From positions 32,001-96,000 of the forward strand of contig CAVSHO010000007.1 of the NCBI GenBank assembly GCA_963727825.1: a stretch of 64,000 nt of DNA, given 5' to 3'. Shown here one piece after another: positions 1 through 64,000 of the stretch (position 1 is the first letter of the stretch; each line of letters opens with the position of its first letter). Below the pieces are notes generated by a model. It saw nothing but the letters and a program-made list of their open reading frames with translations, did not search any database and was not told where the DNA came from. This DNA is from Ignavibacteriota bacterium (GTDB taxonomy: Bacteria > Bacteroidota > Ignavibacteria > UBA10030). Made by a program: the position numbers and the translations under genes.

Positions 1-2
1 GA

Positions 3-188
3 TTGCATCCCGGCGCAAAAGGTGATACGGCAGGTTCTACACCGATGATACAGCTTCAAATGCCGCCGAATATGTATTTCGTGCTTTTTATCGGAATTAT
101 CGGATTCAGTCTATTATTTGTCTGGCTTCTGAATATGCGCGTTCGTGTTACACGGATAGAATATCAACTTTCAAAAAAAGAGAATTGA
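3..188 (+). CDS. ccmC: Heme exporter protein C / cytochrome c assembly protein, C-terminal part (runs in from window edge)
   Basis: LHP-like motif followed by the last TM helix and 'RVRVTRIEYQL' tail; lies directly upstream of ccmD/ccmE. Confidence 0.6.
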   Translation: MHPGAKGDTAGSTPMIQLQMPPNMYFVLFIGIIGFSLLFVWLLNMRVRVTRIEYQLSKKEN

Positions 189-195
189 GGAAGTT

Positions 196-333
196 ATGTA
201 CGAATTCTTAAATCAAAACCAGATGTATATCGTCCTTGTTATATCACTGCTGATCTGGTCCGGTATAATTTGGTATCTAGTGCGGATAGATAAAAAGATT
301 GGACAGATAGAAAAGCGATTGAAGAAGGATTGA
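196..333 (+). CDS. ccmD: CcmD family heme exporter small membrane protein (45 aa, not in ORF track)
   Basis: Translated by hand: MYEFLNQNQMYIVLVISLLIWSGIIWYLVRIDKKIGQIEKRLKKD; single TM plus charged tail; GAGG RBS; between ccmC and ccmE. Confidence 0.75.
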   Translation: MYEFLNQNQMYIVLVISLLIWSGIIWYLVRIDKKIGQIEKRLKKD

Positions 334-337
334 CAAA

Positions 338-718
338 GTGAATGTAAAAGTTATAGTCGGTGGTGTGATTATTGTCTTTGGTATTGCGCTTGGAGCGGTT
401 AATTTCTTCGATTCAAATATCGAGTATGGCGACTTTGCTCAGGCGAGGAAAACACAGAAAAAAATTCAAGTAAAGGGCGAATGGGTGAAAGACCGTGAGA
501 GTTCTTTCGATGTGGAGAAAATCCAATACACTTTTTACCTGAAAGACGACAGCGGAGAGATTCTCAAAGTTGTTTTAGATGGAGCCAAACCGAATAACTT
601 TGACATTGCACCAAGCGTAGTTGTAAAGGGTAAGTATATGAACGATCACTTCCATGCAACAGAAGTGTTGACCAAATGCCCCTCAAAGTATGAAGGCAAA
701 ACTGGTGTGATGAAATAA
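338..718 (+). CDS. ccmE: Cytochrome c maturation heme chaperone CcmE (CxxxY variant)
   Basis: N-terminal TM, OB-fold-like body, C-terminal 'VLTKCPSKY' motif. Confidence 0.9.
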   Translation: MNVKVIVGGVIIVFGIALGAVNFFDSNIEYGDFAQARKTQKKIQVKGEWVKDRESSFDVEKIQYTFYLKDDSGEILKVVLDGAKPNNFDIAPSVVVKGKYMNDHFHATEVLTKCPSKYEGKTGVMK

Positions 719-726
719 ATGCCACT

Positions 727-756
727 TGTAGAGACGTTCAATTGAACGTCTCTACA
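727..756. repeat. Perfect 30-bp palindrome, GTAG-tagged REP-like element / bidirectional terminator
   Basis: TGTAGAGACGTTCAA|TTGAACGTCTCTACA between convergent genes. Confidence 0.75.
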
Positions 757-761
757 TAAAC

Positions 762-1799
762 CTACTTGAGTATTACACCCCATTCCGTAATAACAAAACC
801 AATCCGTTTGAACTGAGGAATTAATGGAGCAGGAAGCGTTTCGCCAAAATCGTTTCTTCCTTGTATAACATAAAACAGGCGAAGCATATTGTCAGGCGAC
901 TCCGAGATTTTTAGTTTGATTGTTTTTCCAATTTCATTAGCAAATTGTGGATAAATGATATAATATGGATAGTCTACTAACCGCGGAATCCAGTATTCGA
1001 TAAAATCGTTTTTTTCACGCTCATTAAAACCGACGAGAAGAAGATTGTTTGCGAAAAATGATGAGAGTGTATCTCTGCTAACGACCCAACCGGAATCATA
1101 TTGATATACATCCGGATTCTTGCTTTCATAAAAAAGATAATCATATCGTTGGTTGATCTTACCGGATGGTTCTACGGAAACATTCCAGCCACCTGAATAT
1201 AAAGGAATCGATTGTATGACAGACCCTCCCAGCGGAAACTCCAATGCGACGGACAGATTGCATGCAGTTTTCGGATAGGGATAAATATTAGGTTTATAAA
1301 CAACGACTTGATGTGTATCGATAATAGTTATTTGAATACGTTGAGGGTGTTCAATTTCCACATTATCAAAGCGCGCATTAATGAATACATCCGCGACATA
1401 ATTGCCGGAACTTAAAGCAGCCACAGAACTCAGAGGATTGAATGGTCCAAGCCATCGATTCGTTAAAGTGGAATCGGCTTTGAGTACACCGGGAAGAACT
1501 ACCTGTGGCCACGCGTAGCCATAATATTGTCGGGAAATAATTGTATCATTCCGGGTAATATAGATTTCCGAAACTGGCTCAGTCCATCTGTAGTTCTGAT
1601 CTATACCGGTCTTATTAGTCATCCGGAAAGTCAAATAGAATCGTGTGCCTCTTTTAAATGTGATGCTTGGATTTCCCAGTGTGTCGGTAGTTGAGAACGA
1701 TGTTGAGATAACTTGTTCCGAAATCGGTTGGGTAGTCTCATCCTTCTTGCATCCCATAAACATACCTGCAACGAAGAGGGCTATGATGATATTTTTCAT
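762..1799 (-). CDS. Hypothetical lipoprotein: Ig-like N-domain plus C-terminal 'KPxIYxYP...YDYLFYE...EWG' domain
   Basis: Lipobox 'AGMFMGC' after MKNII start at 1799; recognisable KPNIYPYP...DFIEYW...TEWGV uncharacterised domain. Confidence 0.7.
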   Translation of the reverse strand: MKNIIIALFVAGMFMGCKKDETTQPISEQVISTSFSTTDTLGNPSITFKRGTRFYLTFRMTNKTGIDQNYRWTEPVSEIYITRNDTIISRQYYGYAWPQVVLPGVLKADSTLTNRWLGPFNPLSSVAALSSGNYVADVFINARFDNVEIEHPQRIQITIIDTHQVVVYKPNIYPYPKTACNLSVALEFPLGGSVIQSIPLYSGGWNVSVEPSGKINQRYDYLFYESKNPDVYQYDSGWVVSRDTLSSFFANNLLLVGFNEREKNDFIEYWIPRLVDYPYYIIYPQFANEIGKTIKLKISESPDNMLRLFYVIQGRNDFGETLPAPLIPQFKRIGFVITEWGVILK

Positions 1800-1906
1800 A
1801 GATACCTCCATCTGTGAATCTGAAAACAAACTTACAATCTTCCTGTTAACAAATCAACCCGTGATTTCTACGAAAGCTAAGCCGATGTATCACGTTTACG
1901 AAACTA

Positions 1907-2200
1907 CTAGAATAATTGTTTGTCTTCGGAATACAATTCTTTCCAGAAACCTTGCTTGATACGAAACTTTGTGCCATGATTGTAGTGAGTACGTGCATCA
2001 AAGTCGATCAGAATGATACCGTGATCAATGCAAGAAAGAAAATTTTCAAAAGAAAAACCAGACAACATCAGCAGATTTTAATAGGCGAAATATTCTCTTC
2101 CTCTTTCGAGTTTACTATCGGCGATGATATAGAAACAATTACGGGCTTTTTCCCCCATTAAATCTCTCAAATCATCAAAGCCCCAATATGGTTCAGGATT
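1907..2200 (-). pseudogene. MvaI/BcnI-family restriction endonuclease, degraded C-terminal remnant
   Basis: Three minus-strand frames give NPEPYWGFDDL / ARNCFYIIADSKLERGREYFAY* / FENFLSCIDHGIILIDFDARTHYNHGTKFRIKQ, matching my recollection of the MvaI/BcnI C-terminus. Confidence 0.65.
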
Positions 2201-2226
2201 AAAGAGTTTTAGATACATGACATTTC

Positions 2227-3258
2227 CTAATTCACCACAAGAGTATCCATTAGTTTTAGACTTTTATGCAATTGCATTTGAATCGTAAACTTGAAACCTT
2301 CTGGAGTGAGGTAAACAGACTGTTCGGTTTTTGCCAACAACCCAAGGTCAACAGCGTAATTTGAATACATTCTTGTTGCACTGTACCTTGCCTTAGTGGT
2401 TTGCCAATCGAAGAATTTCCCTGAATGGAATGTAAAGTATTCACATAAATGGCCCATTGGCACGGGATAAGTATTCTTTGCTAGCGCAAATGTTGCTTCC
2501 ACAACTGATGCAATGCCCAAAATCACTGAAGATTCGTACGGATTTTGCACTACGAACCTTTTTAGTAATTTTACTTGTTTTTCACTAAGTCTTTCACCAT
2601 AGCTTTTGTCTCGAGCTTCCACATATTTTTCCCCGAGAGACGACAGGACAATCGAGTCAGTATTCGGTTCCCAATTTATCATTCGGAGTTCACTGGCGAA
2701 TTTAATTTTATTATATAAAGTCTTTTTTGAACCTCCAATGATATCTTGTAGCTGCTTTAAGCTAGTGGTTCGCTGAAGTTCATAAATGAACTTGTTAACG
2801 AGATGCAGATTCCAGATACCAATATCTATTGGTTTGATTTCGACGAAAGAAGCAATTGGTCTGATATTCTGATAAAAATATTTTAGAACTTCCTCAGGAC
2901 TGTAGTTTAGACATGTAACTCCTTCGCTTAAACCAAATTGTCTTTCACCACTTTTTATGTTCGGACAAAGAAGATATGGTTGAATATTAGCACGAAACAA
3001 CTTGCCATTATTCTGAAATCCAATGAGGTCGTTCTTGTAATCCATGATCTGTTTTATGAACTTTCTTTGAAATGGCACAGTTTTCAATTCAATCAATAGA
3101 AAGTTATTTTTGTATGTATATAGAATATCAAGTCTTCCCGATGGTAAAAGCATTTGACGGCCAATCAGTCTAGGTTCATCATCAAGACTTAAAATCTTTT
3201 TGGTTAGAACAGGAGCGTTGACAAGCACGTCCTCAATTTGAGTTTCTCTGATTTCCAT
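2227..3258 (-). CDS. NucS/EndoMS-like PD-(D/E)xK nuclease domain fused to C-terminal winged-helix-like region
   Basis: N-terminal 'E..IED...IGRQ..LPSGRLDIL....FLLIELK....FIKQI..Y' is the NucS catalytic pattern. Confidence 0.65.
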   Translation of the reverse strand: MEIRETQIEDVLVNAPVLTKKILSLDDEPRLIGRQMLLPSGRLDILYTYKNNFLLIELKTVPFQRKFIKQIMDYKNDLIGFQNNGKLFRANIQPYLLCPNIKSGERQFGLSEGVTCLNYSPEEVLKYFYQNIRPIASFVEIKPIDIGIWNLHLVNKFIYELQRTTSLKQLQDIIGGSKKTLYNKIKFASELRMINWEPNTDSIVLSSLGEKYVEARDKSYGERLSEKQVKLLKRFVVQNPYESSVILGIASVVEATFALAKNTYPVPMGHLCEYFTFHSGKFFDWQTTKARYSATRMYSNYAVDLGLLAKTEQSVYLTPEGFKFTIQMQLHKSLKLMDTLVVN

Positions 3259-3469
3259 TTTCTTCCTCGATATATGGATAGAAATCCTTTTCTGTACAGA
3301 CCTTCATTTTAGCAACAATCCAATCTTCAATTGTATCCCTAATATCTCCAATCATTTCAATATCCCATTCGATAGATTGTTTTGTGGGATTGAGACTTTG
3401 GATCAATTTAAAGATCACGCTATCAACATAATCTTGTCTTGAAATCTCTAAGTTCGTCAATGTTTTCAT
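3233..3469 (-). CDS. Small hypothetical protein
   Basis: 78-aa ORF overlapping the nuclease start, same strand. Confidence 0.6.
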   Translation of the reverse strand: MKTLTNLEISRQDYVDSVIFKLIQSLNPTKQSIEWDIEMIGDIRDTIEDWIVAKMKVCTEKDFYPYIEEENGNQRNSN

Positions 3470-3498
3470 AGATAGTAGAATGTTAGATTGTTAGTGCG

Positions 3499-3645
3499 TT
3501 ATTGGTGCGAAGGGAAACGCCAGACCCCGATTTGAGACTTGAGCCATTCTTTTGCAGATAAACAATTGATGTTGGTTTGCCCACAATCGCAAGTTCTATC
3601 ATGCCCTATATGAAGCTTAGTTCTGTATTCAGCTGAAAGTCTCAT
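3499..3645 (-). pseudogene. N-terminal fragment of an N4/N6 DNA methyltransferase
   Basis: MRLSAEYRTKLHIGHDRTCDCGQTNINCLSAKEWLKSQIGVWRFPSHQ*; resembles MTase N-termini that precede the HPATFP motif, which is missing here. Confidence 0.5.
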
Positions 3646-3830
3646 GAATTGCGAGAAAGGGTGCATCCTTTTTCTTAACTTCTTTTGACCGTTTGGATTT
3701 AGTTGTAATTGGCATTAAAGGGATTTACCTCGAATTATTCATGGGCAATATAGCAAAATTCTATACGGTAGTCTAATGATTGATCCCAAGTTCTTGAACA
3801 ACGATATTTAATAATGTATTAAAATCAGTT

Positions 3831-4070
3831 TTAAATTAACCATGCGGTCGCATTTTGCGACCGCATGGAGCTGACCTCGCGACTTGTAAGTTGAAAACAG
3901 AAATCCTCTGGAAAGCGATCTTGGTTGCGTTTGACCTGCTCATTTAACCGTTTCGTTGAGACTCCATATATTGCTGCAAGACTATCGTCGGTTATTACAC
4001 GAACACTGCGAATGAATAAAATCTGGCGTTCTATAGGTATCAGTGCTTTATTTACATTTTTAGTTGGCAT
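3831..4070 (-). pseudogene. ORF6N domain (KilA-N-like) DNA-binding protein, truncated
   Basis: 'LAAIYGVSTKRLNEQVKRNQDRFPEDFCFQLT' is the ORF6N signature; ends before the usual PYAFTEQG segment. Confidence 0.8.
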
Positions 4071-4230
4071 ATAGTTACCCCACCTGTGTTAATATATTTG
4101 TGCCGCCCCATCTTGAAGTTCCCAATTGGAATATCAAGTTATCAAACTCTTCTTGGCTATGTGGTCACAAATTGTGACCACATAGTTTTTCGCTTCCTCC
4201 GTAAGCTCGGACATAAAGTCCGAATAAATC

Positions 4231-4960
4231 TTACCCTCTATTCACAATAAAATTGAATGGATTTTCAATCCCGAGTGACCATTTCGAAATAAACGGTTCG
4301 CCGTATTTTACGCCAATCTTAGAACCGAAATATCGGCAGCGGGTTTCGATCACTTCTAAAAAGTCAGGCCGGCTCAATTTTGTCTCGCTTTCTTTGCTTT
4401 CCGGGTTGAAAAATTGCGAGGCGTGAGCACGCACGGACTTCATTTTCAAATCAATTGAATCGCTGATATCAACAATAAATGACGGCTCGAACTCCATCCA
4501 TTGCATAAACTCGAAATAGTGGTGCGGGCGGTGGCGTTCCTGAACTTTACCGTTGAGTTTTGTTTTCATTTTTTCCAAACCGCTGTAGTCACCATGCCTC
4601 ACGGCAAAGTTCGCTTGTGTGCACGTGGTCCGGATGCCGTTCAACACCATAAGGAATAATAAGGAGAGCAGGACGAAGCTCGCGAATGAGTGTGATGATC
4701 TTTAATAGATTATTTTTATTTACTTCAACATTTCCGTCGGGGATTTGTAGATTCCGTCGTGTTACGGCGCCAAGTATTTTTGCCGCTTGCCGCGCTTCTT
4801 CTCTTCTAATCTCCTTTGTGCCGCGTGTGCCAAGCTCGCCCTGCGTCAGGTCGCAGAGAGCAACTTTATATCCTTGCTGGACAAATTTAGCGACTGTTCC
4901 ACCGCAGGCAAGTTCAATATCATCAGGATGTGCGCCAATAGCTAATACGTCGATGTGCAT
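4231..4960 (-). CDS. bshB1: Bacillithiol biosynthesis deacetylase BshB1 (frameshift near 4590)
   Basis: GAHPDDIEL, GELGTRG and RHPDH motifs; C-terminal half (AHASQF, YGEPF) continues in the 4231..4650 frame. Confidence 0.85.
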
Positions 4961-5098
4961 TGTTTTTCCTCGAATTGTTGATGTTAATATAAACAAGAAA
5001 AATGAAAAATGGTAAACGGCTGAGAGTATTAAGATATTCTAATTTTCCAGAGTTGAATGTGGTGCCAACATTCGGTAATTTGGGATTGGAGTTACTGC

Positions 5099-6295
5099 AT
5101 GGCAATCGAAAAAAATGTAATTACCATTACCGAACTAACGCGGCAAATTAAATTCTCGCTGGAATCGAGTTTCCCACGTGTATGGGTTGAAGGTGAAATT
5201 TCCAATTTCAAACAGCATACTTCCGGGCATTTATATTTTACGTTAAAAGATGAAGGCGCTCAGATTTCTGCGCTTATGTGGCGGAGTCGCGTTGCTAATC
5301 TCACCTTTCAACCGGAAGATGGAATGAAGGTAATCGCCCGCGGTTCAATTACCGTGTATCCGCCGCGCGGGAATTATCAACTTGATGTAGAGCAGATTCA
5401 GCCACTTGGACTTGGAGAACTTCAGCTTGCGTTTGAGCGTCTAAAGCAAAAGTTAGATAGAGAAGGATTGTTCGATGCTGAACATAAGAAACCAATTCCA
5501 GAATTTCCCGAATGCATAGGTCTTGTCACGTCGGAAACAGGAGCGGCATTACAGGATATTCGAAGTGTGCTTTCGCGCCGCCATCCATCCGTTGAAGTAG
5601 TCCTTGCTCCGGTGCGCGTGCAAGGCACAGGTGCGGCAGAAGAAATTGCTGATGCGATCAAATATTTGAATCAATATGGCGGAATAGATGTGTTAATTAT
5701 TGGACGCGGCGGCGGTTCGCTGGAAGATTTGTGGGCGTTCAATGAAGAAATTGTGGCTCGTGCTATATATTCATCAAAAATTCCGACTATAAGCGCTGTT
5801 GGGCACGAAATTGATTTCAGCATTGCAGATTTTGTAGTGGATTTGCGTGCGCCAACACCCTCGGCGGCAGCAGAATTAGTTGTTCATGACCGTTCAGAAC
5901 TTCTTGAAGATATTGGCAACTTATGCTATACTATGCGCGGCGCACTCGATAATCAATTGTCTGGACTTCGTACGCAAACGACAAGTTTGGTGACGAGTTA
6001 TTCTTTCAATCGTCCCAGAGATTTGATCAGAGAATTCTCTCAGCGTGTGGATGAATTTGAACGCAGTATTGGAATTTCTTTTGCTCATGCCGCACAGACA
6101 GTGCATCAAAAATATAATTCGCTTCAGCTGCAATTGCAGGCGTTGAATCCGGGCGGCGTGCTCAAACGCGGTTATGCAATTGTGAGGAAGAAAGGGCGAA
6201 TTGTTTCGAGTGCGGATTTGCTTGATTATGGCGACGAAGCTGATATTCAATTTCACGATGGCACTATCGGTGTGAAAGTAGAAAAAGGACATTAA
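5099..6295 (+). CDS. xseA: Exodeoxyribonuclease VII large subunit
   Basis: VWVEGEISNF, GRGGGSLEDLWAFNEE, GHEID, APTPSAAAE. Confidence 0.97.
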   Translation: MAIEKNVITITELTRQIKFSLESSFPRVWVEGEISNFKQHTSGHLYFTLKDEGAQISALMWRSRVANLTFQPEDGMKVIARGSITVYPPRGNYQLDVEQIQPLGLGELQLAFERLKQKLDREGLFDAEHKKPIPEFPECIGLVTSETGAALQDIRSVLSRRHPSVEVVLAPVRVQGTGAAEEIADAIKYLNQYGGIDVLIIGRGGGSLEDLWAFNEEIVARAIYSSKIPTISAVGHEIDFSIADFVVDLRAPTPSAAAELVVHDRSELLEDIGNLCYTMRGALDNQLSGLRTQTTSLVTSYSFNRPRDLIREFSQRVDEFERSIGISFAHAAQTVHQKYNSLQLQLQALNPGGVLKRGYAIVRKKGRIVSSADLLDYGDEADIQFHDGTIGVKVEKGH

Positions 6296-6297
6296 TC

Positions 6298-6537
6298 ATG
6301 ACGGCAAAGAAAGCAGTGAAGAATTCATTAGAAAGTTCTCTTAAGCGACTTGAAGAAATTGTGGAAACGCTGGAGCGCGGTGATGCATCGTTAGATGATG
6401 CGATGAATTTATACGAAGAAGGTGTTCAGATTTCAAAACAGTGCGCTGAGAAACTGAAAGCCGCTGAATTGAAAATAAAAAAATTATCTAAAGAGATTGA
6501 TGGGCAATTTACAATAAATGAGTCTGATGAAGCATGA
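6298..6537 (+). CDS. xseB: Exodeoxyribonuclease VII small subunit
   Basis: LEEIVETLERGDASLDDAMNLYEEG; follows xseA. Confidence 0.95.
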   Translation: MTAKKAVKNSLESSLKRLEEIVETLERGDASLDDAMNLYEEGVQISKQCAEKLKAAELKIKKLSKEIDGQFTINESDEA

Positions 6538-8468
6538 GCGATTTTAATTTTCAATTTCTTGATTCTATTAATCTTCCGGAAGATTTGCGCAAATTGAATG
6601 TTCAAGAACTCAGAACAGTCTGTGCTGAGGTACGAGAGTACCTGATCGATTGTGTCTCGAAAACAGGCGGCCACCTTGGCGCCGGACTCGGCGCGGTGGA
6701 GCTTACCGTAGCACTTCATTATGTCTTTAATACACCGGAAGATAAACTTGTATGGGATGTCGGACATCAAGCATATCCGCATAAAATTTTAACCGGACGA
6801 AAAGACAGGATGGAAACAATCCGTACATTGGGCGGATTGAGCGGTTTTTTAAAGCGTTCAGAAAGCGAATACGATACATTTGGTGCTGGGCACGCAAGTA
6901 CGGCAATCTCGGCAGCGCTAGGTATTGCAGCGGCTCGTGATTTAGAAAAGAAGAATTTCAAAGTAGCAGCAATTGTCGGTGATGGCTCGATGACAGGCGG
7001 GATGGTGTACGAGGCGATGAACAACGCCGGCGTGCTGAAGAAAAATCTTATCGTCGTACTCAATGACAACCAAATGGGTTCGCTTTCATCGATAGAACCG
7101 AGTGTTTGGTCATTCCACAATTATTTTACAAAAATGCTGACACATCCTACATACAACAAATTCAAAGCGAATGTTTGGGATTTGACAGGTAAATTGGACT
7201 CGTTCGGCGATCGACTTCGTATGGTTGCGCAACAGATGGAAAGAGGAATTAAGGCGGTGGTAACACCGGGCATGCTTTTTGAGGCGCTTGGCTTTCGGTA
7301 CTTTGGTCCCATCAACGGGCATAATGTTGTAAAGCTGGTTGAGATATTCAGGCAAGTCAAGGATCTCAATGGTCCTATTCTCATTCATGTGATTACTGAA
7401 AAAGGAAAAGGATATGCGCCGGCGGAGTGCGAGGTAACGCGTTTGCACGGAGTGACGCCATTCGATAAAATTACCGGTATCTCTCCAAAGAAAAATGGTC
7501 AACCGCCGGCTTACACGGATATTTTCGGTAAAGCTCTGGTGGAAATCTGTAAACAGAATACAAAAGTTGTCGGTATTACTGCTGCAATGTCGGATGGAAC
7601 AGGCTTAATTCAACTCCACGAAGAAATGCCTGAGCGGTTTTTTGATGTTGGTATTGCCGAACAACATGCTGTAACCTTTGCGGCAGGCATAGCAACGGAG
7701 GGATATATTCCGGTTGTCGCAATCTACTCTACTTTTATGCAGCGTGCATTCGATCAAGTAGTGCACGACTGTGCGATTCAGAAATTGCATATCGTTTTAG
7801 CGATGGATCGCGGCGGATTAGTCGGTGCCGATGGTGCTACGCATCACGGTGCATTAGATTTTTCTTTCTTACGTTGCGTTCCCGGTATGGTTATAATGGC
7901 GCCGAAGGATGAACAGGAATTACGCGATATGCTCTTTACCGCTGTTGAGTATAAGCATGGACCTATTGCTCTTCGGTATCCGCGCGGTCATGCGCTTGGA
8001 GTTCCTGTGCGTGATGGATTTCAGAACCTGGAAATCGGCAAAGCCGAAACAGTACGCACCGGTAAAGACATTGCTATTCTTGCCATCGGAAATATGGTGC
8101 CAAATGCACTCAAGGCGGCAGAATTGTTAAGCAATGATGGCATTGAAGCAGAAGTCGTGAATATGAGGTTTGCGAAACCGATTGATGAAGAATTATTGAA
8201 GTCGTTAGCCCAGCGAATCAATACATTCCTTACCGTTGAAGAAAATGTTATTCGCGGCGGATTCGGGGCTGGAGTGTTGGAAGCGCTGAGCCATTGCGGT
8301 ATTTCAAATGTTTCTGTTAAGATACATGGATTGCCGGATGAATTCATAGAACAAGGTTCTCCTGACGAGTTACATCGGATTGTCAAGCTTGATGCTGATG
8401 GGATTGCTGAAGTGGTGAGAGAATATTTGAAAATCACACGCGAAAATTCCATATTACATACTACTTAA
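6534..8468 (+). CDS. dxs: 1-deoxy-D-xylulose-5-phosphate synthase
   Basis: GGHLGAGLG, WDVGHQAYPHK, GDGSMTGG, DVGIAEQHA. Confidence 0.98.
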   Translation: MSDFNFQFLDSINLPEDLRKLNVQELRTVCAEVREYLIDCVSKTGGHLGAGLGAVELTVALHYVFNTPEDKLVWDVGHQAYPHKILTGRKDRMETIRTLGGLSGFLKRSESEYDTFGAGHASTAISAALGIAAARDLEKKNFKVAAIVGDGSMTGGMVYEAMNNAGVLKKNLIVVLNDNQMGSLSSIEPSVWSFHNYFTKMLTHPTYNKFKANVWDLTGKLDSFGDRLRMVAQQMERGIKAVVTPGMLFEALGFRYFGPINGHNVVKLVEIFRQVKDLNGPILIHVITEKGKGYAPAECEVTRLHGVTPFDKITGISPKKNGQPPAYTDIFGKALVEICKQNTKVVGITAAMSDGTGLIQLHEEMPERFFDVGIAEQHAVTFAAGIATEGYIPVVAIYSTFMQRAFDQVVHDCAIQKLHIVLAMDRGGLVGADGATHHGALDFSFLRCVPGMVIMAPKDEQELRDMLFTAVEYKHGPIALRYPRGHALGVPVRDGFQNLEIGKAETVRTGKDIAILAIGNMVPNALKAAELLSNDGIEAEVVNMRFAKPIDEELLKSLAQRINTFLTVEENVIRGGFGAGVLEALSHCGISNVSVKIHGLPDEFIEQGSPDELHRIVKLDADGIAEVVREYLKITRENSILHTT

Positions 8469-8487
8469 ATATCATATCGGACATTGT

Positions 8488-9494
8488 ATGGAAAAAGCAC
8501 GTATTGGTATAGTTGGACTTGGGTCAATTGCTCAGACAATTCATCTCCCGATCCTCAATAAGTTTCCAGATGTCGAAATTGTAGCGGTTTGCGATCTCGA
8601 CCGGGCAAAGGCGCAATTTGTAGCAGATAAATTCAAAGTGCGACGTTACTATAACAACTTCGAGAAAATGCTGGCGATTGAACGAGATCTCGATGGAATA
8701 GATATTTGCACTCCGACGATATTGCATAAAGACATGGCGATTGCGGCATTGGCGGAAAAGAATAATGTTCTCATAGAAAAACCATTAGCACGAACCGCAA
8801 TAGAAGCAGAAGAAATTGCCGCTGCAGCAAAGAAATACCATCATACATTGATGGTTGGAATGAACAATCGCTTCCGCCCGGACGCTATGATTCTTAAAAG
8901 TTTTATAGAAGATAAAGCACTTGGTAAACTCTTTTATGCCAAGGCAGGATGGTTCAAAAAATTGAATGCGGAGAGTGCATGGCTAACTAAGAAAACACAA
9001 TCCGGCGGCGCGTAGTACTCGACCTTGGCATCGTCATGCTTGATCTTGCTTTCTGGATGATGGGATTTCCAGAGGTTCGAGAAGTTTCAGCAACAAATTA
9101 TTCGCATCATACAAAGGATGTAGAGGATTCATCGGTAGCGTTCCTCAAAATGAAAAACGGCTCCACATTAACTATTGAAGCAAGTTGGTCGTTTGAGTCC
9201 ACCTCAGACTTTTTCTACTGCGATTGTTTTGGTACGGATGGAAGCGGTTCACTCAATCCATTTCGAATCGTCAAACGTATGCACGATAATCTTGTCAATT
9301 TCGCACCTGCTTCTATTGAAACGCCGCAGAGTCTTTACCGTAAATCATACGAGAACGAGCTTAAACATTGGATTGGCTCATTGCGCGGATTGCACTCGGT
9401 TATTTCTAACGGCGATGAAGCTGTGCAACGAATGAAGATTATAGATTTAATTTACAAATCTGCTAAACGCGGCAAAGCGGTAGCAATAAAGTAG
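8488..9494 (+). CDS. Gfo/Idh/MocA oxidoreductase (frameshift near 9010)
   Basis: GIVGLG and EKP motifs; SGGA/GG junction continues into the 9036..9494 frame. Confidence 0.85.
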
Positions 9495-9512
9495 CTATAA
9501 GCAAGAATTTCT

Positions 9513-10325
9513 GTGGCTCATTCGACAAATCGAACTCCGCAAATAATTGCACTTCTCACTGACTTCGGATTACAGGATCAGTATGTGGCATCGATGAAAG
9601 GAGTGATGTTATCTATTAATTCAGCGCTGAATATAATAGATATCACTCACGAAATTCAGCCGTATATAATTCGTCAGGCTGCGTATGTGCTTTGGTCGGT
9701 GTACAATTATTTTCCGAAGGGTACAATTTTTGTAAATGTAGTTGATCCTGGTGTCGGTAGTGGAAGACGTATTATCGTGATGAAAACAAAGAAATATACA
9801 TTTGTTGCTCCTGATAACGGATTATTGGATTTTGTTTTATATCAAGAAAAAGCTATAACAGCGGTTGAGGTGACACAATCATCTCTAAAAAATAACGCCA
9901 TAGGTGATGTATCATCAACATTCCATGGGCGTGATTTGATAGCGCCGCTTGCTGCTTATATTTCCAACAACGTACCAATAAAGAAATTCGGTATCCCTTA
10001 TTCGCTGCCTGAAATTCTTTCACCTTTTGTGAGTTCTCGGACGGATGTGGTATCGATGAGTATCCTACATATTGATAACTATGGAAATATCATTACAAAT
10101 CTTCGGTCTTTTGAAGTAGAAAAAAGCATGAAGCAAATACAAACCATATCAATAGGCAGTAATATGGTGAGCAAGTGGATTCGGTTTTATGATGAGGCAC
10201 CGGAAAATACTCCGTGTCTCATCGTAGGCAGCAATGGTTTGGTAGAGATATCTGCAAAAAAAAATAGTGCTGCACATCTCCTGAGAGCTACGCTGGATTC
10301 TAGATTGAGAGTTTATTGGCGATGA
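9513..10325 (+). CDS. SAM hydroxide adenosyltransferase (DUF62, chlorinase/fluorinase family)
   Basis: LLTDFG, VVDPGVGS, PDNG, STFHGRD, IDNYGNIITN. Confidence 0.92.
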   Translation: MAHSTNRTPQIIALLTDFGLQDQYVASMKGVMLSINSALNIIDITHEIQPYIIRQAAYVLWSVYNYFPKGTIFVNVVDPGVGSGRRIIVMKTKKYTFVAPDNGLLDFVLYQEKAITAVEVTQSSLKNNAIGDVSSTFHGRDLIAPLAAYISNNVPIKKFGIPYSLPEILSPFVSSRTDVVSMSILHIDNYGNIITNLRSFEVEKSMKQIQTISIGSNMVSKWIRFYDEAPENTPCLIVGSNGLVEISAKKNSAAHLLRATLDSRLRVYWR

Positions 10326-11422
10326 AGGCATTCAACGAAAATATAATCATGCAACGTTGTCTTGAACTTGCACAGAAGGGCGGAGGTACGGTCAGTCCCA
10401 ACCCGATGGTAGGATGTGTAATCGTGCGAAACAGCAAAATTGTGGGAGAAGGATTCCACAAAAAATTTGGCGGGCCGCATGCTGAAATTTACGCGCTAAA
10501 ACATGCTGGAAATAAAGCTAAAGGTGCAACCTTATATCTCAATTTAGAGCCATGTGCACATTTTGGCAAAACACCGCCTTGTACTTATGCAATCATTCAA
10601 TCTGGAATTTCTCAGGTGGTGATTGCATCGAAGGATCCCAATCCTCTGGTAAGCGGAAAGGGAATACAACGATTGCGCCACGCAGGCATTCAGGTGAAAG
10701 TTGGATTGCTTGAGGAAGAAGCTGAAGAGCTAAATGAAAAATTTTTCAAATATATGGAAACTGGTTTTCCTTTTGTCGGCATCAGGCTTGCACAAACGCT
10801 CGATGGAAAAATTGCCGATGCTGCAGGAAAATCAAAATGGATTACATCTGAAACTGCACGAAAAGAAGTGCATCGCCTGCGCAATGATTATGATGCGGTG
10901 TTGGTTGGAGCAAATACCGTTCTACAGGATAACCCGGAATTGACAGTCCGGCTTGTAAAGGGAAGGAATCCGGTGCGCGTTGTAATTGATGGACGTCTTT
11001 CACTTCCGACATCTCGCGCAATCTTCGATACGTCTGCTGCGCCAACATGGCTAATGACATCCGCAAAGGCTGTAAAAATAAATATGCGAAAAGTGCAAAA
11101 GCTTATTTCGCAAGGTGTGCGGGTGCTTCCGGTTTCGTCTGCATTCAGTATCAATGCAGAACCAATACTCCACATACTTGCAGCTGAAGGTGTCTCTTCT
11201 GTACTCATAGAAGGCGGTGCAAAGACTGTGGATCCGTTTATCAATCAATCGTTTGCTGATAAGCTTTTTCTGTTTGTCGCACCCAAAATTTTTGGGAGCG
11301 GCGTGGATGGTTTCTGTTTTGACTCTCCGAGACTCCTACGTAAACCAATTAACCTGACGATAACAAAAGTCTCGCCCGTTGGAGAAGATATACTTGTTGA
11401 AGCAAAGTTTATTCACAAATGA
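10322..11422 (+). CDS. ribD: Riboflavin biosynthesis deaminase/reductase RibD
   Basis: PNPMVG, HAE, LEPCAHFGKTPPC, IEGG. Confidence 0.97.
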   Translation: MKAFNENIIMQRCLELAQKGGGTVSPNPMVGCVIVRNSKIVGEGFHKKFGGPHAEIYALKHAGNKAKGATLYLNLEPCAHFGKTPPCTYAIIQSGISQVVIASKDPNPLVSGKGIQRLRHAGIQVKVGLLEEEAEELNEKFFKYMETGFPFVGIRLAQTLDGKIADAAGKSKWITSETARKEVHRLRNDYDAVLVGANTVLQDNPELTVRLVKGRNPVRVVIDGRLSLPTSRAIFDTSAAPTWLMTSAKAVKINMRKVQKLISQGVRVLPVSSAFSINAEPILHILAAEGVSSVLIEGGAKTVDPFINQSFADKLFLFVAPKIFGSGVDGFCFDSPRLLRKPINLTITKVSPVGEDILVEAKFIHK

Positions 11423-11435
11423 GAGAAGAAAAAAT

Positions 11436-12044
11436 ATGTTCACTGGATTAGTTGAAGAGACTGGAACCATCAAATCAATCAAACAAAAAGGTGGAAGTGT
11501 TATCTTCACTATTCAAGGTAAAAAAACTGTCAAAACTTTGCGCGTCGATCACAGCATTGCGGTGGAGGGTGTTTGTTTGACTGTTATTAAAAAAACATTG
11601 AATACATTTGATGTGCAAGCGGTGGAAGAGACCTTAAAGAAAACAACACTTGGAAATCTGGTGGCAGGTAGCCCCGTTAATCTGGAACGCCCATTGTTGC
11701 CTTCGGACCGGCTTGGCGGGCATTTTGTTCTTGGGCATGCGGATGGGCTTGGCAAAGTAATGGCATTGGAATACCGCGAAAGCAGTTGGATATTCTGGAT
11801 TCGAGTGCCGAAGAAATTTGTACATCATCTTGTACCTGTCGGTTCCATTGCCGTCAACGGCGTAAGTTTGACGATGGCAGAAGTGAAAAGTAATTCTTTC
11901 GCTGTTTCCATCATTCCCCATACTATGGAAGTGACAACATTCAAATTGCTTCAGCCTGGAGCAGCAGTCAATCTTGAATTTGATGTTCTTGGCAAGTATG
12001 TGAAACGCCTGTTTGAGGTAAAAGGGATTTCGATAAAGAAATGA
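11436..12044 (+). CDS. ribE: Riboflavin synthase alpha chain
   Basis: MFTGLVEE start, GVCLTV, GGHFVLGH. Confidence 0.96.
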   Translation: MFTGLVEETGTIKSIKQKGGSVIFTIQGKKTVKTLRVDHSIAVEGVCLTVIKKTLNTFDVQAVEETLKKTTLGNLVAGSPVNLERPLLPSDRLGGHFVLGHADGLGKVMALEYRESSWIFWIRVPKKFVHHLVPVGSIAVNGVSLTMAEVKSNSFAVSIIPHTMEVTTFKLLQPGAAVNLEFDVLGKYVKRLFEVKGISIKK

Positions 12045-12064
12045 TAGTAAACTAATTTTCGTTC

Positions 12065-12093
12065 TTGCATTTTGAGCCATTTTTCCCTATAAT
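12065..12093 (+). promoter_or_regulatory. Sigma70-type promoter for secG-tRNA-rplM
   Basis: TTGCAT-17bp-TATAAT. Confidence 0.6.
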
Positions 12094-12150
12094 AAAACTT
12101 GCAAACCCCCACAGTTGGTGGGGATTTTTTTAGCTTGAGGAACGACGTCA

Positions 12151-12483
12151 ATGTATACATTTGCAGACATTATAGAAATCATAATTGGAATTCTATTGAT
12201 GCTCGCTATTCTAATGCAGTCGAGCAAAGGTGGCGGATTGGCTGGAGGTTTCGGCGGTTCCAACATTGGTACTGTCTTTGGAGTCCGGCGCACTTCGGAT
12301 TTTCTCACTAATTTAACACAATGGCTGGCAGGCATTTTCATGGTTCTTGCTTTGGTTATCAACTTATGGTTATTGCCGCGCGGTGAGATGAAAAAAGAGA
12401 GTGTCATTCAATCTGGTCCTCCCCCAGCAGCGTTACCACCAACACAGCAAGCACCAGCAACACCAATCCCGGGTAGCAAGTAA
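12151..12483 (+). CDS. secG: Preprotein translocase subunit SecG
   Basis: 'LMQSSKGGGLAGGFGG' loop between two TMs. Confidence 0.93.
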   Translation: MYTFADIIEIIIGILLMLAILMQSSKGGGLAGGFGGSNIGTVFGVRRTSDFLTNLTQWLAGIFMVLALVINLWLLPRGEMKKESVIQSGPPPAALPPTQQAPATPIPGSK

Positions 12484-12489
12484 TTATTT

Positions 12490-12562
12490 GCACCCATGGC
12501 TCAATTGGTAGAGCAACTGACTCTTAATCAGTGGGTTGCAGGTTCGAGTCCTGCTGGGTGCA
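12490..12562 (+). tRNA. tRNA-Lys(CTT)
   Basis: GCACCCA...TGGGTGC acceptor stem; ACTGA-CTCTTAA-TCAGT anticodon arm; GGTTCGAGTCC T-arm. Confidence 0.95.
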
Positions 12563-12658
12563 CTGGAGTATCAGTGGATTCATTGTTGTGATATAGACAT
12601 AGAGACCTTCTGGTTATAAAATTATTATTGAATCAAGATTTAGAGTAGGAGAATTAGA

Positions 12659-13099
12659 TTGAACACGTCACCGAAAACACGGTTTTTTAAACCTGAAGAA
12701 ATAAATCAGAAATGGTTCCTTGTTGATGCAGATGGACAGACATTGGGGCGCATTGCATCACACGTTGCACATATTTTGCGTGGCAAGCATAAACCGGAAT
12801 TTACACCGAATCATGACTTGGGAGATTTTGTTGTGATTGTTAATATCGAAAAAGTGAAGCTGACCGGAAAACGGCCTGAGTTGAAAGAACTTTTTCACAA
12901 TACCGGTTACCCAGGCGGTGCACGTTTTGAATCTTTTAAAGAATTGATAAAAACGAATCCAGAAAAGGTGATGGAACATGCCGTAAAAGGAATGTTGCCG
13001 CATAACCGTTTAGGACGTCAGATGTTTAAGAAATTGAAAGTATATCGGGGAGCGCAACATCCCCATGCCGCACAACAACCAGAACCGATTTCTTTTTAA
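12659..13099 (+). CDS. rplM: 50S ribosomal protein L13
   Basis: WFLVDADGQTLGR, LRGKHKP, KGMLPHNRLGR. Confidence 0.98.
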   Translation: MNTSPKTRFFKPEEINQKWFLVDADGQTLGRIASHVAHILRGKHKPEFTPNHDLGDFVVIVNIEKVKLTGKRPELKELFHNTGYPGGARFESFKELIKTNPEKVMEHAVKGMLPHNRLGRQMFKKLKVYRGAQHPHAAQQPEPISF

Positions 13100-13118
13100 G
13101 TGAGGAATAAACGACTCC

Positions 13119-13505
13119 ATGCAACCAAGAACTTCAGTTGGCCGTAGAAAAAATGCCATTGCTCGAGTAAAACTGATCGATGGTTCCGGTAAAATAACGG
13201 TCAATAAACGAGAATTTGAGAATTATTTTCCGCTGGAGATTCAGCGGGATGAAATTATGAAACCGTTTAAGATCACCGATACAATGGGGCGGTATGATGT
13301 AATGATACGCGTCAACGGCGGTGGACCTGTTGGACAGGCCGGCGCGGTACGACTTGGTATTGCGCGTTCCTTAGTCGCACTTGATGAAGATGCCCGCACA
13401 GCGCTTCGCGGTGCCGGACTTCTTACGCGCGATCCACGTATGGTAGAACGGAAAAAATACGGGCAGAAGAAAGCTCGCAAGCGGTTCCAGTTCTCCAAAC
13501 GTTAA
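13119..13505 (+). CDS. rpsI: 30S ribosomal protein S9
   Basis: [10 protein letters not shown]...[19 protein letters not shown]. Confidence 0.98.
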
Positions 13506-13663
13506 TTTGTATTTTCAATCTGCAATAGTCGTTTGACTAAAGCAGAAGTTTAATCACAAATCATATTCTCTGATTCGACCGGCAGTGTCCCGATGAACAC
13601 GGTTTATCGGGATTCCGGAAGAAGACGACGAGAGTAGCAGTCTAACTGAAAGGATGTTCTATT

Positions 13664-14422
13664 ATGGCTCGTGTTGAACTTGATGCGTTGCTTCAATCAG
13701 GTGCCCATTTCGGACACTTGACCCGCCGTTGGAATCCCAAAATGAAGCCCTATATTTTCATGGAGCGCAATGGGATTCATATAATCGATTTAAAAAAAAC
13801 CCAGGAGATGCTCGAGGCGGCGTGCAACGCTGTATCGAACAGTATTGCGGAAGGAAAGAAGCCACTCTTCGTAGGTACGAAACAGCAGGCAAGCGATGTA
13901 ATAAAGCAGGAAGCACAGCGATGTCATGCGCATTACGTGACTGAACGCTGGCTGGGCGGTATGCTGACAAATTTTAGCACGATCCGAAAAAGTGTTAAAC
14001 GTCTTACAAATATTGAGAAAATGGAAACAGACGGCACATTCGAAAACATAACGAAGAAAGAACGGCTTTTCTTAACACGCGAACGCGACAAACTTCAATC
14101 AGTTCTGTCCGGCGTTGTCGAGATGTCGCGTCTGCCCGGTATTGTATTCGTTGTCGATATTAAAAAGGAAGCTATTGCGGTGAAGGAAGCAAAACGTCTA
14201 AGCATCCCGGTTGTTGCAATCGTGGATACAAATACCGACCCCGATCCGATTGATTATCCGATTCCGGCTAACGATGATGCGCTCAAGTCAGTGCAATTGA
14301 TTGCAAAAGCCATTGCCGATGCAGTGCTCGAAGGTTCTGAGCGCGCATCTGCAAAACAACAAGCGGAAGCAGAAGAGCGTGCAACAGCAGAAGCTGCAGA
14401 GAAAGCTTCAGAAAAAAAATAA
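13664..14422 (+). CDS. rpsB: 30S ribosomal protein S2
   Basis: GAHFGHLTRRWNPKM, RWLGGMLTN, IPANDD. Confidence 0.98.
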   Translation: MARVELDALLQSGAHFGHLTRRWNPKMKPYIFMERNGIHIIDLKKTQEMLEAACNAVSNSIAEGKKPLFVGTKQQASDVIKQEAQRCHAHYVTERWLGGMLTNFSTIRKSVKRLTNIEKMETDGTFENITKKERLFLTRERDKLQSVLSGVVEMSRLPGIVFVVDIKKEAIAVKEAKRLSIPVVAIVDTNTDPDPIDYPIPANDDALKSVQLIAKAIADAVLEGSERASAKQQAEAEERATAEAAEKASEKK

Positions 14423-14445
14423 TTTAGAGAAGGAAGTGAATTCGT

Positions 14446-15048
14446 ATGGCAGTAATTTCTAGTGAGGTAGTAAAAAAACTTCGGGATAAAACCGGTGCGG
14501 GCATGATGGATTGTAAAAATGCTCTTATGGCAACCAATGGCGACATGGAACAAGCTATCGACCATCTACGTAAAAAAGGCGCTGCGGTTGCGGCAAAACG
14601 AGCTGACCGTGAAACAAACCAAGGTGTTGTGGAAGCATATATTCATGCCGGCGGAAGAATCGGTGCGATGGTGGAACTGAACTGCGAGACAGATTTTGTC
14701 GCAAAGACACCCGGCTTCAAACAACTGGCGCATGACATTGCTATGCAGGTTGCCGCAATGACCCCAGAATATGTTTCGCGCGAACAAATTCCGCAAGCAG
14801 TCATCGAAAAAGAATTGGAAATCTATAAGGTGCAAGCACAGAATGAAGGCAAGCCCGCACAGATTGCGGAAAAGATATCGCAGGGACGACTTGAAAAATT
14901 CTATCAAGAGACAGTATTGATAGAACAAAGCTTCATCAAAGATTCAGGTAAAACCATTAAAGATATTATTGATGAAGAAACAGCGAGAGTTGGCGAAAAA
15001 ATAACTGTTCGCCGATTCCTTCGTTATCATCTTGGTGAATCTAATTAA
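14446..15048 (+). CDS. tsf: Elongation factor Ts (short form)
   Basis: LRDKTGAGMMDCK, ELNCETDFVA. Confidence 0.97.
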   Translation: MAVISSEVVKKLRDKTGAGMMDCKNALMATNGDMEQAIDHLRKKGAAVAAKRADRETNQGVVEAYIHAGGRIGAMVELNCETDFVAKTPGFKQLAHDIAMQVAAMTPEYVSREQIPQAVIEKELEIYKVQAQNEGKPAQIAEKISQGRLEKFYQETVLIEQSFIKDSGKTIKDIIDEETARVGEKITVRRFLRYHLGESN

Positions 15049-15056
15049 AAATCATA

Positions 15057-15085
15057 ATCCCGAAAACAATTCGGGATTTTTTTTA
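15057..15085 (+). terminator. Rho-independent terminator after tsf
   Basis: AATCCCGAA-AACAA-TTCGGGATT followed by T-run. Confidence 0.6.
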
Positions 15086-15096
15086 TAGGGGCGAGT

Positions 15097-15831
15097 ATGG
15101 CAAACCTCAAATACAAACGTATTCTGTTAAAACTCAGCGGCGAATCACTAATGGGTGATCGTGAGTACGGAATCGACCTAAACGTAGTGACTCGTTATGC
15201 TGAAGAGATCGCAGCGACCGAGAAGCTTGGCGTGCAAATTGGTATTGTCATTGGTGGTGGAAATATTTATCGAGGTATGGAAGGATCAGCCGATGGCATA
15301 GATAAAGTTACCGGCGACCAAATGGGAATGCTGGCGACTGTTATCAATGCACTTGCTTTGCAAAATGCACTTGAGCACAAAGGATTGAAGACGCGCTGCT
15401 TGAGTGCCATCAATATGGATCGAATTGCCGAGCCGTTTATTCGGCGGCGAGCAATCAGGCATTTGGAAAAAGGCCGTGTAGTTATATTTGCGGCAGGCAC
15501 TGGAAATCCGTACTTCACAACTGATACTGCCGCGGTACTGCGTGCAATCGAAATAGAAGCGAATGTGATTATCAAGGGAACACGCGTGGATGGAGTGTAT
15601 GATAGCGACCCTGAAAAGAATTCTGCGGCAATCCATCTCCCCGAAATATCCTACGCAGACGTCTTGAAAAAAGATCTACGTATTATGGACCTTACGGCAA
15701 TCACACTCTCAAAAGAGAATAAACTGCCTCTAGTAGTATTTAATATGAATATTCGCGGGAATCTGAAGCGTGTGGTCTGTGGAGAAGCAGTCGGTTCAAA
15801 AGTAGTTGAAATCTCGGCACAAAAGTCGTAA
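15097..15831 (+). CDS. pyrH: UMP kinase
   Basis: [23 protein letters not shown]. Confidence 0.98.
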
Positions 15832-15867
15832 CATCACTCATCCAATTCACTAATTGATGGAACGCCT

Positions 15868-16431
15868 ATGACAAACTCAAAAGATATTCTGAAGCAAGCA
15901 GAAGACAGAATGAAGAAAGCCGTGGAAGTTGTGCGGGAGGAACTCATTAAAATTCGCACGGGCAAAGCCACAACGGCACTATTAGATGGAATAAAAATCG
16001 ATTACTACGGTACCATGACTCCGTTGAATAAAGTAGCAAATGTCAGCACACCGGATGTGCATACAGTTGCCGTTCAGCCATGGGAAAAAAATATTATCCC
16101 AGTCATTGAGAAGGCAATTCTGGTAGCCAATCTTGGTTTAAATCCGGTTTCGGATGGAACAATTGTTCGTGTTCCAATCCCTGCGCTTAATGAAGAGCGT
16201 CGACGTGATCTTGTGAAGTTAGTAAAAAAGTTCGGAGAGGATGGAAAAATTGCTATACGTAATGTCCGTCGTGATGCCATCGAACATCTCAAGAAGGCGG
16301 AAAAAGGTGAGCACATGTCCGAAGATGAGCGAAAACGTGGCGAACAAGATGCACAAAAGCTTACAGATAAATATATTAAGGATATCGACAATCATCTTGC
16401 TATGAAGGAAAAGGAAATTATGGAAGTGTGA
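15868..16431 (+). CDS. frr: Ribosome recycling factor
   Basis: IRTGKA, DYYG, IRNVRRDA, KEKEIMEV. Confidence 0.98.
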   Translation: MTNSKDILKQAEDRMKKAVEVVREELIKIRTGKATTALLDGIKIDYYGTMTPLNKVANVSTPDVHTVAVQPWEKNIIPVIEKAILVANLGLNPVSDGTIVRVPIPALNEERRRDLVKLVKKFGEDGKIAIRNVRRDAIEHLKKAEKGEHMSEDERKRGEQDAQKLTDKYIKDIDNHLAMKEKEIMEV

Positions 16432-16464
16432 TATAGATAGAACATAGGATGTGCAGTAAATTGA

Positions 16465-16502
16465 TATCCCGGTTTTGAAATTACGAAATCGGGATTTTTT
16501 TA
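16465..16502 (+). terminator. Terminator after frr
   Basis: ATCCCGGTTT...AAATCGGGAT followed by T-run. Confidence 0.55.
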
Positions 16503-16575
16503 TAAGTTGAAAATGTAACCTTCACAATGGAAATCCGTATTGAAAGTAGAACTGACGAAACAAACAGGAGCCGCC

Positions 16576-17286
16576 ATGACAAACCAACAACGCCGCCTCT
16601 ATCGAAATCAATCCAATAAAGTATTTGCCGGAGTATGCAGCGGCCTCGGCGAGTATTTGAATGTGGACACAATAGTTATCCGCCTCATTTGGGTTCTCTT
16701 AACGCTTCTTGGTGGTGCAGGAATTATTGCATATATCATCGCATATTTTATTATTCCGGAGAGACCAATTGAATCTGGCCAAACAACTCCGCAACAATCT
16801 CACGATTTTACAGCAGTGCGCATTTTTGGATTTTTCTTCGTTGGTGCAGGTATCGCTATCCTGCTTGACAATCTTGATATTTTATCATTTCATCGATGGT
16901 GGAACATATCGTGGGAGTTTGTATTCCCCGGACTTCTTATCCTTGCCGGAATTTACTTCCTTACAAAACATGACAAAATTTCAATACATCAGCCGGCACA
17001 AGAGCCGTCAATTAAAGGGGAACAGTCCGCTCAAGATCAGGCTCCACACCCGGTTTCTTCATCGGATGAACAGCCAAAATCAAAAGTACTTCGCCGTTCG
17101 CTGAGCGATAAAAAACTTTTTGGAATTTGTGGAGGGGCAGGAGAATTTTTTAATGTGGACCCGACAATCATCCGTATTGCGTATGCGATCTTTACGGTTC
17201 TTTCCGGTGGCGCAGGAATTTTGATTTACTTATTAATGTATTTGATAATTCCTGAAGGTCAACCGCAAATGAAAACACAACAGTGA
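16576..17286 (+). CDS. Double PspC-domain membrane protein
   Basis: Two 'L.R....K...GVC.G..E..NVD.TI.R' PspC repeats flanking a LiaF/DUF5668-like TM segment. Confidence 0.88.
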   Translation: MTNQQRRLYRNQSNKVFAGVCSGLGEYLNVDTIVIRLIWVLLTLLGGAGIIAYIIAYFIIPERPIESGQTTPQQSHDFTAVRIFGFFFVGAGIAILLDNLDILSFHRWWNISWEFVFPGLLILAGIYFLTKHDKISIHQPAQEPSIKGEQSAQDQAPHPVSSSDEQPKSKVLRRSLSDKKLFGICGGAGEFFNVDPTIIRIAYAIFTVLSGGAGILIYLLMYLIIPEGQPQMKTQQ

Positions 17287-17293
17287 GGAAATT

Positions 17294-17805
17294 ATGGAAA
17301 CGACTGTACGAAAACGACCCAGTGGATTCCCAATATTTGGCATTTTTCTGATTTTGCTTGGTGCGGGGCTCATCCTAAGTAAACTTAATCTATTCCATTA
17401 TAAATGGGGAATTATTCTTTGGGTATGCCTTGGCGTTGCAGGATTAGCAGCGACAGTCCAAGCATTTATTACACGAAGACGCGGGGTGGTTTTCTGGGGA
17501 AGCTTTCTATTTTTCTCAAGTATAGCAATACTTGTCCACAGGTTTGAGTTTTAAATTTTGCTCCGTGGGACGTTCCGGCAACTTTTTCTCTTGCGCTTGG
17601 TCTTTCATTCCTAATGTTGTTTTTCTACGAGCCGCGCCATTTTGGTGTTCTCGTACCAATGCTCTTCTTCGGTGGGTACGGCGTTCTATACTATTTATGG
17701 TGGTGGGATGTGATTGATTGGTTTGAGATGAAATACTACGTGCAAACCTACTGGCCAGTATTTATTATTCTCTGGGGAATTTCGCTTATATTCCGTCGCA
17801 GATAA
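17294..17805 (+). CDS. LiaF/DUF5668-like membrane protein (frameshift near 17552)
   Basis: Hydrophobic ORFs 17294..17554 and 17614..17805 (ending 'YWPVFIILWG') join into one multi-TM protein. Confidence 0.6.
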
Positions 17806-17813
17806 TAGTAGAA

Positions 17814-20614
17814 TTAATGCGCTTCTAACCAGTTCTTACCAATACCGAGATCAACTTCAACGGGAACAGACAGCGGGAGCGCTTGACGCATTTCTTTTTC
17901 TACTAGTTTTTTCATCTCCGCTTCTTCGGCTATTCTCATTTCAAAAACCAATTCATCATGAACTTGTAGAAGCATGGAACTATCTAGCTTCCGCTTAATT
18001 ATTTCTGCGTCAATATGAACCATTGCAAGTTTAATCATATCCGCTGCAGTTCCTTGAATCGGCATATTGATGGCTTGCCGTTCGGCATTCTGGCGGAAAT
18101 TTTGGTTGTTGCTGCGTATATCTGCAATGTACCGTCGACGGCCGAGGAGGGTGCTGACATATCCTTCTTTTCGCGCACTGGCAATCGTATCGCTGATATA
18201 TTGCTGAACTTTGGGGAAGCGTGCAAAGTAGCGCGCAATAATTTCTTTGGCTTCACTCTGATTAATTTCTAACCTGCTGGCAAGTCCATAAGCACCGATA
18301 CCGTACATGATGCCAAAATTCACTTCTTTTGCTTTCCGTCTCATCTCTCGTGTAACATTTTCTGAAGCGACACCGAATACTTTTGCTGCCGTCGTTACGT
18401 GAATGTCTTCTTTATTCCGAAATGCTTCAGTCATTCCTTCGTCACCGGAAATGTGTGCCATTACACGTAATTCGATTTGTGAATAGTCGGCAGAAAGAAT
18501 AAGCGATTCAGGATTACCAGCAATGAAAGCTTTCCTGATCGATCTGCCAATCTCCGTTCGGATGGGAATGTTCTGAATATTTGGATCGCTGCTGGATAAT
18601 CTTCCAGTTGTTGTGACAGTTTGATTGAACGATGTATGCACTCGCCCTGTACGAGCGTTGATCTAATTTCGGAAGAGCATCAATGTATGTTGATTTCAAT
18701 TTTGTCGATTGCCGGAATTCGAGCAGCATTTCAATAATAGGATGAGCGCCTTTTAACGCCTCAAGCACTGCCAACGTCGGTGGAAAAGCCAGATTTGGTT
18801 TTACGTACCGGAGTTAGTTTGAGTTTGTTAAAAAGTATTTCTGCAAGCTGTTGTGTAGAATTTATATTAAAAGAAATACCGGCGGTTAAATAAATTTCAC
18901 GTGTAAGATTTTCGAGCTGGTGCTCAAGTTCCTTCGACATACGGGCAAGAAAATCAACATCAATAGCAACTCCGATACGCTCCATTCTAGCAAGGGCAGA
19001 AACAAGCGGAAATTCCATTCCTTCGCAAAGTTCTATCATCCCGAGTTCGTTCAGTTTCTTTTGAAAATATTCATATAACCGAAATGTGATATCAGAATCT
19101 TCGCATGAATAATCAGAAAGACGCAGTAGGGAAATTTCGCGAATATGTTTCTGCTCTTTTCCAGTCCCGACTAAATCTGAAAAGGAGACGGTCTTATATG
19201 AAAGATATTCTGCGGCGATATCATCCATATTATGCTGACCATCAGCACGAACGATGTAGCTGGCGATCATCGGATCGAACAAAGTACCTTCGACATTGAT
19301 CCCGTATTGCGACAGGACCAGCATATCGTACTTAATGTTGTAGCCAATTTTTTTAATGCCGGGATTTCCGAGAATCGGCCTGAGTTTTTTACAGACCAAA
19401 TCTAAGGGTAGACCAATAGAAGTATTTGAGTGCTCTGAATTATCGCCAAATAGTCCGCCTTGACCTTGTTGTTTTTTTCCGGAAACTGCAACATAGAATG
19501 CTTCATGCGGTTTGAGTGCGAACGAAATTCCAACAAGTTCAGCATTCAGCGAATCAGTTGAAGTCGTTTCGGTATCGAAAACAAATTCTTCCGCAGATTT
19601 TAGCTTAACGCAGAGTGCCGTAAACTCGCGTTCGGTTGTGATGAGTTGGTATATATGTTTATCCGTTGTAATATTGGAAAGTGGTTCAGGCGGCGCAAAT
19701 TCAATATCAGTATCGATGCGAACTGGCGTATCCAGCGTTTCCATTTGAAGCTTGCTGAGGAGCGATCGGAATTCAAGCGCTCTAAATAATTCCATTAACT
19801 TAGCATTGTTTTTTTTCTCCGCTTTCAACGAATGGAAGTTAATAGGAAGCGGCACGTTGATATCAATAGTGACGAGTCGCTTAGAAAGAAACGCCAGCTC
19901 TTTGTTTGCTTCCAATTTAGCGCGAACGCCTTTCTGTGGAATATTATCAAGATGGCGATAGATTTCTTCAATACTGCCGTATTTCTGGATGAGCGGAATC
20001 GCAGTCTTTTCACCAATTCCTGGCACTCCCGGTACGTTATCGGATGCATCGCCGGTGAGCCCGAGCACTTCAATAACTTTATCCGGTGTAACGCCGAACT
20101 TTTGTTTCACTCCTTCGCGATCCACAATTTCAATATCTGCACTTTGCTTACCGGGCTTGAAGATTTTTATAGTATCGGATACAAGTTGCATGAAATCTTT
20201 ATCGGGTGAGACAAGAAAAGTGAGGGCACCCTCACGTTCAGCTTGTTTTGCTAATGTGCCGATTACATCGTCTGCTTCATAACCATCCATTTCTATAGCA
20301 GGAATATTATATGCGCGCACAACTTCTTTGATGATAGGAATTTGAGTGATCATATCGTCCGGCATTTTTTGCCTTGTAGCTTTATACTCTTTGTATTCTT
20401 TGTGCCGGAAATTTGGTTTGCCGGTGTCGAACACAACTGCAATATGATCAGGAAATTCCTGCGAGAGAATGCGATTCAGAAATGTGACAAATCCATACAC
20501 GGCACTTGTGTTTTCGCCCTTCGAGTTCATCAGCGGCTGACGAATAAATGCAAAATATGAGCGATACGCCAATGCCATTGCATCAATTAGATAGACTCGT
20601 TCAATTTTCGGCAT
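17814..20614 (-). CDS. polA: DNA polymerase I (two frameshifts near 18772 and 18662)
   Basis: 5'-3' exonuclease (EADD, DKD, GDASDNVPGV), 3'-5' exonuclease (FDTET), polymerase motifs TGRLSS, DYSQIELR, QVHDEL spread over three frames. Confidence 0.97.
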
Positions 20615-20794
20615 AGTTTGATTTGTTTCTTCGATTTACACTATTTCTGTTATCGCGAAGAAAATATACGGAAAGCTGGTTTCAAAACAAAAGAAACTTA
20701 ATCGTTACAATGTTGCTGTATTTATTCATGCTTCATTTCATTATCGGAACAATCTTGTATGATATTTCGTCTTTCTATTAAGAAAGTTGTAACC

Positions 20795-20823
20795 TTGACA
20801 ATCACTTCAGTTTTGAGTACAAT
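20795..20823 (+). promoter_or_regulatory. Sigma70-type promoter
   Basis: TTGACA-17bp-TACAAT. Confidence 0.6.
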
Positions 20824-20841
20824 TGTTTCAGAAAATAAGGT

Positions 20842-21351
20842 GTGAAAGTGAATATCCTCATTAGAACAACGATGGTGCTTTTAATCATCAGTTCGATAGC
20901 TGTATGCCAATTCAGATCTCAACCGGAAGCGAGATCTTCAGCGGGGGAATCCTTACTTCGTCCTGACGATGGTGGATTACTTTTTGGATGGTTTGATCCA
21001 AATCGATTAACAATTCACAACAGTTATTCGCTCAGTTATACTACATCCGGCGGCAAAGGATATTCGCTTGGCGATCTGACAAGCAACATTGCATATCAGA
21101 TTTCAAATCCGCTTTCAGTGCAGTTCGATGTGAGTTTGTTGCATTCGCCGTTCAACAATATTGGCGGCAATTTTGCGAATGATATTTCCGGCATTTATTT
21201 AACACGAGCGGCATTAAATTATCAACCGAGTAAAAATATGTTCTTGCAAATCGAGTATCAACAATTACCCGCAATGTATTGGCTTAACAACTACGACAGA
21301 TTTGGTTTTATGCCGCGGTACGATAGAATCGAAGATGAGGAGAGTCACTGA
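20842..21351 (+). CDS. Secreted/outer-membrane hypothetical protein
   Basis: Signal peptide and beta-strand-rich body. Confidence 0.75.
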   Translation: MKVNILIRTTMVLLIISSIAVCQFRSQPEARSSAGESLLRPDDGGLLFGWFDPNRLTIHNSYSLSYTTSGGKGYSLGDLTSNIAYQISNPLSVQFDVSLLHSPFNNIGGNFANDISGIYLTRAALNYQPSKNMFLQIEYQQLPAMYWLNNYDRFGFMPRYDRIEDEESH

Positions 21352-21442
21352 ACTACGAGTTAAAACAAGTGTTTGCATGTGAACCGAGTCAGGCTGAATG
21401 CCTTGCTATCAGCTTTCTCGGTTCTTTTTTTATCAGGCAGGA

Positions 21443-21991
21443 ATGAAGCAAGACGAGCATTCCGACACTACTGTCCACCAAGACGTTGAATCTTCAGCAC
21501 CAAGTGAACATGTTCGCAAAAGCAATCGACTGACTGCATTGCACGGGAAGTTGATGAAGGGCACGCTTATAGTTCTAAGCGTGGCATTTTTCATTACAAT
21601 CTATGTTCTGGCGAACAGAAATAGCCACACTAGTAATAAGAACAATGAATTCATTCCGGTTGTGAACGGCCGCTCACTCGAAGTGGAAGTGTTGGATGGT
21701 GCAGGAAGTATGAACGCGGCACAACGAATAACAAATATCCTCCGTGTACAAGGTTATGATGTTGTAGAGATGAAGAAAAATAATAGCGGGATTGAAGAAC
21801 GTACTTTTATATTTGATCGTTCTGGTAACTTAGATGCTGCAAGAAAGCTTGCAACGATGCTCGGAATTTCCCAGGACAAAGTATTTCAGAAAATTGATCG
21901 TACACTCTATCTTGATATAACTGTAGTAATGGGAAAAGATTATTCCCAACTCAAAGCGTTTCAGTCATCCAATGAAAGGAATATACATTGA
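21443..21991 (+). CDS. LytR C-terminal domain protein
   Basis: TM then 'VEVLDGAG...AQRITNILR..GYDVV...DITVVMGKDY'. Confidence 0.85.
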   Translation: MKQDEHSDTTVHQDVESSAPSEHVRKSNRLTALHGKLMKGTLIVLSVAFFITIYVLANRNSHTSNKNNEFIPVVNGRSLEVEVLDGAGSMNAAQRITNILRVQGYDVVEMKKNNSGIEERTFIFDRSGNLDAARKLATMLGISQDKVFQKIDRTLYLDITVVMGKDYSQLKAFQSSNERNIH

Positions 21992-22401
21992 CTGCACGTA
22001 TATTGGCAAAACAAATTGCCGATTTGATGATTTCAAAAAAGGCAATCGATGTTGTGATTTTAGATTTGAAGAAGCTTACAAGCGCTACAGACTATTTCGT
22101 AATTTGCTCTGCAGACTCGGATACGCAAGTTAAAGCCATCGCAGATTCGGTGCAGTATGGAACTGAAGCGATTGGCGAGCGCGTATGGCACCAAGAGGGC
22201 TATCACGCATTACGCTGGATTGTATTGGATTATGTTGATGTGGTTGTGCATGTTTTTCACAAAGAAGAAAGATCGTTTTACAATCTTGATCGTCTCTGGG
22301 GCGATGCAAAGAGAACTGAAGTGCAAGATCCATTAGATGCTTCAAAGCCGGTGGTAAGAAAACACGAAGCGATTATGCGCAAATTGACAAAGAAGAAGTA
22401 A
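21988..22401 (+). CDS. rsfS: Ribosome silencing factor
   Basis: KKAIDV, DYFVICSA, WIVLDYVDVVVHVF, FYNLDRLWGD. Confidence 0.96.
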   Translation: MTARILAKQIADLMISKKAIDVVILDLKKLTSATDYFVICSADSDTQVKAIADSVQYGTEAIGERVWHQEGYHALRWIVLDYVDVVVHVFHKEERSFYNLDRLWGDAKRTEVQDPLDASKPVVRKHEAIMRKLTKKK

Positions 22402-22412
22402 ATAGAAACAGA

Positions 22413-24067
22413 ATGAAAAAGTATCTTACAGAAAAAGTTAATGTTGTGCTCAAATCACTTTTGTACAGCGATCTTGCAAAGTTGACATTTGAAAAGCCGA
22501 AGGATGAGGCGCACGGCGATATCACAACTAACATAGCAATGTTGTTGGCAAAATTAGTAAAGAAAAATCCGCGCACGGTGGCGCAAGAAATTATTAACAA
22601 GCTTGAAGTGGAACAGAAGTATATATCGAAAATTGAAATTGCGGGGCCAGGTTTTATTAATTTTTATTTTTTAGACGAATTCTTCACTGCTCAAATTGAC
22701 GAGATTCTCAAACACGCAGAATCGTTCGGAAAAGTAAATATTGGCAATGGGAAGAAAACGCAAGTGGAGTATGTAAGTGCGAATCCGACCGGGCCGTTAA
22801 GTGTTGGTCATGGCCGCCAAGCGGCGATTGGAGATACGATAGCGAATCTGCTTGTGTGGACGGGACATGATGTTACCCGGGAATATTATTACAACAATGC
22901 GGGCCGCCAAATGCGTATGCTTGCAGAATCAACTTATGCGCGGTACCGGCAATTGTTCGATTTTTCATACGCATTTCCAGAAGATGGCTATCAAGGCGAC
23001 TATATCCGCGAAATTTCAGATGATTTAAAAAATGATCGCGGCGATTCCCTAGTTACAATGTCATTAGAAGATGCTTTAGCAGTGTGCAAAGAATTTGCAG
23101 AAAAGGAATTATTTCAAGCAATTAAAACAGTGCTTGCGCGAATGGGTGTTGTGCATGATGTTTTCTTTAATGAAGATTCGCTTTATAAGAGCGGAAAGAT
23201 TGAAGAAGTGATTGCAGAATTCCGTAATAAAGGACTCGCGTATGATCAGGATGGCGCAATCTGGTTGAAGACGAGTGCACTCGGGCTTGATCAGGATCGC
23301 GTTATTGTCAAGTCCACAGGCGAACCGACATATCGCTTGCCGGATATTGCGTACCATCGTGAAAAATTCCGGCGCGGCTTTGAACTTATTGTAGACGTCT
23401 TCGGCGCAGATCACATTGCTACGATTCCGGACGTCCTTGCTGGAATAAAAGCGCTTGGTTACGAACCTGAGAAAGTCAAGGTTGTAATTCACCAGTTCGT
23501 AACGCTTATGCGCGATGGCGAACAAGTTAAAATGTCCAAGCGGCTTGCGAATTTTGTAACACTTGATGAATTGATAGATGAAGTCGGTTCAGATGCAGTA
23601 CCGATTCTTTTTTCTGATGCGTTCTATCTCCAGCCATTTGGAATTCGATTTAAATCTTGCTAAAGAACAATCGGAAAAAAACCCGGTTTATTACTTGCAA
23701 TATGCTCATGCCCGAATTGCCAGCATACTTCGTTTTGCAGAAGAACAAGGGACGTTTAAGGCGTCAGATTCTTTTGCAGGCATCGATTATAGCTTGCTCA
23801 AAGGACCGACTGAAATCGCGCTGACAAAACTACTCCTTGATTTCCCTGAGACTATTGAATTTTGCGCAATGAGCTTTGAACCGCACAGACTTGACGACGT
23901 ATTTACAAGATGTTGCCACCGCATTTCATAAGTTCTATCACGAACACCGTATTGTAATCCCCGAATTGGATATTGCGAAAGCACGGCTTGCCCTCTGCCT
24001 TGCTACGAAAATGGTACTCGCAAATGGATGCAAAATCCTCGGGATTTCCGCTCCTGAGCGGATGTAA
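22413..24067 (+). CDS. argS: Arginine--tRNA ligase (two frameshifts near 23600 and 23893)
   Basis: [43 protein letters not shown]-terminal LGISAPERM. Confidence 0.96.
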
Positions 24068-24068
24068 G

Positions 24069-24179
24069 AGTAGTGTCTCAATTTAATGTTAATGGCGAGT
24101 GATGTCAGGAGTTTCCTCCTGACATCCAACAGGATCGGTCAGGACGTAAGTCCTGACCGCACGAAACTGAGACACTACC
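24069..24179. mobile_element. 111-bp MITE with terminal inverted repeats and 8-bp target duplication (IS256-like ends)
   Basis: TSD GATGTAAG at 24061-24068 and 24180-24187; ends AGTAGTGTCTCAATTT / AAACTGAGACACTACC; two internal hairpins. Confidence 0.8.
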
Positions 24180-24194
24180 GATGTAAGTAAGCCG

Positions 24195-24223
24195 TTGACA
24201 TTTGTAAATTATTTCTGTAGCTT
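24195..24223 (+). promoter_or_regulatory. Sigma70-type promoter of polysaccharide operon
   Basis: TTGACA-17bp-TAGCTT. Confidence 0.55.
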
Positions 24224-24412
24224 CTTATCAACAAAAATTAATAAAAGGTTATCGAATCCTCCCATTGTTACTGCGTTTGTAGTACTTCTAATGTCACATT
24301 GAACGTTTAAATTCGTCCCTGAAGAGACGAATTATATTTTCCTTTATTTAAAAGACCGTACTTAAATGCCGTGTTTTGAAATACGGGCATTCTTTTGTAG
24401 ATTTATGCGAGA

Positions 24413-24898
24413 ATGGCAATGATTAGCTTCAAAAATGGTATTATTCATGATGTAATTATCCGTGATTTGGCGAAATACGAAGATAATCGCGGCTGGCTGA
24501 TGGAATTGTTCCGGAACGATTTAATTTTGGAAGAATTTCTTCCCGCTATGTCGTACATCTCGCAGACAGAACCAGGCATTACACGCGGGCCGCATGAACA
24601 TAAAGATCAGGCAGATTTGTTTTGCTTTATCGGGCCATCCACTTTTCGGTTGTATTTGTGGGATGCCCGAAAAGATTCACCCACATTTGGACATAGGATG
24701 GTTCTAGATTCCGGAGAACATAAACCACAGGTGGTAATAGTTCCAGCCGGAGTTGTCCATGCTTATAAGAATATTGAATCAAAACCAGGGTGGGTCATTA
24801 ATCTTCCGAACAGATTATATGCAGGTAAAGGACGCAAAGAAGTGGTCGATGAAATTCGACATGAAAGCGACCCAAATTCACCGTTTCAACTGGATTAA
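24413..24898 (+). CDS. rfbC: dTDP-4-dehydrorhamnose 3,5-epimerase family
   Basis: EDNRGW, RGPHEH, DARKDSPTFG, VPAGVVHAY. Confidence 0.88.
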   Translation: MAMISFKNGIIHDVIIRDLAKYEDNRGWLMELFRNDLILEEFLPAMSYISQTEPGITRGPHEHKDQADLFCFIGPSTFRLYLWDARKDSPTFGHRMVLDSGEHKPQVVIVPAGVVHAYKNIESKPGWVINLPNRLYAGKGRKEVVDEIRHESDPNSPFQLD

Positions 24899-24904
24899 CT
24901 CTTT

Positions 24905-25930
24905 ATGAATCTTCTTGTCACAGGCGGTGCGGGTTTCATCGGCAGCAATTTTATCCGATATATTTTGGAAAAATATCCGGAATACCGTGTTATCAATTTT
25001 GATAAGCTCACTTATGCAGGCAATCTTGAAAACTTAACCGGCGTCGATAAAGATCCGCGTTATGCATTTGAGAAAGGCGACATCTGTGATAAAACCAGAG
25101 TGCAGATGTGCGTAGTGCGATATGAGATTGATGCGATTGTTCATTTTGCAGCGGAGTCACATGTCGATCGGAGTATTCTTGGCGCATCAGAATTTGTAAA
25201 GACGAATATAGCAGGCACGAATATTCTGTTGGAAGTAGCAAAAGAAATGAAGATCAAACGGTTCCTGCAAGTCTCTACAGATGAAGTATACGGGTCACTT
25301 AGTGCCACAGGATTATTCACGGAAGAAACACCTCTACATCCCAACAGCCCGTATTCTGCAAGCAAGGCCTCTGCAGATATGCTTGCGTTGGCATATCAAC
25401 ATACTTTCGGTGTGCCGATTATTGTAACGCGCTGTTCGAACAATTACGGCCCATATCAATTTCCAGAGAAACTGATTCCATTAATGATAGCAAATGCGCT
25501 TAACGACAGACCATTGCCGGTTTACGGGGATGGAATGAATGTGCGCGATTGGCTTCAAGTAAAAGATCATTGTTCTGCAATTGATACGGTATTGCATCGA
25601 GGGCGCATTGGTGAAGTATATAATATTGGCGGAAACAATGAGAAGGCGAATATTGAAATCGTGAAGCTGATTTTAAAAAATCTCAATAAACCGGAATCGC
25701 TAATCACCTACGTGAAAGATCGCCCTGGACACGATAGGCGATACGCAATTGATTCAAGCAAAATTCAGAATGAGTTTGGATGGAAACCTGCATATACGTT
25801 TGAGAGTGGTATTGCAGAGACGATAAAATGGTACGTTGACAACCAGCAATGGTGGAAACGGATTATTAGTGGGGAATACCAGAAATATTATCAGACGATG
25901 TATGGTGGCAGAGAAGTAATAAAGAATTGA
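24905..25930 (+). CDS. rfbB: dTDP-glucose 4,6-dehydratase
   Basis: [32 protein letters not shown]. Confidence 0.97.
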
Positions 25931-25991
25931 AAAATAAGAAAATGAGAATTCAAGAAATTGAAATCACCGCTCAGCAAAAGGCAATGTAACT

Positions 25992-27725
25992 ATGACGATG
26001 AAAACTAAGTTATCTCGTTTTTGGAAAATCAGATTCGTTATTTTCAATCTGATTGCTTTATCCTGTTTTATTTCATTTTCCATTGCACAATGGAAGACAG
26101 ATGCAAAGAAAGAATCACAGTCGGAGGAATTAAAGACAGACTCAGACCTGAAAAGCATGATACAAACGCCCGTCAATAATGTACCGGCTTTGGAAGGGCC
26201 TGTAGATCCGGAAAAATATTTTATCGGACCGTCCGATATTCTTTCTGTGAACATATGGGTAAGCCCGCCTCTCAATTTTTCCCTTACTGTAACACCCGAA
26301 GGTACTCTCATTATCCCTACGATAGGAGAAGTTCGTATTACAGATTTACCATTGGGAGAGGCAAAAAAGAGGGTTATTGATGAAATTAAAAAGAAATATC
26401 TCACTGGAACGCCGTCCGTCACACTTCTTCGTCCAAGACAAATAACCGTCACTGTTACAGGTGCAGTTCGCAATCCTGGCAAACATGTGCTCTATGCTAC
26501 AGATCGAGTAGATAAAGCTGTATTGACAGCTGATATAAATCAAAAAGACATATTATCGGAACCTACAGTCACAACAAATACAGCAGGTATCCGAAAAGAT
26601 GAAGCCGAGGAATTTGACGAGCGCAAACAGTCCAAACGAGATATTCATCTTACGCGACGTACAGGAGAAATATTCTATGCTGATGTCCTTCGCTACTACG
26701 CCACCAAGGATGATCAATGGAATCCGCTACTTCGTGAAGGTGATGAAATATTTGTCCCCCGCATTGATCCGAAAAAAAATGTTTTTGCGGTCTACGGCGG
26801 AGTCAATATGCCAGGTAGTTTTGAGTTGATGGAAGGAGACAGCCTCCTGAACGCAATTGAATTATCATACGGTTTTACTGGGCGCGCACAAAAGGATAGC
26901 ATTGTCCTGTATAGGTATAATGTGCAAACAGGCAAACAAGATTTATCGTATTACAATTTTGATCAGGTTAAAAGTGGTACCACAAATAATGTGAAGCTTA
27001 TTTCCGGTGATCGCATTGTCGTCAAGGAACGACCGGATGTTCGAGAAGATTACCACGTTTTTATCGATGGTGAGGTTCGATATCCCGGTACGTATCCGAT
27101 CACAAAAGAAAATACGAAGCTGTCGACAGTTATCGAATGGGCAGGCGGATTTACAGAATTTGCTTCCCTTGGTTCTTCAGAGGTTGTTCGAAATGCAGTA
27201 CCATCTAATGAACAATCGTTTGAACGTGCTCTCAGCTATAGAGGCAGTGCTATGATCGAAGATTCTACTGATTATAGAATTGAAAGTGAACTTCGGATGA
27301 TTCACGAGGCGATTAGTGTAAACTTTATTGATTTATTCCTCAAAAAAGATACAACAAAAGATATAGTACTCCAGCATGGTGACTGGATTAGAATCCCTTC
27401 AACGCGGAAGACTATATATGTATTCGGACAAGTAGTATTGCCAGGGAATGTCCCTTTTGTACTGGGTGCGGGATACAAACAGTACATCGAGAAAGCTGGT
27501 GGATATACAGACAATGCGAGAACGGGTAGTGTTATGATTATCAAACGAGTAACACGCCAATGGCTCTCACCTAGCGACACCGAAATTGAAGAAGGAGATT
27601 GCATTTGGATACCCAAAGTTCCGGAGCGGTCGTCAATATATTATTGGAATATTATAGGTCAGATGGCATCGATTGTTAGTGTTGCGGTTAGCATTGTATT
27701 GTTGACCATACAATTAAACAAATGA
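25992..27725 (+). CDS. Polysaccharide export protein with SLBB domains (Wza/KpsD-like)
   Basis: Y.IGPSD.L poly-export domain plus repeated G.V..PG SLBB motifs. Confidence 0.88.
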   Translation: MTMKTKLSRFWKIRFVIFNLIALSCFISFSIAQWKTDAKKESQSEELKTDSDLKSMIQTPVNNVPALEGPVDPEKYFIGPSDILSVNIWVSPPLNFSLTVTPEGTLIIPTIGEVRITDLPLGEAKKRVIDEIKKKYLTGTPSVTLLRPRQITVTVTGAVRNPGKHVLYATDRVDKAVLTADINQKDILSEPTVTTNTAGIRKDEAEEFDERKQSKRDIHLTRRTGEIFYADVLRYYATKDDQWNPLLREGDEIFVPRIDPKKNVFAVYGGVNMPGSFELMEGDSLLNAIELSYGFTGRAQKDSIVLYRYNVQTGKQDLSYYNFDQVKSGTTNNVKLISGDRIVVKERPDVREDYHVFIDGEVRYPGTYPITKENTKLSTVIEWAGGFTEFASLGSSEVVRNAVPSNEQSFERALSYRGSAMIEDSTDYRIESELRMIHEAISVNFIDLFLKKDTTKDIVLQHGDWIRIPSTRKTIYVFGQVVLPGNVPFVLGAGYKQYIEKAGGYTDNARTGSVMIIKRVTRQWLSPSDTEIEEGDCIWIPKVPERSSIYYWNIIGQMASIVSVAVSIVLLTIQLNK

Positions 27726-27818
27726 GATAGATAAATAAACTTCGAAGGATTCTTTTTTTGGGATTGCGAGAGTAACTCTAATATGCGGAACATTAATAGT
27801 AATCATTAAGAGAAAAAA

Positions 27819-29090
27819 ATGGATGACAAAAATTTCGATGAGACTGAAGATGTAAGTACTGTCGAGTACTCTTCGACAATAGAAATGTTATTAAATCTAC
27901 TAGTGCGATGGCACAGGATTTTTTTATGGTGCGTCCTCATCAGCGTAGTAGTCTCTACAATTGTGGCGTTTTTAATAACTCCCAAGTTCAAATCTACTGC
28001 GACTGTTTTTCCTGCTGAACGCACGGATCTCTTTGGAGCGCTTGAAGGAGTCTCATCACAATTGAAGTCGTTATCTTCAGCCAAAGGCCTTGCATCATTA
28101 GCTGGAAATGTAGAGTTAGATAAGTATATGATCATTCTGAAGAGTGGGCGTGTTCTCGGCGCAGTGATAAATCGGTTTGATCTTGTGCACGTGTATAATA
28201 TAACATCGTACCCCATGGAAAAAACGGCGCTGGAGCTTCTTGACAACGTGGATTTTACAACGGAGGAAGAAAGTAGTCTCTCGATCACCGTGTATGATGA
28301 AGATCCACGACGTGCAGCTGATATGGCCAATTTCTTTGTTTCGGAATTGAGTAAGACAAATACTGAATTACAAATTCAAGATGCTCGAGCCAATCGAAGT
28401 TTTATAGAGGATCGTTATAACCGGAACCTCGTAGATCTTGCTGCTGCTGAAGATTCACTGCGTGTATTCCAAAAAAGGTATGGTGTGATTAGCATGCCCG
28501 AGCAAACTGAGGCCACGATAAAAGCGGCTGCTGAGATTGCGGGACAATTAGTCGTCAAAGAAGTCCAACTCGAGGTTGAAAAAAGGACGAATACACCAAA
28601 CCACCCATCCGTGATAGCAACAACCCTTGAGGTGCAAGAATTACGCAAAAAGATCCACCAGATGAATGACCAGGTGCACGAAGGTGAAACATCTATGAAG
28701 GTGTTAATTCCATTTGCGCAAATTCCCGATCTTGGTTCTGAGTATTTACGCAGATTTAGAAATGTAGAAATTCAATATAAAATCCTCCAATTTATAACTC
28801 CGATTTACGAACAAGCCAAAGTCGAAGAACAGCGTAATACTCCTTCCGTCGTTGTTCTTGATCGTGCTATGCCCGCCGAACGCAAGTCGCGACCCAAAAG
28901 AATCCTCGTTATTTTAGGTGGTGTTTTATTAGGGTTGTTGAGCACGTTTGGATATGCGGTGCTTTCCGATCGTTGGATGCTGGAAAAAAAGATGAATACT
29001 TCATTTTATCAGTCCTCCATACAACTCGCTGATGCCATTAAATCTGATATGCATACAGTCCGATTATGGATGCGAAAGAAAAAGGAATAA
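27819..29090 (+). CDS. Polysaccharide chain-length determinant (Wzz/Wzc N-terminal type)
   Basis: Two TMs flanking coiled coil; 'VLDRAMPAERKSRPKR'. Confidence 0.88.
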   Translation: MDDKNFDETEDVSTVEYSSTIEMLLNLLVRWHRIFLWCVLISVVVSTIVAFLITPKFKSTATVFPAERTDLFGALEGVSSQLKSLSSAKGLASLAGNVELDKYMIILKSGRVLGAVINRFDLVHVYNITSYPMEKTALELLDNVDFTTEEESSLSITVYDEDPRRAADMANFFVSELSKTNTELQIQDARANRSFIEDRYNRNLVDLAAAEDSLRVFQKRYGVISMPEQTEATIKAAAEIAGQLVVKEVQLEVEKRTNTPNHPSVIATTLEVQELRKKIHQMNDQVHEGETSMKVLIPFAQIPDLGSEYLRRFRNVEIQYKILQFITPIYEQAKVEEQRNTPSVVVLDRAMPAERKSRPKRILVILGGVLLGLLSTFGYAVLSDRWMLEKKMNTSFYQSSIQLADAIKSDMHTVRLWMRKKKE

Positions 29091-29106
29091 TAATACCACC
29101 ACATCA

Positions 29107-30561
29107 ATGCAATCATTCCTTTTGAACACACAAGAATATGATGGAGAAATCACATCTTCCACTAAAAGCGTTCTTTTAATTGCTGTATCGATCCTTTGTA
29201 CAATCCTTGGCACGTATGCACTCAGTATCATTTATAATGGGACGTTTTATTATTTCTTAACCTTTTTTTGTCTCATTGTCCTCGTTCTGGCATTAATCCG
29301 TTTTGATCTCGCTTTACTGTTCGTCCCGCTCACGCTCACCAATCCCTACACTCTTACAGAAACTGGCACAAATTTACATATATCAGAGCTGGTATTACTC
29401 ATCATATTTTTTGTGTGGCTGATCCGACAGGCAATATCAGGAGAGGCAATTAGTATACCCAAACGATTTCTGATTCCCTCACTGATGATTATTGGTGCGG
29501 CACTGCTCTCTCTTTTGGCAGCTCGTTTTCTAGTCGCTGGTATTCAGCAAGTCGTACGGTACATCGAAATTTTCATACTCTTTTTCATTATTGTACTACA
29601 AAACTACAAGACCGAGAAATCAATAAGACAACTTTTGCTACTTCTTATTATCGGTGGATTGATTGCATCGTTAATCGGACTGGGTCAATTTATTACAGGC
29701 ACTCTCACAAAAGGAGTGACGCGAAGAATATTCGGATGGCATGGAGGGGGGTACGGAGCTTTGATCGCTTCAACAATTCTTCTTTCCATTTGTTCATTAT
29801 TCTATAAGCATGATAAGGTTTTAAAGATATGGGCGATTATTACTATACCATTTGCTGGACTGGCATTAATTCTCAGTCAAACGAGAGCTTGGATAGGTGC
29901 ATTGGTAGTTGCACTTGCTTTTATGCTCCTCTGGACGAGACGGGATGTGATTAAAAAGATTTTTTTAATGCTTGTATTGGTCATCGGCATTATTGTTCTG
30001 GTACTTCAAACTCAAGCGTTCGGCCTTGTAGACAATTTGTATCTCCAGGCAGCGATAGAGAAAGCGTTTAAATTTGGGTTCGCTTCAGGAAAATTGAATT
30101 CCGACCAAATGTCGATTTTAATGCGGCTCAACGTATGGCGTTCAGCAATTGTACAATATCTGCACCATCCATTGACCGGTATTGGAGTCGGGAACTTGCG
30201 TGTTGTCGATTATTTTTCAGCTCGGCTGGGAAATCCTACGGAAGGCATCGGTGGATACATTGACAATCAATATATCCAGTTTTTCGCAGAAGCTGGTACA
30301 TTTGCAGGAGTAGCCTGGATTATGTATATCGTATACTCATTAAGTCTCGGGTTGCGAAATATTAGAACTACTGTAGGAACAAATCTTTTTCCTCCTGCTA
30401 TGGGCTTTTTTTTATCTCTCCTCATTTTTGTCATCGGAGGTTTTTTTTGGGTTATCACACCTCAACATGAGTTGTTCGCTTTAATGAGCTTGTATGTTGG
30501 AATATTATACAATCTAGGAGAATTGGCAAAGAAAGAAAAAAGGAGTGGTGAAGGAATATAA
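29107..30561 (+). CDS. O-antigen ligase / Wzy polymerase family
   Basis: Multi-TM; SQTRA, R...W......HPLTGIGVGN, DNQYIQFFAEAG. Confidence 0.85.
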   Translation: MQSFLLNTQEYDGEITSSTKSVLLIAVSILCTILGTYALSIIYNGTFYYFLTFFCLIVLVLALIRFDLALLFVPLTLTNPYTLTETGTNLHISELVLLIIFFVWLIRQAISGEAISIPKRFLIPSLMIIGAALLSLLAARFLVAGIQQVVRYIEIFILFFIIVLQNYKTEKSIRQLLLLLIIGGLIASLIGLGQFITGTLTKGVTRRIFGWHGGGYGALIASTILLSICSLFYKHDKVLKIWAIITIPFAGLALILSQTRAWIGALVVALAFMLLWTRRDVIKKIFLMLVLVIGIIVLVLQTQAFGLVDNLYLQAAIEKAFKFGFASGKLNSDQMSILMRLNVWRSAIVQYLHHPLTGIGVGNLRVVDYFSARLGNPTEGIGGYIDNQYIQFFAEAGTFAGVAWIMYIVYSLSLGLRNIRTTVGTNLFPPAMGFFLSLLIFVIGGFFWVITPQHELFALMSLYVGILYNLGELAKKEKRSGEGI

Positions 30562-30563
30562 GT

Positions 30564-31982
30564 ATGAAGAGAAAGATGTTCAATGTTATGAGAATCAAAT
30601 GGGGCGTCAGAATTATTTGCGGACTTATGCTTCTAGTCAAGAGCTGGTCGATTTGTCCATCGCAAACGGTGTGGACACAGCGACAATTTATTTTAGGAAC
30701 GTTTTATGATCCTCCTTATGATTTTACGAAACAATCTCTAAAGGATGACAGTGCAAAATTTCAATTGGCCAAGGATGCGAATTTTAATTTATTAACAGGC
30801 ACTGAAGGCGATGGAGCAATTAATCACAGTTACGAAGGAATGATGTGGGCATTAAAGGTCGCTAAATGTGTCGGACTACACTATCTGGTAAGCGACAACA
30901 GAATTTATGAAGCGTACAATCATCGGTTTGATATTCAGGTTGCACGTGATCTAGTCAATCAATACAAAAGAGTGCCAAGTGAATTGCAGAATTCCTTCTA
31001 TGGATTTACTTTATGCGATGAACCCCAAAATAGATTGAACCACTTTGAGAACGTAACTGCGTGGAAGACCTTCCTTGAATCTACATTTCCAGACAAACTG
31101 GGTTATATCAACCTAGCTCCGTCGTACGGCGCAGATCAGAATTGGGGGGGATTCACCGGAGGCAACCGTGACGGAATTTTAAATGAGTTGGAAAAGAATC
31201 ACTATGAGAAGTATTTGGATATGTATGTTGATAGTTTACACCCGGCAATAGTATCTTTTGATCATTATCCTTTTTTCCGCAACGGGGATATCCGGCGCGA
31301 TTATTTTTATAATCTGAAGGTGATCCGTTCTAAATCAGCCGGAAGGCCTTTTTGGGCGTGCCCTATGACTATCGATCACTACAATTACATCGATCCTCAA
31401 GAAGCACACGTGCTATTTATGTTTTTTTGTCCAATAGCATACGGTGCAAAAGGACTGATCACCTTTACGTTCTGGCCGGCATTCTATACGGGGTATCGCT
31501 CTTCGCTCTTTGACAGACAGGGGAATAAGACGTTCAGATATGAACTGGTGAGAAAATTAAATCTTTACATAGAAAAGGTTTTAGCACCAGTCGTGATGAA
31601 TGTCGCACAGATAGAAATCTATCATGCTTCCTCTTTCCCGAATAATCAATTGTTTATTGACGATGAGATTAATGCGGATTCAAGCTTGATCTCCAGTGTG
31701 AGTGATGAGAAGATCATGCTGGGAATATTTAAAAATCAAAAGAAATTCTACCTTTTTGTTGTTAATAAAAGCTTAAATACGATTTCACAAACTCGGATAA
31801 GTATGAAAGGGAGTTTTTCATTTGTAGAACTAGCACCACGTGTGATTGGTTTTGATCAAAATACGTCAACTCAGTATATAAAACTAAGGACCGAGATTAA
31901 TGCAGGAAACACCATCACGTCCTTTACGATCCCTGAACTGAGCGGTGGTGAAGGCCGACTTATAAAAATATCTATGAAATAG
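30564..31982 (+). CDS. Secreted hypothetical protein, possible TIM-barrel glycoside hydrolase
   Basis: Signal-like N-terminus; 'LCDEP', 'YINL.P', 'SFDHYP', 'AYGAKG' motifs. Confidence 0.5.
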   Translation: MKRKMFNVMRIKWGVRIICGLMLLVKSWSICPSQTVWTQRQFILGTFYDPPYDFTKQSLKDDSAKFQLAKDANFNLLTGTEGDGAINHSYEGMMWALKVAKCVGLHYLVSDNRIYEAYNHRFDIQVARDLVNQYKRVPSELQNSFYGFTLCDEPQNRLNHFENVTAWKTFLESTFPDKLGYINLAPSYGADQNWGGFTGGNRDGILNELEKNHYEKYLDMYVDSLHPAIVSFDHYPFFRNGDIRRDYFYNLKVIRSKSAGRPFWACPMTIDHYNYIDPQEAHVLFMFFCPIAYGAKGLITFTFWPAFYTGYRSSLFDRQGNKTFRYELVRKLNLYIEKVLAPVVMNVAQIEIYHASSFPNNQLFIDDEINADSSLISSVSDEKIMLGIFKNQKKFYLFVVNKSLNTISQTRISMKGSFSFVELAPRVIGFDQNTSTQYIKLRTEINAGNTITSFTIPELSGGEGRLIKISMK

Positions 31983-32080
31983 TCGGTGATACGGGAGGTG
32001 TCATGGTTCAAGCGAGTGAACTGATTCGACAATGAATGATGTGAAGGAAGTTCGTTTCCAGAGGAGTTATTTCTGATCCA

Positions 32081-33517
32081 ATGATTAAGGGAATTTATTT
32101 ACTAAGAAGAAATTCATTTTTCGCTTTATCATCGACGGCTATTCGATTATTATCGAATGCGGTGATGTTTATTGTCATCGCTAGGTTTTATGGACCGGAA
32201 AGCTTTGGACAATTTACGACTGCTCACACCCTGTCAACAATTTTTATTCTGCTTGCTGACTTTGGCTTTGACATGCTTCTGACAACTCAAATCGCCGCAG
32301 ACAATCAACGAGCATCAGTCATACTCCCGAGGATGCTCGGTCTGAAACTTGTTTTTTCTTTTTTCGCTTCCACGATTATGTGTGCAGTTCCGCTTCTCGG
32401 GAATCTTTCAGTACAAGCGAGTAAACTCATTTATATTTTCAGCCTCTATGTCTTTTTCTCTGCTGCATTAAATTTTTTTTTCGCTCTCTTCAAGGGATAC
32501 GAAGAATTTCAACACGAAGCCCTGATTTCCCTTCTCTTGAATGTACTACTCCTTGTGGCTCTCATTTTTCTGGGTTTCATGAAAGCAAGTCTTCCATGGA
32601 TTGCATGTGTATTTATAGGTTCGCGAATTTTTGGATTAGGGCTGGCTCTTCTGAGAAGCAAGAAGTTTATTCCATCCATTCTACCTGTCTGGGATTTACA
32701 TTGGTTCCGAGACATAAAGAGCCAAGTGATATATTTTGGTTTGTTTATGATCTTTGGTACACTATTTTTTACTTTAGATACTATCCTTCTCTCGTTCTGG
32801 AAAGGAGATTATCAAGTTGGAGTATATCAAGCCGTATTCAGGATTATTGCCATTACATTGGTGATCCCGGATATAGCAATTAATACCCTCCTCCCGACAT
32901 TGACAAGGTTTTATGTAATTGACAAAGACAAATGGCGCAGAATGGGATTATTAGCGAGCAAGACATTGTTTTTTATTGCTTTGTTACTCGGATTCGTTAT
33001 TATCTTTTCAGCGGAAGAAATCATCGCTCTAGCATATGGAAAGGGGAAATTTATTGAGGCTATACCTATATTAAAAATCTTTGGAGGAGTGATAATTATC
33101 AGGTATTCAGCAGAGATTCCAGCCCTCATGTTAACGACGTCTCATCGACAATCTGTGAGAACGGTATTGGTCATTCTTGCAACAATCATTAACGTTGGGC
33201 TCAATTCATTCGCCATCCCAAAATTTAATGCGCTGGGTGCCGCGTACACGTCTTTGCTCACAAATCTTTTAGTTGGAATCAGCTACTTCATTGCGTCGCG
33301 CAGGGACATCAAGTGGGGGGTCTTTTCAACAGAGCGCTTAATTCCTTTTCTTACCATTTTTGTTGGGAGTGTGATTATTCTGATCTTTTCAATACCTCTC
33401 TGGATTGGCATCATTGGTGTCTTCGTGATATATACCGTGGCCGTTTACTATGCTGGATTTAATTCTCAGGAAAAAGTTATTCTCCTCGAAAGAGTTTTAT
33501 CATTTAAATTATCATGA
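32081..33517 (+). CDS. wzx: Wzx-type flippase
   Basis: 12-14 TMs; 'ARFYGPESFGQF', 'DFG', 'VGVYQAVFR'. Confidence 0.88.
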   Translation: MIKGIYLLRRNSFFALSSTAIRLLSNAVMFIVIARFYGPESFGQFTTAHTLSTIFILLADFGFDMLLTTQIAADNQRASVILPRMLGLKLVFSFFASTIMCAVPLLGNLSVQASKLIYIFSLYVFFSAALNFFFALFKGYEEFQHEALISLLLNVLLLVALIFLGFMKASLPWIACVFIGSRIFGLGLALLRSKKFIPSILPVWDLHWFRDIKSQVIYFGLFMIFGTLFFTLDTILLSFWKGDYQVGVYQAVFRIIAITLVIPDIAINTLLPTLTRFYVIDKDKWRRMGLLASKTLFFIALLLGFVIIFSAEEIIALAYGKGKFIEAIPILKIFGGVIIIRYSAEIPALMLTTSHRQSVRTVLVILATIINVGLNSFAIPKFNALGAAYTSLLTNLLVGISYFIASRRDIKWGVFSTERLIPFLTIFVGSVIILIFSIPLWIGIIGVFVIYTVAVYYAGFNSQEKVILLERVLSFKLS

Positions 33518-34461
33518 TTCCTAAAGTCGCAGTCGTCATAGTAAACTATAATCGTGCTCAAGATACTATTGAGTGTCTTGATTCATTAAAGGAATGTGCG
33601 TATACCAATTTAAAAATAATCCTCGTGGATAATGGGTCAACAGATGATTCTGAAAATATAATCCGGAAAGTGCACGCCGATATTACAATCATTCAAGCCG
33701 GCCGCAATTTGGGCTTCTGTGCGGGCAATAACCTGGGTATACAATATGCCTTATCATTACCTGATTGCCCCACGTTTATACTTCTTATCAATAACGACAC
33801 TCTTGTGGAGTCTACCTTTCTTTCTCCTTTGGTAGAGGCGATGGAACAAGATTTCCAGGCTGGAGCTGCTGGTGGGACTATTTGTTACTATCCGGAAAAA
33901 GAAAAAATATGGTACGCAGGAGGAAAATTCAACTTCTGGAGAGCTTCCAGCTTTTCAGATCATGAGGGTGAGGAGTACTCCAAGATTATTGAATTTGGTG
34001 AACAACAAACGACTTTTATTACTGGATGCATGATACTCATACGTTCTGAGGTATTAAGCAAAGTTGGACTTCTCGATGAAAGGTATTTTATGTACTTTGA
34101 AGATGCGGAATATTCTCTCAGGTTGATCAGGCATGGATTTCATTTATTGTATGTACCGCAATCTCGTATTTACCATAAAATTGAAAACCGGGCTGCCAAG
34201 CCGCTTTCTTTATATTTTTCTGTTAGAAATAGGCTTTTATTTATCAATAAAGTGACAGTCGGATTCTCGCGTGTTATTGCAATGATTTATTTTTACGTTG
34301 TTACATTAATAAAAATGATGAATTGGGGAATTCGAAAACCAAAACTGTACATCGCCGCGCGATATGCATTGGAGGATTACCATAGGGGAATATTTTTTGC
34401 AGGGAGAGGATTATCATTGAATCAAGAAGGGGACCTGAATGATCGTCAATATCACTCTTGA
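33514..34461 (+). CDS. Glycosyltransferase family 2
   Basis: VIVNYN, DNGSTD, NLGFCAGNN, YFED. Confidence 0.93.
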   Translation: MIPKVAVVIVNYNRAQDTIECLDSLKECAYTNLKIILVDNGSTDDSENIIRKVHADITIIQAGRNLGFCAGNNLGIQYALSLPDCPTFILLINNDTLVESTFLSPLVEAMEQDFQAGAAGGTICYYPEKEKIWYAGGKFNFWRASSFSDHEGEEYSKIIEFGEQQTTFITGCMILIRSEVLSKVGLLDERYFMYFEDAEYSLRLIRHGFHLLYVPQSRIYHKIENRAAKPLSLYFSVRNRLLFINKVTVGFSRVIAMIYFYVVTLIKMMNWGIRKPKLYIAARYALEDYHRGIFFAGRGLSLNQEGDLNDRQYHS

Positions 34462-34528
34462 AAGAAACAAAATTTTAAAAAGGATCTGACGATCAGACTG
34501 ATATTTCTCATTTTTGAAAGTAAAGTTG

Positions 34529-35653
34529 ATGCGTATAGGTATTGATGCTCGTGCTGTAGAAAAGACCACAGATGGAATTGGACGGTACGCAATTGAACTG
34601 ATCAAAGCGTTCTCACAGAGAAATGATCCCCATCAATATGTCATTTTTAAAAATCCTTATTTGGACCATTCCTTCAAATACGATGAGCGATTTCGCGAAA
34701 TGAATATCAGCATACGGCGATATAGTCTGAAGGAACAGCTGATGATGCCAAGGATTCTTAAGAAGGAAAAATTAGATATATTCCACTCCTTACATTTTAC
34801 ATTGCCACTTGGTTATAAAGGCGCGCAAGTAATGACGGTACATGATATTATGCCGGTTTTATTTCCGTGGTTTTTTGGTACGAGCAGTATTGTCGATTAT
34901 ATGGCATCAGCTTATTTATCTTTTTTAGTGAGGGCAAGCCTGAAAAAGGCGGTAATAACTATTGTTGATTCAGAGCATACTGCAATGGATCTGAGAACCC
35001 ATTATAAATTAAATGGTGATCAGCTCTCCCGCATCTACTTGGGAATTGATCATCTCAATCCATCGCTCTTGAAGCGCAAAATTGATGTCCCATTATTTTT
35101 AGGATTCCATCATCCCTTTATTCTCACAGTCACAAATTTCCGACCATACAAAAATACAAAAAGGCTTATTCAGGCGTTTGCTCTTGTCAATAAAATAATT
35201 CCTGATTTGAGGCTTGTCGTTGTCGGGGAAAATCCAAAATATTCTCGAAGAACATTGGGTGATTTAGCGGAAGCAGAGAGAAAAAATGTGCACTTCCTTG
35301 GTTTTATCGATGATATGTACTTGACGGCTCTCTTATCCTCAGCAGAAGCGTTTGTTTTCCCTTCGTCGTACGAAGGATTTGGATTTCCTGTTCTTGAGGC
35401 AATGAATCATGGTACACCTGTGATAACCTCTTCTGTGGCTTCCTTGCCGGAAATCGGTGGTAAAGCAGTGGTCTATGTCAATCCAAATGATATTCAGGAT
35501 ATTGCAAATGCTATCCAGACAATATGCACCAATAAAGAATTACAGGGAAGTCTCAGGGAAGCAGGGAGAATGCAGTCCCGGAAATTCCGATGGCAAGACA
35601 CTGCAATTCAAACACTACGCGTCTACGAAAAGGTTTTGATAAGGGCAAGTTGA
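34529..35653 (+). CDS. Glycosyltransferase family 4
   Basis: RIGIDAR, TVHD, FPSSYEGFGFPVLEAM. Confidence 0.93.
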   Translation: MRIGIDARAVEKTTDGIGRYAIELIKAFSQRNDPHQYVIFKNPYLDHSFKYDERFREMNISIRRYSLKEQLMMPRILKKEKLDIFHSLHFTLPLGYKGAQVMTVHDIMPVLFPWFFGTSSIVDYMASAYLSFLVRASLKKAVITIVDSEHTAMDLRTHYKLNGDQLSRIYLGIDHLNPSLLKRKIDVPLFLGFHHPFILTVTNFRPYKNTKRLIQAFALVNKIIPDLRLVVVGENPKYSRRTLGDLAEAERKNVHFLGFIDDMYLTALLSSAEAFVFPSSYEGFGFPVLEAMNHGTPVITSSVASLPEIGGKAVVYVNPNDIQDIANAIQTICTNKELQGSLREAGRMQSRKFRWQDTAIQTLRVYEKVLIRAS

Positions 35654-35782
35654 CCTGAGAATCTAAAGAACCTAAATACTGGAAATAAATATGAAACGAT
35701 ACACTGATAATTTCGAAGATAGTTGTAAAGAACCCTATGTCGGGAAGCCAGAGGATTCTTGGAAAAGAGACAATCACACAGC

Positions 35783-36916
35783 ATGAAAATTGTTCATACA
35801 AATAAAGCATACTATCCTTTAATAGGCGGAGTAGAAACTATAGTAGCAAATTTTGCAGAAGGATTATCGACCCGCCCGGGAATCGACGTGGAGGTGCTTG
35901 TGTGTAATCATGAACATTCCATTTGGAAACAGGAAAAAACAATAAACAGAGTGAATGTCACCTATGTTCCTATGTGGGCAAAAATTGCTTCGTTGCCAAT
36001 AAGCCCTTTATTCCCTTTTCATTTAGCGGCCTTGGATGGTGATATTCTCCATGTTCATGAACCGTTCCCATTAGTTGATTTGACAAATCTTTTAATTCCA
36101 AGCGTATTGCGGCGGTTTTCACGCATTGTCGTTTCCTGGCACAGCGATATTGTACGACAAAAATGGGCTATGTCTGTCTATGCTTCAGTTATACGAAAAT
36201 TTTTAGACAGGGTAGATCGAATAATTGTGGCGACACCAAACCATTTGGAGAGTTCTCAGTTTTTAAAGACCTATAGTGAGAAGTGCGAAATTATTCCCTT
36301 TGGTCTTCAGTTAGACTGGGTGAAGCAGAGGCAAACAAGAGATGAACAAATAAAAAAAATAAAAAAGCAATTTGGGGATCCGCTTATCTTATTTGTAGGT
36401 AGATTAGTTTATTACAAAGGATTGAAATACCTCGTCGATGCAATGAATTTATTGCCAGATGTAAATCTGGCCATTGTTGGTGGTGGCCCGTTACAATTCG
36501 AAATAAAGCACCAGATAAGCAAGCTACAATTGGAAAAAAGGGTACATATTATCCCACATCTCAGCAAAACAGAATTGCATGATTTTTATGAGGCCTGCGA
36601 TATTTTTGTATTACCATCTACAGACATTAGTGAAGCGTTCGGTTTGGTCCAGGTTGAAGCGATGGCTTGCGGTAAGCCAGTCGTATCGACTAATTTAAAC
36701 ACAGGTGTCACTTTTGTGAATCAACATGGAATCACTGGCTTAACTGTTGAACCGCGTGATTCGATGGCCCTAGCGGATGCCATTCGCACACTTCTTGGTA
36801 ATTCTAATCTGAGATTATCTCTAGGACGTAATGCTCAAGAGAGAGCGATGCGCGAATTTACATTAGAAAGAATGATCGATAGAACTGTTAAGCTTTATAA
36901 TCGTATCTTGACCTAA
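35783..36916 (+). CDS. Glycosyltransferase family 4
   Basis: FVGRLVYYKG, EAFGLVQVEAMACGKPVV. Confidence 0.93.
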   Translation: MKIVHTNKAYYPLIGGVETIVANFAEGLSTRPGIDVEVLVCNHEHSIWKQEKTINRVNVTYVPMWAKIASLPISPLFPFHLAALDGDILHVHEPFPLVDLTNLLIPSVLRRFSRIVVSWHSDIVRQKWAMSVYASVIRKFLDRVDRIIVATPNHLESSQFLKTYSEKCEIIPFGLQLDWVKQRQTRDEQIKKIKKQFGDPLILFVGRLVYYKGLKYLVDAMNLLPDVNLAIVGGGPLQFEIKHQISKLQLEKRVHIIPHLSKTELHDFYEACDIFVLPSTDISEAFGLVQVEAMACGKPVVSTNLNTGVTFVNQHGITGLTVEPRDSMALADAIRTLLGNSNLRLSLGRNAQERAMREFTLERMIDRTVKLYNRILT

Positions 36917-36950
36917 TAAATGACATTATAATGTCTATTTCATTCAGGCT

Positions 36951-38036
36951 ATGAAAACCATTTTACTTGTTGCCGGTACACGCCCGGAAATTATTAAAAC
37001 TGCACCTGTTTTAATTGAGGCACGGAAAAGAAAAGATATTAAATCGATCTATTGCCTTACAGGTCAGCATAAAACCATGGCAATGGAAGCATTGTCAATC
37101 TTTGGAGTCGAACCGGATGATGATCTTCAAATTATGCGTCCGAACCAAACATTAAATATGATTTGCGAATCGGTTTTCACGAAATTACCGTCAGTGATTG
37201 AGCATACTAATCCGGATGCAGTCATGGTACAGGGTGATACAACTACTGCGGCAATGACCGCACTATGTGCGTTTAATATGAAAGTACCAGTTGCGCATAT
37301 TGAAGCGGGGCTGCGAACATTTAATTTAGAAGCACCGTATCCAGAAGAATGTAATCGACGGCTTATCGGAGTAGTTGCGAAATATAATCTCTGTCCTACT
37401 ACAATGGCAGGTGAAAATTTACGGCGTGAAGGTGTGCCGGAAAAAAGAATATACATTACTGGGAATACAGTCGTTGATGCATTGCGTTTGATTCAAGAGA
37501 AGCATAACCTCGATGAGCTTGAACGTATCTTTCCAAACATAAAGAAGCCATTTGTGCTTATCACCGCTCATAGGCGCGAAAGCTTTGGCGGAGGATTCCA
37601 AAATATCTGTGCGGCGATCCGTGAATGCGCTTTAAGATATCCAGGTTTTCAATTTATTTATCCTGTCCACCTGAATCCTCATGTCAAAGGACCAGTGCAT
37701 GAAATGTTAGGGAAAATAGGTAATGTGAAGTTGATTCCGCCGATTCCGTATCTTGAGATGCTTACTTTGATGAAGCATTGTGAATTCGTGCTTTCAGATT
37801 CCGGAGGTATCCAGGAAGAAGCGCCATCGTTCGGTAAGCATTGTATTGTAATGCGTGAAGTAACGGAACGAATGGAAAGCGTGAATCTTGGAATGTCCGA
37901 GCTTGTGGGTACGGATGTTACGAAGATCCTTAGTGCAGTTCAGCGCACAATTGAAGGAAACATCAAGCATGACCTTGGCAAGAATCCTTATGGCGACGGC
38001 CATGCATCAGAAAAAATTTTAGATATATTAATGTAA
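36951..38036 (+). CDS. wecB: UDP-N-acetylglucosamine 2-epimerase (non-hydrolysing)
   Basis: GTRPEIIK, TGQH, HIEAGLR, DSGGIQEEAP, NPYGDG. Confidence 0.96.
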   Translation: MKTILLVAGTRPEIIKTAPVLIEARKRKDIKSIYCLTGQHKTMAMEALSIFGVEPDDDLQIMRPNQTLNMICESVFTKLPSVIEHTNPDAVMVQGDTTTAAMTALCAFNMKVPVAHIEAGLRTFNLEAPYPEECNRRLIGVVAKYNLCPTTMAGENLRREGVPEKRIYITGNTVVDALRLIQEKHNLDELERIFPNIKKPFVLITAHRRESFGGGFQNICAAIRECALRYPGFQFIYPVHLNPHVKGPVHEMLGKIGNVKLIPPIPYLEMLTLMKHCEFVLSDSGGIQEEAPSFGKHCIVMREVTERMESVNLGMSELVGTDVTKILSAVQRTIEGNIKHDLGKNPYGDGHASEKILDILM

Positions 38037-38098
38037 TGTAAGTCGACTCGCTGAGTCGATTAACGAAAAGGATGGTCGAGACAGCATCTCGACCTACA
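38037..38098. repeat. REPIN-like doublet of hairpins
   Basis: TGTAAGTCGACTCGCTGAGTCGA ... GGTCGAGACAGCATCTCGACCTACA with complementary outer ends. Confidence 0.55.
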
Positions 38099-38105
38099 CG
38101 ATTCA

Positions 38106-39525
38106 ATGAACGCTCGTCGTGAATATATTGTTACACTTCTGATTGATGTGCTCACTATCAATCTGGCGTATATCGCTTATTATTATTTCCGCGTACGTAG
38201 TGGATGGATTCCTTATAGCATCGAACCGGAACTAATATTGCCGATGGTGTTCGTTTGCTTGTACTGGCTCATCTGGTTTGGCATCTTTGGTCTTTATCAT
38301 TCATGGTACGAACAATCACGAATCGATGAGATTCTCACGATTGTTAGAGTAACCATCATTGGAACATTGATTTTATTCTTTTTGATTTTTATTGATGATA
38401 CATCAAGCGAAACAATCATCCACTCTCGGCTTCTGATTCTTGGATATTGGTTTGTGCTAATGATATTAGTCGTAACAGGCAGAATAACAAGAAGATTTGT
38501 TCAACGGAAATTGCTCTTAGCCGGAGTTGGACTGCGCAATACAATTATTATTGGCTGGTCAGATAAGGCATTTGAATTGTGCGATATGGTACTTAAGTAT
38601 CCTGCATTGGGTTATAAAGTAATTGGATTTGTAAAGGTAAGCGCAAAAAGTACGACCCCTTTTTTGTACAAAAGAAACAAACTATAAAGGCATTCCTATT
38701 TTGGGGATGATGAAGGAATTGTCGACACTTATTAAAATGCATGTAGTCAGTGAAGTGCTGATCGGACTTGATCCCTCAGAACGAAAACAGCTTACCGATA
38801 TCCTACGTCAATGTGATTCTGTTGACGTAGGCATGAAAATAATGCCGGATTTGTATGATATTGTCAGCGGGCAGGCACGAATCAGTTCTCTCTATGGCTT
38901 GCCGCTTATGGAAGTGCGCCCGCAGTTGATGAAGCCGTGGGAAGAAGTGGCAAAACGTACGCTCGATATTCTTTTTTCTTTATTAGTGCTAATTATCGGA
39001 CTTCCACTATGGCTTATTTTTGCATGTTTCATAAAGCTCGATTCTAAAGGTCCTGTGCTATATCGTCAAATACGTGTTGGCAAGAATGGTAATCATTTTA
39101 AAATATTAAAATTTCGCTCGATGCGTTTGGATGCTGAAAAGAAGTCCGGCCCAATATGGGCTGGAAAAAACGATCCGCGCGTTACAAATGCCGGCCGCAT
39201 TCTTCGGAAAACGCATTTCGATGAAATCCCACAATTTATCAATGTACTCAAGGGAAATATGAGCTTAGTTGGGCCACGGCCTGAACGGCCATTTTTCGTG
39301 GATAAATTGACGAAAGAAATTCCTCTTTATAATCATCGTCATCGCGTACGTCCGGGAATTACTGGCTGGGCACAAGTCAAACATAAGTATGATGAGAGTA
39401 TGGAAGATGTGCGCACAAAAATCAAATATGATTTATTCTATATCGAAAATATATCTTGGCGCTTGGATTTGAAAATTCTTTTTAACACTATTTATGTAAT
39501 GATTGCAGGAAAGGGACACGCCTGA
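38106..39525 (+). CDS. Undecaprenyl-phosphate sugar phosphotransferase (WcaJ-like; frameshift near 38660)
   Basis: N-terminal TMs plus CoA-binding-like domain; KFRSM, DEIPQFINVLKG.MSLVGPRPE, RPGITGWAQV. Confidence 0.9.
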
Positions 39526-39526
39526 T

Positions 39527-40633
39527 ATGAAACCTATTCACATGGTCGATGTAGTCGGCCAGTATCAAAAAATAAAAACCGAAATTGATGAAGCCGCCCT
39601 ACGCGTTATTGGGTCGGGTCAATATATTCTTGGCAGAGAAGTATCGGAATTTGAAAATGAAATTGCACAGTACTTGAATGTGAATCACGGAATTGGATGT
39701 GCTTCCGGTACCGATGCTTTGATGGTTTCGATGATGGCGCTGGGAATTGGACAAGGTGATGAAGTGGTTACAACGCCATTCACATTTGCCGCTACTACCG
39801 AGACGATTATATTACTTGGTGCCAAGCCGATTTATGTTGATATAGATCCAAAGACATTTAATCTTGATCCATTAAAAATGGAAGCGGTAATTACAAAGAA
39901 GACAAAAGCGATTATTCCAGTGCATTTATACGGACAAACTGTAGATATGGACCCGTTGGTAGCAATTGCAAATCGGCATAACATTCCCATCATAGAAGAT
40001 ATGTGCCAGGCGATTGGTGCGGATTATAAGGGCAAGAAAGTGGGTGGCATAGGCACGATGGGTTGTCTAAGTTTCTTCCCAAGTAAAAATCTCGGTGCAT
40101 TTGGTGACGCCGGTATGGTCGTAACAAATGATGGGGCATTAGCAGAAAGGTTGCGTATGATTGTTGTGCATGGTTCGCGCGTACGCTATAAACATGATAT
40201 TATCGGTGTGAATAGCAGGTTGGATGCATTGCAAGCTGCGATGCTTCGCGTAAAACTTCGCTATTTAGATCAATGGATTGATACAAGGCGCAAAGCGGCT
40301 ATGTTATACAATCAATTGTTTACAGGTTCCGATGTCGAAATTCCGTATGAAGCGCCATACGGCAGGCATGTATTTCATCAATATACAATTCGAATTAAGA
40401 ATCGAGATCAAGTTGCACAGTTTTTAAGTGAGAAGAAAATTCCGTACGGTATTTATTATCCGATATCTTTGCATCTTCAGAAGGCTTATTGCATGGAAGG
40501 AAAGCCAGAAGGCTCATTCCCGATAACCGAGGATGCAGCGGTTAATGTTCTCTCGTTACCGATGCATACGGAACTCGACGACGAACAGCAAAAGTTTATA
40601 GTCCAATCAATACTAGAAGCAATTAAAAATTAA
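39527..40633 (+). CDS. DegT/DnrJ/EryC1/StrS aminotransferase
   Basis: SGTDAL, PVHLYGQ, SFFPSKNLGAFGDAG. Confidence 0.95.
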   Translation: MKPIHMVDVVGQYQKIKTEIDEAALRVIGSGQYILGREVSEFENEIAQYLNVNHGIGCASGTDALMVSMMALGIGQGDEVVTTPFTFAATTETIILLGAKPIYVDIDPKTFNLDPLKMEAVITKKTKAIIPVHLYGQTVDMDPLVAIANRHNIPIIEDMCQAIGADYKGKKVGGIGTMGCLSFFPSKNLGAFGDAGMVVTNDGALAERLRMIVVHGSRVRYKHDIIGVNSRLDALQAAMLRVKLRYLDQWIDTRRKAAMLYNQLFTGSDVEIPYEAPYGRHVFHQYTIRIKNRDQVAQFLSEKKIPYGIYYPISLHLQKAYCMEGKPEGSFPITEDAAVNVLSLPMHTELDDEQQKFIVQSILEAIKN

Positions 40634-40645
40634 CCTGGTAATTAT

Positions 40646-41368
40646 ATGAAACAATCTCTTATTATTATACCAACTTATAATGAAGCGGACAATGTATCTA
40701 AGATCATCCCTGAAGTGCTGGCGCAGGATGAAGGATTCAATGTATTGATTGTTGATGACAACTCGCCGGATGGGACAGCGATGTTGATAAAAGAAATGCA
40801 GAAGACTAATTCTCGCATTCATCTAATTGAACGTCCGAGTAAGCAAGGACTAGGCACGGCGTACGTAGCAGGATTCAAATATGCGCTATTGCATAGATTT
40901 GATTTTGTCTTTGAGATGGATGCCGATTTCTCGCATGATCCCAAGATGTTAACGAGACTTTTAGCAAAAGCAGATGAGTATGATCTGGTTATCGGTTCGC
41001 GGTATATATCAGGCGTTAACGTAGTGAACTGGCCGCTGCAGCGATTGATACTAAGTTATTCTGCAAACCTGTATACACGGATTATCACAGGCTTACCAGT
41101 CAAGGATGCAACAGCGGGTTTCAAATGTTATCGCCGTGCTGTATTGGAAAGTTTTGACCTTGACTTGATCAAATCAAACGGTTACAGTTTCCAAATCGAA
41201 ACAAATTATCTTGCCTGGAAACATGGTTTCCGCGTGTGTGAAGTGCCTATAGTATTTACCGATAGACGTGAAGGTGTCTCAAAAATGTCTAAACATATTG
41301 TCTATGAAGCGGCTTGGATGGTGTGGAAGCTGAAGTTCAGGGACCTGTTTTCAAAAGAGAGTCACTAA
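40646..41368 (+). CDS. Polyprenol monophosphomannose synthase (GT2, DPM1-like)
   Basis: IPTYNE, DDNSPDGT, GLGTAY, MDADFSHDP. Confidence 0.92.
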   Translation: MKQSLIIIPTYNEADNVSKIIPEVLAQDEGFNVLIVDDNSPDGTAMLIKEMQKTNSRIHLIERPSKQGLGTAYVAGFKYALLHRFDFVFEMDADFSHDPKMLTRLLAKADEYDLVIGSRYISGVNVVNWPLQRLILSYSANLYTRIITGLPVKDATAGFKCYRRAVLESFDLDLIKSNGYSFQIETNYLAWKHGFRVCEVPIVFTDRREGVSKMSKHIVYEAAWMVWKLKFRDLFSKESH

Positions 41369-41372
41369 AGGC

Positions 41373-43416
41373 ATGATCGGCGCGCGTAGACAAGCAGTGC
41401 CTGATGTTTCGGTCATCATCGTGAACTATAACGTTCGCGATTTTCTGCAACAATCATTGCTATCAATCCAGAAAGCGTTGAAGGGAATCCGTTCGGAGAT
41501 TTTTGTCGTCGACAATGCTTCCGATGATGGAAGTGTAGATGTCCTGCGGCACCGATTTCCCGCGATCCAGCTATTTCGCAATACTGCCAATCTTGGTTTT
41601 GCCAAGGCAAATAATATTGCACTCAAGAAAGCACGCGGCAAATTCCTTCTTCTAATTAACCCTGATACAATTGTACAGGAAGATACGATCCGAGTGATGG
41701 TTGAATTCCTCCAGAATCATCCAGAAGTCGGACTTGCGGGATGCAAGATTCTGAATCCCGACGGTAGTTTCCAACCAGCCTGCCGCCGAGGTTTTCCGAC
41801 ACCATGGGTTGCATTTACTAAAATATTTGGACTCAGTAAACTCTTTCCCAATACCAAATTATTCGGGAAATATAATCTGACATATTTGAATACCGAAGAT
41901 ACTTATCCGGTGGATGCTGTAAGCGGTTCGTTCATGATGCTACAGAAAAGAAACATACGAGCAGGTCGGCGGCCTGGATGAGAGTTACTTTATGTATGGT
42001 GAGGATCTTGATTGGTGCTATCGTATTCGTCAAGCTGGATGGCGAATATTCTATGTTCATTCCACGCAGATTATTCATTACAAAGGCGAAAGCACACGGC
42101 GAAGCAGCTTAGATGAAATCCATATGTTTTACAATGCGATGCATCTTTTCGTCGAAAAACATTTCCGATCTTCAAAGTTTTTCAACATTATTTTACGTTT
42201 ATCCATTGGCGTAGTTTCTTTTGCTGCATTTATTACTTCAGCGTTGCGGCCTTTGAAAATTGCTGTTTTCGATTTTATTGCAGTGACGATAAGTCTTCTA
42301 ATAGCAGAAGAACTTTGGAGGGGGGCACTCTTTAGCTATCCTGCTTACGCCTATCCAATAGTTTTTACTATCCCGGCTATCATTATTGTGAGTTGTTTGT
42401 ATATTGCGGGAGTATATACACAACGTCGAATGTCTATCTCTCGATCCATCGGTGCTATTTTTCTCGCTTATGTTTTCATCTCTGCTTTAACAGCTTTTTT
42501 TAAGAACTATGCCTTCAGCAGGATGATTGTCGCTATTTCCGGAGTTCTATCGATAGTCTTCATCCCGGGATGGCGATTGGTATTCCGGCTGGTTAGAAAA
42601 ACGTCCGCGCATGGCAGAGGAACGCTGTTCGGCAAACGAACGCTCATCGTTGGTACTGATAAAGACGCTATCGGATTACAACAAAAATTGCGGGCAAGAA
42701 TTGGGGAGGGTTATGAAATTGTAGGATTTGTTGGGACTACGCATGAGCAGATCGGTGAGATATTGAATGGCATCCCAGTTGTCGGCAGTATTGATAACGT
42801 TGGAAAGATAGTCAAAGAACTAAAGATCAGCGATGTGATATTTTCACCGTCGGCGATCAGTTATACTCAAATTCTTTCGGTAATTAGTAGGAGCCGTGAG
42901 CAAGTCGTAAATTTCCATCTTGTTCCAACGACGATGGAAGTAATTGTTGGGAAAGCAAGTGTGGATAGTCTCGATGATTTACCATTAGTGCAGATTACAT
43001 ACAACATTGATAAGCCGATACATCTATTCACAAAACGAATGTTTGATATCGTATTATCTGGATTGCTCTTGATAATGGTTTATCCTATTTTTCGATTGTC
43101 GTCGACAATGACGAAAAAGAGACAAAGTAGATTTCTTGCGGAATTGCCGCGTGTATTCAATGGAACCATGAGTCTTGTGGGTACTCCGGTGAATGACTCA
43201 CGAAAACCAAAGCAGATTGAGGATGGTCTCTTTCTTGGTAAACCGGGTCTCTGCGGTTTGGTACAGCTTCAGCAAGATCGTAAATTGTCGGATGATGAAC
43301 TTACACAATACGATCTTTACTATGCACGCAACCAGAACGTACTGCTTGATCTTGAAATTCTTATCAAGACATGGCTGCAATATCGCTCAATGCGAAAGAG
43401 TGCAAAAGGAAAATAA
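41373..43416 (+). CDS. GT2 glycosyltransferase fused to membrane / sugar-transferase-like domain (frameshift near 41945)
   Basis: GT2 motifs (VNYN, DNAS, NPD) continue into YGEDLDWC, then TMs and a degenerate transferase domain (MSLVG, KPGLCG). Confidence 0.85.
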
Positions 43417-43440
43417 GAGAGTGACAAGGAGATTTACCCT

Positions 43441-44394
43441 ATGGCAAAAGTTATACTGGATTTTGAACGTCCGATTCTTGAGCTTGAACAAAAAATTATG
43501 GAGATGCGCAATTACGCCGACAACCTTGATATCGCCGATGAAATTGCGACACTCGAACAGAAAGTGGATCAGCTTCGTATGAACGTCTATAGTAACTTGA
43601 CGCGATGGCAGAGAGTCCAGCTTGCCAGACATCCGGATCGTCCATATACTTTGGATTATATCCAGTTAATGACGGAAGATTTCATTGAACTGCATGGCGA
43701 TCGGCGATTCGGCGATGATAAAGCAATTGTCGCCGGCTTTTGCAGGATCGATACAGAAACGGTTCTTATTGTTGGACATCAAAAAGGAAGAGACACTCGC
43801 ACCAACATCTACAGAAATTTTGGCATGCCTAATCCGGAAGGATATCGTAAGGCACTTCGTTTGATGCAGCTTGCGGCTAAATTTGGCAGGCCGATTATAA
43901 CTTTGCTTGATACACCAGGAGCGTATCCGGGAATTGGCGCAGAAGAACGCGGCCAGGGTGAAGCGATTGCACGCAATATGTTCGAGATGTCGCATCTTCC
44001 CGTGCCAATTATTATCGTCGTTATTGGAGAAGGAGCTTCAGGGGGCGCACTGGGCATCGGCGTAGGCGATCGTGTGCTAATGTTTGAAAATGCATGGTAT
44101 TCCGTTATTTCTCCGGAATCCTGTTCAAGCATTCTCTGGCGGAGTTGGGAATATAAAGAGCAAGCAGCTGAAGCGCTGAAACTGACGGCGCCTGATTTAT
44201 TAGAACAAGGGATTATTGATCGAATTATTCCAGAACCTAAAGGCGGTGCGCATCGTAATCCAAAGTTGATGGCGCAGACATTAAAAAGCACACTGCTGGA
44301 AGAGTTGAAAGCACTGCAGAAAATAAAACCGGATAGACTTATCCATCTGCGTGTCGAAAAGTTTTCAAAAATGGGTGCTTGGAAAGAAAAATGA
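43441..44394 (+). CDS. accA: Acetyl-CoA carboxylase carboxyltransferase alpha
   Basis: [30 protein letters not shown]. Confidence 0.98.
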
Positions 44395-44430
44395 AACTAT
44401 TGCAGATTTTTAATTGCAAAAGCTATAGAA

Positions 44431-44868
44431 ATGATTAAGCATATTACAGAAATCCGTGTTCGGTATGCGGATACGGATCAAATGAAAGTTGTCTATCACG
44501 GAAAATATCTCGAATATTTTGAAGTGGGCCGCGCTGCATTGATCCGTTCGCTCGGATTACCATATTCAGAACTTGAAACCCGCGGAATTCTTCTGCCGGT
44601 AATTGAAGCGTTTGCTAAATATCGAAAACCTGCTCGTTACGACGATCTGCTGTCTATAGAAGCTATTGTTTCAGAATTACCTAAAGCGACACTTAAAATT
44701 AACTATCAAGTATTTCGGAATCACGAGAAAGAACCGCTTGCGGAAGGATACACCGTTCACGGTTTTATAAATGTCGCCACAGGGAAACCAACACGACCGC
44801 CATTGTATTTCATACAAATTATTGAGAAGGCATTAACTGCACCTGTAAACTCCGTAGGAAAAGATTGA
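44431..44868 (+). CDS. Acyl-CoA thioesterase (YbgC/4HBT family)
   Basis: VRYADTDQMKVVYHGKYLEYFEVGR. Confidence 0.92.
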   Translation: MIKHITEIRVRYADTDQMKVVYHGKYLEYFEVGRAALIRSLGLPYSELETRGILLPVIEAFAKYRKPARYDDLLSIEAIVSELPKATLKINYQVFRNHEKEPLAEGYTVHGFINVATGKPTRPPLYFIQIIEKALTAPVNSVGKD

Positions 44869-44935
44869 TGCCGAGTCCTGAATATTTACTATCTGTCCTA
44901 CTGAATTTTAGTTATCTCCTTTTTTAATAAAAATC

Positions 44936-46441
44936 ATGCTCGATAAAATTCTCCGCCTTGGAAAAGAGACTGCCATCTACGGCTTGAGTACCGTTGTTGG
45001 GCGATTGTTAAACTTTCTCATTGTTCCATTCTATGCCAATGTTCTCTTGCCTGCTGAAAACGGCGTCATCTCCAATATCTATGCTTACATTGCTTTTGCA
45101 TACGTCATCTTTTGCTACGGGATGGAGCCGGCATATATGCGCTTCGTATCGTCTCTGGAACTTGGCGATAAGAAACAAAACTTCAGTGTTCCTTTTCTTT
45201 CACTATTAGCGACATCAGTTCTGCTTGCGCTGGCGATTCATTTTAATTCCATTGCGCTGGCATCACTTTTAGGAATCGATCCTTCGCAGCATTATTTCAT
45301 TCAATATGCAGGATGGATCCTATGCTTGGATACGTTAACAGTGATTCCATTCGCTTCTCTTCGGATGGAACAGAAAGCGAAGCGATTTGCCACATTAAAA
45401 ATTTTCAACATCACCGCGAATCTTCTTCTTAATCTCGGATTGATACTTGGTCTTGGCATGCATGCGGAAGGAGTTTTTCTTGCAAATTTATTAGCATCCG
45501 GTCTCACCTTCCTTGCGATGATTGGTATGGTGTTTCGACGGTTGACTTTCAAATTTCCCACTGGATTATATAAAGAGATTCTTAAATTTGGTCTTCCATA
45601 TATTCCTGCCGGACTTGCAGGTATTGCGATGCAAGTGATCGATCGGCCAATTGTCAAAGCATTAACAAACGATGCAACACTTGGAATCTACCAGCTCAAT
45701 TATAGACTTGGCATTTTCATGATGCTTATTGTCGGGATGTTTGATTATGCGTGGCGGCCTTTTTTCCTCAATCATGCCAAAGATTCAGATGCAAAACAGC
45801 TCTTCTCGAAGGTGTTCACATATTTTGTACTTGGAGCAATGTCCATCTTTCTTACCATATCGTTATTTATTGAAGACATTGTCCGGATGAAATTTTTTGG
45901 AAAACAATTTTTCCCGCCGGTTTATTGGCAGGGCGTTGAAATAGTTCCGTGGGTGCTGTTGGCTTATGTCTTCACCGGAGCATACGTCGTGTTTGTCGTT
46001 GGTGTGTATCTTGAAAAGAAAACAAAATATTTACCGTTTATTTCTGGCGCTGGAGCACTGTTAAACGTTGGTGCGAACTTTTTTTTAATTCCTAAAATAG
46101 GAATTCTTGGTGCAGCGCTTTCAACATTGTTCAGTTATATTGTTATGGCCGTGGGTATGTATTTTGCTTCCCAGAGGTTCTATCGAGTAGAGTACGAATG
46201 GAATAAAGTTTTAAAGATTGTCGGGTCAGCAGCATTTATGTTCATAATCTATCGTTTACTGCATTTACAGCCGCTTGATTCTGTTGGCATATTATTGAAG
46301 CTTGCACTGGTGATTGCATTTGGCGTTGCATTAGTATTCCTAAAAGTGATCGATTCAAGGGAGATAACGGAGATAAAATCGATTGCTCAGAGGGTATTTA
46401 CTCGCTCCTCTGATTCAATGTCCAAAGAAAAACTGCCTTAA
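44936..46441 (+). CDS. Polysaccharide biosynthesis flippase (MOP superfamily)
   Basis: 'ETAIYGLSTVVGRLLNFL', ~14 TMs, 'FDYAWRPFF'. Confidence 0.85.
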   Translation: MLDKILRLGKETAIYGLSTVVGRLLNFLIVPFYANVLLPAENGVISNIYAYIAFAYVIFCYGMEPAYMRFVSSLELGDKKQNFSVPFLSLLATSVLLALAIHFNSIALASLLGIDPSQHYFIQYAGWILCLDTLTVIPFASLRMEQKAKRFATLKIFNITANLLLNLGLILGLGMHAEGVFLANLLASGLTFLAMIGMVFRRLTFKFPTGLYKEILKFGLPYIPAGLAGIAMQVIDRPIVKALTNDATLGIYQLNYRLGIFMMLIVGMFDYAWRPFFLNHAKDSDAKQLFSKVFTYFVLGAMSIFLTISLFIEDIVRMKFFGKQFFPPVYWQGVEIVPWVLLAYVFTGAYVVFVVGVYLEKKTKYLPFISGAGALLNVGANFFLIPKIGILGAALSTLFSYIVMAVGMYFASQRFYRVEYEWNKVLKIVGSAAFMFIIYRLLHLQPLDSVGILLKLALVIAFGVALVFLKVIDSREITEIKSIAQRVFTRSSDSMSKEKLP

Positions 46442-46555
46442 TTCCGTTCGTCTTAAAAGTCGATTGTAATGTTGATCTGATTGCCAGGCCGACCATATTT
46501 ATAGAACATGGAATGGTCATGTTTTACATCTTTCAATGAGCTTTCATTCCAATTC

Positions 46556-47326
46556 TCAATTGTCATTCGGATAACTATGATGGGGTTGCCATTTTAAAAT
46601 ACTTTGCACAAATGCATTCATGTGCTGATAGTGCGATCCTTTCCAGTATATTCGATCGCAAGATAAGCACTGCTGATATTCGTTGCACCAATCCTTTACC
46701 CTTTGTGGAATTCGTGAAAGTATTACTTCTTTTTCTACAAGTTGAAGCTTTGAATTACATTCGATACAGCGAATAAATGGAGATGCCAAACTGTAGAGAT
46801 CGAACCGCTCAAGTACTTCTAAAAGCTGAGAATATGGATCCGTGTTTTTTATCAGATATCCATGTGTAAGTGATTCGATATCCAATAGCGACTTGCTTCT
46901 GCTTAAGAGTATCCGATTTTTGTTTCTGGATATTGTGATGAGAGATTCCTTCGTCCAATTATTTTGATAAAGTGTGTCGAAACCGAACATCCGTAAGTGA
47001 TTGGCGAGTTTTCCAAGATGTACATCAAGGATGAACTTTGGTTGACGGAGAGGATGGTCTCGTATTTTTGTTACAGATGAGATGTCGAAGTTCTCGAATA
47101 CCGGATAGAAGGCGACCCGATCATTTTCCTCCAAGTAGTACGATAGTCCGACTGGTTTGTTATTTACAAGGATTAAGTCGATGAGGTCGGAAGGAATTCC
47201 AATTTTGTATACTAAATCTTTTATAGCTGTATCTGGTGGAAGAGATAAATAGAAAGTAACGAACCCTTGATTCGGGGGAAGGAAATCGTTCAATTCAGCA
47301 TAGCATCGAATAGAAACAAGAGACAT
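46556..47326 (-). CDS. Mut7-C ubiquitin-like plus Mut7-C RNase (PIN) domain protein
   Basis: YAELNDFLP; FILDVHLGKLANHLRMFGFD; CIECN...CLSCDRIYWKGSH. Confidence 0.9.
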   Translation of the reverse strand: MSLVSIRCYAELNDFLPPNQGFVTFYLSLPPDTAIKDLVYKIGIPSDLIDLILVNNKPVGLSYYLEENDRVAFYPVFENFDISSVTKIRDHPLRQPKFILDVHLGKLANHLRMFGFDTLYQNNWTKESLITISRNKNRILLSRSKSLLDIESLTHGYLIKNTDPYSQLLEVLERFDLYSLASPFIRCIECNSKLQLVEKEVILSRIPQRVKDWCNEYQQCLSCDRIYWKGSHYQHMNAFVQSILKWQPHHSYPNDN

Positions 47327-47386
47327 CGTTTCCTCAGACAATCTATGTAGGTTATCATTGGATTGCTGATGGCTGCGTTATAACTC

Positions 47387-47517
47387 GAACCTATCTCAAG
47401 AACTATAATATAGTCAGTCTGAGCTTGTCGAAGACTAACTATGTCCTGATTATTTACCCTTCGACGAGCTCAGGGTGACATTTTTTTATAGAATATTTTA
47501 TTTTTGAGATGGCTTCT
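47387..47517. mobile_element. MITE-like element containing a large REP-type inverted repeat
   Basis: Ends GAACCTATCTCAA / TTGAGATGGCTTC; internal GTCAGTCTGAGCTTGTCGAAG ... CTTCGACGAGCTCAGGGTGAC (47413-47479). Confidence 0.6.
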
Positions 47518-47533
47518 AATATCAATCTAAAGA

Positions 47534-48637
47534 TTATTTCTTCTGGAGCAGTGGCAGGGAAAGAGAAATAGTCGTTCCATTGCCCTGGACGCTGCTTACG
47601 GAAATATTGCCGCCATGAATTTCTGTCAAACGTTTTGCAATCATCAATCCTAATCCCAGCCCTTGCTGTTCATGCCGTTCCCGATCGAATTGCAAGAACA
47701 TATGAATCTTTTTGATTTGGTCTTCGGACATTCCGCGTCCACTGTCCTTTATTATTATTGTGCCCATTTCATTCTCGCAACCAGTCGAAATAATTACATG
47801 TGTACCGACAGCAGAAAATTTAAAAGCATTATCTATCACTTGGCGCAATAATTGTTCAAAATATTGTTCAGACACTGCTATAGACATTGGAGAGAGATTC
47901 AAGACAAGATCGGCGGAACGATTATTAGAAGACGCAAGCTCTTCTGCAACACGCTTAATGGTCCGATGGGCTTCTATAGAACCAATTTGGCGAGAAGCAG
48001 AAAGCTTAGCCTGATCATTTGGGAGTAGCAAGCATTGCGTGTGGACCCAAAATTTTTCCAAGGTCTGATTCATCCGCACAGCCGAATCAAACAATGCTTG
48101 TGTAAGCTCCTTAATTTCATTGGACGTCATCTCTGCTGCCTGCGATTTTAAAAGCTCTGCTAATCCTAAAATTCCTGTCATCGGCGTTCGCAGTTCGTGT
48201 GGCAGCGCGCGAGTAATATTTTCACTTAACTCATCGATTGCACGCTGTGATTCGTTTTTCCTTTGTTCAGCTTCCTCCAAACGCAGCTGGATTGCTTTAA
48301 TGAAATCATCAGTATCAAATGGTTTAAGGATAAAATCATTGGCACCTAGATTCATTCCCTTGCGGAGATGAGTGCGTGGATCTTGACCGGTCATAAAAAT
48401 GAATGGAATATGTGCAGTCGATTCATCCTTATGCAATTTTTCCAGAGTTTGAAATCCATCCATCCCCGGCATCTGAATATCGCATAAAATAAGATCGGGC
48501 AATATTTTCAAGGCTAGATCTACTCCTTCTTGTCCGTCTGAAGCTTCTTCCAATTCGTATCCAGAGGTTTCTATCATTAGTCGGACTACATTTCGCATAT
48601 CCGTGTCATCGTCAATACATAAAATTCGTTTTGCCAT
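47534..48637 (-). CDS. Hybrid response regulator-histidine kinase (REC-HisKA-HATPase)
   Basis: CDIQMPGMDG receiver; HELRTP; NAFKF, DSGRG, GLGLGL. Confidence 0.93.
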   Translation of the reverse strand: MAKRILCIDDDTDMRNVVRLMIETSGYELEEASDGQEGVDLALKILPDLILCDIQMPGMDGFQTLEKLHKDESTAHIPFIFMTGQDPRTHLRKGMNLGANDFILKPFDTDDFIKAIQLRLEEAEQRKNESQRAIDELSENITRALPHELRTPMTGILGLAELLKSQAAEMTSNEIKELTQALFDSAVRMNQTLEKFWVHTQCLLLPNDQAKLSASRQIGSIEAHRTIKRVAEELASSNNRSADLVLNLSPMSIAVSEQYFEQLLRQVIDNAFKFSAVGTHVIISTGCENEMGTIIIKDSGRGMSEDQIKKIHMFLQFDRERHEQQGLGLGLMIAKRLTEIHGGNISVSSVQGNGTTISLSLPLLQKK

Positions 48638-48926
48638 GATTAATTCTTCAATATTACTCTGAAGTATGCGAATATTTAGATTAGCGGTGGCGCCTCATTC
48701 TTCTGGTCAAACCCAGTTTTACTTTGTGAGAAATATAAACATCAAATGTGCCAATAGAAAGAAGTTAGACATAGATAGGGAAAAATGCAGAAAGAAGACT
48801 AATATAAATAAAATGGAATAGAAGTGAGGTAAAAAATAGCTAATAAGTGTGAAAAATGAAGAAAATACATATGCCATTTAATAAAGTCTAATTAGACTGT
48901 TCAGAGATTAAGATTTTTCACTTTTC

Positions 48927-48955
48927 TTGACTTTTCTGCCAAGTTTATGTATCTT
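48927..48955 (+). promoter_or_regulatory. Sigma70-type promoter of efp-accB-accC
   Basis: TTGACT-17bp-TATCTT. Confidence 0.5.
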
Positions 48956-49020
48956 TTCCACTCAAAATTCAAAAAATAGTATCATTTTTGCAAAATTTAG
49001 AGAGGATTTTAAGGCAAGAC

Positions 49021-49584
49021 ATGGCTTCAACTTCTGATTTTCGTATTGGTATGGTCATAGTTTTTAATGGGGAATTACACAGGATTGAGGAATATATTCA
49101 TAGAACTCCGGGTAATCTTCGTGCATTTGTTCAAGCAAAGCTCCGCAACCTAAGAAGCGGTCGGGTAACTGAGACTCGTTTCCGGTCTGGCGAAGATGTG
49201 GAAGAAGTCCGCGTTGAGCAGAAAGAATTCCAATATCTATTCCACGATGGTGCCAGTTATCAATTTATGGATAAAGTGAGCTATGAGCAGATGCCAGTGG
49301 ATGAAAAGGCATTGGGCGAAGGCGCAAAATTTTTAAAAGAAGGCGAAACAGTCCAACTGCAAATGGTTGGTTTGGATATTGTTGGCGCCGAAATTCCGCA
49401 ACATGTTGAGTTAAAAGTTACAGAAACGGAGCCAGGTGTTAAAGGTAATACCGCTACCGGCGCTTTAAAACCGGCTACTGTAGAAACTGGCGCCAGCATA
49501 AATGTACCGCTCTTTATCAACGAGGGCGATGTTATCCGAGTCGATACAAGAACAGGTAAATATTTAGAACGAGTGAATAGTTAA
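49021..49584 (+). CDS. efp: Elongation factor P
   Basis: [10 protein letters not shown] loop, [26 protein letters not shown]. Confidence 0.96.
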
Positions 49585-49643
49585 ATGTAATAAATTGCCT
49601 AAAAAAAATCTGCCTTACTGCGGTTTTTTTCATTGGAGATCTG

Positions 49644-50120
49644 ATGAACCTTTCTTATATAAAAAAAATTATCAAGCTTGTCGAAAACAGCACAATTGAT
49701 GAGCTAGAACTTGAAGAAGAGGGGACGAAAATCAAAGTTGCACGTAATCGCAACTCGGGAATCTATGTACAAACTGCAAATACCGGACAAACGGCAGTAC
49801 CGCAAGCCATGCCATCACATATTCCCCAGCAGGCAGGCTCGGTAAATTCTATTTCGCCGGCTGCTCCTGTGGAATCGAAATATCATGAAGTTCGTTCTCC
49901 CATCGTCGGTACTTTTTATCGTGCCCCATCTCCCGATGCTGAACCTTATGTAGAAGTAGGGCAAACAGTGCAGGTTGGCTCGGTTATGTGCATTGTTGAA
50001 GCAATGAAGTTAATGAATGAGATCGAATCGGATTGCACTGGCACTGTAGTGAATATCATTGCAGAGAACGGTAAACCAGTCGAATATAACCAAGTCTTGT
50101 TCCTGATTGAGAAAGCATAG
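49644..50120 (+). CDS. accB: Biotin carboxyl carrier protein
   Basis: [22 protein letters not shown]. Confidence 0.97.
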
Positions 50121-50152
50121 TGATTCATTCCCAATCTAGAAATCGCACTCCT

Positions 50153-51493
50153 TTGTTTAAGAAAATCCTTATAGCAAATCGTGGTGAAATTGCATTGCGC
50201 ATCATTCGCTCCGCCCGTGAATTAGGAATCAAGACGGTCGCCGTATACTCCGAAGCCGATCCCGATTCTCTTCACGTCAAGTTTGCCGATGAAGCCGTTT
50301 GCATAGGTCCGCCATCTAGCAAGCAGAGTTACCTCAATATTCCGCGGTTGATTGCCGCCGCAGAAGTTACAAATGCCGATGCTATTCATCCCGGTTATGG
50401 TTTCCTTGCAGAAAATGCAAACTTTGCTGAAATCTGCGCTTCTTCCGGCATCACTTTCATTGGTCCTCGTCCGGATGCAATTGCTTCCATGGGCGACAAA
50501 GCGCTTGCTAAAGAAACAATGAAAAAAGCGGGAGTGCCGGTTGTACCGGGAAGCGAAGGTACAATTTCAAATCTTGCCGACGCGAAAAAGATTGCGCAAG
50601 AAATTGGTCTTCCTGTAATCATTAAAGCAACAGCAGGCGGCGGTGGCAGAGGTATGCGCATAGTTCGTTCATTAGAAGAATTGGAAAATGCTTACCTTAC
50701 GGCAAGCCACGAAGCGGAAATTGCCTTTGGGAATGCAGCAGTCTATATTGAAAAATATATTGAAGAACCGCGTCATGTTGAAATTCAGATTATGGGTGAT
50801 CGGTTTGGAACGATTGTCCATTTCGGCGAACGTGATTGTAGTATTCAACGCAGGCACCAGAAATTAGCCGAAGAATCGCCATCGCCTGCACTTACACCGG
50901 AACTTCGAGAGGCAATGGGTATTGCGGCAGTGAAGGGTGCTAAAAGTGTAAGATATGTTGGAGCAGGAACAGTGGAGTTTTTGTTAGATAAAGACAAGAG
51001 CTTCTATTTTATGGAAATGAACACGCGCATTCAAGTTGAGCATCCTGTTACAGAAGAAGTAACGGGAGTAGATTTATTGAAGCTGCAGATCCAAATGGCA
51101 GCGGGAGAGCGGCTAAAAAAGGCTCAAGTCAAACCGCAATGGCATGTTATTGAATGCCGCATCAATGCGGAAGATCCGGCTATGGGATTCCGGCCAAGCC
51201 CTGGTAAGATTACGAGTCTGCATTTTCCCGGCGGTTTTGGCATTCGCGTAGATACGCATATCTATGCCGGATATGTTATTCCGCCTTACTACGATTCGTT
51301 GATCGCAAAGCTTATTGTGAAAGCTAAAACCAGAGAAGAAGCGATTACAAAAATGTACTACGCATTAGACGAATTTATTATCGAGGGAATCAAAACAACT
51401 ATTCCATTCCACAAGAAATTGATGTTGAATGATAAGTTTAAAAGCGGCGATTTCGATACAAAGTTCATCGAATCATTTGTGTTTGAAGATTAA
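50153..51493 (+). CDS. accC: Biotin carboxylase
   Basis: [13 protein letters not shown] (TTG start assumed), [20 protein letters not shown]. Confidence 0.97.
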
Positions 51494-51594
51494 ATTTTAG
51501 ACATTCAACAAAGAGTTTAATTAAGGGATTTGCCGGTTTAATTGGTGGATAAACAACATTACTAATAAACCTTCTATATAAGTAAGAGGTTGCT

Positions 51595-51975
51595 ATGAAC
51601 TTCCCTGAAAACGTGAAATATACAGCAGACCATGAATGGATCCGAGTTGAAGGAAAATTTGGATGGATTGGGATTACGGATTACGCCCAAAGTGAATTAG
51701 GGGATATTGTGTACATTGAGATACCTGCCGTTGGCGCGAAAGTGGAAAAAGGCAAATCCTTTGGAACGATTGAAGCTGTGAAAGCTGTCTCCGATTTATT
51801 TGCGCCCATCTCCGGTGAAGTGGTCGAAGTTAACTTGGAGATGAATGACCATCCGGAAGTTGTGAATAAAGATCCATACGACAAAGGATGGATGGTAAAG
51901 ATCGTGATCACCGATCCTGCTCAGTTGGACACTCTCCTTGACGTGCAAGCTTATAAAAAACTCATAGGAAAGTAG
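51595..51975 (+). CDS. gcvH: Glycine cleavage system H protein
   Basis: HEW, GITDYAQ, IEAVKAVSD. Confidence 0.97.
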   Translation: MNFPENVKYTADHEWIRVEGKFGWIGITDYAQSELGDIVYIEIPAVGAKVEKGKSFGTIEAVKAVSDLFAPISGEVVEVNLEMNDHPEVVNKDPYDKGWMVKIVITDPAQLDTLLDVQAYKKLIGK

Positions 51976-52307
51976 TCCGCACACAATATTGAAAATTCTT
52001 GGTAAGACATACGCGTTTGCCTTTTATATGTCTTAAGGGATAAATAGACCTGTGTGGAACAGTAGTAAATTAATCGAAAACCCTCTTGCATCGCCTGCGA
52101 AGTACACTTTTCCGTCGTCAGTGTTTTCAATTTGCATCAGTTTATTCCTGATACTTCTTTTCAATTCAAGCATATATTTCTTACAGAAGCCGGTGCTATA
52201 CTTAGCAGTCATCGGACAAAATCTATTCGATCTTTTGAAAATCACTACTCATACGGAACGTTTCAGAATGTGTCTCCTAGCACAATAACCTTTCGGAAAG
52301 AAAAGAG

Positions 52308-53882
52308 TTGACGCGAAAAATGGTTGAAACACATCATCAGTACCGCAGCATCGTAGAAAGCTCACTTGATGGCATTATGATCGTGCGGGATGATAGAATT
52401 GTGTATGTCAACCCATCGGCTGTCAGTATCTTCGGTTATGCATCAGCGGAAGAAATGCAATTGCATAATTTCTCAGAGATCGTTGCTCCATCGAGTAAAC
52501 CATTCCTTACAATGACGCCCGATAGGCATGCAATAGGAGAAGAAGTATTAAGGAATTTCGAACTATGCGGATTGACGAAACAGGGAAAGATAATAGACCT
52601 GGAAGCCAATGCGCACGTGATTGCATGGAATAATCATCCTGCTGTGCAAGCGTCGTTTCGTACTATCACTGAACGAAAGATGCTTGAACGTGAACAAACA
52701 CAATGGTTATGGGAACAAGAGACACTAAGTGATATCGACCGAAAACTTGTTGGTGTTGTCGATCTGAATAAAATATTTGCCGCAATTTTACAGCACACGT
52801 TAAACTTGACACGCGCACATTTTGGCGGTGTCCTTCTGTTCAATGAACCAAACGTGCAATGGATCTCAATTTGCGGCAATACACTCCAACATTCGGGAGA
52901 AATGTTTAGTCCCAGTAAAACGCTGCATGATATTCTAAATAATGAAGAGCCATTGATTATCCATAATTCCAGCACCAATACGCAATATCCGTTTTCCCAG
53001 CTTTCCATTATTGAAGAGGAAAAACTTATTTCAACTGTATGGCTTCCATTGATTGTAGAGGGAAAGCATAGAGGAATGCTTGTTGTGGGATACCGCCAGT
53101 ACCACGATTTTGCCGAACGCGAGATGCAGCTGCTTATCTCGCTTGCCGAGAAACATTCTATCGCGATGATCAACGCTCAGCTCTACACAGATCTTATTCA
53201 ACGGGAAAAAGAATTGGAAATACTTTTAGGCGCGCGCGTGCAGGCACAGGAAGATGAACGCAGGCGCATAGCACGAGAAATTCACGACGGTCTTAGTCAA
53301 ATGTTAACAGCTATAAAATTCAATCTTGAAATATTAGAAGATACGATTACAGCAGGCAAGGATGAGCGTGAACGTATTGACAATGTGAAGAACTTGCTTG
53401 ACAGCGTTATGAAAGAAGCCCGCGAAATATCCTACAATCTTATGCCAAGTGTTTTGATCGAATTTGGATTGGCACCCGCGCTTCAACTTTTAAGTGAGCA
53501 ATTTGCTAATCGTACGAATGTGAAAGTTCAATTTCAAGCGCACGGTGTAACAAACCGGCTCGATCCAAATATGGAAATAGGTCTATACAGAATCGCACAG
53601 GAGTCGCTCAACAATATATCTAAACATGCAGAAGCCACGGAAGTAAATCTGCAAATCATTAATCATAGTAATGGCATTCGCCTGGTTATCGAAGACAATG
53701 GAAAAGGGATCGTCACTCCACCGAACCTTATCCGTGCAACAGGCAAAGGCGGTATGGGATTGCCGGGAATGCGTGAGCGTGCTTCTTCTTTCGGTGGTAT
53801 ATTTACAATTGATTCGACGCCGAATAATGGAACACTTATTACAGTAGAAGTACCGTTAACAAAATCAGATAATCATGAATAA
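52308..53882 (+). CDS. PAS-GAF sensor histidine kinase (HisKA_3 type)
   Basis: PAS, GAF, EDERRRIAREIHD, QESLNNISKHA, EDNGKG, GMGLPGMRER. Confidence 0.93.
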   Translation: MTRKMVETHHQYRSIVESSLDGIMIVRDDRIVYVNPSAVSIFGYASAEEMQLHNFSEIVAPSSKPFLTMTPDRHAIGEEVLRNFELCGLTKQGKIIDLEANAHVIAWNNHPAVQASFRTITERKMLEREQTQWLWEQETLSDIDRKLVGVVDLNKIFAAILQHTLNLTRAHFGGVLLFNEPNVQWISICGNTLQHSGEMFSPSKTLHDILNNEEPLIIHNSSTNTQYPFSQLSIIEEEKLISTVWLPLIVEGKHRGMLVVGYRQYHDFAEREMQLLISLAEKHSIAMINAQLYTDLIQREKELEILLGARVQAQEDERRRIAREIHDGLSQMLTAIKFNLEILEDTITAGKDERERIDNVKNLLDSVMKEAREISYNLMPSVLIEFGLAPALQLLSEQFANRTNVKVQFQAHGVTNRLDPNMEIGLYRIAQESLNNISKHAEATEVNLQIINHSNGIRLVIEDNGKGIVTPPNLIRATGKGGMGLPGMRERASSFGGIFTIDSTPNNGTLITVEVPLTKSDNHE

Positions 53883-54534
53883 AATACGAATTCTTCTCGC
53901 TGACGATCATCCGATGGTTCGCAGCGGCCTAATTAAATTATTAGAACCCCATAAAGAATTTATCGTTGTCGGTGAAGCCGGCGATGGTGAAGAAGCGGTC
54001 GAGATGACCAAGAAGTTGCAACCCGATATTGTAATCATAGATCTCTCGATGCCGAAGCTTTCGGGGATTGAAGCTACAAAGCTTATCCGAAAAAATAATC
54101 CTACGACTAAAGTTCTTGTGCTGACGATGCACGACAACGAAGAATACGTCTATCAGATATTTAAATGCGGCGCAGGCGGATACATGTTGAAAAATAGCGG
54201 AAGAGACGATCTTGTTGCTGCCATACAAGCAGTAGCAAAAGGAGAACACTTCTTTAGTCCGCGTGTCTCAGAAATTATGGTGAATGCGTACCTGCGGAAG
54301 GCGGATACACGAGAAAAACTTCCCCTCAGCAATGAAGATATCCCTTTAACCAAGCGCGAAAAAGAAATTCTCTTTTATATCGCGGATGGATTAAATAACT
54401 CTCAGATTGCCGAAAAACTTTTCATCAGTGTAAGAACAGTTGATACGCACCGGACAAATATTATGCAGAAACTTGACATACACGACGTTGCCAACCTTGT
54501 CCGGTATGCACTGAAGAAGAAAGAGAAACAATAG
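53875..54534 (+). CDS. NarL/LuxR-family response regulator
   Basis: LADDH, DLSMP, LTKREKEIL...IAEKLFISVRTVDTHR. Confidence 0.95.
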   Translation: MNKIRILLADDHPMVRSGLIKLLEPHKEFIVVGEAGDGEEAVEMTKKLQPDIVIIDLSMPKLSGIEATKLIRKNNPTTKVLVLTMHDNEEYVYQIFKCGAGGYMLKNSGRDDLVAAIQAVAKGEHFFSPRVSEIMVNAYLRKADTREKLPLSNEDIPLTKREKEILFYIADGLNNSQIAEKLFISVRTVDTHRTNIMQKLDIHDVANLVRYALKKKEKQ

Positions 54535-54550
54535 CCAGAGTCGTAATTAA

Positions 54551-55800
54551 TTTGAATATCGGTACAATTCTCGCAAACGTAAAGACTTTGAAAGATTCGA
54601 TTTACTATTAAGCACATGTGATGGAAGATTGAAATATAAAGACATTATCGATAAATAATTATGGATGTAATTTATATTTTAATATTAGAGACAAAAATAT
54701 TATTCCAATAAATATTATAATAAGAAATAATATTACGAGGCTTATTTTCCAATATATACTGGGGAAATGTTTATGAATAAATCCGTTTCCAAAGGCGAGG
54801 AAAAACCCAAACCCGAAAGTACTACTAATCACAAAAAAGATAATACCGATCACATTGTACGACCCGACCCACCAATCAATGTTATCGTTAAAAAGGAAGG
54901 CCACGACTGGGGGAGCATTGTTGAATGGGTAATGTTGGCGATTACAGCTATAGTAGCAATATTTGCAATGAAGACCGCTCGATACGCCTCTGACCAAGCA
55001 AGTGCTGCTATTGAGTCCAATAAACTCACTTTAAGAGAAATGAACTATCGGCATATAAAAGATTCTATTGACGATATCGCCCAGCACAAAAAAGAACTTA
55101 CATCCTTTGCCCTTGCAGATTCCTCTTTGAGTTTGACAAGACAAAGTAATGTTCTTGCCCAACAAAATTATATCAACGAAAATAGACCCTTTGTTTTCCA
55201 AGAATGTCCAATTCTGGTGCCCAATCTTGACGTAGAATACGCGTACATACCCATTACCAATCATGGAAATACGCCGGCATACAGAGTTCGGATTTCCATA
55301 TTGTTTATACATCATAGCTATCCCAAAGACGATTCTGCTGGTGCGCCCCTCGATCCACGAACATGGATGACCCCAGATACTAATGAAAGAATCTTTGCTC
55401 CAAATTCTCAGGATACGGAAAAAGTCAAGATGGGCGAATTCTGTTCGGATACCTCTAACCCTCAACGACGGTATGTGATTGGGAAGATATTTTATGTGGA
55501 TTATTGGAAAAGACAACATTTCAATACGTTTGCTTACACATACTACAGCATTAGCCATAGTTTTATTAGGATTCCAAAATATGAAAGCACAGACGATCAG
55601 AAACAAACCAACAAACAATCCCGACACACAAAAACCCGCAATCCAAAGTCTCATAGGACGGAACATGCCTTTCCTTGAGGTTATGAAACGAATTTTACGT
55701 GTTAATCCGCAAGAAATAAAATTTCTTAATTGCTGAAAACCCTCTTCAGCGTTTTTCATCTAAAATTTCCCTGTTATTGGTAATGCGTAGTATATAATCA
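54551..55800 (+). mobile_element. IS1595-family transposon remnant carrying a passenger gene
   Basis: 54551-54658 reads FEYRYNSRKRKDFERFDLLLSTCDGRLKYKDIIDK*, like an IS1595 transposase C-terminus; putative right end TGCGTAGTATATAATCAC near 55784-55801. Confidence 0.6.
54767..55678 (+). CDS. Membrane-anchored hypothetical passenger protein
   Basis: 303-aa ORF with TM and 'ENRPFV...ITNHGNTPAY...G.I.Y.D' pattern. Confidence 0.65.
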   Translation: MFMNKSVSKGEEKPKPESTTNHKKDNTDHIVRPDPPINVIVKKEGHDWGSIVEWVMLAITAIVAIFAMKTARYASDQASAAIESNKLTLREMNYRHIKDSIDDIAQHKKELTSFALADSSLSLTRQSNVLAQQNYINENRPFVFQECPILVPNLDVEYAYIPITNHGNTPAYRVRISILFIHHSYPKDDSAGAPLDPRTWMTPDTNERIFAPNSQDTEKVKMGEFCSDTSNPQRRYVIGKIFYVDYWKRQHFNTFAYTYYSISHSFIRIPKYESTDDQKQTNKQSRHTKTRNPKSHRTEHAFP

Positions 55801-55806
55801 CGTAAA

Positions 55807-55880
55807 TACCGTAGATGCCTACGGTAATCCCTGTATTCCTCAAAATACGGTGAATGAACGATTCGTTTCGATTACCGTAA
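55807..55880. promoter_or_regulatory. Putative NarL/LuxR-type operator repeats
   Basis: TACCGTAG-ATGC-CTACGGTA inverted repeat plus further ATACGG/TTACCGTA half-sites. Confidence 0.45.
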
Positions 55881-55937
55881 AGCTATATTACGCCCGTCAC
55901 AAAAGGACCATACTAATTCTTTTGGTGTGTAAATAGT

Positions 55938-56054
55938 ATGAACAGAATTAAAGTTCTTATCGCAGATGATTACGACAATTTCCGTCGGATCATAATTGCC
56001 TTTTTAAAAACGTAAAAAGATATAGAGGTAGTAGGAGAAGCCATCGAGGGGTAA
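55938..56054 (+). pseudogene. Response regulator receiver remnant
   Basis: MNRIKVLIADDYDNFRRIIIAFLKT*KDIEVVGEAIEG* with an internal stop. Confidence 0.65.
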
Positions 56055-56105
56055 GTCAATTTCAGCTATGTCAGAATTAGAGATCAGAAGTGAAAATATA
56101 AAAGA

Positions 56106-56765
56106 GTGGTCACTGTGAAAAGTGATAGACAGACGTATAAAGCAAATAGCCCGCCTATCCCGATGTATGGGATTCCGAAAATCGGAACCTGCAAGCAAGA
56201 TGTTGGATTGGCTAAAAGGGCAAAAGAGCCGATAGGTAGCGATCCTCCCAAAAATCACTCTGCTCGATTGATCGAGTATAATAAATGGATGTGGCATGAG
56301 GAGAAGAGATACTCCCGGCTCTTGACAGAACTGAAGAAAGCTAGTTGGTTCGCCCGCCATGTGCAGCATCACTGCATCCCGTACAGCGGGAATTCAACTT
56401 ATGATGGGTTTATTCAGTCAGATTCGCCTAAAGGCAATCCATCAAGCGGCTTTGCTGAATTTGACGTTGGCGAATTTATTCACCGTATTTTTGATAAACC
56501 GCCAAATGTAAAATGCGATGTCGGCCTAATGCTGGACAAACTTGTGTCATCCGAATTGGAAACAACGAGGTTGACGCAAGATGAAATTCGTAATGGATGT
56601 TGGCTCACGATGGAACAAGAGCTTTTGCAGCATAATAAGCCGCATTTGTTGGATAGCGACAGGTGCTTGGAAAGAACTATTACTCAGCAGTCGATAGCGT
56701 TCCAATATACTGTGTCAGTACCGAAGAATGCATATTTCTCGCAGTACAATGAAAGATGCAATTGA
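56106..56765 (+). CDS. Hypothetical ORF (possibly decayed sequence)
   Basis: 219-aa ORF with no motif I recognise. Confidence 0.3.
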   Translation: MVTVKSDRQTYKANSPPIPMYGIPKIGTCKQDVGLAKRAKEPIGSDPPKNHSARLIEYNKWMWHEEKRYSRLLTELKKASWFARHVQHHCIPYSGNSTYDGFIQSDSPKGNPSSGFAEFDVGEFIHRIFDKPPNVKCDVGLMLDKLVSSELETTRLTQDEIRNGCWLTMEQELLQHNKPHLLDSDRCLERTITQQSIAFQYTVSVPKNAYFSQYNERCN

Positions 56766-57683
56766 AACTATGCACAGCAATTTGTCTAAATCGTTAAATG
56801 AAAATAGACTTTGGCTTGAAGTCGGTGAAGCATATCAAAATTTTTCAGAATATGATTCCACTGCAGCGACAAACTCAGCCGGACCAACAGCGAGCCGAAG
56901 GATTGGAAATTTGTCTCCCGGACCTCATTGGCATCTGTCTGTTTTGCCAATTCCCTGGAATTCTGTTATGATCGAATCAGTTAGACTCATTTCGCAGCGC
57001 TGGAGAGGAGTTTGCTCTTTCTCTCAAACCATGCGCACTAACCAGAGTGCAGAGAAATACCAAAATGTGTATCCTCTTTGCACTAAAAAACGAAATCGGC
57101 CTGGAGATTGACATGCTCAGATCAAACTCAAACCAAACCTGAGCACACCGCAACGGCAATGGGTAATGTAATCGCGCTGTTATTATGGCTGGTGCTCTTG
57201 GGTTTTTCTGCGTACTTCTTATTAACCCAAATTATGCATTAGCTTGTAGAGTCCCCGCCTGCGTCGGGCAGGCGATCACCAGATCAGACAATGATGTTAA
57301 CATTGTTTCATCCAGTCGGTGACTGGATTCTACACCAAATCGGTTATCATTCACCTTTCCCATATTCTATCATTTCAATAACATATGCCCCTCTTTTATT
57401 TCTAATGAATGGTTTGGGATTAATCAAAAACAATATAGTTTTTGCGAGTCGCGTCCCGCATAAGCGGAGCGAGATTTTGTTCGTCTAATCTTATTTGTAC
57501 AATAAATCTAACCCTATGCTTGAGATTTGATTTTTAAGTCAAGTCTGAAATACCAATAAAATATTCTCGGCACATCACTACACCGGATTAATAGTATTCC
57601 GTATAGTACCTCTTGAAGTCCAATCATATTATCTCTATTTTGTTTCAAACATTATTGTTTTTCATTTTCTTGGATATCAACAA

Positions 57684-59519
57684 ATGAAATCTTTCAAGGA
57701 ACGGCTTCAAAACGAAATCATTGTATTTGACGGCGGAACGGGAACCTATCTGTATGATAAAGGCGTCTTCATCAATCGATGTTTTGAAGAACTAATTATT
57801 ACTAATCCAGAATTGGTGACAGAAGTACATCGAGATTATATCAACGCCGGCGCAGACGTAATTGAAACGAATACTTTTGGTGCAAACAGATTTCGGCTTG
57901 CGGCACATGGGCTTGAATTAAAAGTGTATGAGCTCAATTATCAAGGCGCTCAATTAGCAAAAATGGCTGCGAAAGATAATGCGCTTGTAGCCGGAGCAAT
58001 TGGTCCGCTTGGCATCCAAATCGAGCCATTTGGGAAAATATCATACGATGAAGCGAAAAATGCTTTTACAGAACAGGCTAAGGGTTTGCTCGATGGCGGA
58101 GTCGATGTTATTGTTTTCGAAACATTTAGTATGATAGAAGAAATTGTGCAAGGTGTACGTGCCGTACGCGAACTGAACATAGACATTCCTATTATCGCAC
58201 AGGTTACAATCAATAATGACGGCGGATTGCTCTCAGGCGAGACACTGGAAAGATTTGTTGAGACAATTTCTAAATATCAGGTTGATGCGATTGGAATGAA
58301 TTGCTCTGAAGGTCCAAAACTTATGTTAGAATCGCTTGAACGTCTGCGGGAATTAACAACGCTTCCACTTTCTGTTCAGCCAAATGCAGGCCTTCCTCAG
58401 AACATTGGTGGTAGAAATCTTTATATGACCTCACCAGAATATATGGCAGAATATGCAAAGCGATTTATACAAACTGGTGCATCCATTATTGGAGGATGCT
58501 GTGGAACCAATCCGTCGCACATTAAAGCAATCCGCCGTGCCGTGCAAGCTTTGCAGCCAGCAAAGAGAATGGATGTAAAAAGCGAATCGCTCGTAATAGA
58601 AAAGCCAGCAGAAGTTAATGTTTGTCCAGGAGAGGAAAAGTCACGCCTGTCCAAGATGCTTGTACAGGGAAAATTCGTGAAATTAGTTGAGCTTGTTTCG
58701 CCTAAAGGAATCTCTTTAGATAAAGAAGTTGCTAAAGCACTGACATTATTTGAGCATGGTATTGATGCTATTAATATTCCAGATGGACCTCGCGCATCAG
58801 CACGGATGTCGGCTTTGGCGATGGCGGTGCGGATTCATAACGAAGTTGGCATTGAACCGGTACTTCATATCGCCTGCCGCGATCGCAATATTATTGGAAT
58901 GCAATCGGATTTATTAGGTGCATGGGCACTTGGTATTCGTAATGTTCTTGCGATCACCGGTGATCCGCCAAAACTTGGAAATTATCCAGATGCAACCGCC
59001 GTATTTGATGTCGATTCTATAGGATTGACAAATCTCATTAACCGGCTTAATCATGGATTAGATTTTGTTAATAATCCCATCGGTCAACCAACTGGGTTTT
59101 CAATAGCCGTTGGCGTAAATCCGGGTGCTATTAATCTTGATGAAGAGTTGCGCCGTCTTGATTGGAAAATCCAAGCTGGTGCTGAATATATGATAACTCA
59201 GCCGGTCTTTGATTTACGTATTCTCGAAAAATTTCTAAAAAGAATAGAACATATCAAGTTACCGGTTCTCTGCGGCATATGGCCTTTGGTCTCGTATCGA
59301 AATGCAGAATTTATGAACAATGAAGTACCGGGTGCCTCTGTGCCTGCTGAGATTCTAGACCGCATGCGCAAAGCAAAATCAAAGGAAGAAGCATTTTATG
59401 AGGGAATTAAAATTGCAAAAGAGACGTATCAACAAGTGCGCTCCGAAGTGAACGGAGCCCAATTTGCCGCGCCACTCGGTAGAATTGATGCTGTTATAAT
59501 GATGCTTGAAGATTCATAA
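57684..59519 (+). CDS. yitJ: Bifunctional homocysteine S-methyltransferase / methylenetetrahydrofolate reductase
   Basis: FDGGTGT, ETNTFGAN, GGCCGT; MTHFR half with CRDRN, ITGDPP, TQPVFD. Confidence 0.93.
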   Translation: MKSFKERLQNEIIVFDGGTGTYLYDKGVFINRCFEELIITNPELVTEVHRDYINAGADVIETNTFGANRFRLAAHGLELKVYELNYQGAQLAKMAAKDNALVAGAIGPLGIQIEPFGKISYDEAKNAFTEQAKGLLDGGVDVIVFETFSMIEEIVQGVRAVRELNIDIPIIAQVTINNDGGLLSGETLERFVETISKYQVDAIGMNCSEGPKLMLESLERLRELTTLPLSVQPNAGLPQNIGGRNLYMTSPEYMAEYAKRFIQTGASIIGGCCGTNPSHIKAIRRAVQALQPAKRMDVKSESLVIEKPAEVNVCPGEEKSRLSKMLVQGKFVKLVELVSPKGISLDKEVAKALTLFEHGIDAINIPDGPRASARMSALAMAVRIHNEVGIEPVLHIACRDRNIIGMQSDLLGAWALGIRNVLAITGDPPKLGNYPDATAVFDVDSIGLTNLINRLNHGLDFVNNPIGQPTGFSIAVGVNPGAINLDEELRRLDWKIQAGAEYMITQPVFDLRILEKFLKRIEHIKLPVLCGIWPLVSYRNAEFMNNEVPGASVPAEILDRMRKAKSKEEAFYEGIKIAKETYQQVRSEVNGAQFAAPLGRIDAVIMMLEDS

Positions 59520-59740
59520 AAATAAATGGAGTATTAATTTTAAAGTATTAGTGTGAAAGAAATTTATATGTCTTCAATATTTCCCAAAATTCAGCATGAA
59601 ACCGGTTGATACTTCGCTGTGAAGGATTCCCAAATGCACCACTACCCAAATTGCGGGTGAATTGATTATTTGTTATCATTCAATAACTAAAAAAATACAC
59701 GAGAATTAATATTTTTATTTCTAATAAAAGGAAAATCAAT

Positions 59741-61558
59741 ACGTCTTATAAAAGTCTTTATAGCGCCTTAGTTACTCTCGTTATTACGTTATTTGCATGC
59801 GCTTATGGCGATAATAATATTCTAACTAATCCAGGATTTGAAAGAGGAAAGAACGGCTGGTTCGATCGGACTTGTGCAATTGAACCTGTATCATCACCGG
59901 TTCACAGTGGTACTGGTGCTATGAAGGTCGTTAATAGACTAATGAATTGGCAGGGAATAAAACAATCGGTGTTCGGTAAATTGGTACAAGGGAAAATCTA
60001 TAAAGTTTCGGGGTGGGTAAGACTCGACAATGCAAAAAGCGATACGGTCGCTATATCTTTCGAACAGCAAGATGACAGCGGTACAAAGTATATTGGTGTA
60101 GCGCGGGCTGCCGCTTCGGATACTAACTGGACTTTGTTATCCGGCGAATTTACTTTAAAAGTTACAGGAACATTAGCAGTACTGGATGTGTACTTTGAAG
60201 GCCCTGTGTCAGGTGTTAACTTTTATGTTGATGATGCGAGTGTATTCGGTCCCGAGGTTGATGCTCCGAAGGTAATACCTGCTGATCCCAACGGAAAAGG
60301 TATAATAGATGTCAACACACGATATCAAAAAATTGAAGGCTTCGGTGCTTCAGGAGCTTGGCATACAAAAGAATTAGTAAATCATAAGAAGAAGGACGAG
60401 CTGTATAATTTGCTCTTCAAAGAACTTGGCCTCGATATATTCCGTATAGGCAATTATTACGATATAGATTCAGTTTCCTTCAATGAGACGATGGAAATAG
60501 CCAGATGCGGTGAATCCGCTCTAAAGAGAAATTTAAAGATTATGATATCATCGTGGTCGCCTCCGCCTTACATGAAAAGCAACGGAAAAATAATCGGTGG
60601 AACTCTGAAAAAGAAAAACAGAAAATTTGTCTATGATGAATTTGCGGAATGGTGGACTAAAAGCGTAATTGCCTGTACAAAAGCGGGTGTAAAGATAGAT
60701 TATATAAATATACAGAATGAGACTGACTATGAAGCTCCATGGAATTCATGTGTTTTTTCTCCTTCAGAAAATGTTGATACAAACATTGCCGCCTATAACA
60801 AAGCTTTCGAAGCAGTCTGGCAAAAAATGAACGCTTCAATGGGTTCGAACATGCCGAAAATGCTTGCTCCGGAAACATCCAGTTTAGGCAATGCTAAAAA
60901 GTACATAGAATGTTTAAGCAACCCATCCCATATCTATGCTTATGCTACACATCTCTACGATTGCAGTGGATGCGGTTCCGCTCCCGACAGGTTTATTCCA
61001 AGTATGGGCAGCTTCAATAATTTTGTCGTGCAGCATATCAACAAGCCGATATTTCAGACAGAGTTCGAAGACGGACCCAGCCTATGGACAAATGCAATCA
61101 GCGCAGCATTAGTGATACATAATGCTTTGACCGTGGAAAAAGTATCCGCTTATTTATACTGGGATTTATTCTGGGGTCCGGGAACAGCTCTGGTCAGCAT
61201 GAACGATTCAACCTCATATACCATTAAACCGGCATATTATACTTTCAAGCAATATTCAGCGTTTATAGATGCTGATTGGCAGCGCGTGGAAGCATCGACC
61301 GACAACACCGGTCTGAGGATTTCTGCATACATCAGTCCGGACAATAAAAAACTGACAGCAGTTATTATAAATACTACTGATAGCACGAATATTTCTTTTA
61401 ATCTATCTGTCAATAATTTCATTATTTCCAAAGGTGAAATTTACAGATCGAGCCAGAATGAAAACTGCGCCCTGATCGGTAGTTATAACAGGAAAACTCC
61501 GTTGGAAATACCTGCAAATTCCGTTACTACCTTATCGTTAACTTACAATAAGAAGTAG
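59741..61558 (+). CDS. Secreted CBM4/22 plus GH30 (xylanase-like) glycoside hydrolase
   Basis: Frame is open upstream of 59921 (signal peptide, 'NILTNPGFE'); CBM 'FYVDD'; GH30 motifs QKIEGFGASG, SSWSPP, IQNE, QTEF, AYLYW. Confidence 0.8.
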   Translation, partial: TSYKSLYSALVTLVITLFACAYGDNNILTNPGFERGKNGWFDRTCAIEPVSSPVHSGTGAMKVVNRLMNWQGIKQSVFGKLVQGKIYKVSGWVRLDNAKSDTVAISFEQQDDSGTKYIGVARAAASDTNWTLLSGEFTLKVTGTLAVLDVYFEGPVSGVNFYVDDASVFGPEVDAPKVIPADPNGKGIIDVNTRYQKIEGFGASGAWHTKELVNHKKKDELYNLLFKELGLDIFRIGNYYDIDSVSFNETMEIARCGESALKRNLKIMISSWSPPPYMKSNGKIIGGTLKKKNRKFVYDEFAEWWTKSVIACTKAGVKIDYINIQNETDYEAPWNSCVFSPSENVDTNIAAYNKAFEAVWQKMNASMGSNMPKMLAPETSSLGNAKKYIECLSNPSHIYAYATHLYDCSGCGSAPDRFIPSMGSFNNFVVQHINKPIFQTEFEDGPSLWTNAISAALVIHNALTVEKVSAYLYWDLFWGPGTALVSMNDSTSYTIKPAYYTFKQYSAFIDADWQRVEASTDNTGLRISAYISPDNKKLTAVIINTTDSTNISFNLSVNNFIISKGEIYRSSQNENCALIGSYNRKTPLEIPANSVTTLSLTYNKK

Positions 61559-61854
61559 ATAGTTAGTTAATGACCGTGAATAAAGTTCAGCAAAAGCAGT
61601 GATTACTTGCCATAACTTTACCGTTGCGATGCGAGACATTCATTCGTATATTTTAATATATGTCGTAAAAAAATATTACCTCGTAGAAGTTGGCGTTGAA
61701 AGTTCTCAGTATTAGAAGTTTTGTCTCTCTCGGCGATTTTATTCTGGTCGATATGAAAAGCTGTTCAATAAGGTGATCAGTGAAGTAATCAGTAAACACT
61801 AATCACTTGTGACACGATAGAAAAATAAGTGGCAAAAATAAAAGTATTTAACCT

Positions 61855-61970
61855 GGAGAGCTGGCAGAACGGTCCGTCGTCATCGCTGTGCGATGACGGA
61901 CGAGATCTCGTTCCGCTAAAAGCGGAACGGACTATTGCATCCCGACATAAAGTCGGGACGGACGTAAGCC
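61855..61970 (+). pseudogene. Interrupted partial copy of tRNA-Ser(TGA)
   Basis: GGAGAGCTGGCAGAACGG [59-nt insert] CTATTGCA [hairpin] CGTAAGCC are colinear pieces of the intact tRNA at 61996. Confidence 0.85.
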
Positions 61971-61995
61971 AATAAGTTGGAAAGAAATAGTATTT

Positions 61996-62078
61996 GGAGA
62001 GCTGGCAGAACGGCTATTGCACCAGTCTTGAAAACTGGCGGGCGTAAGCCCTTGGGGGTTCGAATCCCTCGCTCTCCG
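61996..62078 (+). tRNA. tRNA-Ser(TGA)
   Basis: GGAGAGC...GCTCTCC-G; CCAGT-CTTGAAA-ACTGG anticodon arm; long variable arm. Confidence 0.95.
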
Positions 62079-62144
62079 CAATTATAATTATCAAATTGCT
62101 TTTCGGGGTTCTTTTTACTTAATTAAATCAAACAAATTCAGCTC

Positions 62145-62227
62145 GGAGAGATGGCCGAGTGGTCCGTTCCGATCTGTGATCGGAACGAGATCTCGTCCCG
62201 ACAAAGTCGGGACGGACTGAAGGCGCA
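62145..62227 (+). pseudogene. Interrupted 5' fragment of tRNA-Ser(GCT)
   Basis: AATTCAGCTC-GGAGAGATGGCCGAGTGG [54-nt insert] CTGAAGGCGCA; same leader as the intact copy. Confidence 0.85.
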
Positions 62228-62230
62228 AAG

Positions 62231-62470
62231 ATGAAAGTTTTTGTTTATATCTTGTTCTCTGAAAAGTTTGGAAAGACTTATGTTGGTCAGACTTCTGATA
62301 TTCAGAAAAGAATTACCATGCATAATGCTGGGCGAGTTAAGTCTACAAAAAGATATGCTCCTTGGAAGTTAATTCATTCAGAAGAATTTGATTCAAGGGG
62401 TGAAGCTATGGCAAAGGAAGAATGGTATAAATCTTCTTCTGGAAGGAAAAGTATACAAAAGTTTATTTAA
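62231..62470 (+). CDS. Small GIY-YIG nuclease (UPF0213/SLX1-like) no. 1
   Basis: FVYIL...TYVGQTSDIQKR...HNAG..KSTK.Y.PW...EAMAKE...KS..GR. Confidence 0.93.
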   Translation: MKVFVYILFSEKFGKTYVGQTSDIQKRITMHNAGRVKSTKRYAPWKLIHSEEFDSRGEAMAKEEWYKSSSGRKSIQKFI

Positions 62471-62502
62471 TTAATTTTTGAAATTGTAACATAATTCAGC
62501 TC

Positions 62503-62591
62503 GGAGAGATGGCCGAGTGGCTGAAGGCACAGGTTTGCTAAACCTGCATAGTGGGTAACTGCTATCGAGGGTTCGAATCCCTCTCTCTCCG
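62503..62591 (+). tRNA. tRNA-Ser(GCT)
   Basis: GGAGAGA...TCTCTCC-G; CAGGT-TTGCTAA-ACCTG anticodon arm; long variable arm. Confidence 0.95.
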
Positions 62592-62599
62592 CTTGTGAG

Positions 62600-62923
62600 A
62601 TGAGTTATTTCGTTTATCTGCTTTGGTCGATTCGATCAAAACGCACATATGTCGGACAAACGGATGATATCGATAATCGCCTAAAACGACATAATGCAGG
62701 ATATATTCGATCCACTAAAGCATATCGTCCTTGGGTATTGGTCCATATAGAATTGTATTCAACTCGTTCAGAAGCGATGAAGAGAGAAATATGGTTGAAG
62801 AGCCCGACAGGTAGGAAATCGATAGTTAAGATTATTGGAAAATGGCAAGAGAAAGGTTTGTCCGTTCCGTTGTCAGAGACAACGGAACGAGATCGCGATC
62901 CCGCAGGAGCGGGATCGGACTAA
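62600..62923 (+). CDS. Small GIY-YIG nuclease no. 2
   Basis: YFVYLL...TYVGQTDDIDNRLKRHNAG..RSTKAYRPW...EAMKRE..LKS..GR. Confidence 0.93.
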   Translation: MSYFVYLLWSIRSKRTYVGQTDDIDNRLKRHNAGYIRSTKAYRPWVLVHIELYSTRSEAMKREIWLKSPTGRKSIVKIIGKWQEKGLSVPLSETTERDRDPAGAGSD

Positions 62924-62973
62924 ACCTGCATAGTGGGTAACTGCTATCGAGGGTTCGAATCCCTCTCTCTCCG
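62854..62973 (+). pseudogene. 3' part of tRNA-Ser(GCT) interrupted in the anticodon
   Basis: AGGTTTG [59-nt insert] CTAAACCTGCATAG...CTCTCTCCG, identical to the intact tRNA. Confidence 0.85.
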
Positions 62974-62981
62974 CTGGTAAG

Positions 62982-63059
62982 ATGAGTTATTTTGTATATC
63001 TGCTAAGGTCGATACGATCAAAGCAAACATATGTTGGACTAAACCTGCATAGTGGGTAA
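62982..63059 (+). pseudogene. Truncated third GIY-YIG gene fused to a tRNA 3' fragment
   Basis: MSYFVYLLRSIRSKQTYVG, then runs into CTAAACCTG...TAA. Confidence 0.8.
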
Positions 63060-63102
63060 CTGCTATCGAGGGTTCTCCCGGCAAGTCGGGACTCTCTCTC
63101 TG
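63039..63102 (+). pseudogene. Third 3' tRNA-Ser(GCT) fragment, T-loop replaced by a hairpin
   Basis: CTAAACCTG...GAGGGTTC [TCCCGGCAAGTCGGGA] CTCTCTCTCTG. Confidence 0.8.
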
Positions 63103-63163
63103 CAAAACTTTATTCCATGAAAATATGGAATATAGTTTTACTGGCAAGTCCTGAAAGATGGAT

Positions 63164-63194
63164 AAGCGTCTCATATCTTCGGGACGCTTTTTTT
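63164..63194 (+). terminator. Rho-independent terminator after the tRNA/GIY-YIG array
   Basis: AAGCGTCTC-loop-GGGACGCTT followed by T-run. Confidence 0.6.
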
Positions 63195-63216
63195 GTATTA
63201 GAACAGGTTATCGGAA

Positions 63217-64000
63217 ATGGGAAATCAAATTCGCGTTCGTTTTGCACCAAGCCCTACAGGATATTTACACGTAGGCGGGTTACGCACAGCATTATATAAT
63301 TATCTATTTGCAAAACACTTTGGCGGTAAATTCATTCTTCGCATTGAAGATACTGATCAATCGCGCAAAGTTGAAGGTGCGGTTGAAAATTTGATCGAAA
63401 CTCTGAAATGGTCTGGAATTGAATATGATGAAGGTCCTGACCGTGATGGTGGTCGTGGTCCGTATGTGCAATCTCAACGTTTAGAATTGTACCGCAAGTA
63501 TGCACAAGAACTCATCAGCAAGGATAAAGCGTATCATTGTTTCTGTACATCTGAACGATTGCAGGAAGTTCGTAAAAAACAATTGGCCGCAAAACTTTCT
63601 CCTTCGTACGACCGCCATTGCCGAAATGTATCTCGAGAAGAAGCGGAACGCCGAGTTGCAGCAGGTGAGCAAAATGTCATCCGCATGAAAATACCACTCG
63701 AAGGTGAATTATCATTTGATGATGTTATTCGCGGCAAAGTAACCATTTCTCATAAGATGATAGACGATCAAGTGCTTATCAAGTCAGATGGATTCCCGAC
63801 ATATCACCTTGCAGTTGTTGTCGATGATCATTTAATGGGAATTACACACGTCATTCGCGGCGAAGAGTGGCTGTCGAGTGTCCCGAAACATATTCTGATA
63901 TATAACTATTTCGGATGGGAATTGCCGGTGCTTGCGCATCTTCCATTGTTATTGAATCCTGATAAATCTAAACTCAGCAAGCGTCAAGGAGATGTAGCGG
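63217..64000 (+). CDS. gltX: Glutamate--tRNA ligase (partial, runs off window; not in ORF track)
   Basis: [32 protein letters not shown]...LRIEDTD...THVIRGEEW...KLSKR. Confidence 0.97.

What the first reader, a model, noticed from the sequence alone, without database searches (positions are those of the whole stretch)
61855..63102. tRNA-Ser / GIY-YIG array: nuclease cassettes interleaved with intact and interrupted tRNA copies, no integrase
Seen in sequence, in order: [interrupted tRNA-Ser(TGA) copy] - intact tRNA-Ser(TGA) - [interrupted 5' part of tRNA-Ser(GCT), including the 10-bp leader AATTCAGCTC] - GIY-YIG 1 - intact tRNA-Ser(GCT) - GIY-YIG 2 - [interrupted 3' part] - truncated GIY-YIG 3 - [3' part]. 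One nuclease cassette carries a duplicated 5' tRNA end and the others carry duplicated 3' ends, so the intact tRNA is bracketed by att-like partial repeats. No integrase or transposase is nearby. The nucleases are stand-alone ~80-100 aa UPF0213/SLX1-type GIY-YIG domains without the DNA-binding tail of intron homing endonucleases. Inference: a minimal selfish element (nuclease plus hairpin tags) that targets and amplifies at tRNA genes. It is likely co-transcribed with them, since all parts are on the same strand and a terminator lies at ~63165.
Basis: partly seen in the sequence, partly recalled or inferred. Interest (0 to 1): 0.9.

Follow-up and report, generated by a model that had tools for sequence, protein, structure and literature searches.

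The report
Nuclease cassettes nested in tRNA genes
A serine tRNA gene here has been invaded three times by tiny nuclease genes, each bringing a spare piece of the tRNA so that one working copy always survives; this looks like a widespread kind of selfish DNA that I could not find described in print.

Summary
Positions 61855-63103 hold two intact tRNA-Ser genes, partial copies of both, two intact small GIY-YIG ORFs and one truncated one, all on the + strand.

Congeners carry the same locus empty: tRNA-Ser(TGA), then tRNA-Ser(GCT), then gltX. This shows that the leftmost 5' fragment and the rightmost 3' fragment are the split remains of the original tRNA-Ser(GCT) gene. Everything between them is inserted.

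In this genome, all 11 UPF0213/Slx1-type GIY-YIG matches lie within about 400 nt of a same-strand tRNA. In 301 genomes of the phylum, 203 carry such genes. Of the 29 best loci from other genomes, 27 are tRNA-linked. All 26 analysed for fragments carry pieces of the local tRNA split by short inserts.

Nuclease clades track tRNA identity. Tandem arrays reach at least 14 units. The hairpins are separate palindromic modules; the double hairpin inserts at G^CT.

My best reading is a free-standing homing-type cassette, like the mobile ORFs of fungal mitochondria, that lives on tRNA genes. Mobility is inferred, not shown.

This scan noted the same cassette before on other DNA, mostly Patescibacteria. 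Six literature searches found no description.

The parts
61855..61970 (+). Interrupted 5' two-thirds of tRNA-Ser(TGA). It consists of bases 1-18 (61855-61872); a 59-nt double hairpin inserted at G^CT in the D-loop (61873-61931); CTATTGCA; a hairpin TCCCGAC-ATAAA-GTCGGGA (61940-61958) standing exactly where the anticodon arm should be; then the variable-arm bases. No ORF is present.
   Evidence: Congener G006 has the intact tRNA directly behind the same upstream flank. G005 has two such copies without the double hairpin.
61996..62079 (+). Intact tRNA-Ser(TGA).
   Evidence: ARAGORN; Rfam tRNA at 54.1 bits.
62135..62162 (+). The 10-nt leader plus bases 1-18 of tRNA-Ser(GCT). This is the displaced 5' end of the original gene.
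   Evidence: It is 100% identical to 62493-62520. It is contiguous with the native spacer seen in the empty alleles.
62163..62216 (+). Double-hairpin element (54 nt, TCCG..CGGA) inserted at GG^CT in the D-loop.
   Evidence: DNA fold -21.5 kcal/mol, z = -6.2.
62217..62227 (+). tRNA-Ser(GCT) bases 19-29 (CTGAAGGCGCA), lying between the hairpin and ORF 1.
   Evidence: Read directly from the sequence.
62231..62470 (+). GIY-YIG 1 (79 aa), a 5'-type cassette. The ORF ends 32 nt before the intact tRNA.
   Evidence: Pfam PF01541 at E 4.3e-17. The catalytic residues are kept. Of the 40 relatives searched, one (G038) had a weak 79-nt DNA match (76% identity) inside this ORF, at the end of one of its contigs; none had it at this locus.
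62493..62592 (+). Leader (62493-62502) plus intact tRNA-Ser(GCT) (62503-62592).
   Evidence: ARAGORN; Rfam tRNA at 60.7 bits. The sequence is identical to the tRNA in the empty alleles.
62600..62923 (+). GIY-YIG 2 (107 aa), a 3'-type cassette whose ATG lies 8 nt after the tRNA. The folded domain is residues 1-87. The tail is read through tRNA-derived bases (AGGTTTG, 62854-62860) and the double hairpin.
   Evidence: Pfam at E 2.9e-17. AlphaFold mean pLDDT 88.8, with the tail at about 55. Orthologues are present in G010, G006, G008 and G007. dN/dS is 0.16 against G006.
62861..62919 (+). Double-hairpin element (59 nt) inserted between the first and second anticodon bases (TTG^CTAA) of the displaced copy.
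   Evidence: DNA fold z = -8.9.
62920..62974 (+). Copy of tRNA-Ser(GCT) bases 36-90 (the 3' part), 100% identical to the intact gene.
   Evidence: blastn-short; repeat D1/D2.
62982..63038 (+). Truncated GIY-YIG 3 (19 codons). The rest of the ORF and its hairpin were lost by a deletion whose ends share GGAC.
   Evidence: The deletion is an inference from comparison with the GIY-YIG 2 unit.
63039..63103 (+). The native 3' part of the original tRNA-Ser(GCT). It consists of bases 36-72; a 16-nt hairpin TCCCGGCAAGTCGGGA (63076-63091) replacing GAATCC of the T-loop; then the acceptor 3' strand with one mismatch.
   Evidence: It is contiguous with the downstream flank seen in the empty alleles.
63164..63196 (+). 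Intrinsic-terminator-like hairpin and T-run of the native tRNA operon, upstream of gltX (which starts at 63217).
   Evidence: It is conserved in the empty alleles. gltX matches PF00749 at E 1.8e-98.

Best explanation
The region is a nested and tandem array of three copies (two intact, one truncated) of a small selfish cassette that lives on tRNA genes.

**What a cassette is.** Each cassette is one stand-alone UPF0213/Slx1-type GIY-YIG nuclease ORF plus a duplicate of part of the target tRNA gene. Insertion splits the resident gene. The duplicate restores one intact tRNA, and the displaced resident piece is left beside the ORF. This is the logic of the mobile endonuclease ORFs (mORFs) of fungal mitochondria.

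**The two kinds here.** The 3'-type (GIY-YIG 2 and 3) sits behind the tRNA and leaves a displaced 3' part. The 5'-type (GIY-YIG 1) sits in front of it and leaves a displaced 5' part.

**Shown by comparison.**
- The exact empty site exists in congeners.
- Presence and absence among congeners is patchy.
- ORFs of this kind are linked to tRNA genes genome-wide and phylum-wide.
- Nuclease clades are specific for tRNA identity.
- The ORF is under purifying selection.
- Decayed copies and tandem amplification occur.

**Inferred.**
- The nuclease nicks or cuts its cognate tRNA gene or its neighbourhood, and so stimulates recombination with a cassette-bearing copy through the tRNA homology. This would be homing, or Campbell-type integration of a one-unit circle.
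- Repeated events or unequal crossing-over build the arrays.
- The ORF is transcribed from the tRNA promoter. tRNA 3' processing would leave it with almost no leader.
- The GC-rich hairpins are independent mobile palindromes. They survive only in the dispensable displaced copy. By breaking up the direct repeat they also slow loss of the cassette by recombination.
For: **Empty versus filled alleles.** At least 6 congeners have tRNA-Ser(TGA), spacer, tRNA-Ser(GCT), terminator and gltX with nothing inserted: G002, G013, G015, G009 and G005, plus G004 for the GCT gene. At least 4 carry GIY-YIG 2-type units: G010 has one, G006 at least two, and G008 and G007 are also filled. This is out of 15 congeners searched; the others were masked or at contig ends.

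**Layout in G010.** The order is intact tRNA, 9 nt, ORF ending in CAGGTTTG, double hairpin, CTAAACC.. 3' part, native flank.

**Patchiness.** The relative closest in the gltX start (G013, 90% identity) is empty. More distant ones are filled (G006 81%, G007 78%, G010 73%, G008 71%), with empty ones in between (G005 83%, G002 82%).

**Own genome.** There are 13 GIY-YIG matches and 45 tRNAs. All 11 UPF0213-type matches lie within 403 nt of a same-strand intact tRNA. Five start 4-10 nt behind one. Only 1.3% of the genome lies within 500 nt of a tRNA.

**Phylum.** 203 of 301 genomes have a match. Of the 29 best loci from other genomes, 27 have a same-strand tRNA within 436 nt, and 11 within 9 nt. 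The 2 misses are at contig ends. All 26 loci analysed hold a fragment of at least 13 nt of the local tRNA, mostly split by 15-60-nt inserts.

**Tree.** On a tree of 37 proteins, tRNA identity needs 9 changes, where the minimum is 8. The shuffled mean is 21.1, and 0 of 200 shuffles were as low. The 5'- and 3'-type cassettes mix within clades.

**Selection and decay.** dN/dS is 0.16 and 0.10. Three of the 11 copies are broken.

**Arrays.** G002 has at least 14 units of 299 nt at 99% identity. G078 has 5 units.

**Published parallels.** mORFs carry a replacement gene end and displace the native one (PMC3630166; passages read). SegB is a GIY-YIG homing nuclease in the phage T4 tRNA cluster (PMC2330249; start of the abstract). 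SegB drives segmental amplification (PMC13096335; start of the abstract).
Against: - No cleavage, insertion or excision was observed. The nuclease's substrate is unknown.
- The intact tRNA-Ser(GCT) is identical in filled and empty alleles. Classical homing needs the carrier allele to be protected by a changed target, and that is not seen here.
- The orthologous cassettes of congeners are diverged: dS is 0.65, or saturated. Long vertical residence with repeated precise loss would therefore give the same patchy pattern and the same tree.
- The hairpin modules are not specific to the cassettes.
- Related genes in other phyla are not always tRNA-linked. Of 5 loci found in the species-genome collection, only 2 had a tRNA within 1.2 kb.
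Confidence: 0.65

Rival explanations
1. This is one integrated two-part system that works on single-stranded DNA. The UPF0213 nuclease, like the Ssn nucleases, binds hairpins in single-stranded DNA: either the palindromic modules, or the arms that a tRNA gene itself forms when unwound. It cuts a few bases away. The hairpins are the element's working ends or portable recognition sites. The tRNA duplication is the footprint of staggered nicks.
For: - Ssn enzymes are 94-aa single-domain GIY-YIG proteins. They bind a hairpin repeat only as single-stranded DNA, cut a few nucleotides upstream, and are flanked by their repeats (PMC11893778; sections 8 and 10 and further passages read).
- A hairpin module sits at the split point in every cassette examined here. 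A tRNA-derived stretch of about 7-13 nt always lies between the module and the ORF.
- The double hairpin has a defined target, G^CT, in 5 independent contexts and makes no target duplication.
- Hairpin stems differ completely between otherwise near-identical tandem units of G006.
- None of the 9 Y1-transposase loci carries these hairpin types within 450 nt.
Against: - The proteins fall outside the Ssn-like paralogues of the same genome. The split has 99% support, and similarity is only E 1e-6 to 1e-5.
- The published SRM search pattern matches 8 sites in the genome, against 5-10 in shuffles, and none within 700 nt of any GIY-YIG gene.
- 74 of 89 TCCCG hairpins are far from tRNAs.
- The genome does encode 9 Y1 transposase homologues that could move palindromes.
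- Pseudo-tRNA copies with plugs exist without any ORF.
Confidence: 0.2
2. This is a vertically inherited host gene rather than a parasite. The small nuclease would have a housekeeping role tied to tRNA loci or tRNA transcripts. The tRNA fragments would be recombination debris, and the tRNA-like pieces might serve as processing or stability signals for its mRNA.
For: - The ORF is under purifying selection.
- Nuclease clades match tRNA identity across families, which vertical descent would also give.
- The ORFs lie flush with tRNA 3' ends.
- In several displaced copies the anticodon arm is replaced exactly by a hairpin of similar size, so a tRNA-like shape is kept.
Against: - The closest congeners have empty alleles.
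- Three of the 11 copies are broken.
- Tandem arrays reach 14 near-identical units.
- 98 of 301 genomes in the phylum have no match.
- Most displaced copies lack one acceptor strand, so they cannot fold as a tRNA.
Confidence: 0.08
3. These are remnants of ordinary integrase-type islands, or an assembly artefact of repeated tRNA sequence.
For: tRNA genes are common integration sites, and integration leaves partial copies (PMC9897764; passages read). This genome has three such islands, each with an integrase beside a 55-56-nt tRNA fragment 6-7.5 kb from the gene. Several related arrays sit at contig ends.
Against: - The inserted units are only about 360-380 nt and contain nothing but the ORF.
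- There is no integrase on the contig.
- Both 5' and 3' duplications occur.
- The same junctions are found in contigs from other runs and in independently assembled congeners.
Confidence: 0.03

Closest known systems
Mobile endonuclease ORFs (mORFs) of fungal mitochondria, such as Allomyces atp6 and Glomus atp6, atp9, cox2 and nad3 (PMC3630166; passages read)
   Same: Both are free-standing endonuclease ORFs outside any intron, and the atp9 case is GIY-YIG. Both insert into an essential gene together with a replacement copy of that gene's end. The native end is left displaced downstream, and the hybrid gene stays functional.
   Different: Here the host gene is a bacterial chromosomal tRNA. The nuclease is a minimal 80-aa UPF0213/Slx1-type domain. 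Both 5' and 3' versions occur. The displaced copy is plugged by palindromic modules, and units pile up in tandem.
SegB of phage T4, a free-standing GIY-YIG homing endonuclease in the tRNA gene cluster (PMC2330249, start of the abstract; PMC13096335, start of the abstract)
   Same: Both are GIY-YIG genes lodged among tRNA genes. SegB is inherited preferentially together with its tRNA region, and it can drive segmental amplification of tRNA loci.
   Different: SegB is a phage protein of the I-TevI/Seg type with a DNA-binding part. In the structure search I-TevI matches my model only weakly (E 0.3). No tRNA fragments or hairpin plugs appeared in the part of the abstracts I saw.
Ssn nucleases with their NTS/SRM hairpin repeats (Chenal et al. 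2025, PMC11893778; outline, sections 8 and 10 and further passages read)
   Same: Both are single-domain GIY-YIG proteins of about 90 aa whose genes are bordered by GC-rich hairpin repeats that are multi-copy in the genome. The authors note that the repeat-gene-repeat layout looks like an insertion sequence.
   Different: The Ssn family is defined by CDD family cd10448. The proteins here are UPF0213/Slx1-like and separate from this genome's two Ssn-like paralogues. The SRM pattern does not match here. The word tRNA does not occur in that paper's main text.
Integrase-borne genomic islands at tRNA genes (PMC9897764; passages read)
   Same: In both, an intact tRNA is restored by a copy carried on the element, and a partial direct repeat lies at the far end.
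   Different: There is no integrase here. The units are about 0.4 kb rather than kilobases. The split points lie in loops anywhere in the gene, and 5' versions exist.

Membership tests
GIY-YIG nuclease superfamily (PF01541) | Profile match above the curated cut-off | tested here: met
   62.6 and 63.2 bits against a cut-off of 22.6.
GIY-YIG nuclease superfamily (PF01541) | Catalytic Tyr, Tyr, Arg, His and metal-binding Glu are kept (their roles are recalled from the literature on the family) | tested here: met
   Y6, G19, R27, H31, N32 and E63 are invariant, and Y17 is kept in at least 90%, of 31 tRNA-linked sequences.
Stand-alone UPF0213 / bacterial Slx1-like branch | Closest solved relatives are UPF0213 proteins and Slx1, not I-TevI or UvrC | tested here: met
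   By sequence: 1ywl at E 6e-6, 1zg2 at E 1e-5, SLX1 at E 0.1. By fold: 1zg2 at E 1.9e-5, Slx1 at E 9e-4, I-TevI at E 0.3.
Stand-alone UPF0213 / bacterial Slx1-like branch | A single domain with no folded DNA-binding extension | tested here: met
   Residues 1-87 have pLDDT of about 97. The tail 88-107, which is encoded by tRNA-derived bases and the hairpin, has pLDDT of about 55. The other copies are 79-89 aa.
Ssn family (cd10448) with SRM repeats | Membership of the cd10448 clade | tested here: inconclusive
   CDD is not available here. The tRNA-linked proteins separate with 99% support from this genome's two paralogues whose sequence and NTS-like flanks (recalled) look Ssn-like.
Ssn family (cd10448) with SRM repeats | Gene flanked by repeats that fit the published SRM pattern | tested here: not met
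   No match within 700 nt of any of the 12 GIY-YIG loci checked. Genome-wide there are 8 matches, against 5-10 in shuffles.
Ssn family (cd10448) with SRM repeats | Cuts only single-stranded DNA, next to its hairpin | not testable with these tools
   This needs purified protein.
Free-standing homing endonuclease gene / mORF | Presence/absence polymorphism at one exact site in a conserved gene | tested here: met
   At least 6 empty and at least 4 filled congeners. The junction is defined to the base.
Free-standing homing endonuclease gene / mORF | The element carries a replacement end of the host gene, and the native end is displaced | tested here: met
   The native flanks adjoin the outermost fragments, at 62135-62162 and 63039-63103.
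Free-standing homing endonuclease gene / mORF | The encoded nuclease cuts the allele that lacks the element | not testable with these tools
The intact tRNA is identical in both kinds of allele.
Integrase-type island at a tRNA gene | A tyrosine or serine recombinase gene inside the element | tested here: not met
   The inserted DNA holds only the GIY-YIG ORFs. PF00589 has 8 matches in the genome and none on this contig. Serine recombinases were not searched.
IS200/IS605 or REP/RAYT palindromes | A Y1 transposase associated with the same hairpins | tested here: not met
   There are 9 Y1_Tnp matches. None has a TCCCG- or GTCCG-type hairpin within 450 nt. Action in trans is not excluded.
Group I intron or other ribozyme in a tRNA gene | A ribozyme core in the inserted sequence | tested here: not met
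   Permissive Rfam search of 61500-63400. Only the two tRNAs pass their thresholds.

The most novel reading that the evidence does not exclude
UPF0213 nucleases are hairpin-reading enzymes that act on single-stranded DNA. Their natural substrates are the stem-loops that tRNA genes form when unwound. Each clade recognises its own tRNA gene, nicks in a loop on each strand, and so produces a duplicative insertion in which the tRNA gene itself is the target-site duplication. The palindromic modules, including the G^CT-seeking double hairpin, are non-autonomous partners moved by the same enzymes. Together they would form a transposase-free and integrase-free mobile system built from an 80-aa protein and 20-60-nt hairpins.
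Probability: 0.2. Interest if true: 0.9.

Novelty: new variant of a known kind. Interest (0 to 1): 0.75.

Why it matters
- It would give a biological role to the stand-alone UPF0213/Slx1-like GIY-YIG proteins. I found no characterised member in the papers I searched and read.
- It would add a very small and very common mobile element to the bacterial repertoire: two thirds of the sampled genomes of this phylum carry such genes. The element parasitises essential tRNA genes without ever inactivating them.
- It explains a class of tRNA pseudo-copies and hairpin-filled tRNA fragments that confuse annotation. It may also explain contig breaks at tRNA loci in metagenome bins.
- Nuclease clades tuned to particular tRNA genes or hairpins could be a source of compact site- or structure-specific nucleases, as was proposed for Ssn.

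Tried and rejected
- **Rfam.** A permissive search of 61500-63400 found nothing but the two tRNAs above threshold.
- **NCBIfam.** No family reached its cut-off for 7 proteins. There was only a weak group I intron endonuclease hit at 18-25 bits, against a cut-off of 56.
- **SRM pattern.** The published pattern gave no enrichment and no match near the genes.
- **Y1 transposases as movers of the hairpins.** None of the 9 loci has these hairpins nearby.
- **Integrase.** None on the contig.
- **Species-genome collection.** The single-protein search gave only 5 loci.
- **Public reads.** No run holds more than 24% of the sampled words, and all data are contigs.
  - Stretches without cover mean nothing.
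  - Contigs from RNA libraries cover 61854-61988, 62152-62349 and 62358-62515 (run X13) and 61854-62013 (run X16). They cannot prove transcription, because DNA may be present in such libraries.
  - One RNA-library contig joins 62134 to 62493, which is a form without GIY-YIG 1. It may come from another species.
- **Circle or excision junctions.** I could not look for them; the one read-laying run was used.
- **Not attempted.** I did not run a dimer prediction for the two-fold symmetric double hairpin. I did not make a formal covariation count on the hairpins, because stem lengths differ too much to align.
- **Supplementary files.** Those of the Ssn paper (lists of homologues and flanking repeats) were not opened. 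They might already include tRNA-linked members.
Full report
**What is there**

Reading 61855-63103 on the + strand, the order is as follows.
1. A partial tRNA-Ser(TGA) made of bases 1-18, a 59-nt double hairpin, CTATTGCA, a hairpin standing where the anticodon arm should be, and the variable-arm bases.
2. The intact tRNA-Ser(TGA) at 61996-62079.
3. The native spacer.
4. The 10-nt leader plus bases 1-18 of tRNA-Ser(GCT), then a 54-nt double hairpin, then tRNA bases 19-29.
5. GIY-YIG 1 (62231-62470).
6. The leader plus the intact tRNA-Ser(GCT) (62503-62592).
7. After 8 nt, GIY-YIG 2 (62600-62923). Its last codons run through tRNA-derived AGGTTTG and a 59-nt double hairpin.
8. tRNA bases 36-90 (62920-62974).
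9. After 8 nt, the first 19 codons of a third ORF.
10. tRNA bases 36-72, a 16-nt hairpin in place of GAATCC of the T-loop, and the acceptor 3' strand.

The operon terminator (63164-63189) and gltX follow.

Both full ORFs match Pfam GIY-YIG at about E 1e-17. The double hairpins fold far better than shuffles, with z-scores of -6.2 to -8.9.

**What was inserted into what**

A DNA search of 40 relatives, followed by reading their loci, gives the uninterrupted locus. In G002, G013, G015, G009 and G005 the order is tRNA-Ser(TGA), a spacer of about 65 nt, tRNA-Ser(GCT), terminator, gltX. G004 is the same for the GCT gene.

The native spacer runs straight into the leftmost fragment of this window (62135-62162). 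The native downstream flank follows the rightmost fragment (63039-63103). Those two pieces are therefore the split original gene, and the roughly 880 nt between them are insertions.

G010 holds a single GIY-YIG 2-type unit. There the order is intact tRNA, 9 nt, ORF ending in CAGGTTTG, double hairpin, CTAAACC.. to the tRNA end, native flank. The split is thus between the first and second anticodon bases. G006 has at least two tandem units. G008 and G007 are also filled.

GIY-YIG 1 is the mirror case. The split is after base 18 in the D-loop, and the duplicate carried by the cassette includes 10 nt of leader. Among the 40 relatives the only DNA match inside its ORF is a weak 79-nt one (76% identity) at a contig end of G038, and none lies at this locus.

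GIY-YIG 3 looks like a full unit that lost most of its ORF and its hairpin. The deletion ends share GGAC; this is an inference.

The distribution among congeners is patchy. The relative closest in the gltX start (G013, 90%) is empty. G006 (81%), G007 (78%), G010 (73%) and G008 (71%) are filled, with the empty G005 (83%) and G002 (82%) in between. Several gains or losses are therefore needed.

**It is a family, not a one-off**

In the window's genome there are 13 GIY-YIG matches and 45 tRNAs.
- Eleven matches are of the UPF0213 kind. All eleven lie within 403 nt of an intact tRNA on the same strand.
- They sit at Ser-GCT (3), Leu-CAG (2, in tandem), and one each at Gln-TTG, Pro-CGG, Pro-GGG, Leu-CAA, Asp-GTC and Ser-GGA.
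- Five start 4-10 nt after the tRNA.
- Only 1.3% of the genome lies within 500 nt of a tRNA.
- Each is bordered by a copy of part of the local tRNA that is interrupted by hairpins.
- Three are broken: Pro-CGG and Pro-GGG by stop codons, and GIY-YIG 3 by truncation.

The other two matches are a different kind. They are longer and lie more than 20 kb from any tRNA. One is flanked by palindromes that look like the NTS repeats of the Ssn nucleases; that resemblance is recalled, and the flanks were seen.

Across the phylum, 203 of 301 sampled genomes have a match at E of 1e-5 or better, with about 950 matches in all. Of the 29 best loci from other genomes, 27 have a same-strand tRNA within 436 nt. 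In 11 of them it is within 9 nt. The tRNA lies upstream in 24 and downstream in 3. The two loci without a tRNA begin 52 and 83 nt from a contig end.

I analysed 26 loci for fragments, leaving out the two with no tRNA and one duplicate of G006. All 26 hold at least one fragment of 13 nt or more of the local tRNA outside the intact gene. Usually these are consecutive tRNA segments separated by 15-60 nt.

Outside the phylum the link is looser. Of 5 loci found in the species-genome collection, 2 had a tRNA within 1.2 kb. One of these is a Pelagibacteraceae locus with the ATG 4 nt after tRNA-Glu.

Earlier notes of this scan describe the same cassette in Patescibacteria and other genomes.

**The protein**

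The closest solved relatives are the UPF0213 proteins 1ywl and 1zg2, followed by Slx1. I-TevI is only marginal.

A model built from 31 tRNA-linked sequences is confident for residues 1-87 and disordered in the 20-residue tail, which is encoded by the tRNA remnant and the hairpin. There is therefore no DNA-binding extension.

Y6, G19, R27, H31, N32 and E63 are invariant.

The ORF is under purifying selection. dN/dS is 0.16 for this genome against G006 and 0.10 for G010 against G006. The other pairs are saturated.

**Clades follow tRNA identity**

I built a maximum-likelihood tree of 37 proteins: 7 tRNA-linked ones from this genome, 28 from other genomes, and 2 Ssn-like paralogues from this genome as outgroup. 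The label "neighbouring tRNA" needs 9 changes, where 8 is the minimum. The shuffled mean is 21.1, and none of 200 shuffles was as low.

The clades and their support:

| Clade | Support (%) |
|---|---|
| Leu | 99 |
| Ser other than GCT | 96 |
| Ala + Asp | 96 |
| Asp | 95 |
| Ser-GCT | 88 |

The paralogues of this genome are each closer to proteins beside the same tRNA in other families than to one another. The 5'- and 3'-type cassettes mix within clades. The tRNA gene itself, not a flank, is therefore the common denominator. Relatedness alone can produce such clustering, so this fits target specificity but does not prove it.

**Amplification**

G002 carries at least 14 tandem 299-nt units at 99% identity, at the locus orthologous to this genome's broken Pro-CGG cassette. 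Each unit is a tRNA-Pro piece with its anticodon arm replaced by TGGCGCC-TCT-GGCGCCA, followed by an ORF. The ORF's ATG lies 1 nt after the tRNA end, and its stop codon lies inside the next D-arm. G078 has five units, and this genome has two at Leu-CAG.

**The hairpins are separate modules**

The double hairpin has the form GTC-hairpin-(A/C)GATC(T/G)-hairpin-GAC, and its frame is two-fold symmetric. Thirteen distinct copies from this genome and its congeners were compared. Twelve form two stems of 7-12 bp; in the thirteenth the simple stem finder found only one. Between them they use many different stem sequences. Two otherwise near-identical tandem units of G006 differ completely in one hairpin. 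This is replacement, not drift.

Wherever the uninterrupted sequence is known, the element sits at G^CT and makes no duplication. The five contexts are:
- the Ser-GCT anticodon loop;
- the Ser-GCT D-loop;
- the Ser-TGA D-loop;
- the Asn-GTT anticodon loop;
- an unrelated repeat, GCCTAACGGA..CTAAG^CTGCGGC, which is hairpin-free in this genome but carries the element in at least 12 copies across G010, G006 and G009.

Other module types recur:
- 22-nt pairs of mini-hairpins in T-loops at TTC^G;
- single hairpins that replace the anticodon arm exactly, seen in Ser-TGA, Gln, Ala and Pro.

TCCCG..CGGGA hairpins number 89 in the genome. Fifteen lie within 500 nt of a tRNA, which is about 13 times the expectation. 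The other 74 are elsewhere. Plugged tRNA copies also occur without an ORF, at Ala-CGC, Asn-GTT, Met, Arg-TCT, Arg-CCT and Leu-TAG.

The genome has 9 Y1-transposase homologues. None has these hairpins nearby.

**How it most likely works**

*Shown.* The insertion is defined to the base. Presence and absence are patchy. The tRNA linkage is general. Clades are specific for tRNA identity. The ORF is under selection, with decayed copies and arrays alongside.

*Inferred.* The cassette behaves like a fungal mitochondrial mORF (PMC3630166). It carries a replacement part of the gene it splits, so the tRNA is never lost.

A one-unit circle, or incoming DNA, that recombines through the 55-nt tRNA homology would give exactly the observed order. 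The reverse event would restore a perfect empty site. The nuclease presumably makes the nick or break that drives this, as SegB does in the phage T4 tRNA cluster (PMC2330249). SegB has also been reported to amplify tRNA segments (PMC13096335).

The ATG sits 1-10 nt after a tRNA and no promoter-like site intervenes. The ORF is therefore most simply expressed from the tRNA promoter, and tRNA 3' processing would leave it almost leaderless.

The palindromes would be lethal in the working tRNA, so they are seen only in the displaced copy. There they also shorten the direct repeat that could otherwise delete the cassette.

*Weak point.* The working tRNA is identical in filled and empty alleles. The usual protection of the carrier allele is therefore missing.

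*Main rival.* The enzyme may read hairpins in single-stranded DNA, as Ssn nucleases do (PMC11893778), so that nuclease and palindromes form one system. In its favour are the constant short tRNA stretch between hairpin and ORF, and the defined G^CT target. Against it, the proteins are not in the Ssn-like group of this genome, and the published SRM pattern does not fit.

**Is it known?**

Six full-text searches turned up no description of tRNA-linked UPF0213 genes or of hairpin-plugged tRNA copies. The passages I read in the 2006 survey of the GIY-YIG superfamily (PMC1564403) and in the Ssn paper did not either. The main text of the Ssn paper never uses the word tRNA. The supplementary tables of the Ssn paper were not opened and could bear on this.

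I file the finding as a new variant of the free-standing homing-endonuclease / mobile-ORF kind.

Noticed in passing
G000 contig C11:1-27200 and C1:186200 (outside the window); loci L034-L038: A repeat of about 110 nt with the core GCCTAACGGA..CTAAGCTGCGGC..AACAAGTTCATGCTG precedes many genes: at least 17 core matches in this genome. In congeners G010, G006 and G009 the same repeat carries the double hairpin at G^CT. What the repeat itself is remains unknown.
   Followed up: partly
G000 C7:171145-171530 (outside the window) and C9:22990-23330: Two longer GIY-YIG paralogues (113 and 92 aa) lie far from any tRNA. The first is flanked by GTCATTCCCGCGTACGCGGGAATC-type palindromes, and they look like Ssn-family genes. 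The palindrome TCCCGCGTACGCGGGA occurs 7 times in the genome, 6 of them with TCCCGAC-AAA/TTT-GTCGGGA nearby.
   Followed up: partly
L069 (G002:C2:364300-369156): At least 14 tandem 299-nt units of a tRNA-Pro(CGG) piece plus a GIY-YIG ORF, 99% identical, run to the contig end. This is the orthologue of this genome's single broken Pro-CGG cassette.
   Followed up: yes
G000 C11:136006-136060, C11:156478-156532 and C3:21236-21291 (outside the window): Three classical island signatures. Each is a 55-56-nt copy of a tRNA 5' part 6-7.5 kb from the intact tRNA (Arg-CCG, Arg-ACG, Pro-TGG), with a tyrosine integrase gene beside it. They make a useful contrast to the 0.4-kb nuclease cassettes.
   Followed up: partly
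G000 C1:3425-3868 and C11:152616-153101 (outside the window): Two of the nuclease-cassette loci (Pro-GGG and Asp-GTC) also have a tyrosine integrase homologue within about 0.3-0.6 kb upstream of the tRNA. I did not examine whether this is coincidence at an integration hot spot.
   Followed up: no
window 8640-8740 (C7:40640-40740) and G000 C8:190900-191000: An identical stretch of about 95 nt around CGAGATCTCG occurs on two contigs. It could be a duplicated gene segment, or redundancy in a bin whose contamination is estimated at 6.55%.
   Followed up: no
L073:1123-1460: In a Pelagibacteraceae single-cell assembly a UPF0213-type ORF starts 4 nt after tRNA-Glu(ttc). I saw no tRNA fragment in the roughly 190 nt I read behind it.
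   Followed up: partly
G000 C14:90200-90480 (outside the window): Behind tRNA-Arg(CCT) lie two tandem units of about 205 nt. Each ends in a tRNA 3' fragment whose T-arm is replaced by a hairpin. Neither has a recognisable ORF.
   Followed up: no

What the first reader, a model, noticed from the sequence alone, without database searches (positions are those of the whole stretch)
61873..62919. Covarying double-hairpin element inserted three times exactly at G^CT inside tRNA sequence
Three inserts share the architecture TC-hairpin1-AGATCK-hairpin2-GA. A (61873-61931): TC CGTCGTCATCGC TGT GCGATGACGGACG AGATCT CGTTCCGCT AAA AGCGGAACG GA. B (62163-62216): TC CGTTCCGATC TGT GATCGGAACG AGATCT CGTCCCGAC AAA GTCGGGACG GA. 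C (62861-62919): TC CGTTCCGTTGTC AGA GACAACGGAACG AGATCG CGATCCCGC AGGA GCGGGATCG GA. Stem sequences differ but pairing is kept, so structure appears to be selected. Removing each insert restores the tRNA sequence with no target duplication. The sites are D-loop CGG^CTA, D-loop TGG^CTG and anticodon TTG^CTA, always between G and CT and always in a tRNA loop. Inference: a structure-defined insertion element placed at single-stranded or cruciform loops, plausibly by or with the adjacent GIY-YIG enzymes, analogous to REP/RAYT pairs but with a different enzyme class.
Basis: partly seen in the sequence, partly recalled or inferred. Interest (0 to 1): 0.85.

Follow-up and report, generated by a model that had tools for sequence, protein, structure and literature searches.

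The report
Mobile double-hairpins in tRNA gene remnants
Three 54-59-base palindromic double-hairpin DNA elements sit precisely inside leftover pieces of tRNA genes next to tiny nuclease genes, and relatives show that the same element family jumps without a footprint into other fold-prone DNA, so it looks like an undescribed small mobile element of soil and peat bacteria.

Summary
All three inserts exist at the stated coordinates and fold as two strong hairpins. Removing each restores contiguous tRNA sequence with no duplication. They lie in partial tRNA copies beside intact tRNA-Ser(TGA) and tRNA-Ser(GCT), not in working genes.

The genome holds five copies. The other two lie in tRNA-Asn fragments, also at G^CT.

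The family is widespread in Ignavibacteriales. In one congener, 23 near-identical copies sit at one position (AAG^CTG) of integron attC sites, 45 matches to the uninterrupted attC site remain, and no GIY-YIG gene was seen in the one array examined. That shows precise, footprint-free mobility.

In other genera, at least 12 of 15 hairpin-type copies lie in tRNA fragments, most often in the D loop after GG.

About 80-residue SLX1/UPF0213-like GIY-YIG genes abut many tRNA genes as small, often tandem cassettes. All 17 cassettes inspected carry a hairpin-interrupted tRNA fragment on the far side.

My reading: the double hairpin is the cis element of tRNA-homing cassettes, with or without the nuclease gene, and it also transposes alone. 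The mobilising enzyme is not identified. GIY-YIG is plausible but not shown. I found no published description.

The parts
61855..61872 (+). 5' fragment (positions 1-18) of tRNA-Ser(TGA), contiguous with the native upstream flank
   Evidence: BLAST of the tRNAs against the genome, 18/18 identical. The upstream flank matches the empty locus of G006.
61873..61931 (.). Double-hairpin element A, in the D loop at CGG^CTA
   Evidence: -23.1 kcal/mol, z -6.9.
61932..61939 (+). 8 bases continuing the tRNA-Ser(TGA) D arm after insert A
   Evidence: Read against the intact gene.
61940..61962 (.). Single GC-rich hairpin standing where the anticodon arm should be
   Evidence: -7.5 kcal/mol, z -3.5. It is followed by 8 bases of the variable arm (61963-61970) and a 25-base spacer.
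61996..62079 (+). Intact tRNA-Ser(TGA)
   Evidence: ARAGORN; Rfam tRNA 54.1 bits.
62145..62162 (+). 5' fragment (positions 1-18) of tRNA-Ser(GCT), contiguous with the native spacer
62163..62216 (.). Double-hairpin element B, in the D loop at TGG^CTG
   Evidence: -21.5 kcal/mol, z -5.6.
62217..62224 (+). 8 bases continuing the tRNA-Ser(GCT) D arm after insert B
62231..62470 (+). GIY-YIG gene 1 (79 aa), catalytic domain only
   Evidence: ORF list; Pfam PF01541 E 4.3e-17. A metatranscriptome-run contig covers 62152-62349.
62503..62592 (+). Intact tRNA-Ser(GCT). Its first 18 bases and about 13 upstream bases belong to the inserted block.
   Evidence: comparison with G006 and G010.
62600..62923 (+). 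GIY-YIG gene 2. The domain spans 62600-62860, and the open frame runs on through element C to a stop in the tRNA fragment (107 aa).
   Evidence: PF01541 E 1.6e-17. Orthologues 62-77% identical in G006, G007, G008 and G010.
62854..62860 (+). 7 bases matching the tRNA-Ser(GCT) anticodon stem and loop just before the insertion point (about 12 bases in G006)
62861..62919 (.). Double-hairpin element C, within the anticodon at TTG^CTA
   Evidence: -26.1 kcal/mol, z -8.7. Orthologous elements sit at the same site in G006 (three copies), G007, G008, G010 and G021.
62920..62974 (+). 3' part (positions 36-90) of tRNA-Ser(GCT), 55/55 identical to the intact gene
62982..63038 (+). Truncated start (19 codons) of a third GIY-YIG gene copy
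   Evidence: tblastn, 89% over 19 residues.
63039..63075 (+). Second 3' fragment of tRNA-Ser(GCT), 37 bases
63076..63092 (.). Single hairpin replacing the T loop of the outermost, displaced fragment. It is followed by 11 bases of decayed acceptor strand.
   Evidence: The fold was run on 63077-63093, one base off these coordinates, and gave -3.6 kcal/mol, z -2.2.
63164..63189 (+). The only terminator-like site, closing the whole tRNA and cassette cluster

Best explanation
The inserts are members of a family of 51-63-base quasi-palindromic double-hairpin (DH) elements. The architecture is TC, a hairpin with a conserved CGTYC/GRACG foot, a GATC-centred linker, a second hairpin with the same foot, then GA.

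Shown:
- The family is mobile.
- It enters between a G and a C with no duplication.
- Its main home across Ignavibacteriales is partial copies of tRNA genes lying beside the intact gene.
- In one genus it has also invaded integron attC sites.

Inferred:
- In tRNA loci the DH is the cis-acting end of small tRNA-homing blocks. A block consists of the DH, a few bases of tRNA, an optional 80-residue SLX1/UPF0213-like GIY-YIG gene or only a short spacer, and a replacement copy of the tRNA part that the insertion displaces.
- The block enters by recombination within the tRNA sequence, by Campbell-type crossover or by break repair using the tRNA pieces as portable homology arms. The gene stays intact, and the displaced native piece remains next to the DH.
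- Misaligned repair of the same kind makes the frequent tandem arrays.
- The nuclease gene rides on tRNA transcription.
- ORF-less units are non-autonomous derivatives.
- The DH splits the redundant tRNA copy. It is kept by selection on the element, either as the nuclease's structured substrate or as protection of the spare copy from cutting and from deletion.

The enzyme that cuts and joins the DH has not been identified. My leading candidate is the structure-specific-type GIY-YIG nuclease acting in cis or in trans.
For: 1. Real, structured, non-random. See the folds, the pair counts and the 44 of 54 pattern matches with double stems against 0 of 1080 shuffles.

2. Own genome. Only 5 copies were found, all in tRNA fragments at G^CT (A, B, C and two identical copies in tandem 123-base tRNA-Asn units).

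3. Mobility in G010.
- 23 copies sit at one position of attC sites, against 45 matches to the uninterrupted attC pattern.
- The copies are 98.2% identical pairwise, while their attC flanks are 63-79% identical.
- All 23 align in one orientation.
- The repeats are attC sites of integrons with an integron integrase scoring 448-455 bits beside each array.

4. tRNA preference across genera.
- At least 12 of 15 hairpin-type copies in G164, G122, G130, G134 and G086 lie in tRNA fragments next to an intact tRNA.
- The same Ser D-loop site recurs in G057, G119, G164, G122 and G134.
- The same Ser(TGA) unit as A is present in G086, yet absent from congeners G006 and G010.

5. Blocks are insertions.
- G006 and G010 have the two tRNA-Ser genes with no A or B block.
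- A metagenome contig joins 62594 to 63133, skipping the 3' cassettes.
- The fragment keeps the native upstream flank, while the intact gene is preceded by foreign sequence.
- In G019 a unit next to tRNA-Pro(CGG) carries the T-stem of tRNA-Pro(GGG).

6. GIY-YIG link.
- 11 of 13 GIY-YIG hits in the genome lie within about 140 bases of a tRNA gene or fragment.
- 11 of 11 best loci in relatives lie beside a tRNA.
- 17 of 17 cassettes inspected have at least one GC-rich hairpin in the far-side tRNA fragment.
- Catalytic residues are invariant among 7 paralogues that are 38-54% identical.
- The nearest solved relatives are UPF0213 proteins (E 2e-15) and SLX1, a structure-specific nuclease (2.5e-6). 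I-TevI scores only 2e-3.

7. Tandem arrays are common: two units each at Leu(CAG) and Asn, and at least 14 units in G002. This matches what the phage GIY-YIG enzyme SegB does at tRNA loci (PMC13096335, passages read).

8. The DH at the Ser(GCT) anticodon site keeps perfect stems in cassettes whose proteins have diverged to 53-77% identity.
Against: - No direct evidence ties any enzyme to the DH.
- DH copies spread in attC arrays where no GIY-YIG gene was seen. This rests on one array, with 9 ORFs scanned against Pfam.
- G002 has 21 GIY-YIG matches but no pattern match.
- Pattern counts do not correlate with GIY-YIG counts (rho 0.16, n=14).
- Only 4 of 15 copies in other genera have a GIY-YIG gene within the roughly 350-base flanks fetched. 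ORF-less units are therefore the majority and could be the primary form.
- The intact tRNA beside each cassette is identical to the tRNA of genomes that lack the cassette. A nuclease that cuts the tRNA gene would also cut its own host's copy, so the usual immunity logic of homing endonucleases does not hold simply.
- The proteins lack any DNA-binding domain.
- The attC target lies in a stem rather than a loop.
- Other cassettes use other hairpins, such as a single palindrome at Leu(CAG) and 22-base mini double hairpins in T loops. The AGATCK type is therefore one of several.
Confidence: 0.45

Rival explanations
1. The double hairpin is an independent REP/BIME-like or minimal IS200/IS605-type palindromic element. 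It is moved by an unrelated single-strand enzyme, such as a Y1/HUH RAYT-like transposase. It simply accumulates wherever fold-prone DNA is dispensable: tRNA remnants left by GIY-YIG cassettes and integrases, attC sites, and the apex of other palindromes. On this view the neighbourhood to GIY-YIG genes is incidental, because both like tRNA genes.
For: - Footprint-free, orientation-fixed insertion at a short motif resembles single-strand transposition.
- Two hairpins with the same foot on one strand resemble the left and right end hairpins of IS200/IS605 elements, or a BIME pair. The comparison with those families is recalled, except for PMC3333891, of which I read passages.
- Y1 transposase genes are present: 9 PF01797 matches in this genome, and matches in 76 of 86 genomes of the family.
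- attC copies occur without a GIY-YIG gene in the array examined.
- Some copies sit at the centre of other palindromes.
- One Y1 gene (C9:119964) is flanked by hairpins that also begin with TCC and end with GGA.
Against: - The flanks of the 9 Y1 genes in this genome hold no DH-type hairpin.
- Pattern counts do not follow Y1 counts (rho 0.14, n=45).
- G007, G015, G130 and G168 have pattern matches but no Y1 match at E 1e-5 or below.
- E. coli TnpA-REP cuts at C^T (PMC3333891), whereas the junction here is G^C.
- 17 of 17 GIY-YIG cassettes carry hairpins in the fragment, and stems stay perfect in anciently diverged cassettes. That points to more than passive accumulation.
Confidence: 0.28
2. The hairpins mark the cleavage site of a tRNA-gene-cutting GIY-YIG homing nuclease. 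They are kept because they destroy that site, and interrupt homology, in the spare tRNA copy. This protects the cassette from self-cutting and from deletion between the direct repeats. The DH is merely the commonest available disruptor and is not a substrate of the nuclease.
For: - The hairpin always lies inside the duplicated tRNA segment, leaving only 7-12 bases on the gene-proximal side.
- Different cassettes use unrelated hairpins at equivalent places.
- Tandem arrays fit misaligned repair after a cut at that position.
- Phage SegB cuts in tRNA regions and drives tandem amplification by homologous recombination (PMC13096335 passages; PMC2330249 abstract).
Against: - The intact tRNA next to the cassette stays cleavable.
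- The 55-base uninterrupted repeat after element C is not below any recombination threshold.
- ORF-less units with a DH are common.
- The proteins resemble SLX1/UPF0213 more than sequence-specific homing enzymes.
Confidence: 0.17
3. The hairpins are not mobile. They are locally evolved RNA or DNA structures, such as terminators, mRNA end protectors or processing signals for the tRNA-embedded nuclease messages, and they look alike by convergence.
For: - The cassettes appear to lack their own terminators and to lie within a tRNA transcription unit. Only one terminator-like site was found, at 63164-63189.
- Contigs of an RNA library cover unit A and cassette B. This is weak, because RNA libraries can contain DNA.
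- The stems vary while pairing is kept.
Against: - 23 near-identical copies sit at one attC position, 45 matches to the uninterrupted site remain, and the copies are far more alike than their hosts.
- The ends, foot and linker are conserved across families of the order.
- The same element occurs in D, anticodon and T loops and on both sides of genes.
Confidence: 0.05

Closest known systems
REP/BIME elements and REPINs with RAYT (TnpA-REP) transposases
   Same: - Short GC-rich palindromes, often as pairs of hairpins with a short linker.
- Structure kept while sequence varies.
- Action on single-stranded folded DNA with no target duplication.
- A conserved foot next to the stem.
   Different: - No GTAG foot.
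- The junction is G^C rather than C^T (PMC3333891, passages read).
- Low copy number: 5 in this genome.
- The copies are not extragenic spacers between converging genes; they lie inside tRNA remnants and attC sites.
- No Y1 gene flanked by these hairpins was found.
Free-standing GIY-YIG homing endonuclease genes at tRNA loci (phage T4/T6 SegB)
   Same: - A GIY-YIG gene sits next to tRNA genes.
- Presence or absence varies between relatives.
- Tandem amplification of units made of a tRNA piece and the nuclease gene, through short homologies (PMC13096335 passages; PMC2330249 abstract).
   Different: - The host is a bacterial chromosome, not a phage.
- The protein is only the roughly 80-residue catalytic domain, nearest to UPF0213 and SLX1. 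It has no DNA-binding module.
- The block carries a replacement tRNA part.
- The spare tRNA piece carries a palindromic insert.
Mitochondrial GC clusters and double-hairpin elements of fungal mitochondrial DNA
   Same: Short G+C-rich elements that fold into two stem-loops, vary in sequence but not in fold, are scattered as mobile inserts, and in some cases lie near mobile endonuclease genes. This description is recalled. I saw only titles and abstract openings of papers that cite these elements.
   Different: - Organellar rather than bacterial.
- Those elements sit in AT-rich spacers, introns and variable rRNA regions, not in tRNA loops or attC sites.
- No shared sequence was tested here.
Elements that seek integron attC sites (IS1111-attC insertion sequences, group IIC-attC introns)
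   Same: Site-specific entry into the folded attC recombination site. This genome itself has 5 IS110-family genes inside its cassette array. The named classes are recalled.
   Different: - The DH is 51-63 bases long with no coding capacity or ribozyme.
- It enters the 5' arm at AAG^CTG.
- G010, which holds the 23 filled attC sites, has no PF01548 match.
Integrative elements that target tRNA genes and carry a replacement tRNA end
   Same: Insertion within a tRNA gene that is healed by a copy of the displaced part. This leaves a direct repeat of tRNA sequence at the far end.
   Different: - Units are 100-400 bases long, not kilobases.
- The block holds no integrase.
- Both 5' and 3' versions occur.
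- Crossover points lie in the D, anticodon or T loop and are marked by a palindromic insert.

Membership tests
REP/BIME with RAYT (REPtron) | Imperfect palindromes with a conserved foot motif, often paired in inverse orientation | tested here: met
   Two hairpins with a conserved CGTYC/GRACG foot and a GATC-centred linker. The foot motif differs from GTAG.
REP/BIME with RAYT (REPtron) | A Y1 (HUH) transposase gene flanked by the same palindromes | tested here: not met
   9 PF01797 matches in the genome. None has DH-type hairpins within 600 bases. One gene is flanked by a different two-copy hairpin.
REP/BIME with RAYT (REPtron) | High copy number in extragenic spacers | tested here: not met
   5 copies in this genome, all inside tRNA fragments. 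The highest count seen is 23 or more, in the attC sites of G010.
Free-standing GIY-YIG homing endonuclease cassette | Intact GIY-YIG catalytic domain | tested here: met
   PF01541 E about 1e-17. Tyr, Tyr-x-Gly, Arg, His-Asn and Glu are invariant in 7 paralogues.
Free-standing GIY-YIG homing endonuclease cassette | Separate DNA-binding module giving a long specific target | tested here: not met
   The proteins are 79-87 residues and consist of the domain only. The group I intron endonuclease model scores 24.7 bits against a cut-off of 56. The nearest solved relatives are UPF0213 proteins and SLX1.
Free-standing GIY-YIG homing endonuclease cassette | Presence or absence polymorphism at a conserved site among relatives | tested here: met
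   G006 and G010 lack blocks A and B. A metagenome contig lacks the 3' cassettes.
Free-standing GIY-YIG homing endonuclease cassette | The enzyme cuts the empty allele near the insertion site | not testable with these tools
   This needs purified protein and cleavage mapping.
MITE (miniature inverted-repeat transposable element of a DDE transposon) | Target-site duplication flanking terminal inverted repeats | tested here: not met
   No duplicated bases in the tRNA contexts. Comparison of filled and empty attC sites also shows no duplication.
Integron attC site | R and L boxes (RYYYAAC ... GTTRRRY) pairing across a variable centre, beside cassette genes and an integron integrase | tested here: not met
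   The genomes' true attC sites are repeats of about 200 bases with CCTAAC and GTTAGG ends, next to TIGR02249 integrases. The DH lacks these boxes and is an insert within such sites.
IS200/IS605-type minimal element (palindrome-associated transposable element) | Subterminal hairpins on one strand, no duplication, strand-specific insertion next to a short motif | tested here: inconclusive
   The hairpins, the absence of duplication and the fixed orientation in 23 of 23 attC copies fit. No matching full-length parent element was found, and counts do not track Y1 genes.

The most novel reading that the evidence does not exclude
A minimal SLX1-like GIY-YIG nuclease and a 55-base two-fold-symmetric double hairpin together form a new class of structure-guided mobile element. 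The hairpin is both the recognition element and the transposing unit. tRNA halves serve as portable homology arms, so the element can home into the same tRNA gene of any bacterium without disrupting it. The same chemistry lets the bare hairpin invade other folded DNA, such as integron attC sites and 5S rRNA gene remnants.
Probability: 0.2. Interest if true: 0.85.

Novelty: new variant of a known kind. Interest (0 to 1): 0.66.

Why it matters
Function of the stand-alone GIY-YIG proteins. If the reading is right, the large and uncharacterised family of about 80-residue proteins (UPF0213, SLX1-like) gets a concrete and testable role: nucleases of tiny selfish cassettes that live on tRNA genes. 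Substrates are defined by the sequences found here.

Footprint-free insertion. A 55-base DNA enters a G^C step with no duplication. Filled and empty sites are available side by side, 23 against 45 in one genome. That is a clean system for finding the responsible enzyme.

Annotation. tRNA fragments, over-long GIY-YIG reading frames that run into hairpins, and broken assemblies at tandem units all follow from this architecture.

Integron biology. Insertion into attC sites may affect cassette recombination in the integrons of environmental bacteria.

Tried and rejected
- MAFFT alignments of whole inserts (A1, A2) were structurally poor. I therefore built no covariance model. I used an IUPAC pattern with two gaps, and for pair counts an ungapped alignment of 21-base hairpins.
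- The pattern also matches by chance in GC-richer genomes. Of 38 places in five genomes, I judged 23 by eye to be non-hairpin and dropped them. The tally of 121 of 201 genomes therefore overstates the family's spread.
- Rfam found nothing at the inserts at E up to 1.
With a single protein it returned 5 distant loci and no close ones. Only the Pelagibacteraceae locus has a tRNA beside the gene.
- Complex prediction for a homodimer of the GIY-YIG protein gave no verdict (score 0.01). It counts neither for nor against.
- IS110-family transposase as the mover: 5 copies lie in this genome's integron, but none in G010, which has the filled attC sites. Rejected as the general mover.
- Integron integrase as the mover: the insertion point is not at the R box, and the DH lacks R and L boxes. 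Judged unlikely, but not tested further.
- Tracking by enzyme counts gave no correlation for either Y1 or GIY-YIG genes. The counts are crude, and related genomes are not independent.
- Sequencing runs hold at most 0.27 of the sampled words, and all are contigs. They cannot show RNA ends or circular forms. Parts without cover mean nothing.
- Literature: seven searches found no paper describing tRNA-adjacent minimal GIY-YIG cassettes with hairpin-interrupted tRNA fragments, or these double hairpins in bacteria.
- Supplementary files were not consulted.
- I considered tRNA introns and rejected them. Only truncated copies carry the inserts, and all 45 predicted tRNAs of the genome are uninterrupted.
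- An assembly artefact is also rejected. The same architecture occurs in many independent assemblies and in metagenome contigs.
Full report
**What is in the window**

The sequence from 61000 to 64000 holds two intact tRNA genes, tRNA-Ser(TGA) at 61996-62079 and tRNA-Ser(GCT) at 62503-62592 (ARAGORN; Rfam 54.1 and 60.7 bits). Around them lie pieces of the same two genes (BLAST).

- A (61873-61931) splits an 18 + 8-base copy of the start of tRNA-Ser(TGA).
- B (62163-62216) splits an 18 + 8-base copy of the start of tRNA-Ser(GCT).
- C (62861-62919) lies between 7 bases of anticodon stem and loop and a perfect 55-base copy of the 3' part of tRNA-Ser(GCT).

In each case, taking the insert out gives uninterrupted tRNA sequence with nothing duplicated.

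Each insert folds into two strong hairpins as single-stranded DNA (-21.5 to -26.1 kcal/mol, z -5.6 to -8.7, 0 of 200 shuffles as good).

Two further, single hairpins stand in the same pieces. One is at 61940-61962, in place of the anticodon arm. The other is at 63076-63092, in place of the T loop.

Between the pieces lie two GIY-YIG genes (62231-62470 and 62600-62860, PF01541 E about 1e-17) and the first 19 codons of a third. One terminator-like site at 63164-63189 closes the cluster.

**The element is two-fold symmetric**

Every copy matches the same pattern on both strands: TC, a hairpin with a CGTYC/GRACG foot, a linker centred on GATC, a second hairpin with the same foot, then GA. The flanking G and C extend the symmetry.

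On 20 distinct 21-base hairpins of the family, 98.3% of cells pair, 7 of 9 pairs change on both sides, and 0 of 500 shuffles reach the covariation score. Those hairpins had been chosen with a pairing filter.

A pattern that asks for sequence only gives a fairer figure. Of its 54 matches in fetched stretches of three congeners, 44 have perfect stems of at least 7 pairs in both halves, against 0 of 1080 shuffled halves.

Neighbouring tandem cassettes in G006 carry different first hairpins but the same second one. Much of the variation is therefore exchange of whole hairpin modules.

**The rest of the genome**

The genome has 14 contigs, 3.12 Mb and 45 tRNA genes. It holds only two more copies. 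They are identical, sit at GCGG^CTGTT in tandem 123-base units of the first 30 bases of tRNA-Asn, and lie upstream of the intact gene with no open reading frame between. So 5 of 5 copies are in tRNA fragments.

The phenomenon is wider than this element.
- Many tRNA genes have partial copies beside them.
- tblastn finds 13 GIY-YIG loci, of which 11 lie within about 140 bases of a tRNA gene or fragment.
- In all 10 cassettes of this genome, the tRNA fragment on the far side of the gene carries at least one GC-rich hairpin, either in a loop or in place of an arm. Examples are a plain palindrome at tRNA-Leu(CAG), 22-base mini double hairpins in T loops of tRNA-Pro and tRNA-Ala copies, and TCCCG...CGGGA hairpins in place of anticodon arms.
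- Perfect GC-rich hairpins are about six times enriched within 600 bases of tRNA genes: 48 of 439, against 1.7% of the genome.

**Relatives**

Homologues of the window's GIY-YIG protein are named as coming from Ignavibacteriales metagenome-assembled genomes. 30 of 31 related genomes have such genes. The 11 best loci all lie beside a tRNA gene, and the 7 of them that I read through all have hairpin-bearing tRNA fragments.

The Ser(GCT) 3' cassette recurs in G006 (three copies), G007, G008, G010 and G021. In each it carries a double hairpin at the same anticodon site, although the proteins are only 53-77% identical.

G006 and G010 have both tRNA-Ser genes with no block A or B, which gives the empty sites. 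There the spacer that precedes tRNA-Ser(GCT) matches the sequence that precedes fragment B in the window. In the window, by contrast, the intact gene is preceded by cassette sequence. The inserted block therefore runs from the double hairpin to a replacement copy of the first 18 bases of the tRNA.

The 3' cassettes are the mirror image. The block starts with a replacement 3' part and ends with the double hairpin, next to the displaced native 3' part.

A metagenome contig at least 90% alike joins 62594 to 63133, with 31 other letters in between. That is a relative without the 3' cassettes.

G002 has an array of at least 14 units of about 299 bases. Each unit is a GIY-YIG gene plus a tRNA-Pro 3' piece whose anticodon arm is replaced by a hairpin.

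**Proof of mobility, away from tRNA and away from GIY-YIG**

The pattern scan of 201 genomes of the order matched in 121. In GC-richer genomes many of these matches are chance hits.

In the congener G010 there are 34 matches. 23 of them are near-identical copies that all sit between AAG and CTG of a larger repeat. That repeat is the attC site of chromosomal integrons:
- About 200 bases long, with CCTAAC and GTTAGG ends.
- Arranged in arrays between unrelated small genes on the same strand.
- Next to an integron integrase (TIGR02249, 442-455 bits against a cut-off of 265) in G000, G006, G009 and G010.

The uninterrupted site pattern (up to 2 mismatches) matches abundantly: 45 times in G010, 44 in G009, 43 in G006 and 21 in G000. 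Comparing filled and empty sites shows exact insertion with no duplication.

The 23 copies are 98.2% identical to each other, while their attC hosts are 63-79% identical. All 23 align in one orientation.

The array examined holds no GIY-YIG gene among 9 ORFs scanned against Pfam. This genome's own attC sites carry none of the elements.

**Other genera**

In five further genomes of three genera, the pattern has 38 places. I took the 15 that look like double hairpins and dropped 23 by eye. At least 12 of the 15 lie in recognisable tRNA fragments next to an intact tRNA:
- Most often in the D loop after GG (Ser, Leu, Met).
- Also in the anticodon loop (Asp) and the T loop (Thr).

Only 4 of the 15 have a GIY-YIG gene within the roughly 350-base flanks. 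G086 has the same ORF-less tRNA-Ser(TGA) D-loop unit as block A, which G006 and G010 lack.

In G019, a tandem ORF-less unit beside tRNA-Pro(CGG) carries the T stem of tRNA-Pro(GGG), so it came from another tRNA locus.

These copies are not independent. Because the element is symmetric, several of the G^CA cases read G^CT on the other strand. A few copies sit at the centre of other palindromes.

**Which enzyme**

The GIY-YIG proteins keep the catalytic Tyr, Tyr-x-Gly, Arg, His-Asn and Glu in 7 paralogues that are 38-54% identical. They consist of the domain alone. Their nearest solved relatives are two UPF0213 proteins of unknown function (E 2e-15 and 5e-14), then SLX1, a structure-specific nuclease (2.5e-6). 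I-TevI scores only 2e-3.

Dunin-Horkawicz and colleagues place such stand-alone prokaryotic domains in an Slx1-like cluster. In the passages I read they do not mention tRNA gene neighbourhood (PMC1564403).

A structure-specific nuclease next to a two-fold symmetric hairpin element is suggestive, but nothing here shows that it acts on the element.

Y1 transposase genes are also present: 9 matches in this genome, and 76 of 86 genomes of the family. Their flanks lack these hairpins. Pattern counts follow neither Y1 counts (rho 0.14, n=45) nor GIY-YIG counts (rho 0.16, n=14).

IS110-family genes sit in this genome's integron but are missing from G010.

**How I think it works**

Shown:
- The double hairpin is a mobile, footprint-free insert.
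- The tRNA-side blocks are insertions that carry a replacement tRNA part and leave the native part displaced.
- Blocks occur with and without the nuclease gene, often in tandem.
- They are patchy among relatives.

Inferred:
- Blocks enter by recombination within the tRNA sequence, with the tRNA pieces serving as portable homology arms. A single crossover of a circular unit, or break repair from a donor, gives exactly the observed order in both the 5' and the 3' versions.
- Misaligned repair gives the tandem arrays, as shown for phage SegB at tRNA loci (PMC13096335, passages read).
- The nuclease message rides on tRNA transcription. Contigs of an RNA library cover block A and cassette B, which is a weak hint.
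- The hairpin is kept in the spare tRNA copy by selection on the element.

Open:
- Is the hairpin the nuclease's substrate, a shield of the spare copy, or an independent passenger?
- The intact tRNA next to a cassette is identical to the tRNA of cassette-free relatives. This is hard to square with a simple homing-endonuclease immunity model.

**Comparison with what is known**

The elements work like REP/BIME or minimal IS200-type palindromic elements, and like mitochondrial GC clusters and double-hairpin elements. The cassettes work like free-standing GIY-YIG homing genes at phage tRNA loci, and like integrative elements that heal the tRNA they enter.

Membership fails for each family on at least one defining feature:
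- No hairpin-flanked Y1 gene.
- No DNA-binding module in the nuclease.
- No target duplication.
- No attC boxes.

Seven full-text searches found no description of this arrangement. Integrons in Ignavibacteriae are already on record (PMC9024848, passage read).

I rate the finding as a new variant of known kinds. There is a real chance that the nuclease and the hairpin together form a new kind of structure-guided element.

Noticed in passing
G000:C11:1046-30834 (outside the window): A sedentary chromosomal integron. An integron integrase (TIGR02249, 447.9 bits) lies at C11:29893-30834, next to an array of at least 17 attC repeats of about 200 bases. Comparable arrays occur in G006, G009 and G010.
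   Followed up: partly
G000:C11:4917-5384, 6094-6507, 8556-8969, 19901-20314, 23932-24345: Five IS110-family transposase genes (PF01548) lie inside the integron cassette array. At least two attC copies (at 8274 and 19622) are interrupted near their 3' end just upstream of such a gene. This looks like an attC-seeking insertion sequence.
   Followed up: partly
G000:C10:259975-260090 (locus L114, about 1176-1291): Downstream of the 5S rRNA gene lies a copy of the last roughly 40 bases of 5S rRNA. It is interrupted by a double hairpin and a single hairpin of the TCCCG...CGGGA type, with no GIY-YIG gene nearby. The phenomenon is therefore not confined to tRNA genes.
   Followed up: partly
G000:C1:209700-209880: The intact tRNA-Leu(TAG) lies between the two halves of a 12-base inverted repeat of the TCCCGC...GCGGGA type. 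A D-arm fragment of the same tRNA sits just upstream, as if the gene sat in the loop of a hairpin module.
   Followed up: no
G000:C1:104686, C8:109386, C9:49937, C9:74441, C9:858557, C12:61856: A six-copy composite repeat of three or more nested GC-rich hairpins. It shares one hairpin core (about 17 bases) with the second hairpin of element B. Other TCC...GGA hairpin pairs are scattered in intergenic DNA.
   Followed up: no
G002:C2:365051-369127 (locus L022): A tandem array of at least 14 units of about 299 bases runs to the contig end. Each unit is a GIY-YIG gene plus a tRNA-Pro 3' piece whose anticodon arm is replaced by a 17-base hairpin.
   Followed up: partly
L106 (Pelagibacteraceae single-cell assembly), 1123-1428: A GIY-YIG homologue (53% identical over 34 residues) starts 3 bases after tRNA-Glu. 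No tRNA fragment was detected beyond it. The tRNA adjacency of minimal GIY-YIG genes may extend well outside Ignavibacteriales.
   Followed up: no
G000:C9:119832-120542: A Y1-transposase-like gene (199-residue frame) is flanked on both sides by a two-copy hairpin that also begins with TCC and ends with GGA. This is a small REPtron-like or IS200-like unit unrelated in sequence to the double hairpins.
   Followed up: partly
window 61854-62013, 62152-62349 and 62358-62515: Contigs from a peat metatranscriptome run, and from permafrost, peat and soil DNA runs, cover block A and cassette B with few differences. Close relatives carrying the same blocks are therefore widespread in such habitats, and the blocks may be transcribed.
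   Followed up: partly
window 62600-62923: The open frame of the second GIY-YIG gene runs through element C and ends at a stop supplied by the tRNA fragment. Database relatives are annotated at 105-115 residues for the same reason, so the annotated C-terminal tails are probably not real protein.
   Followed up: partly
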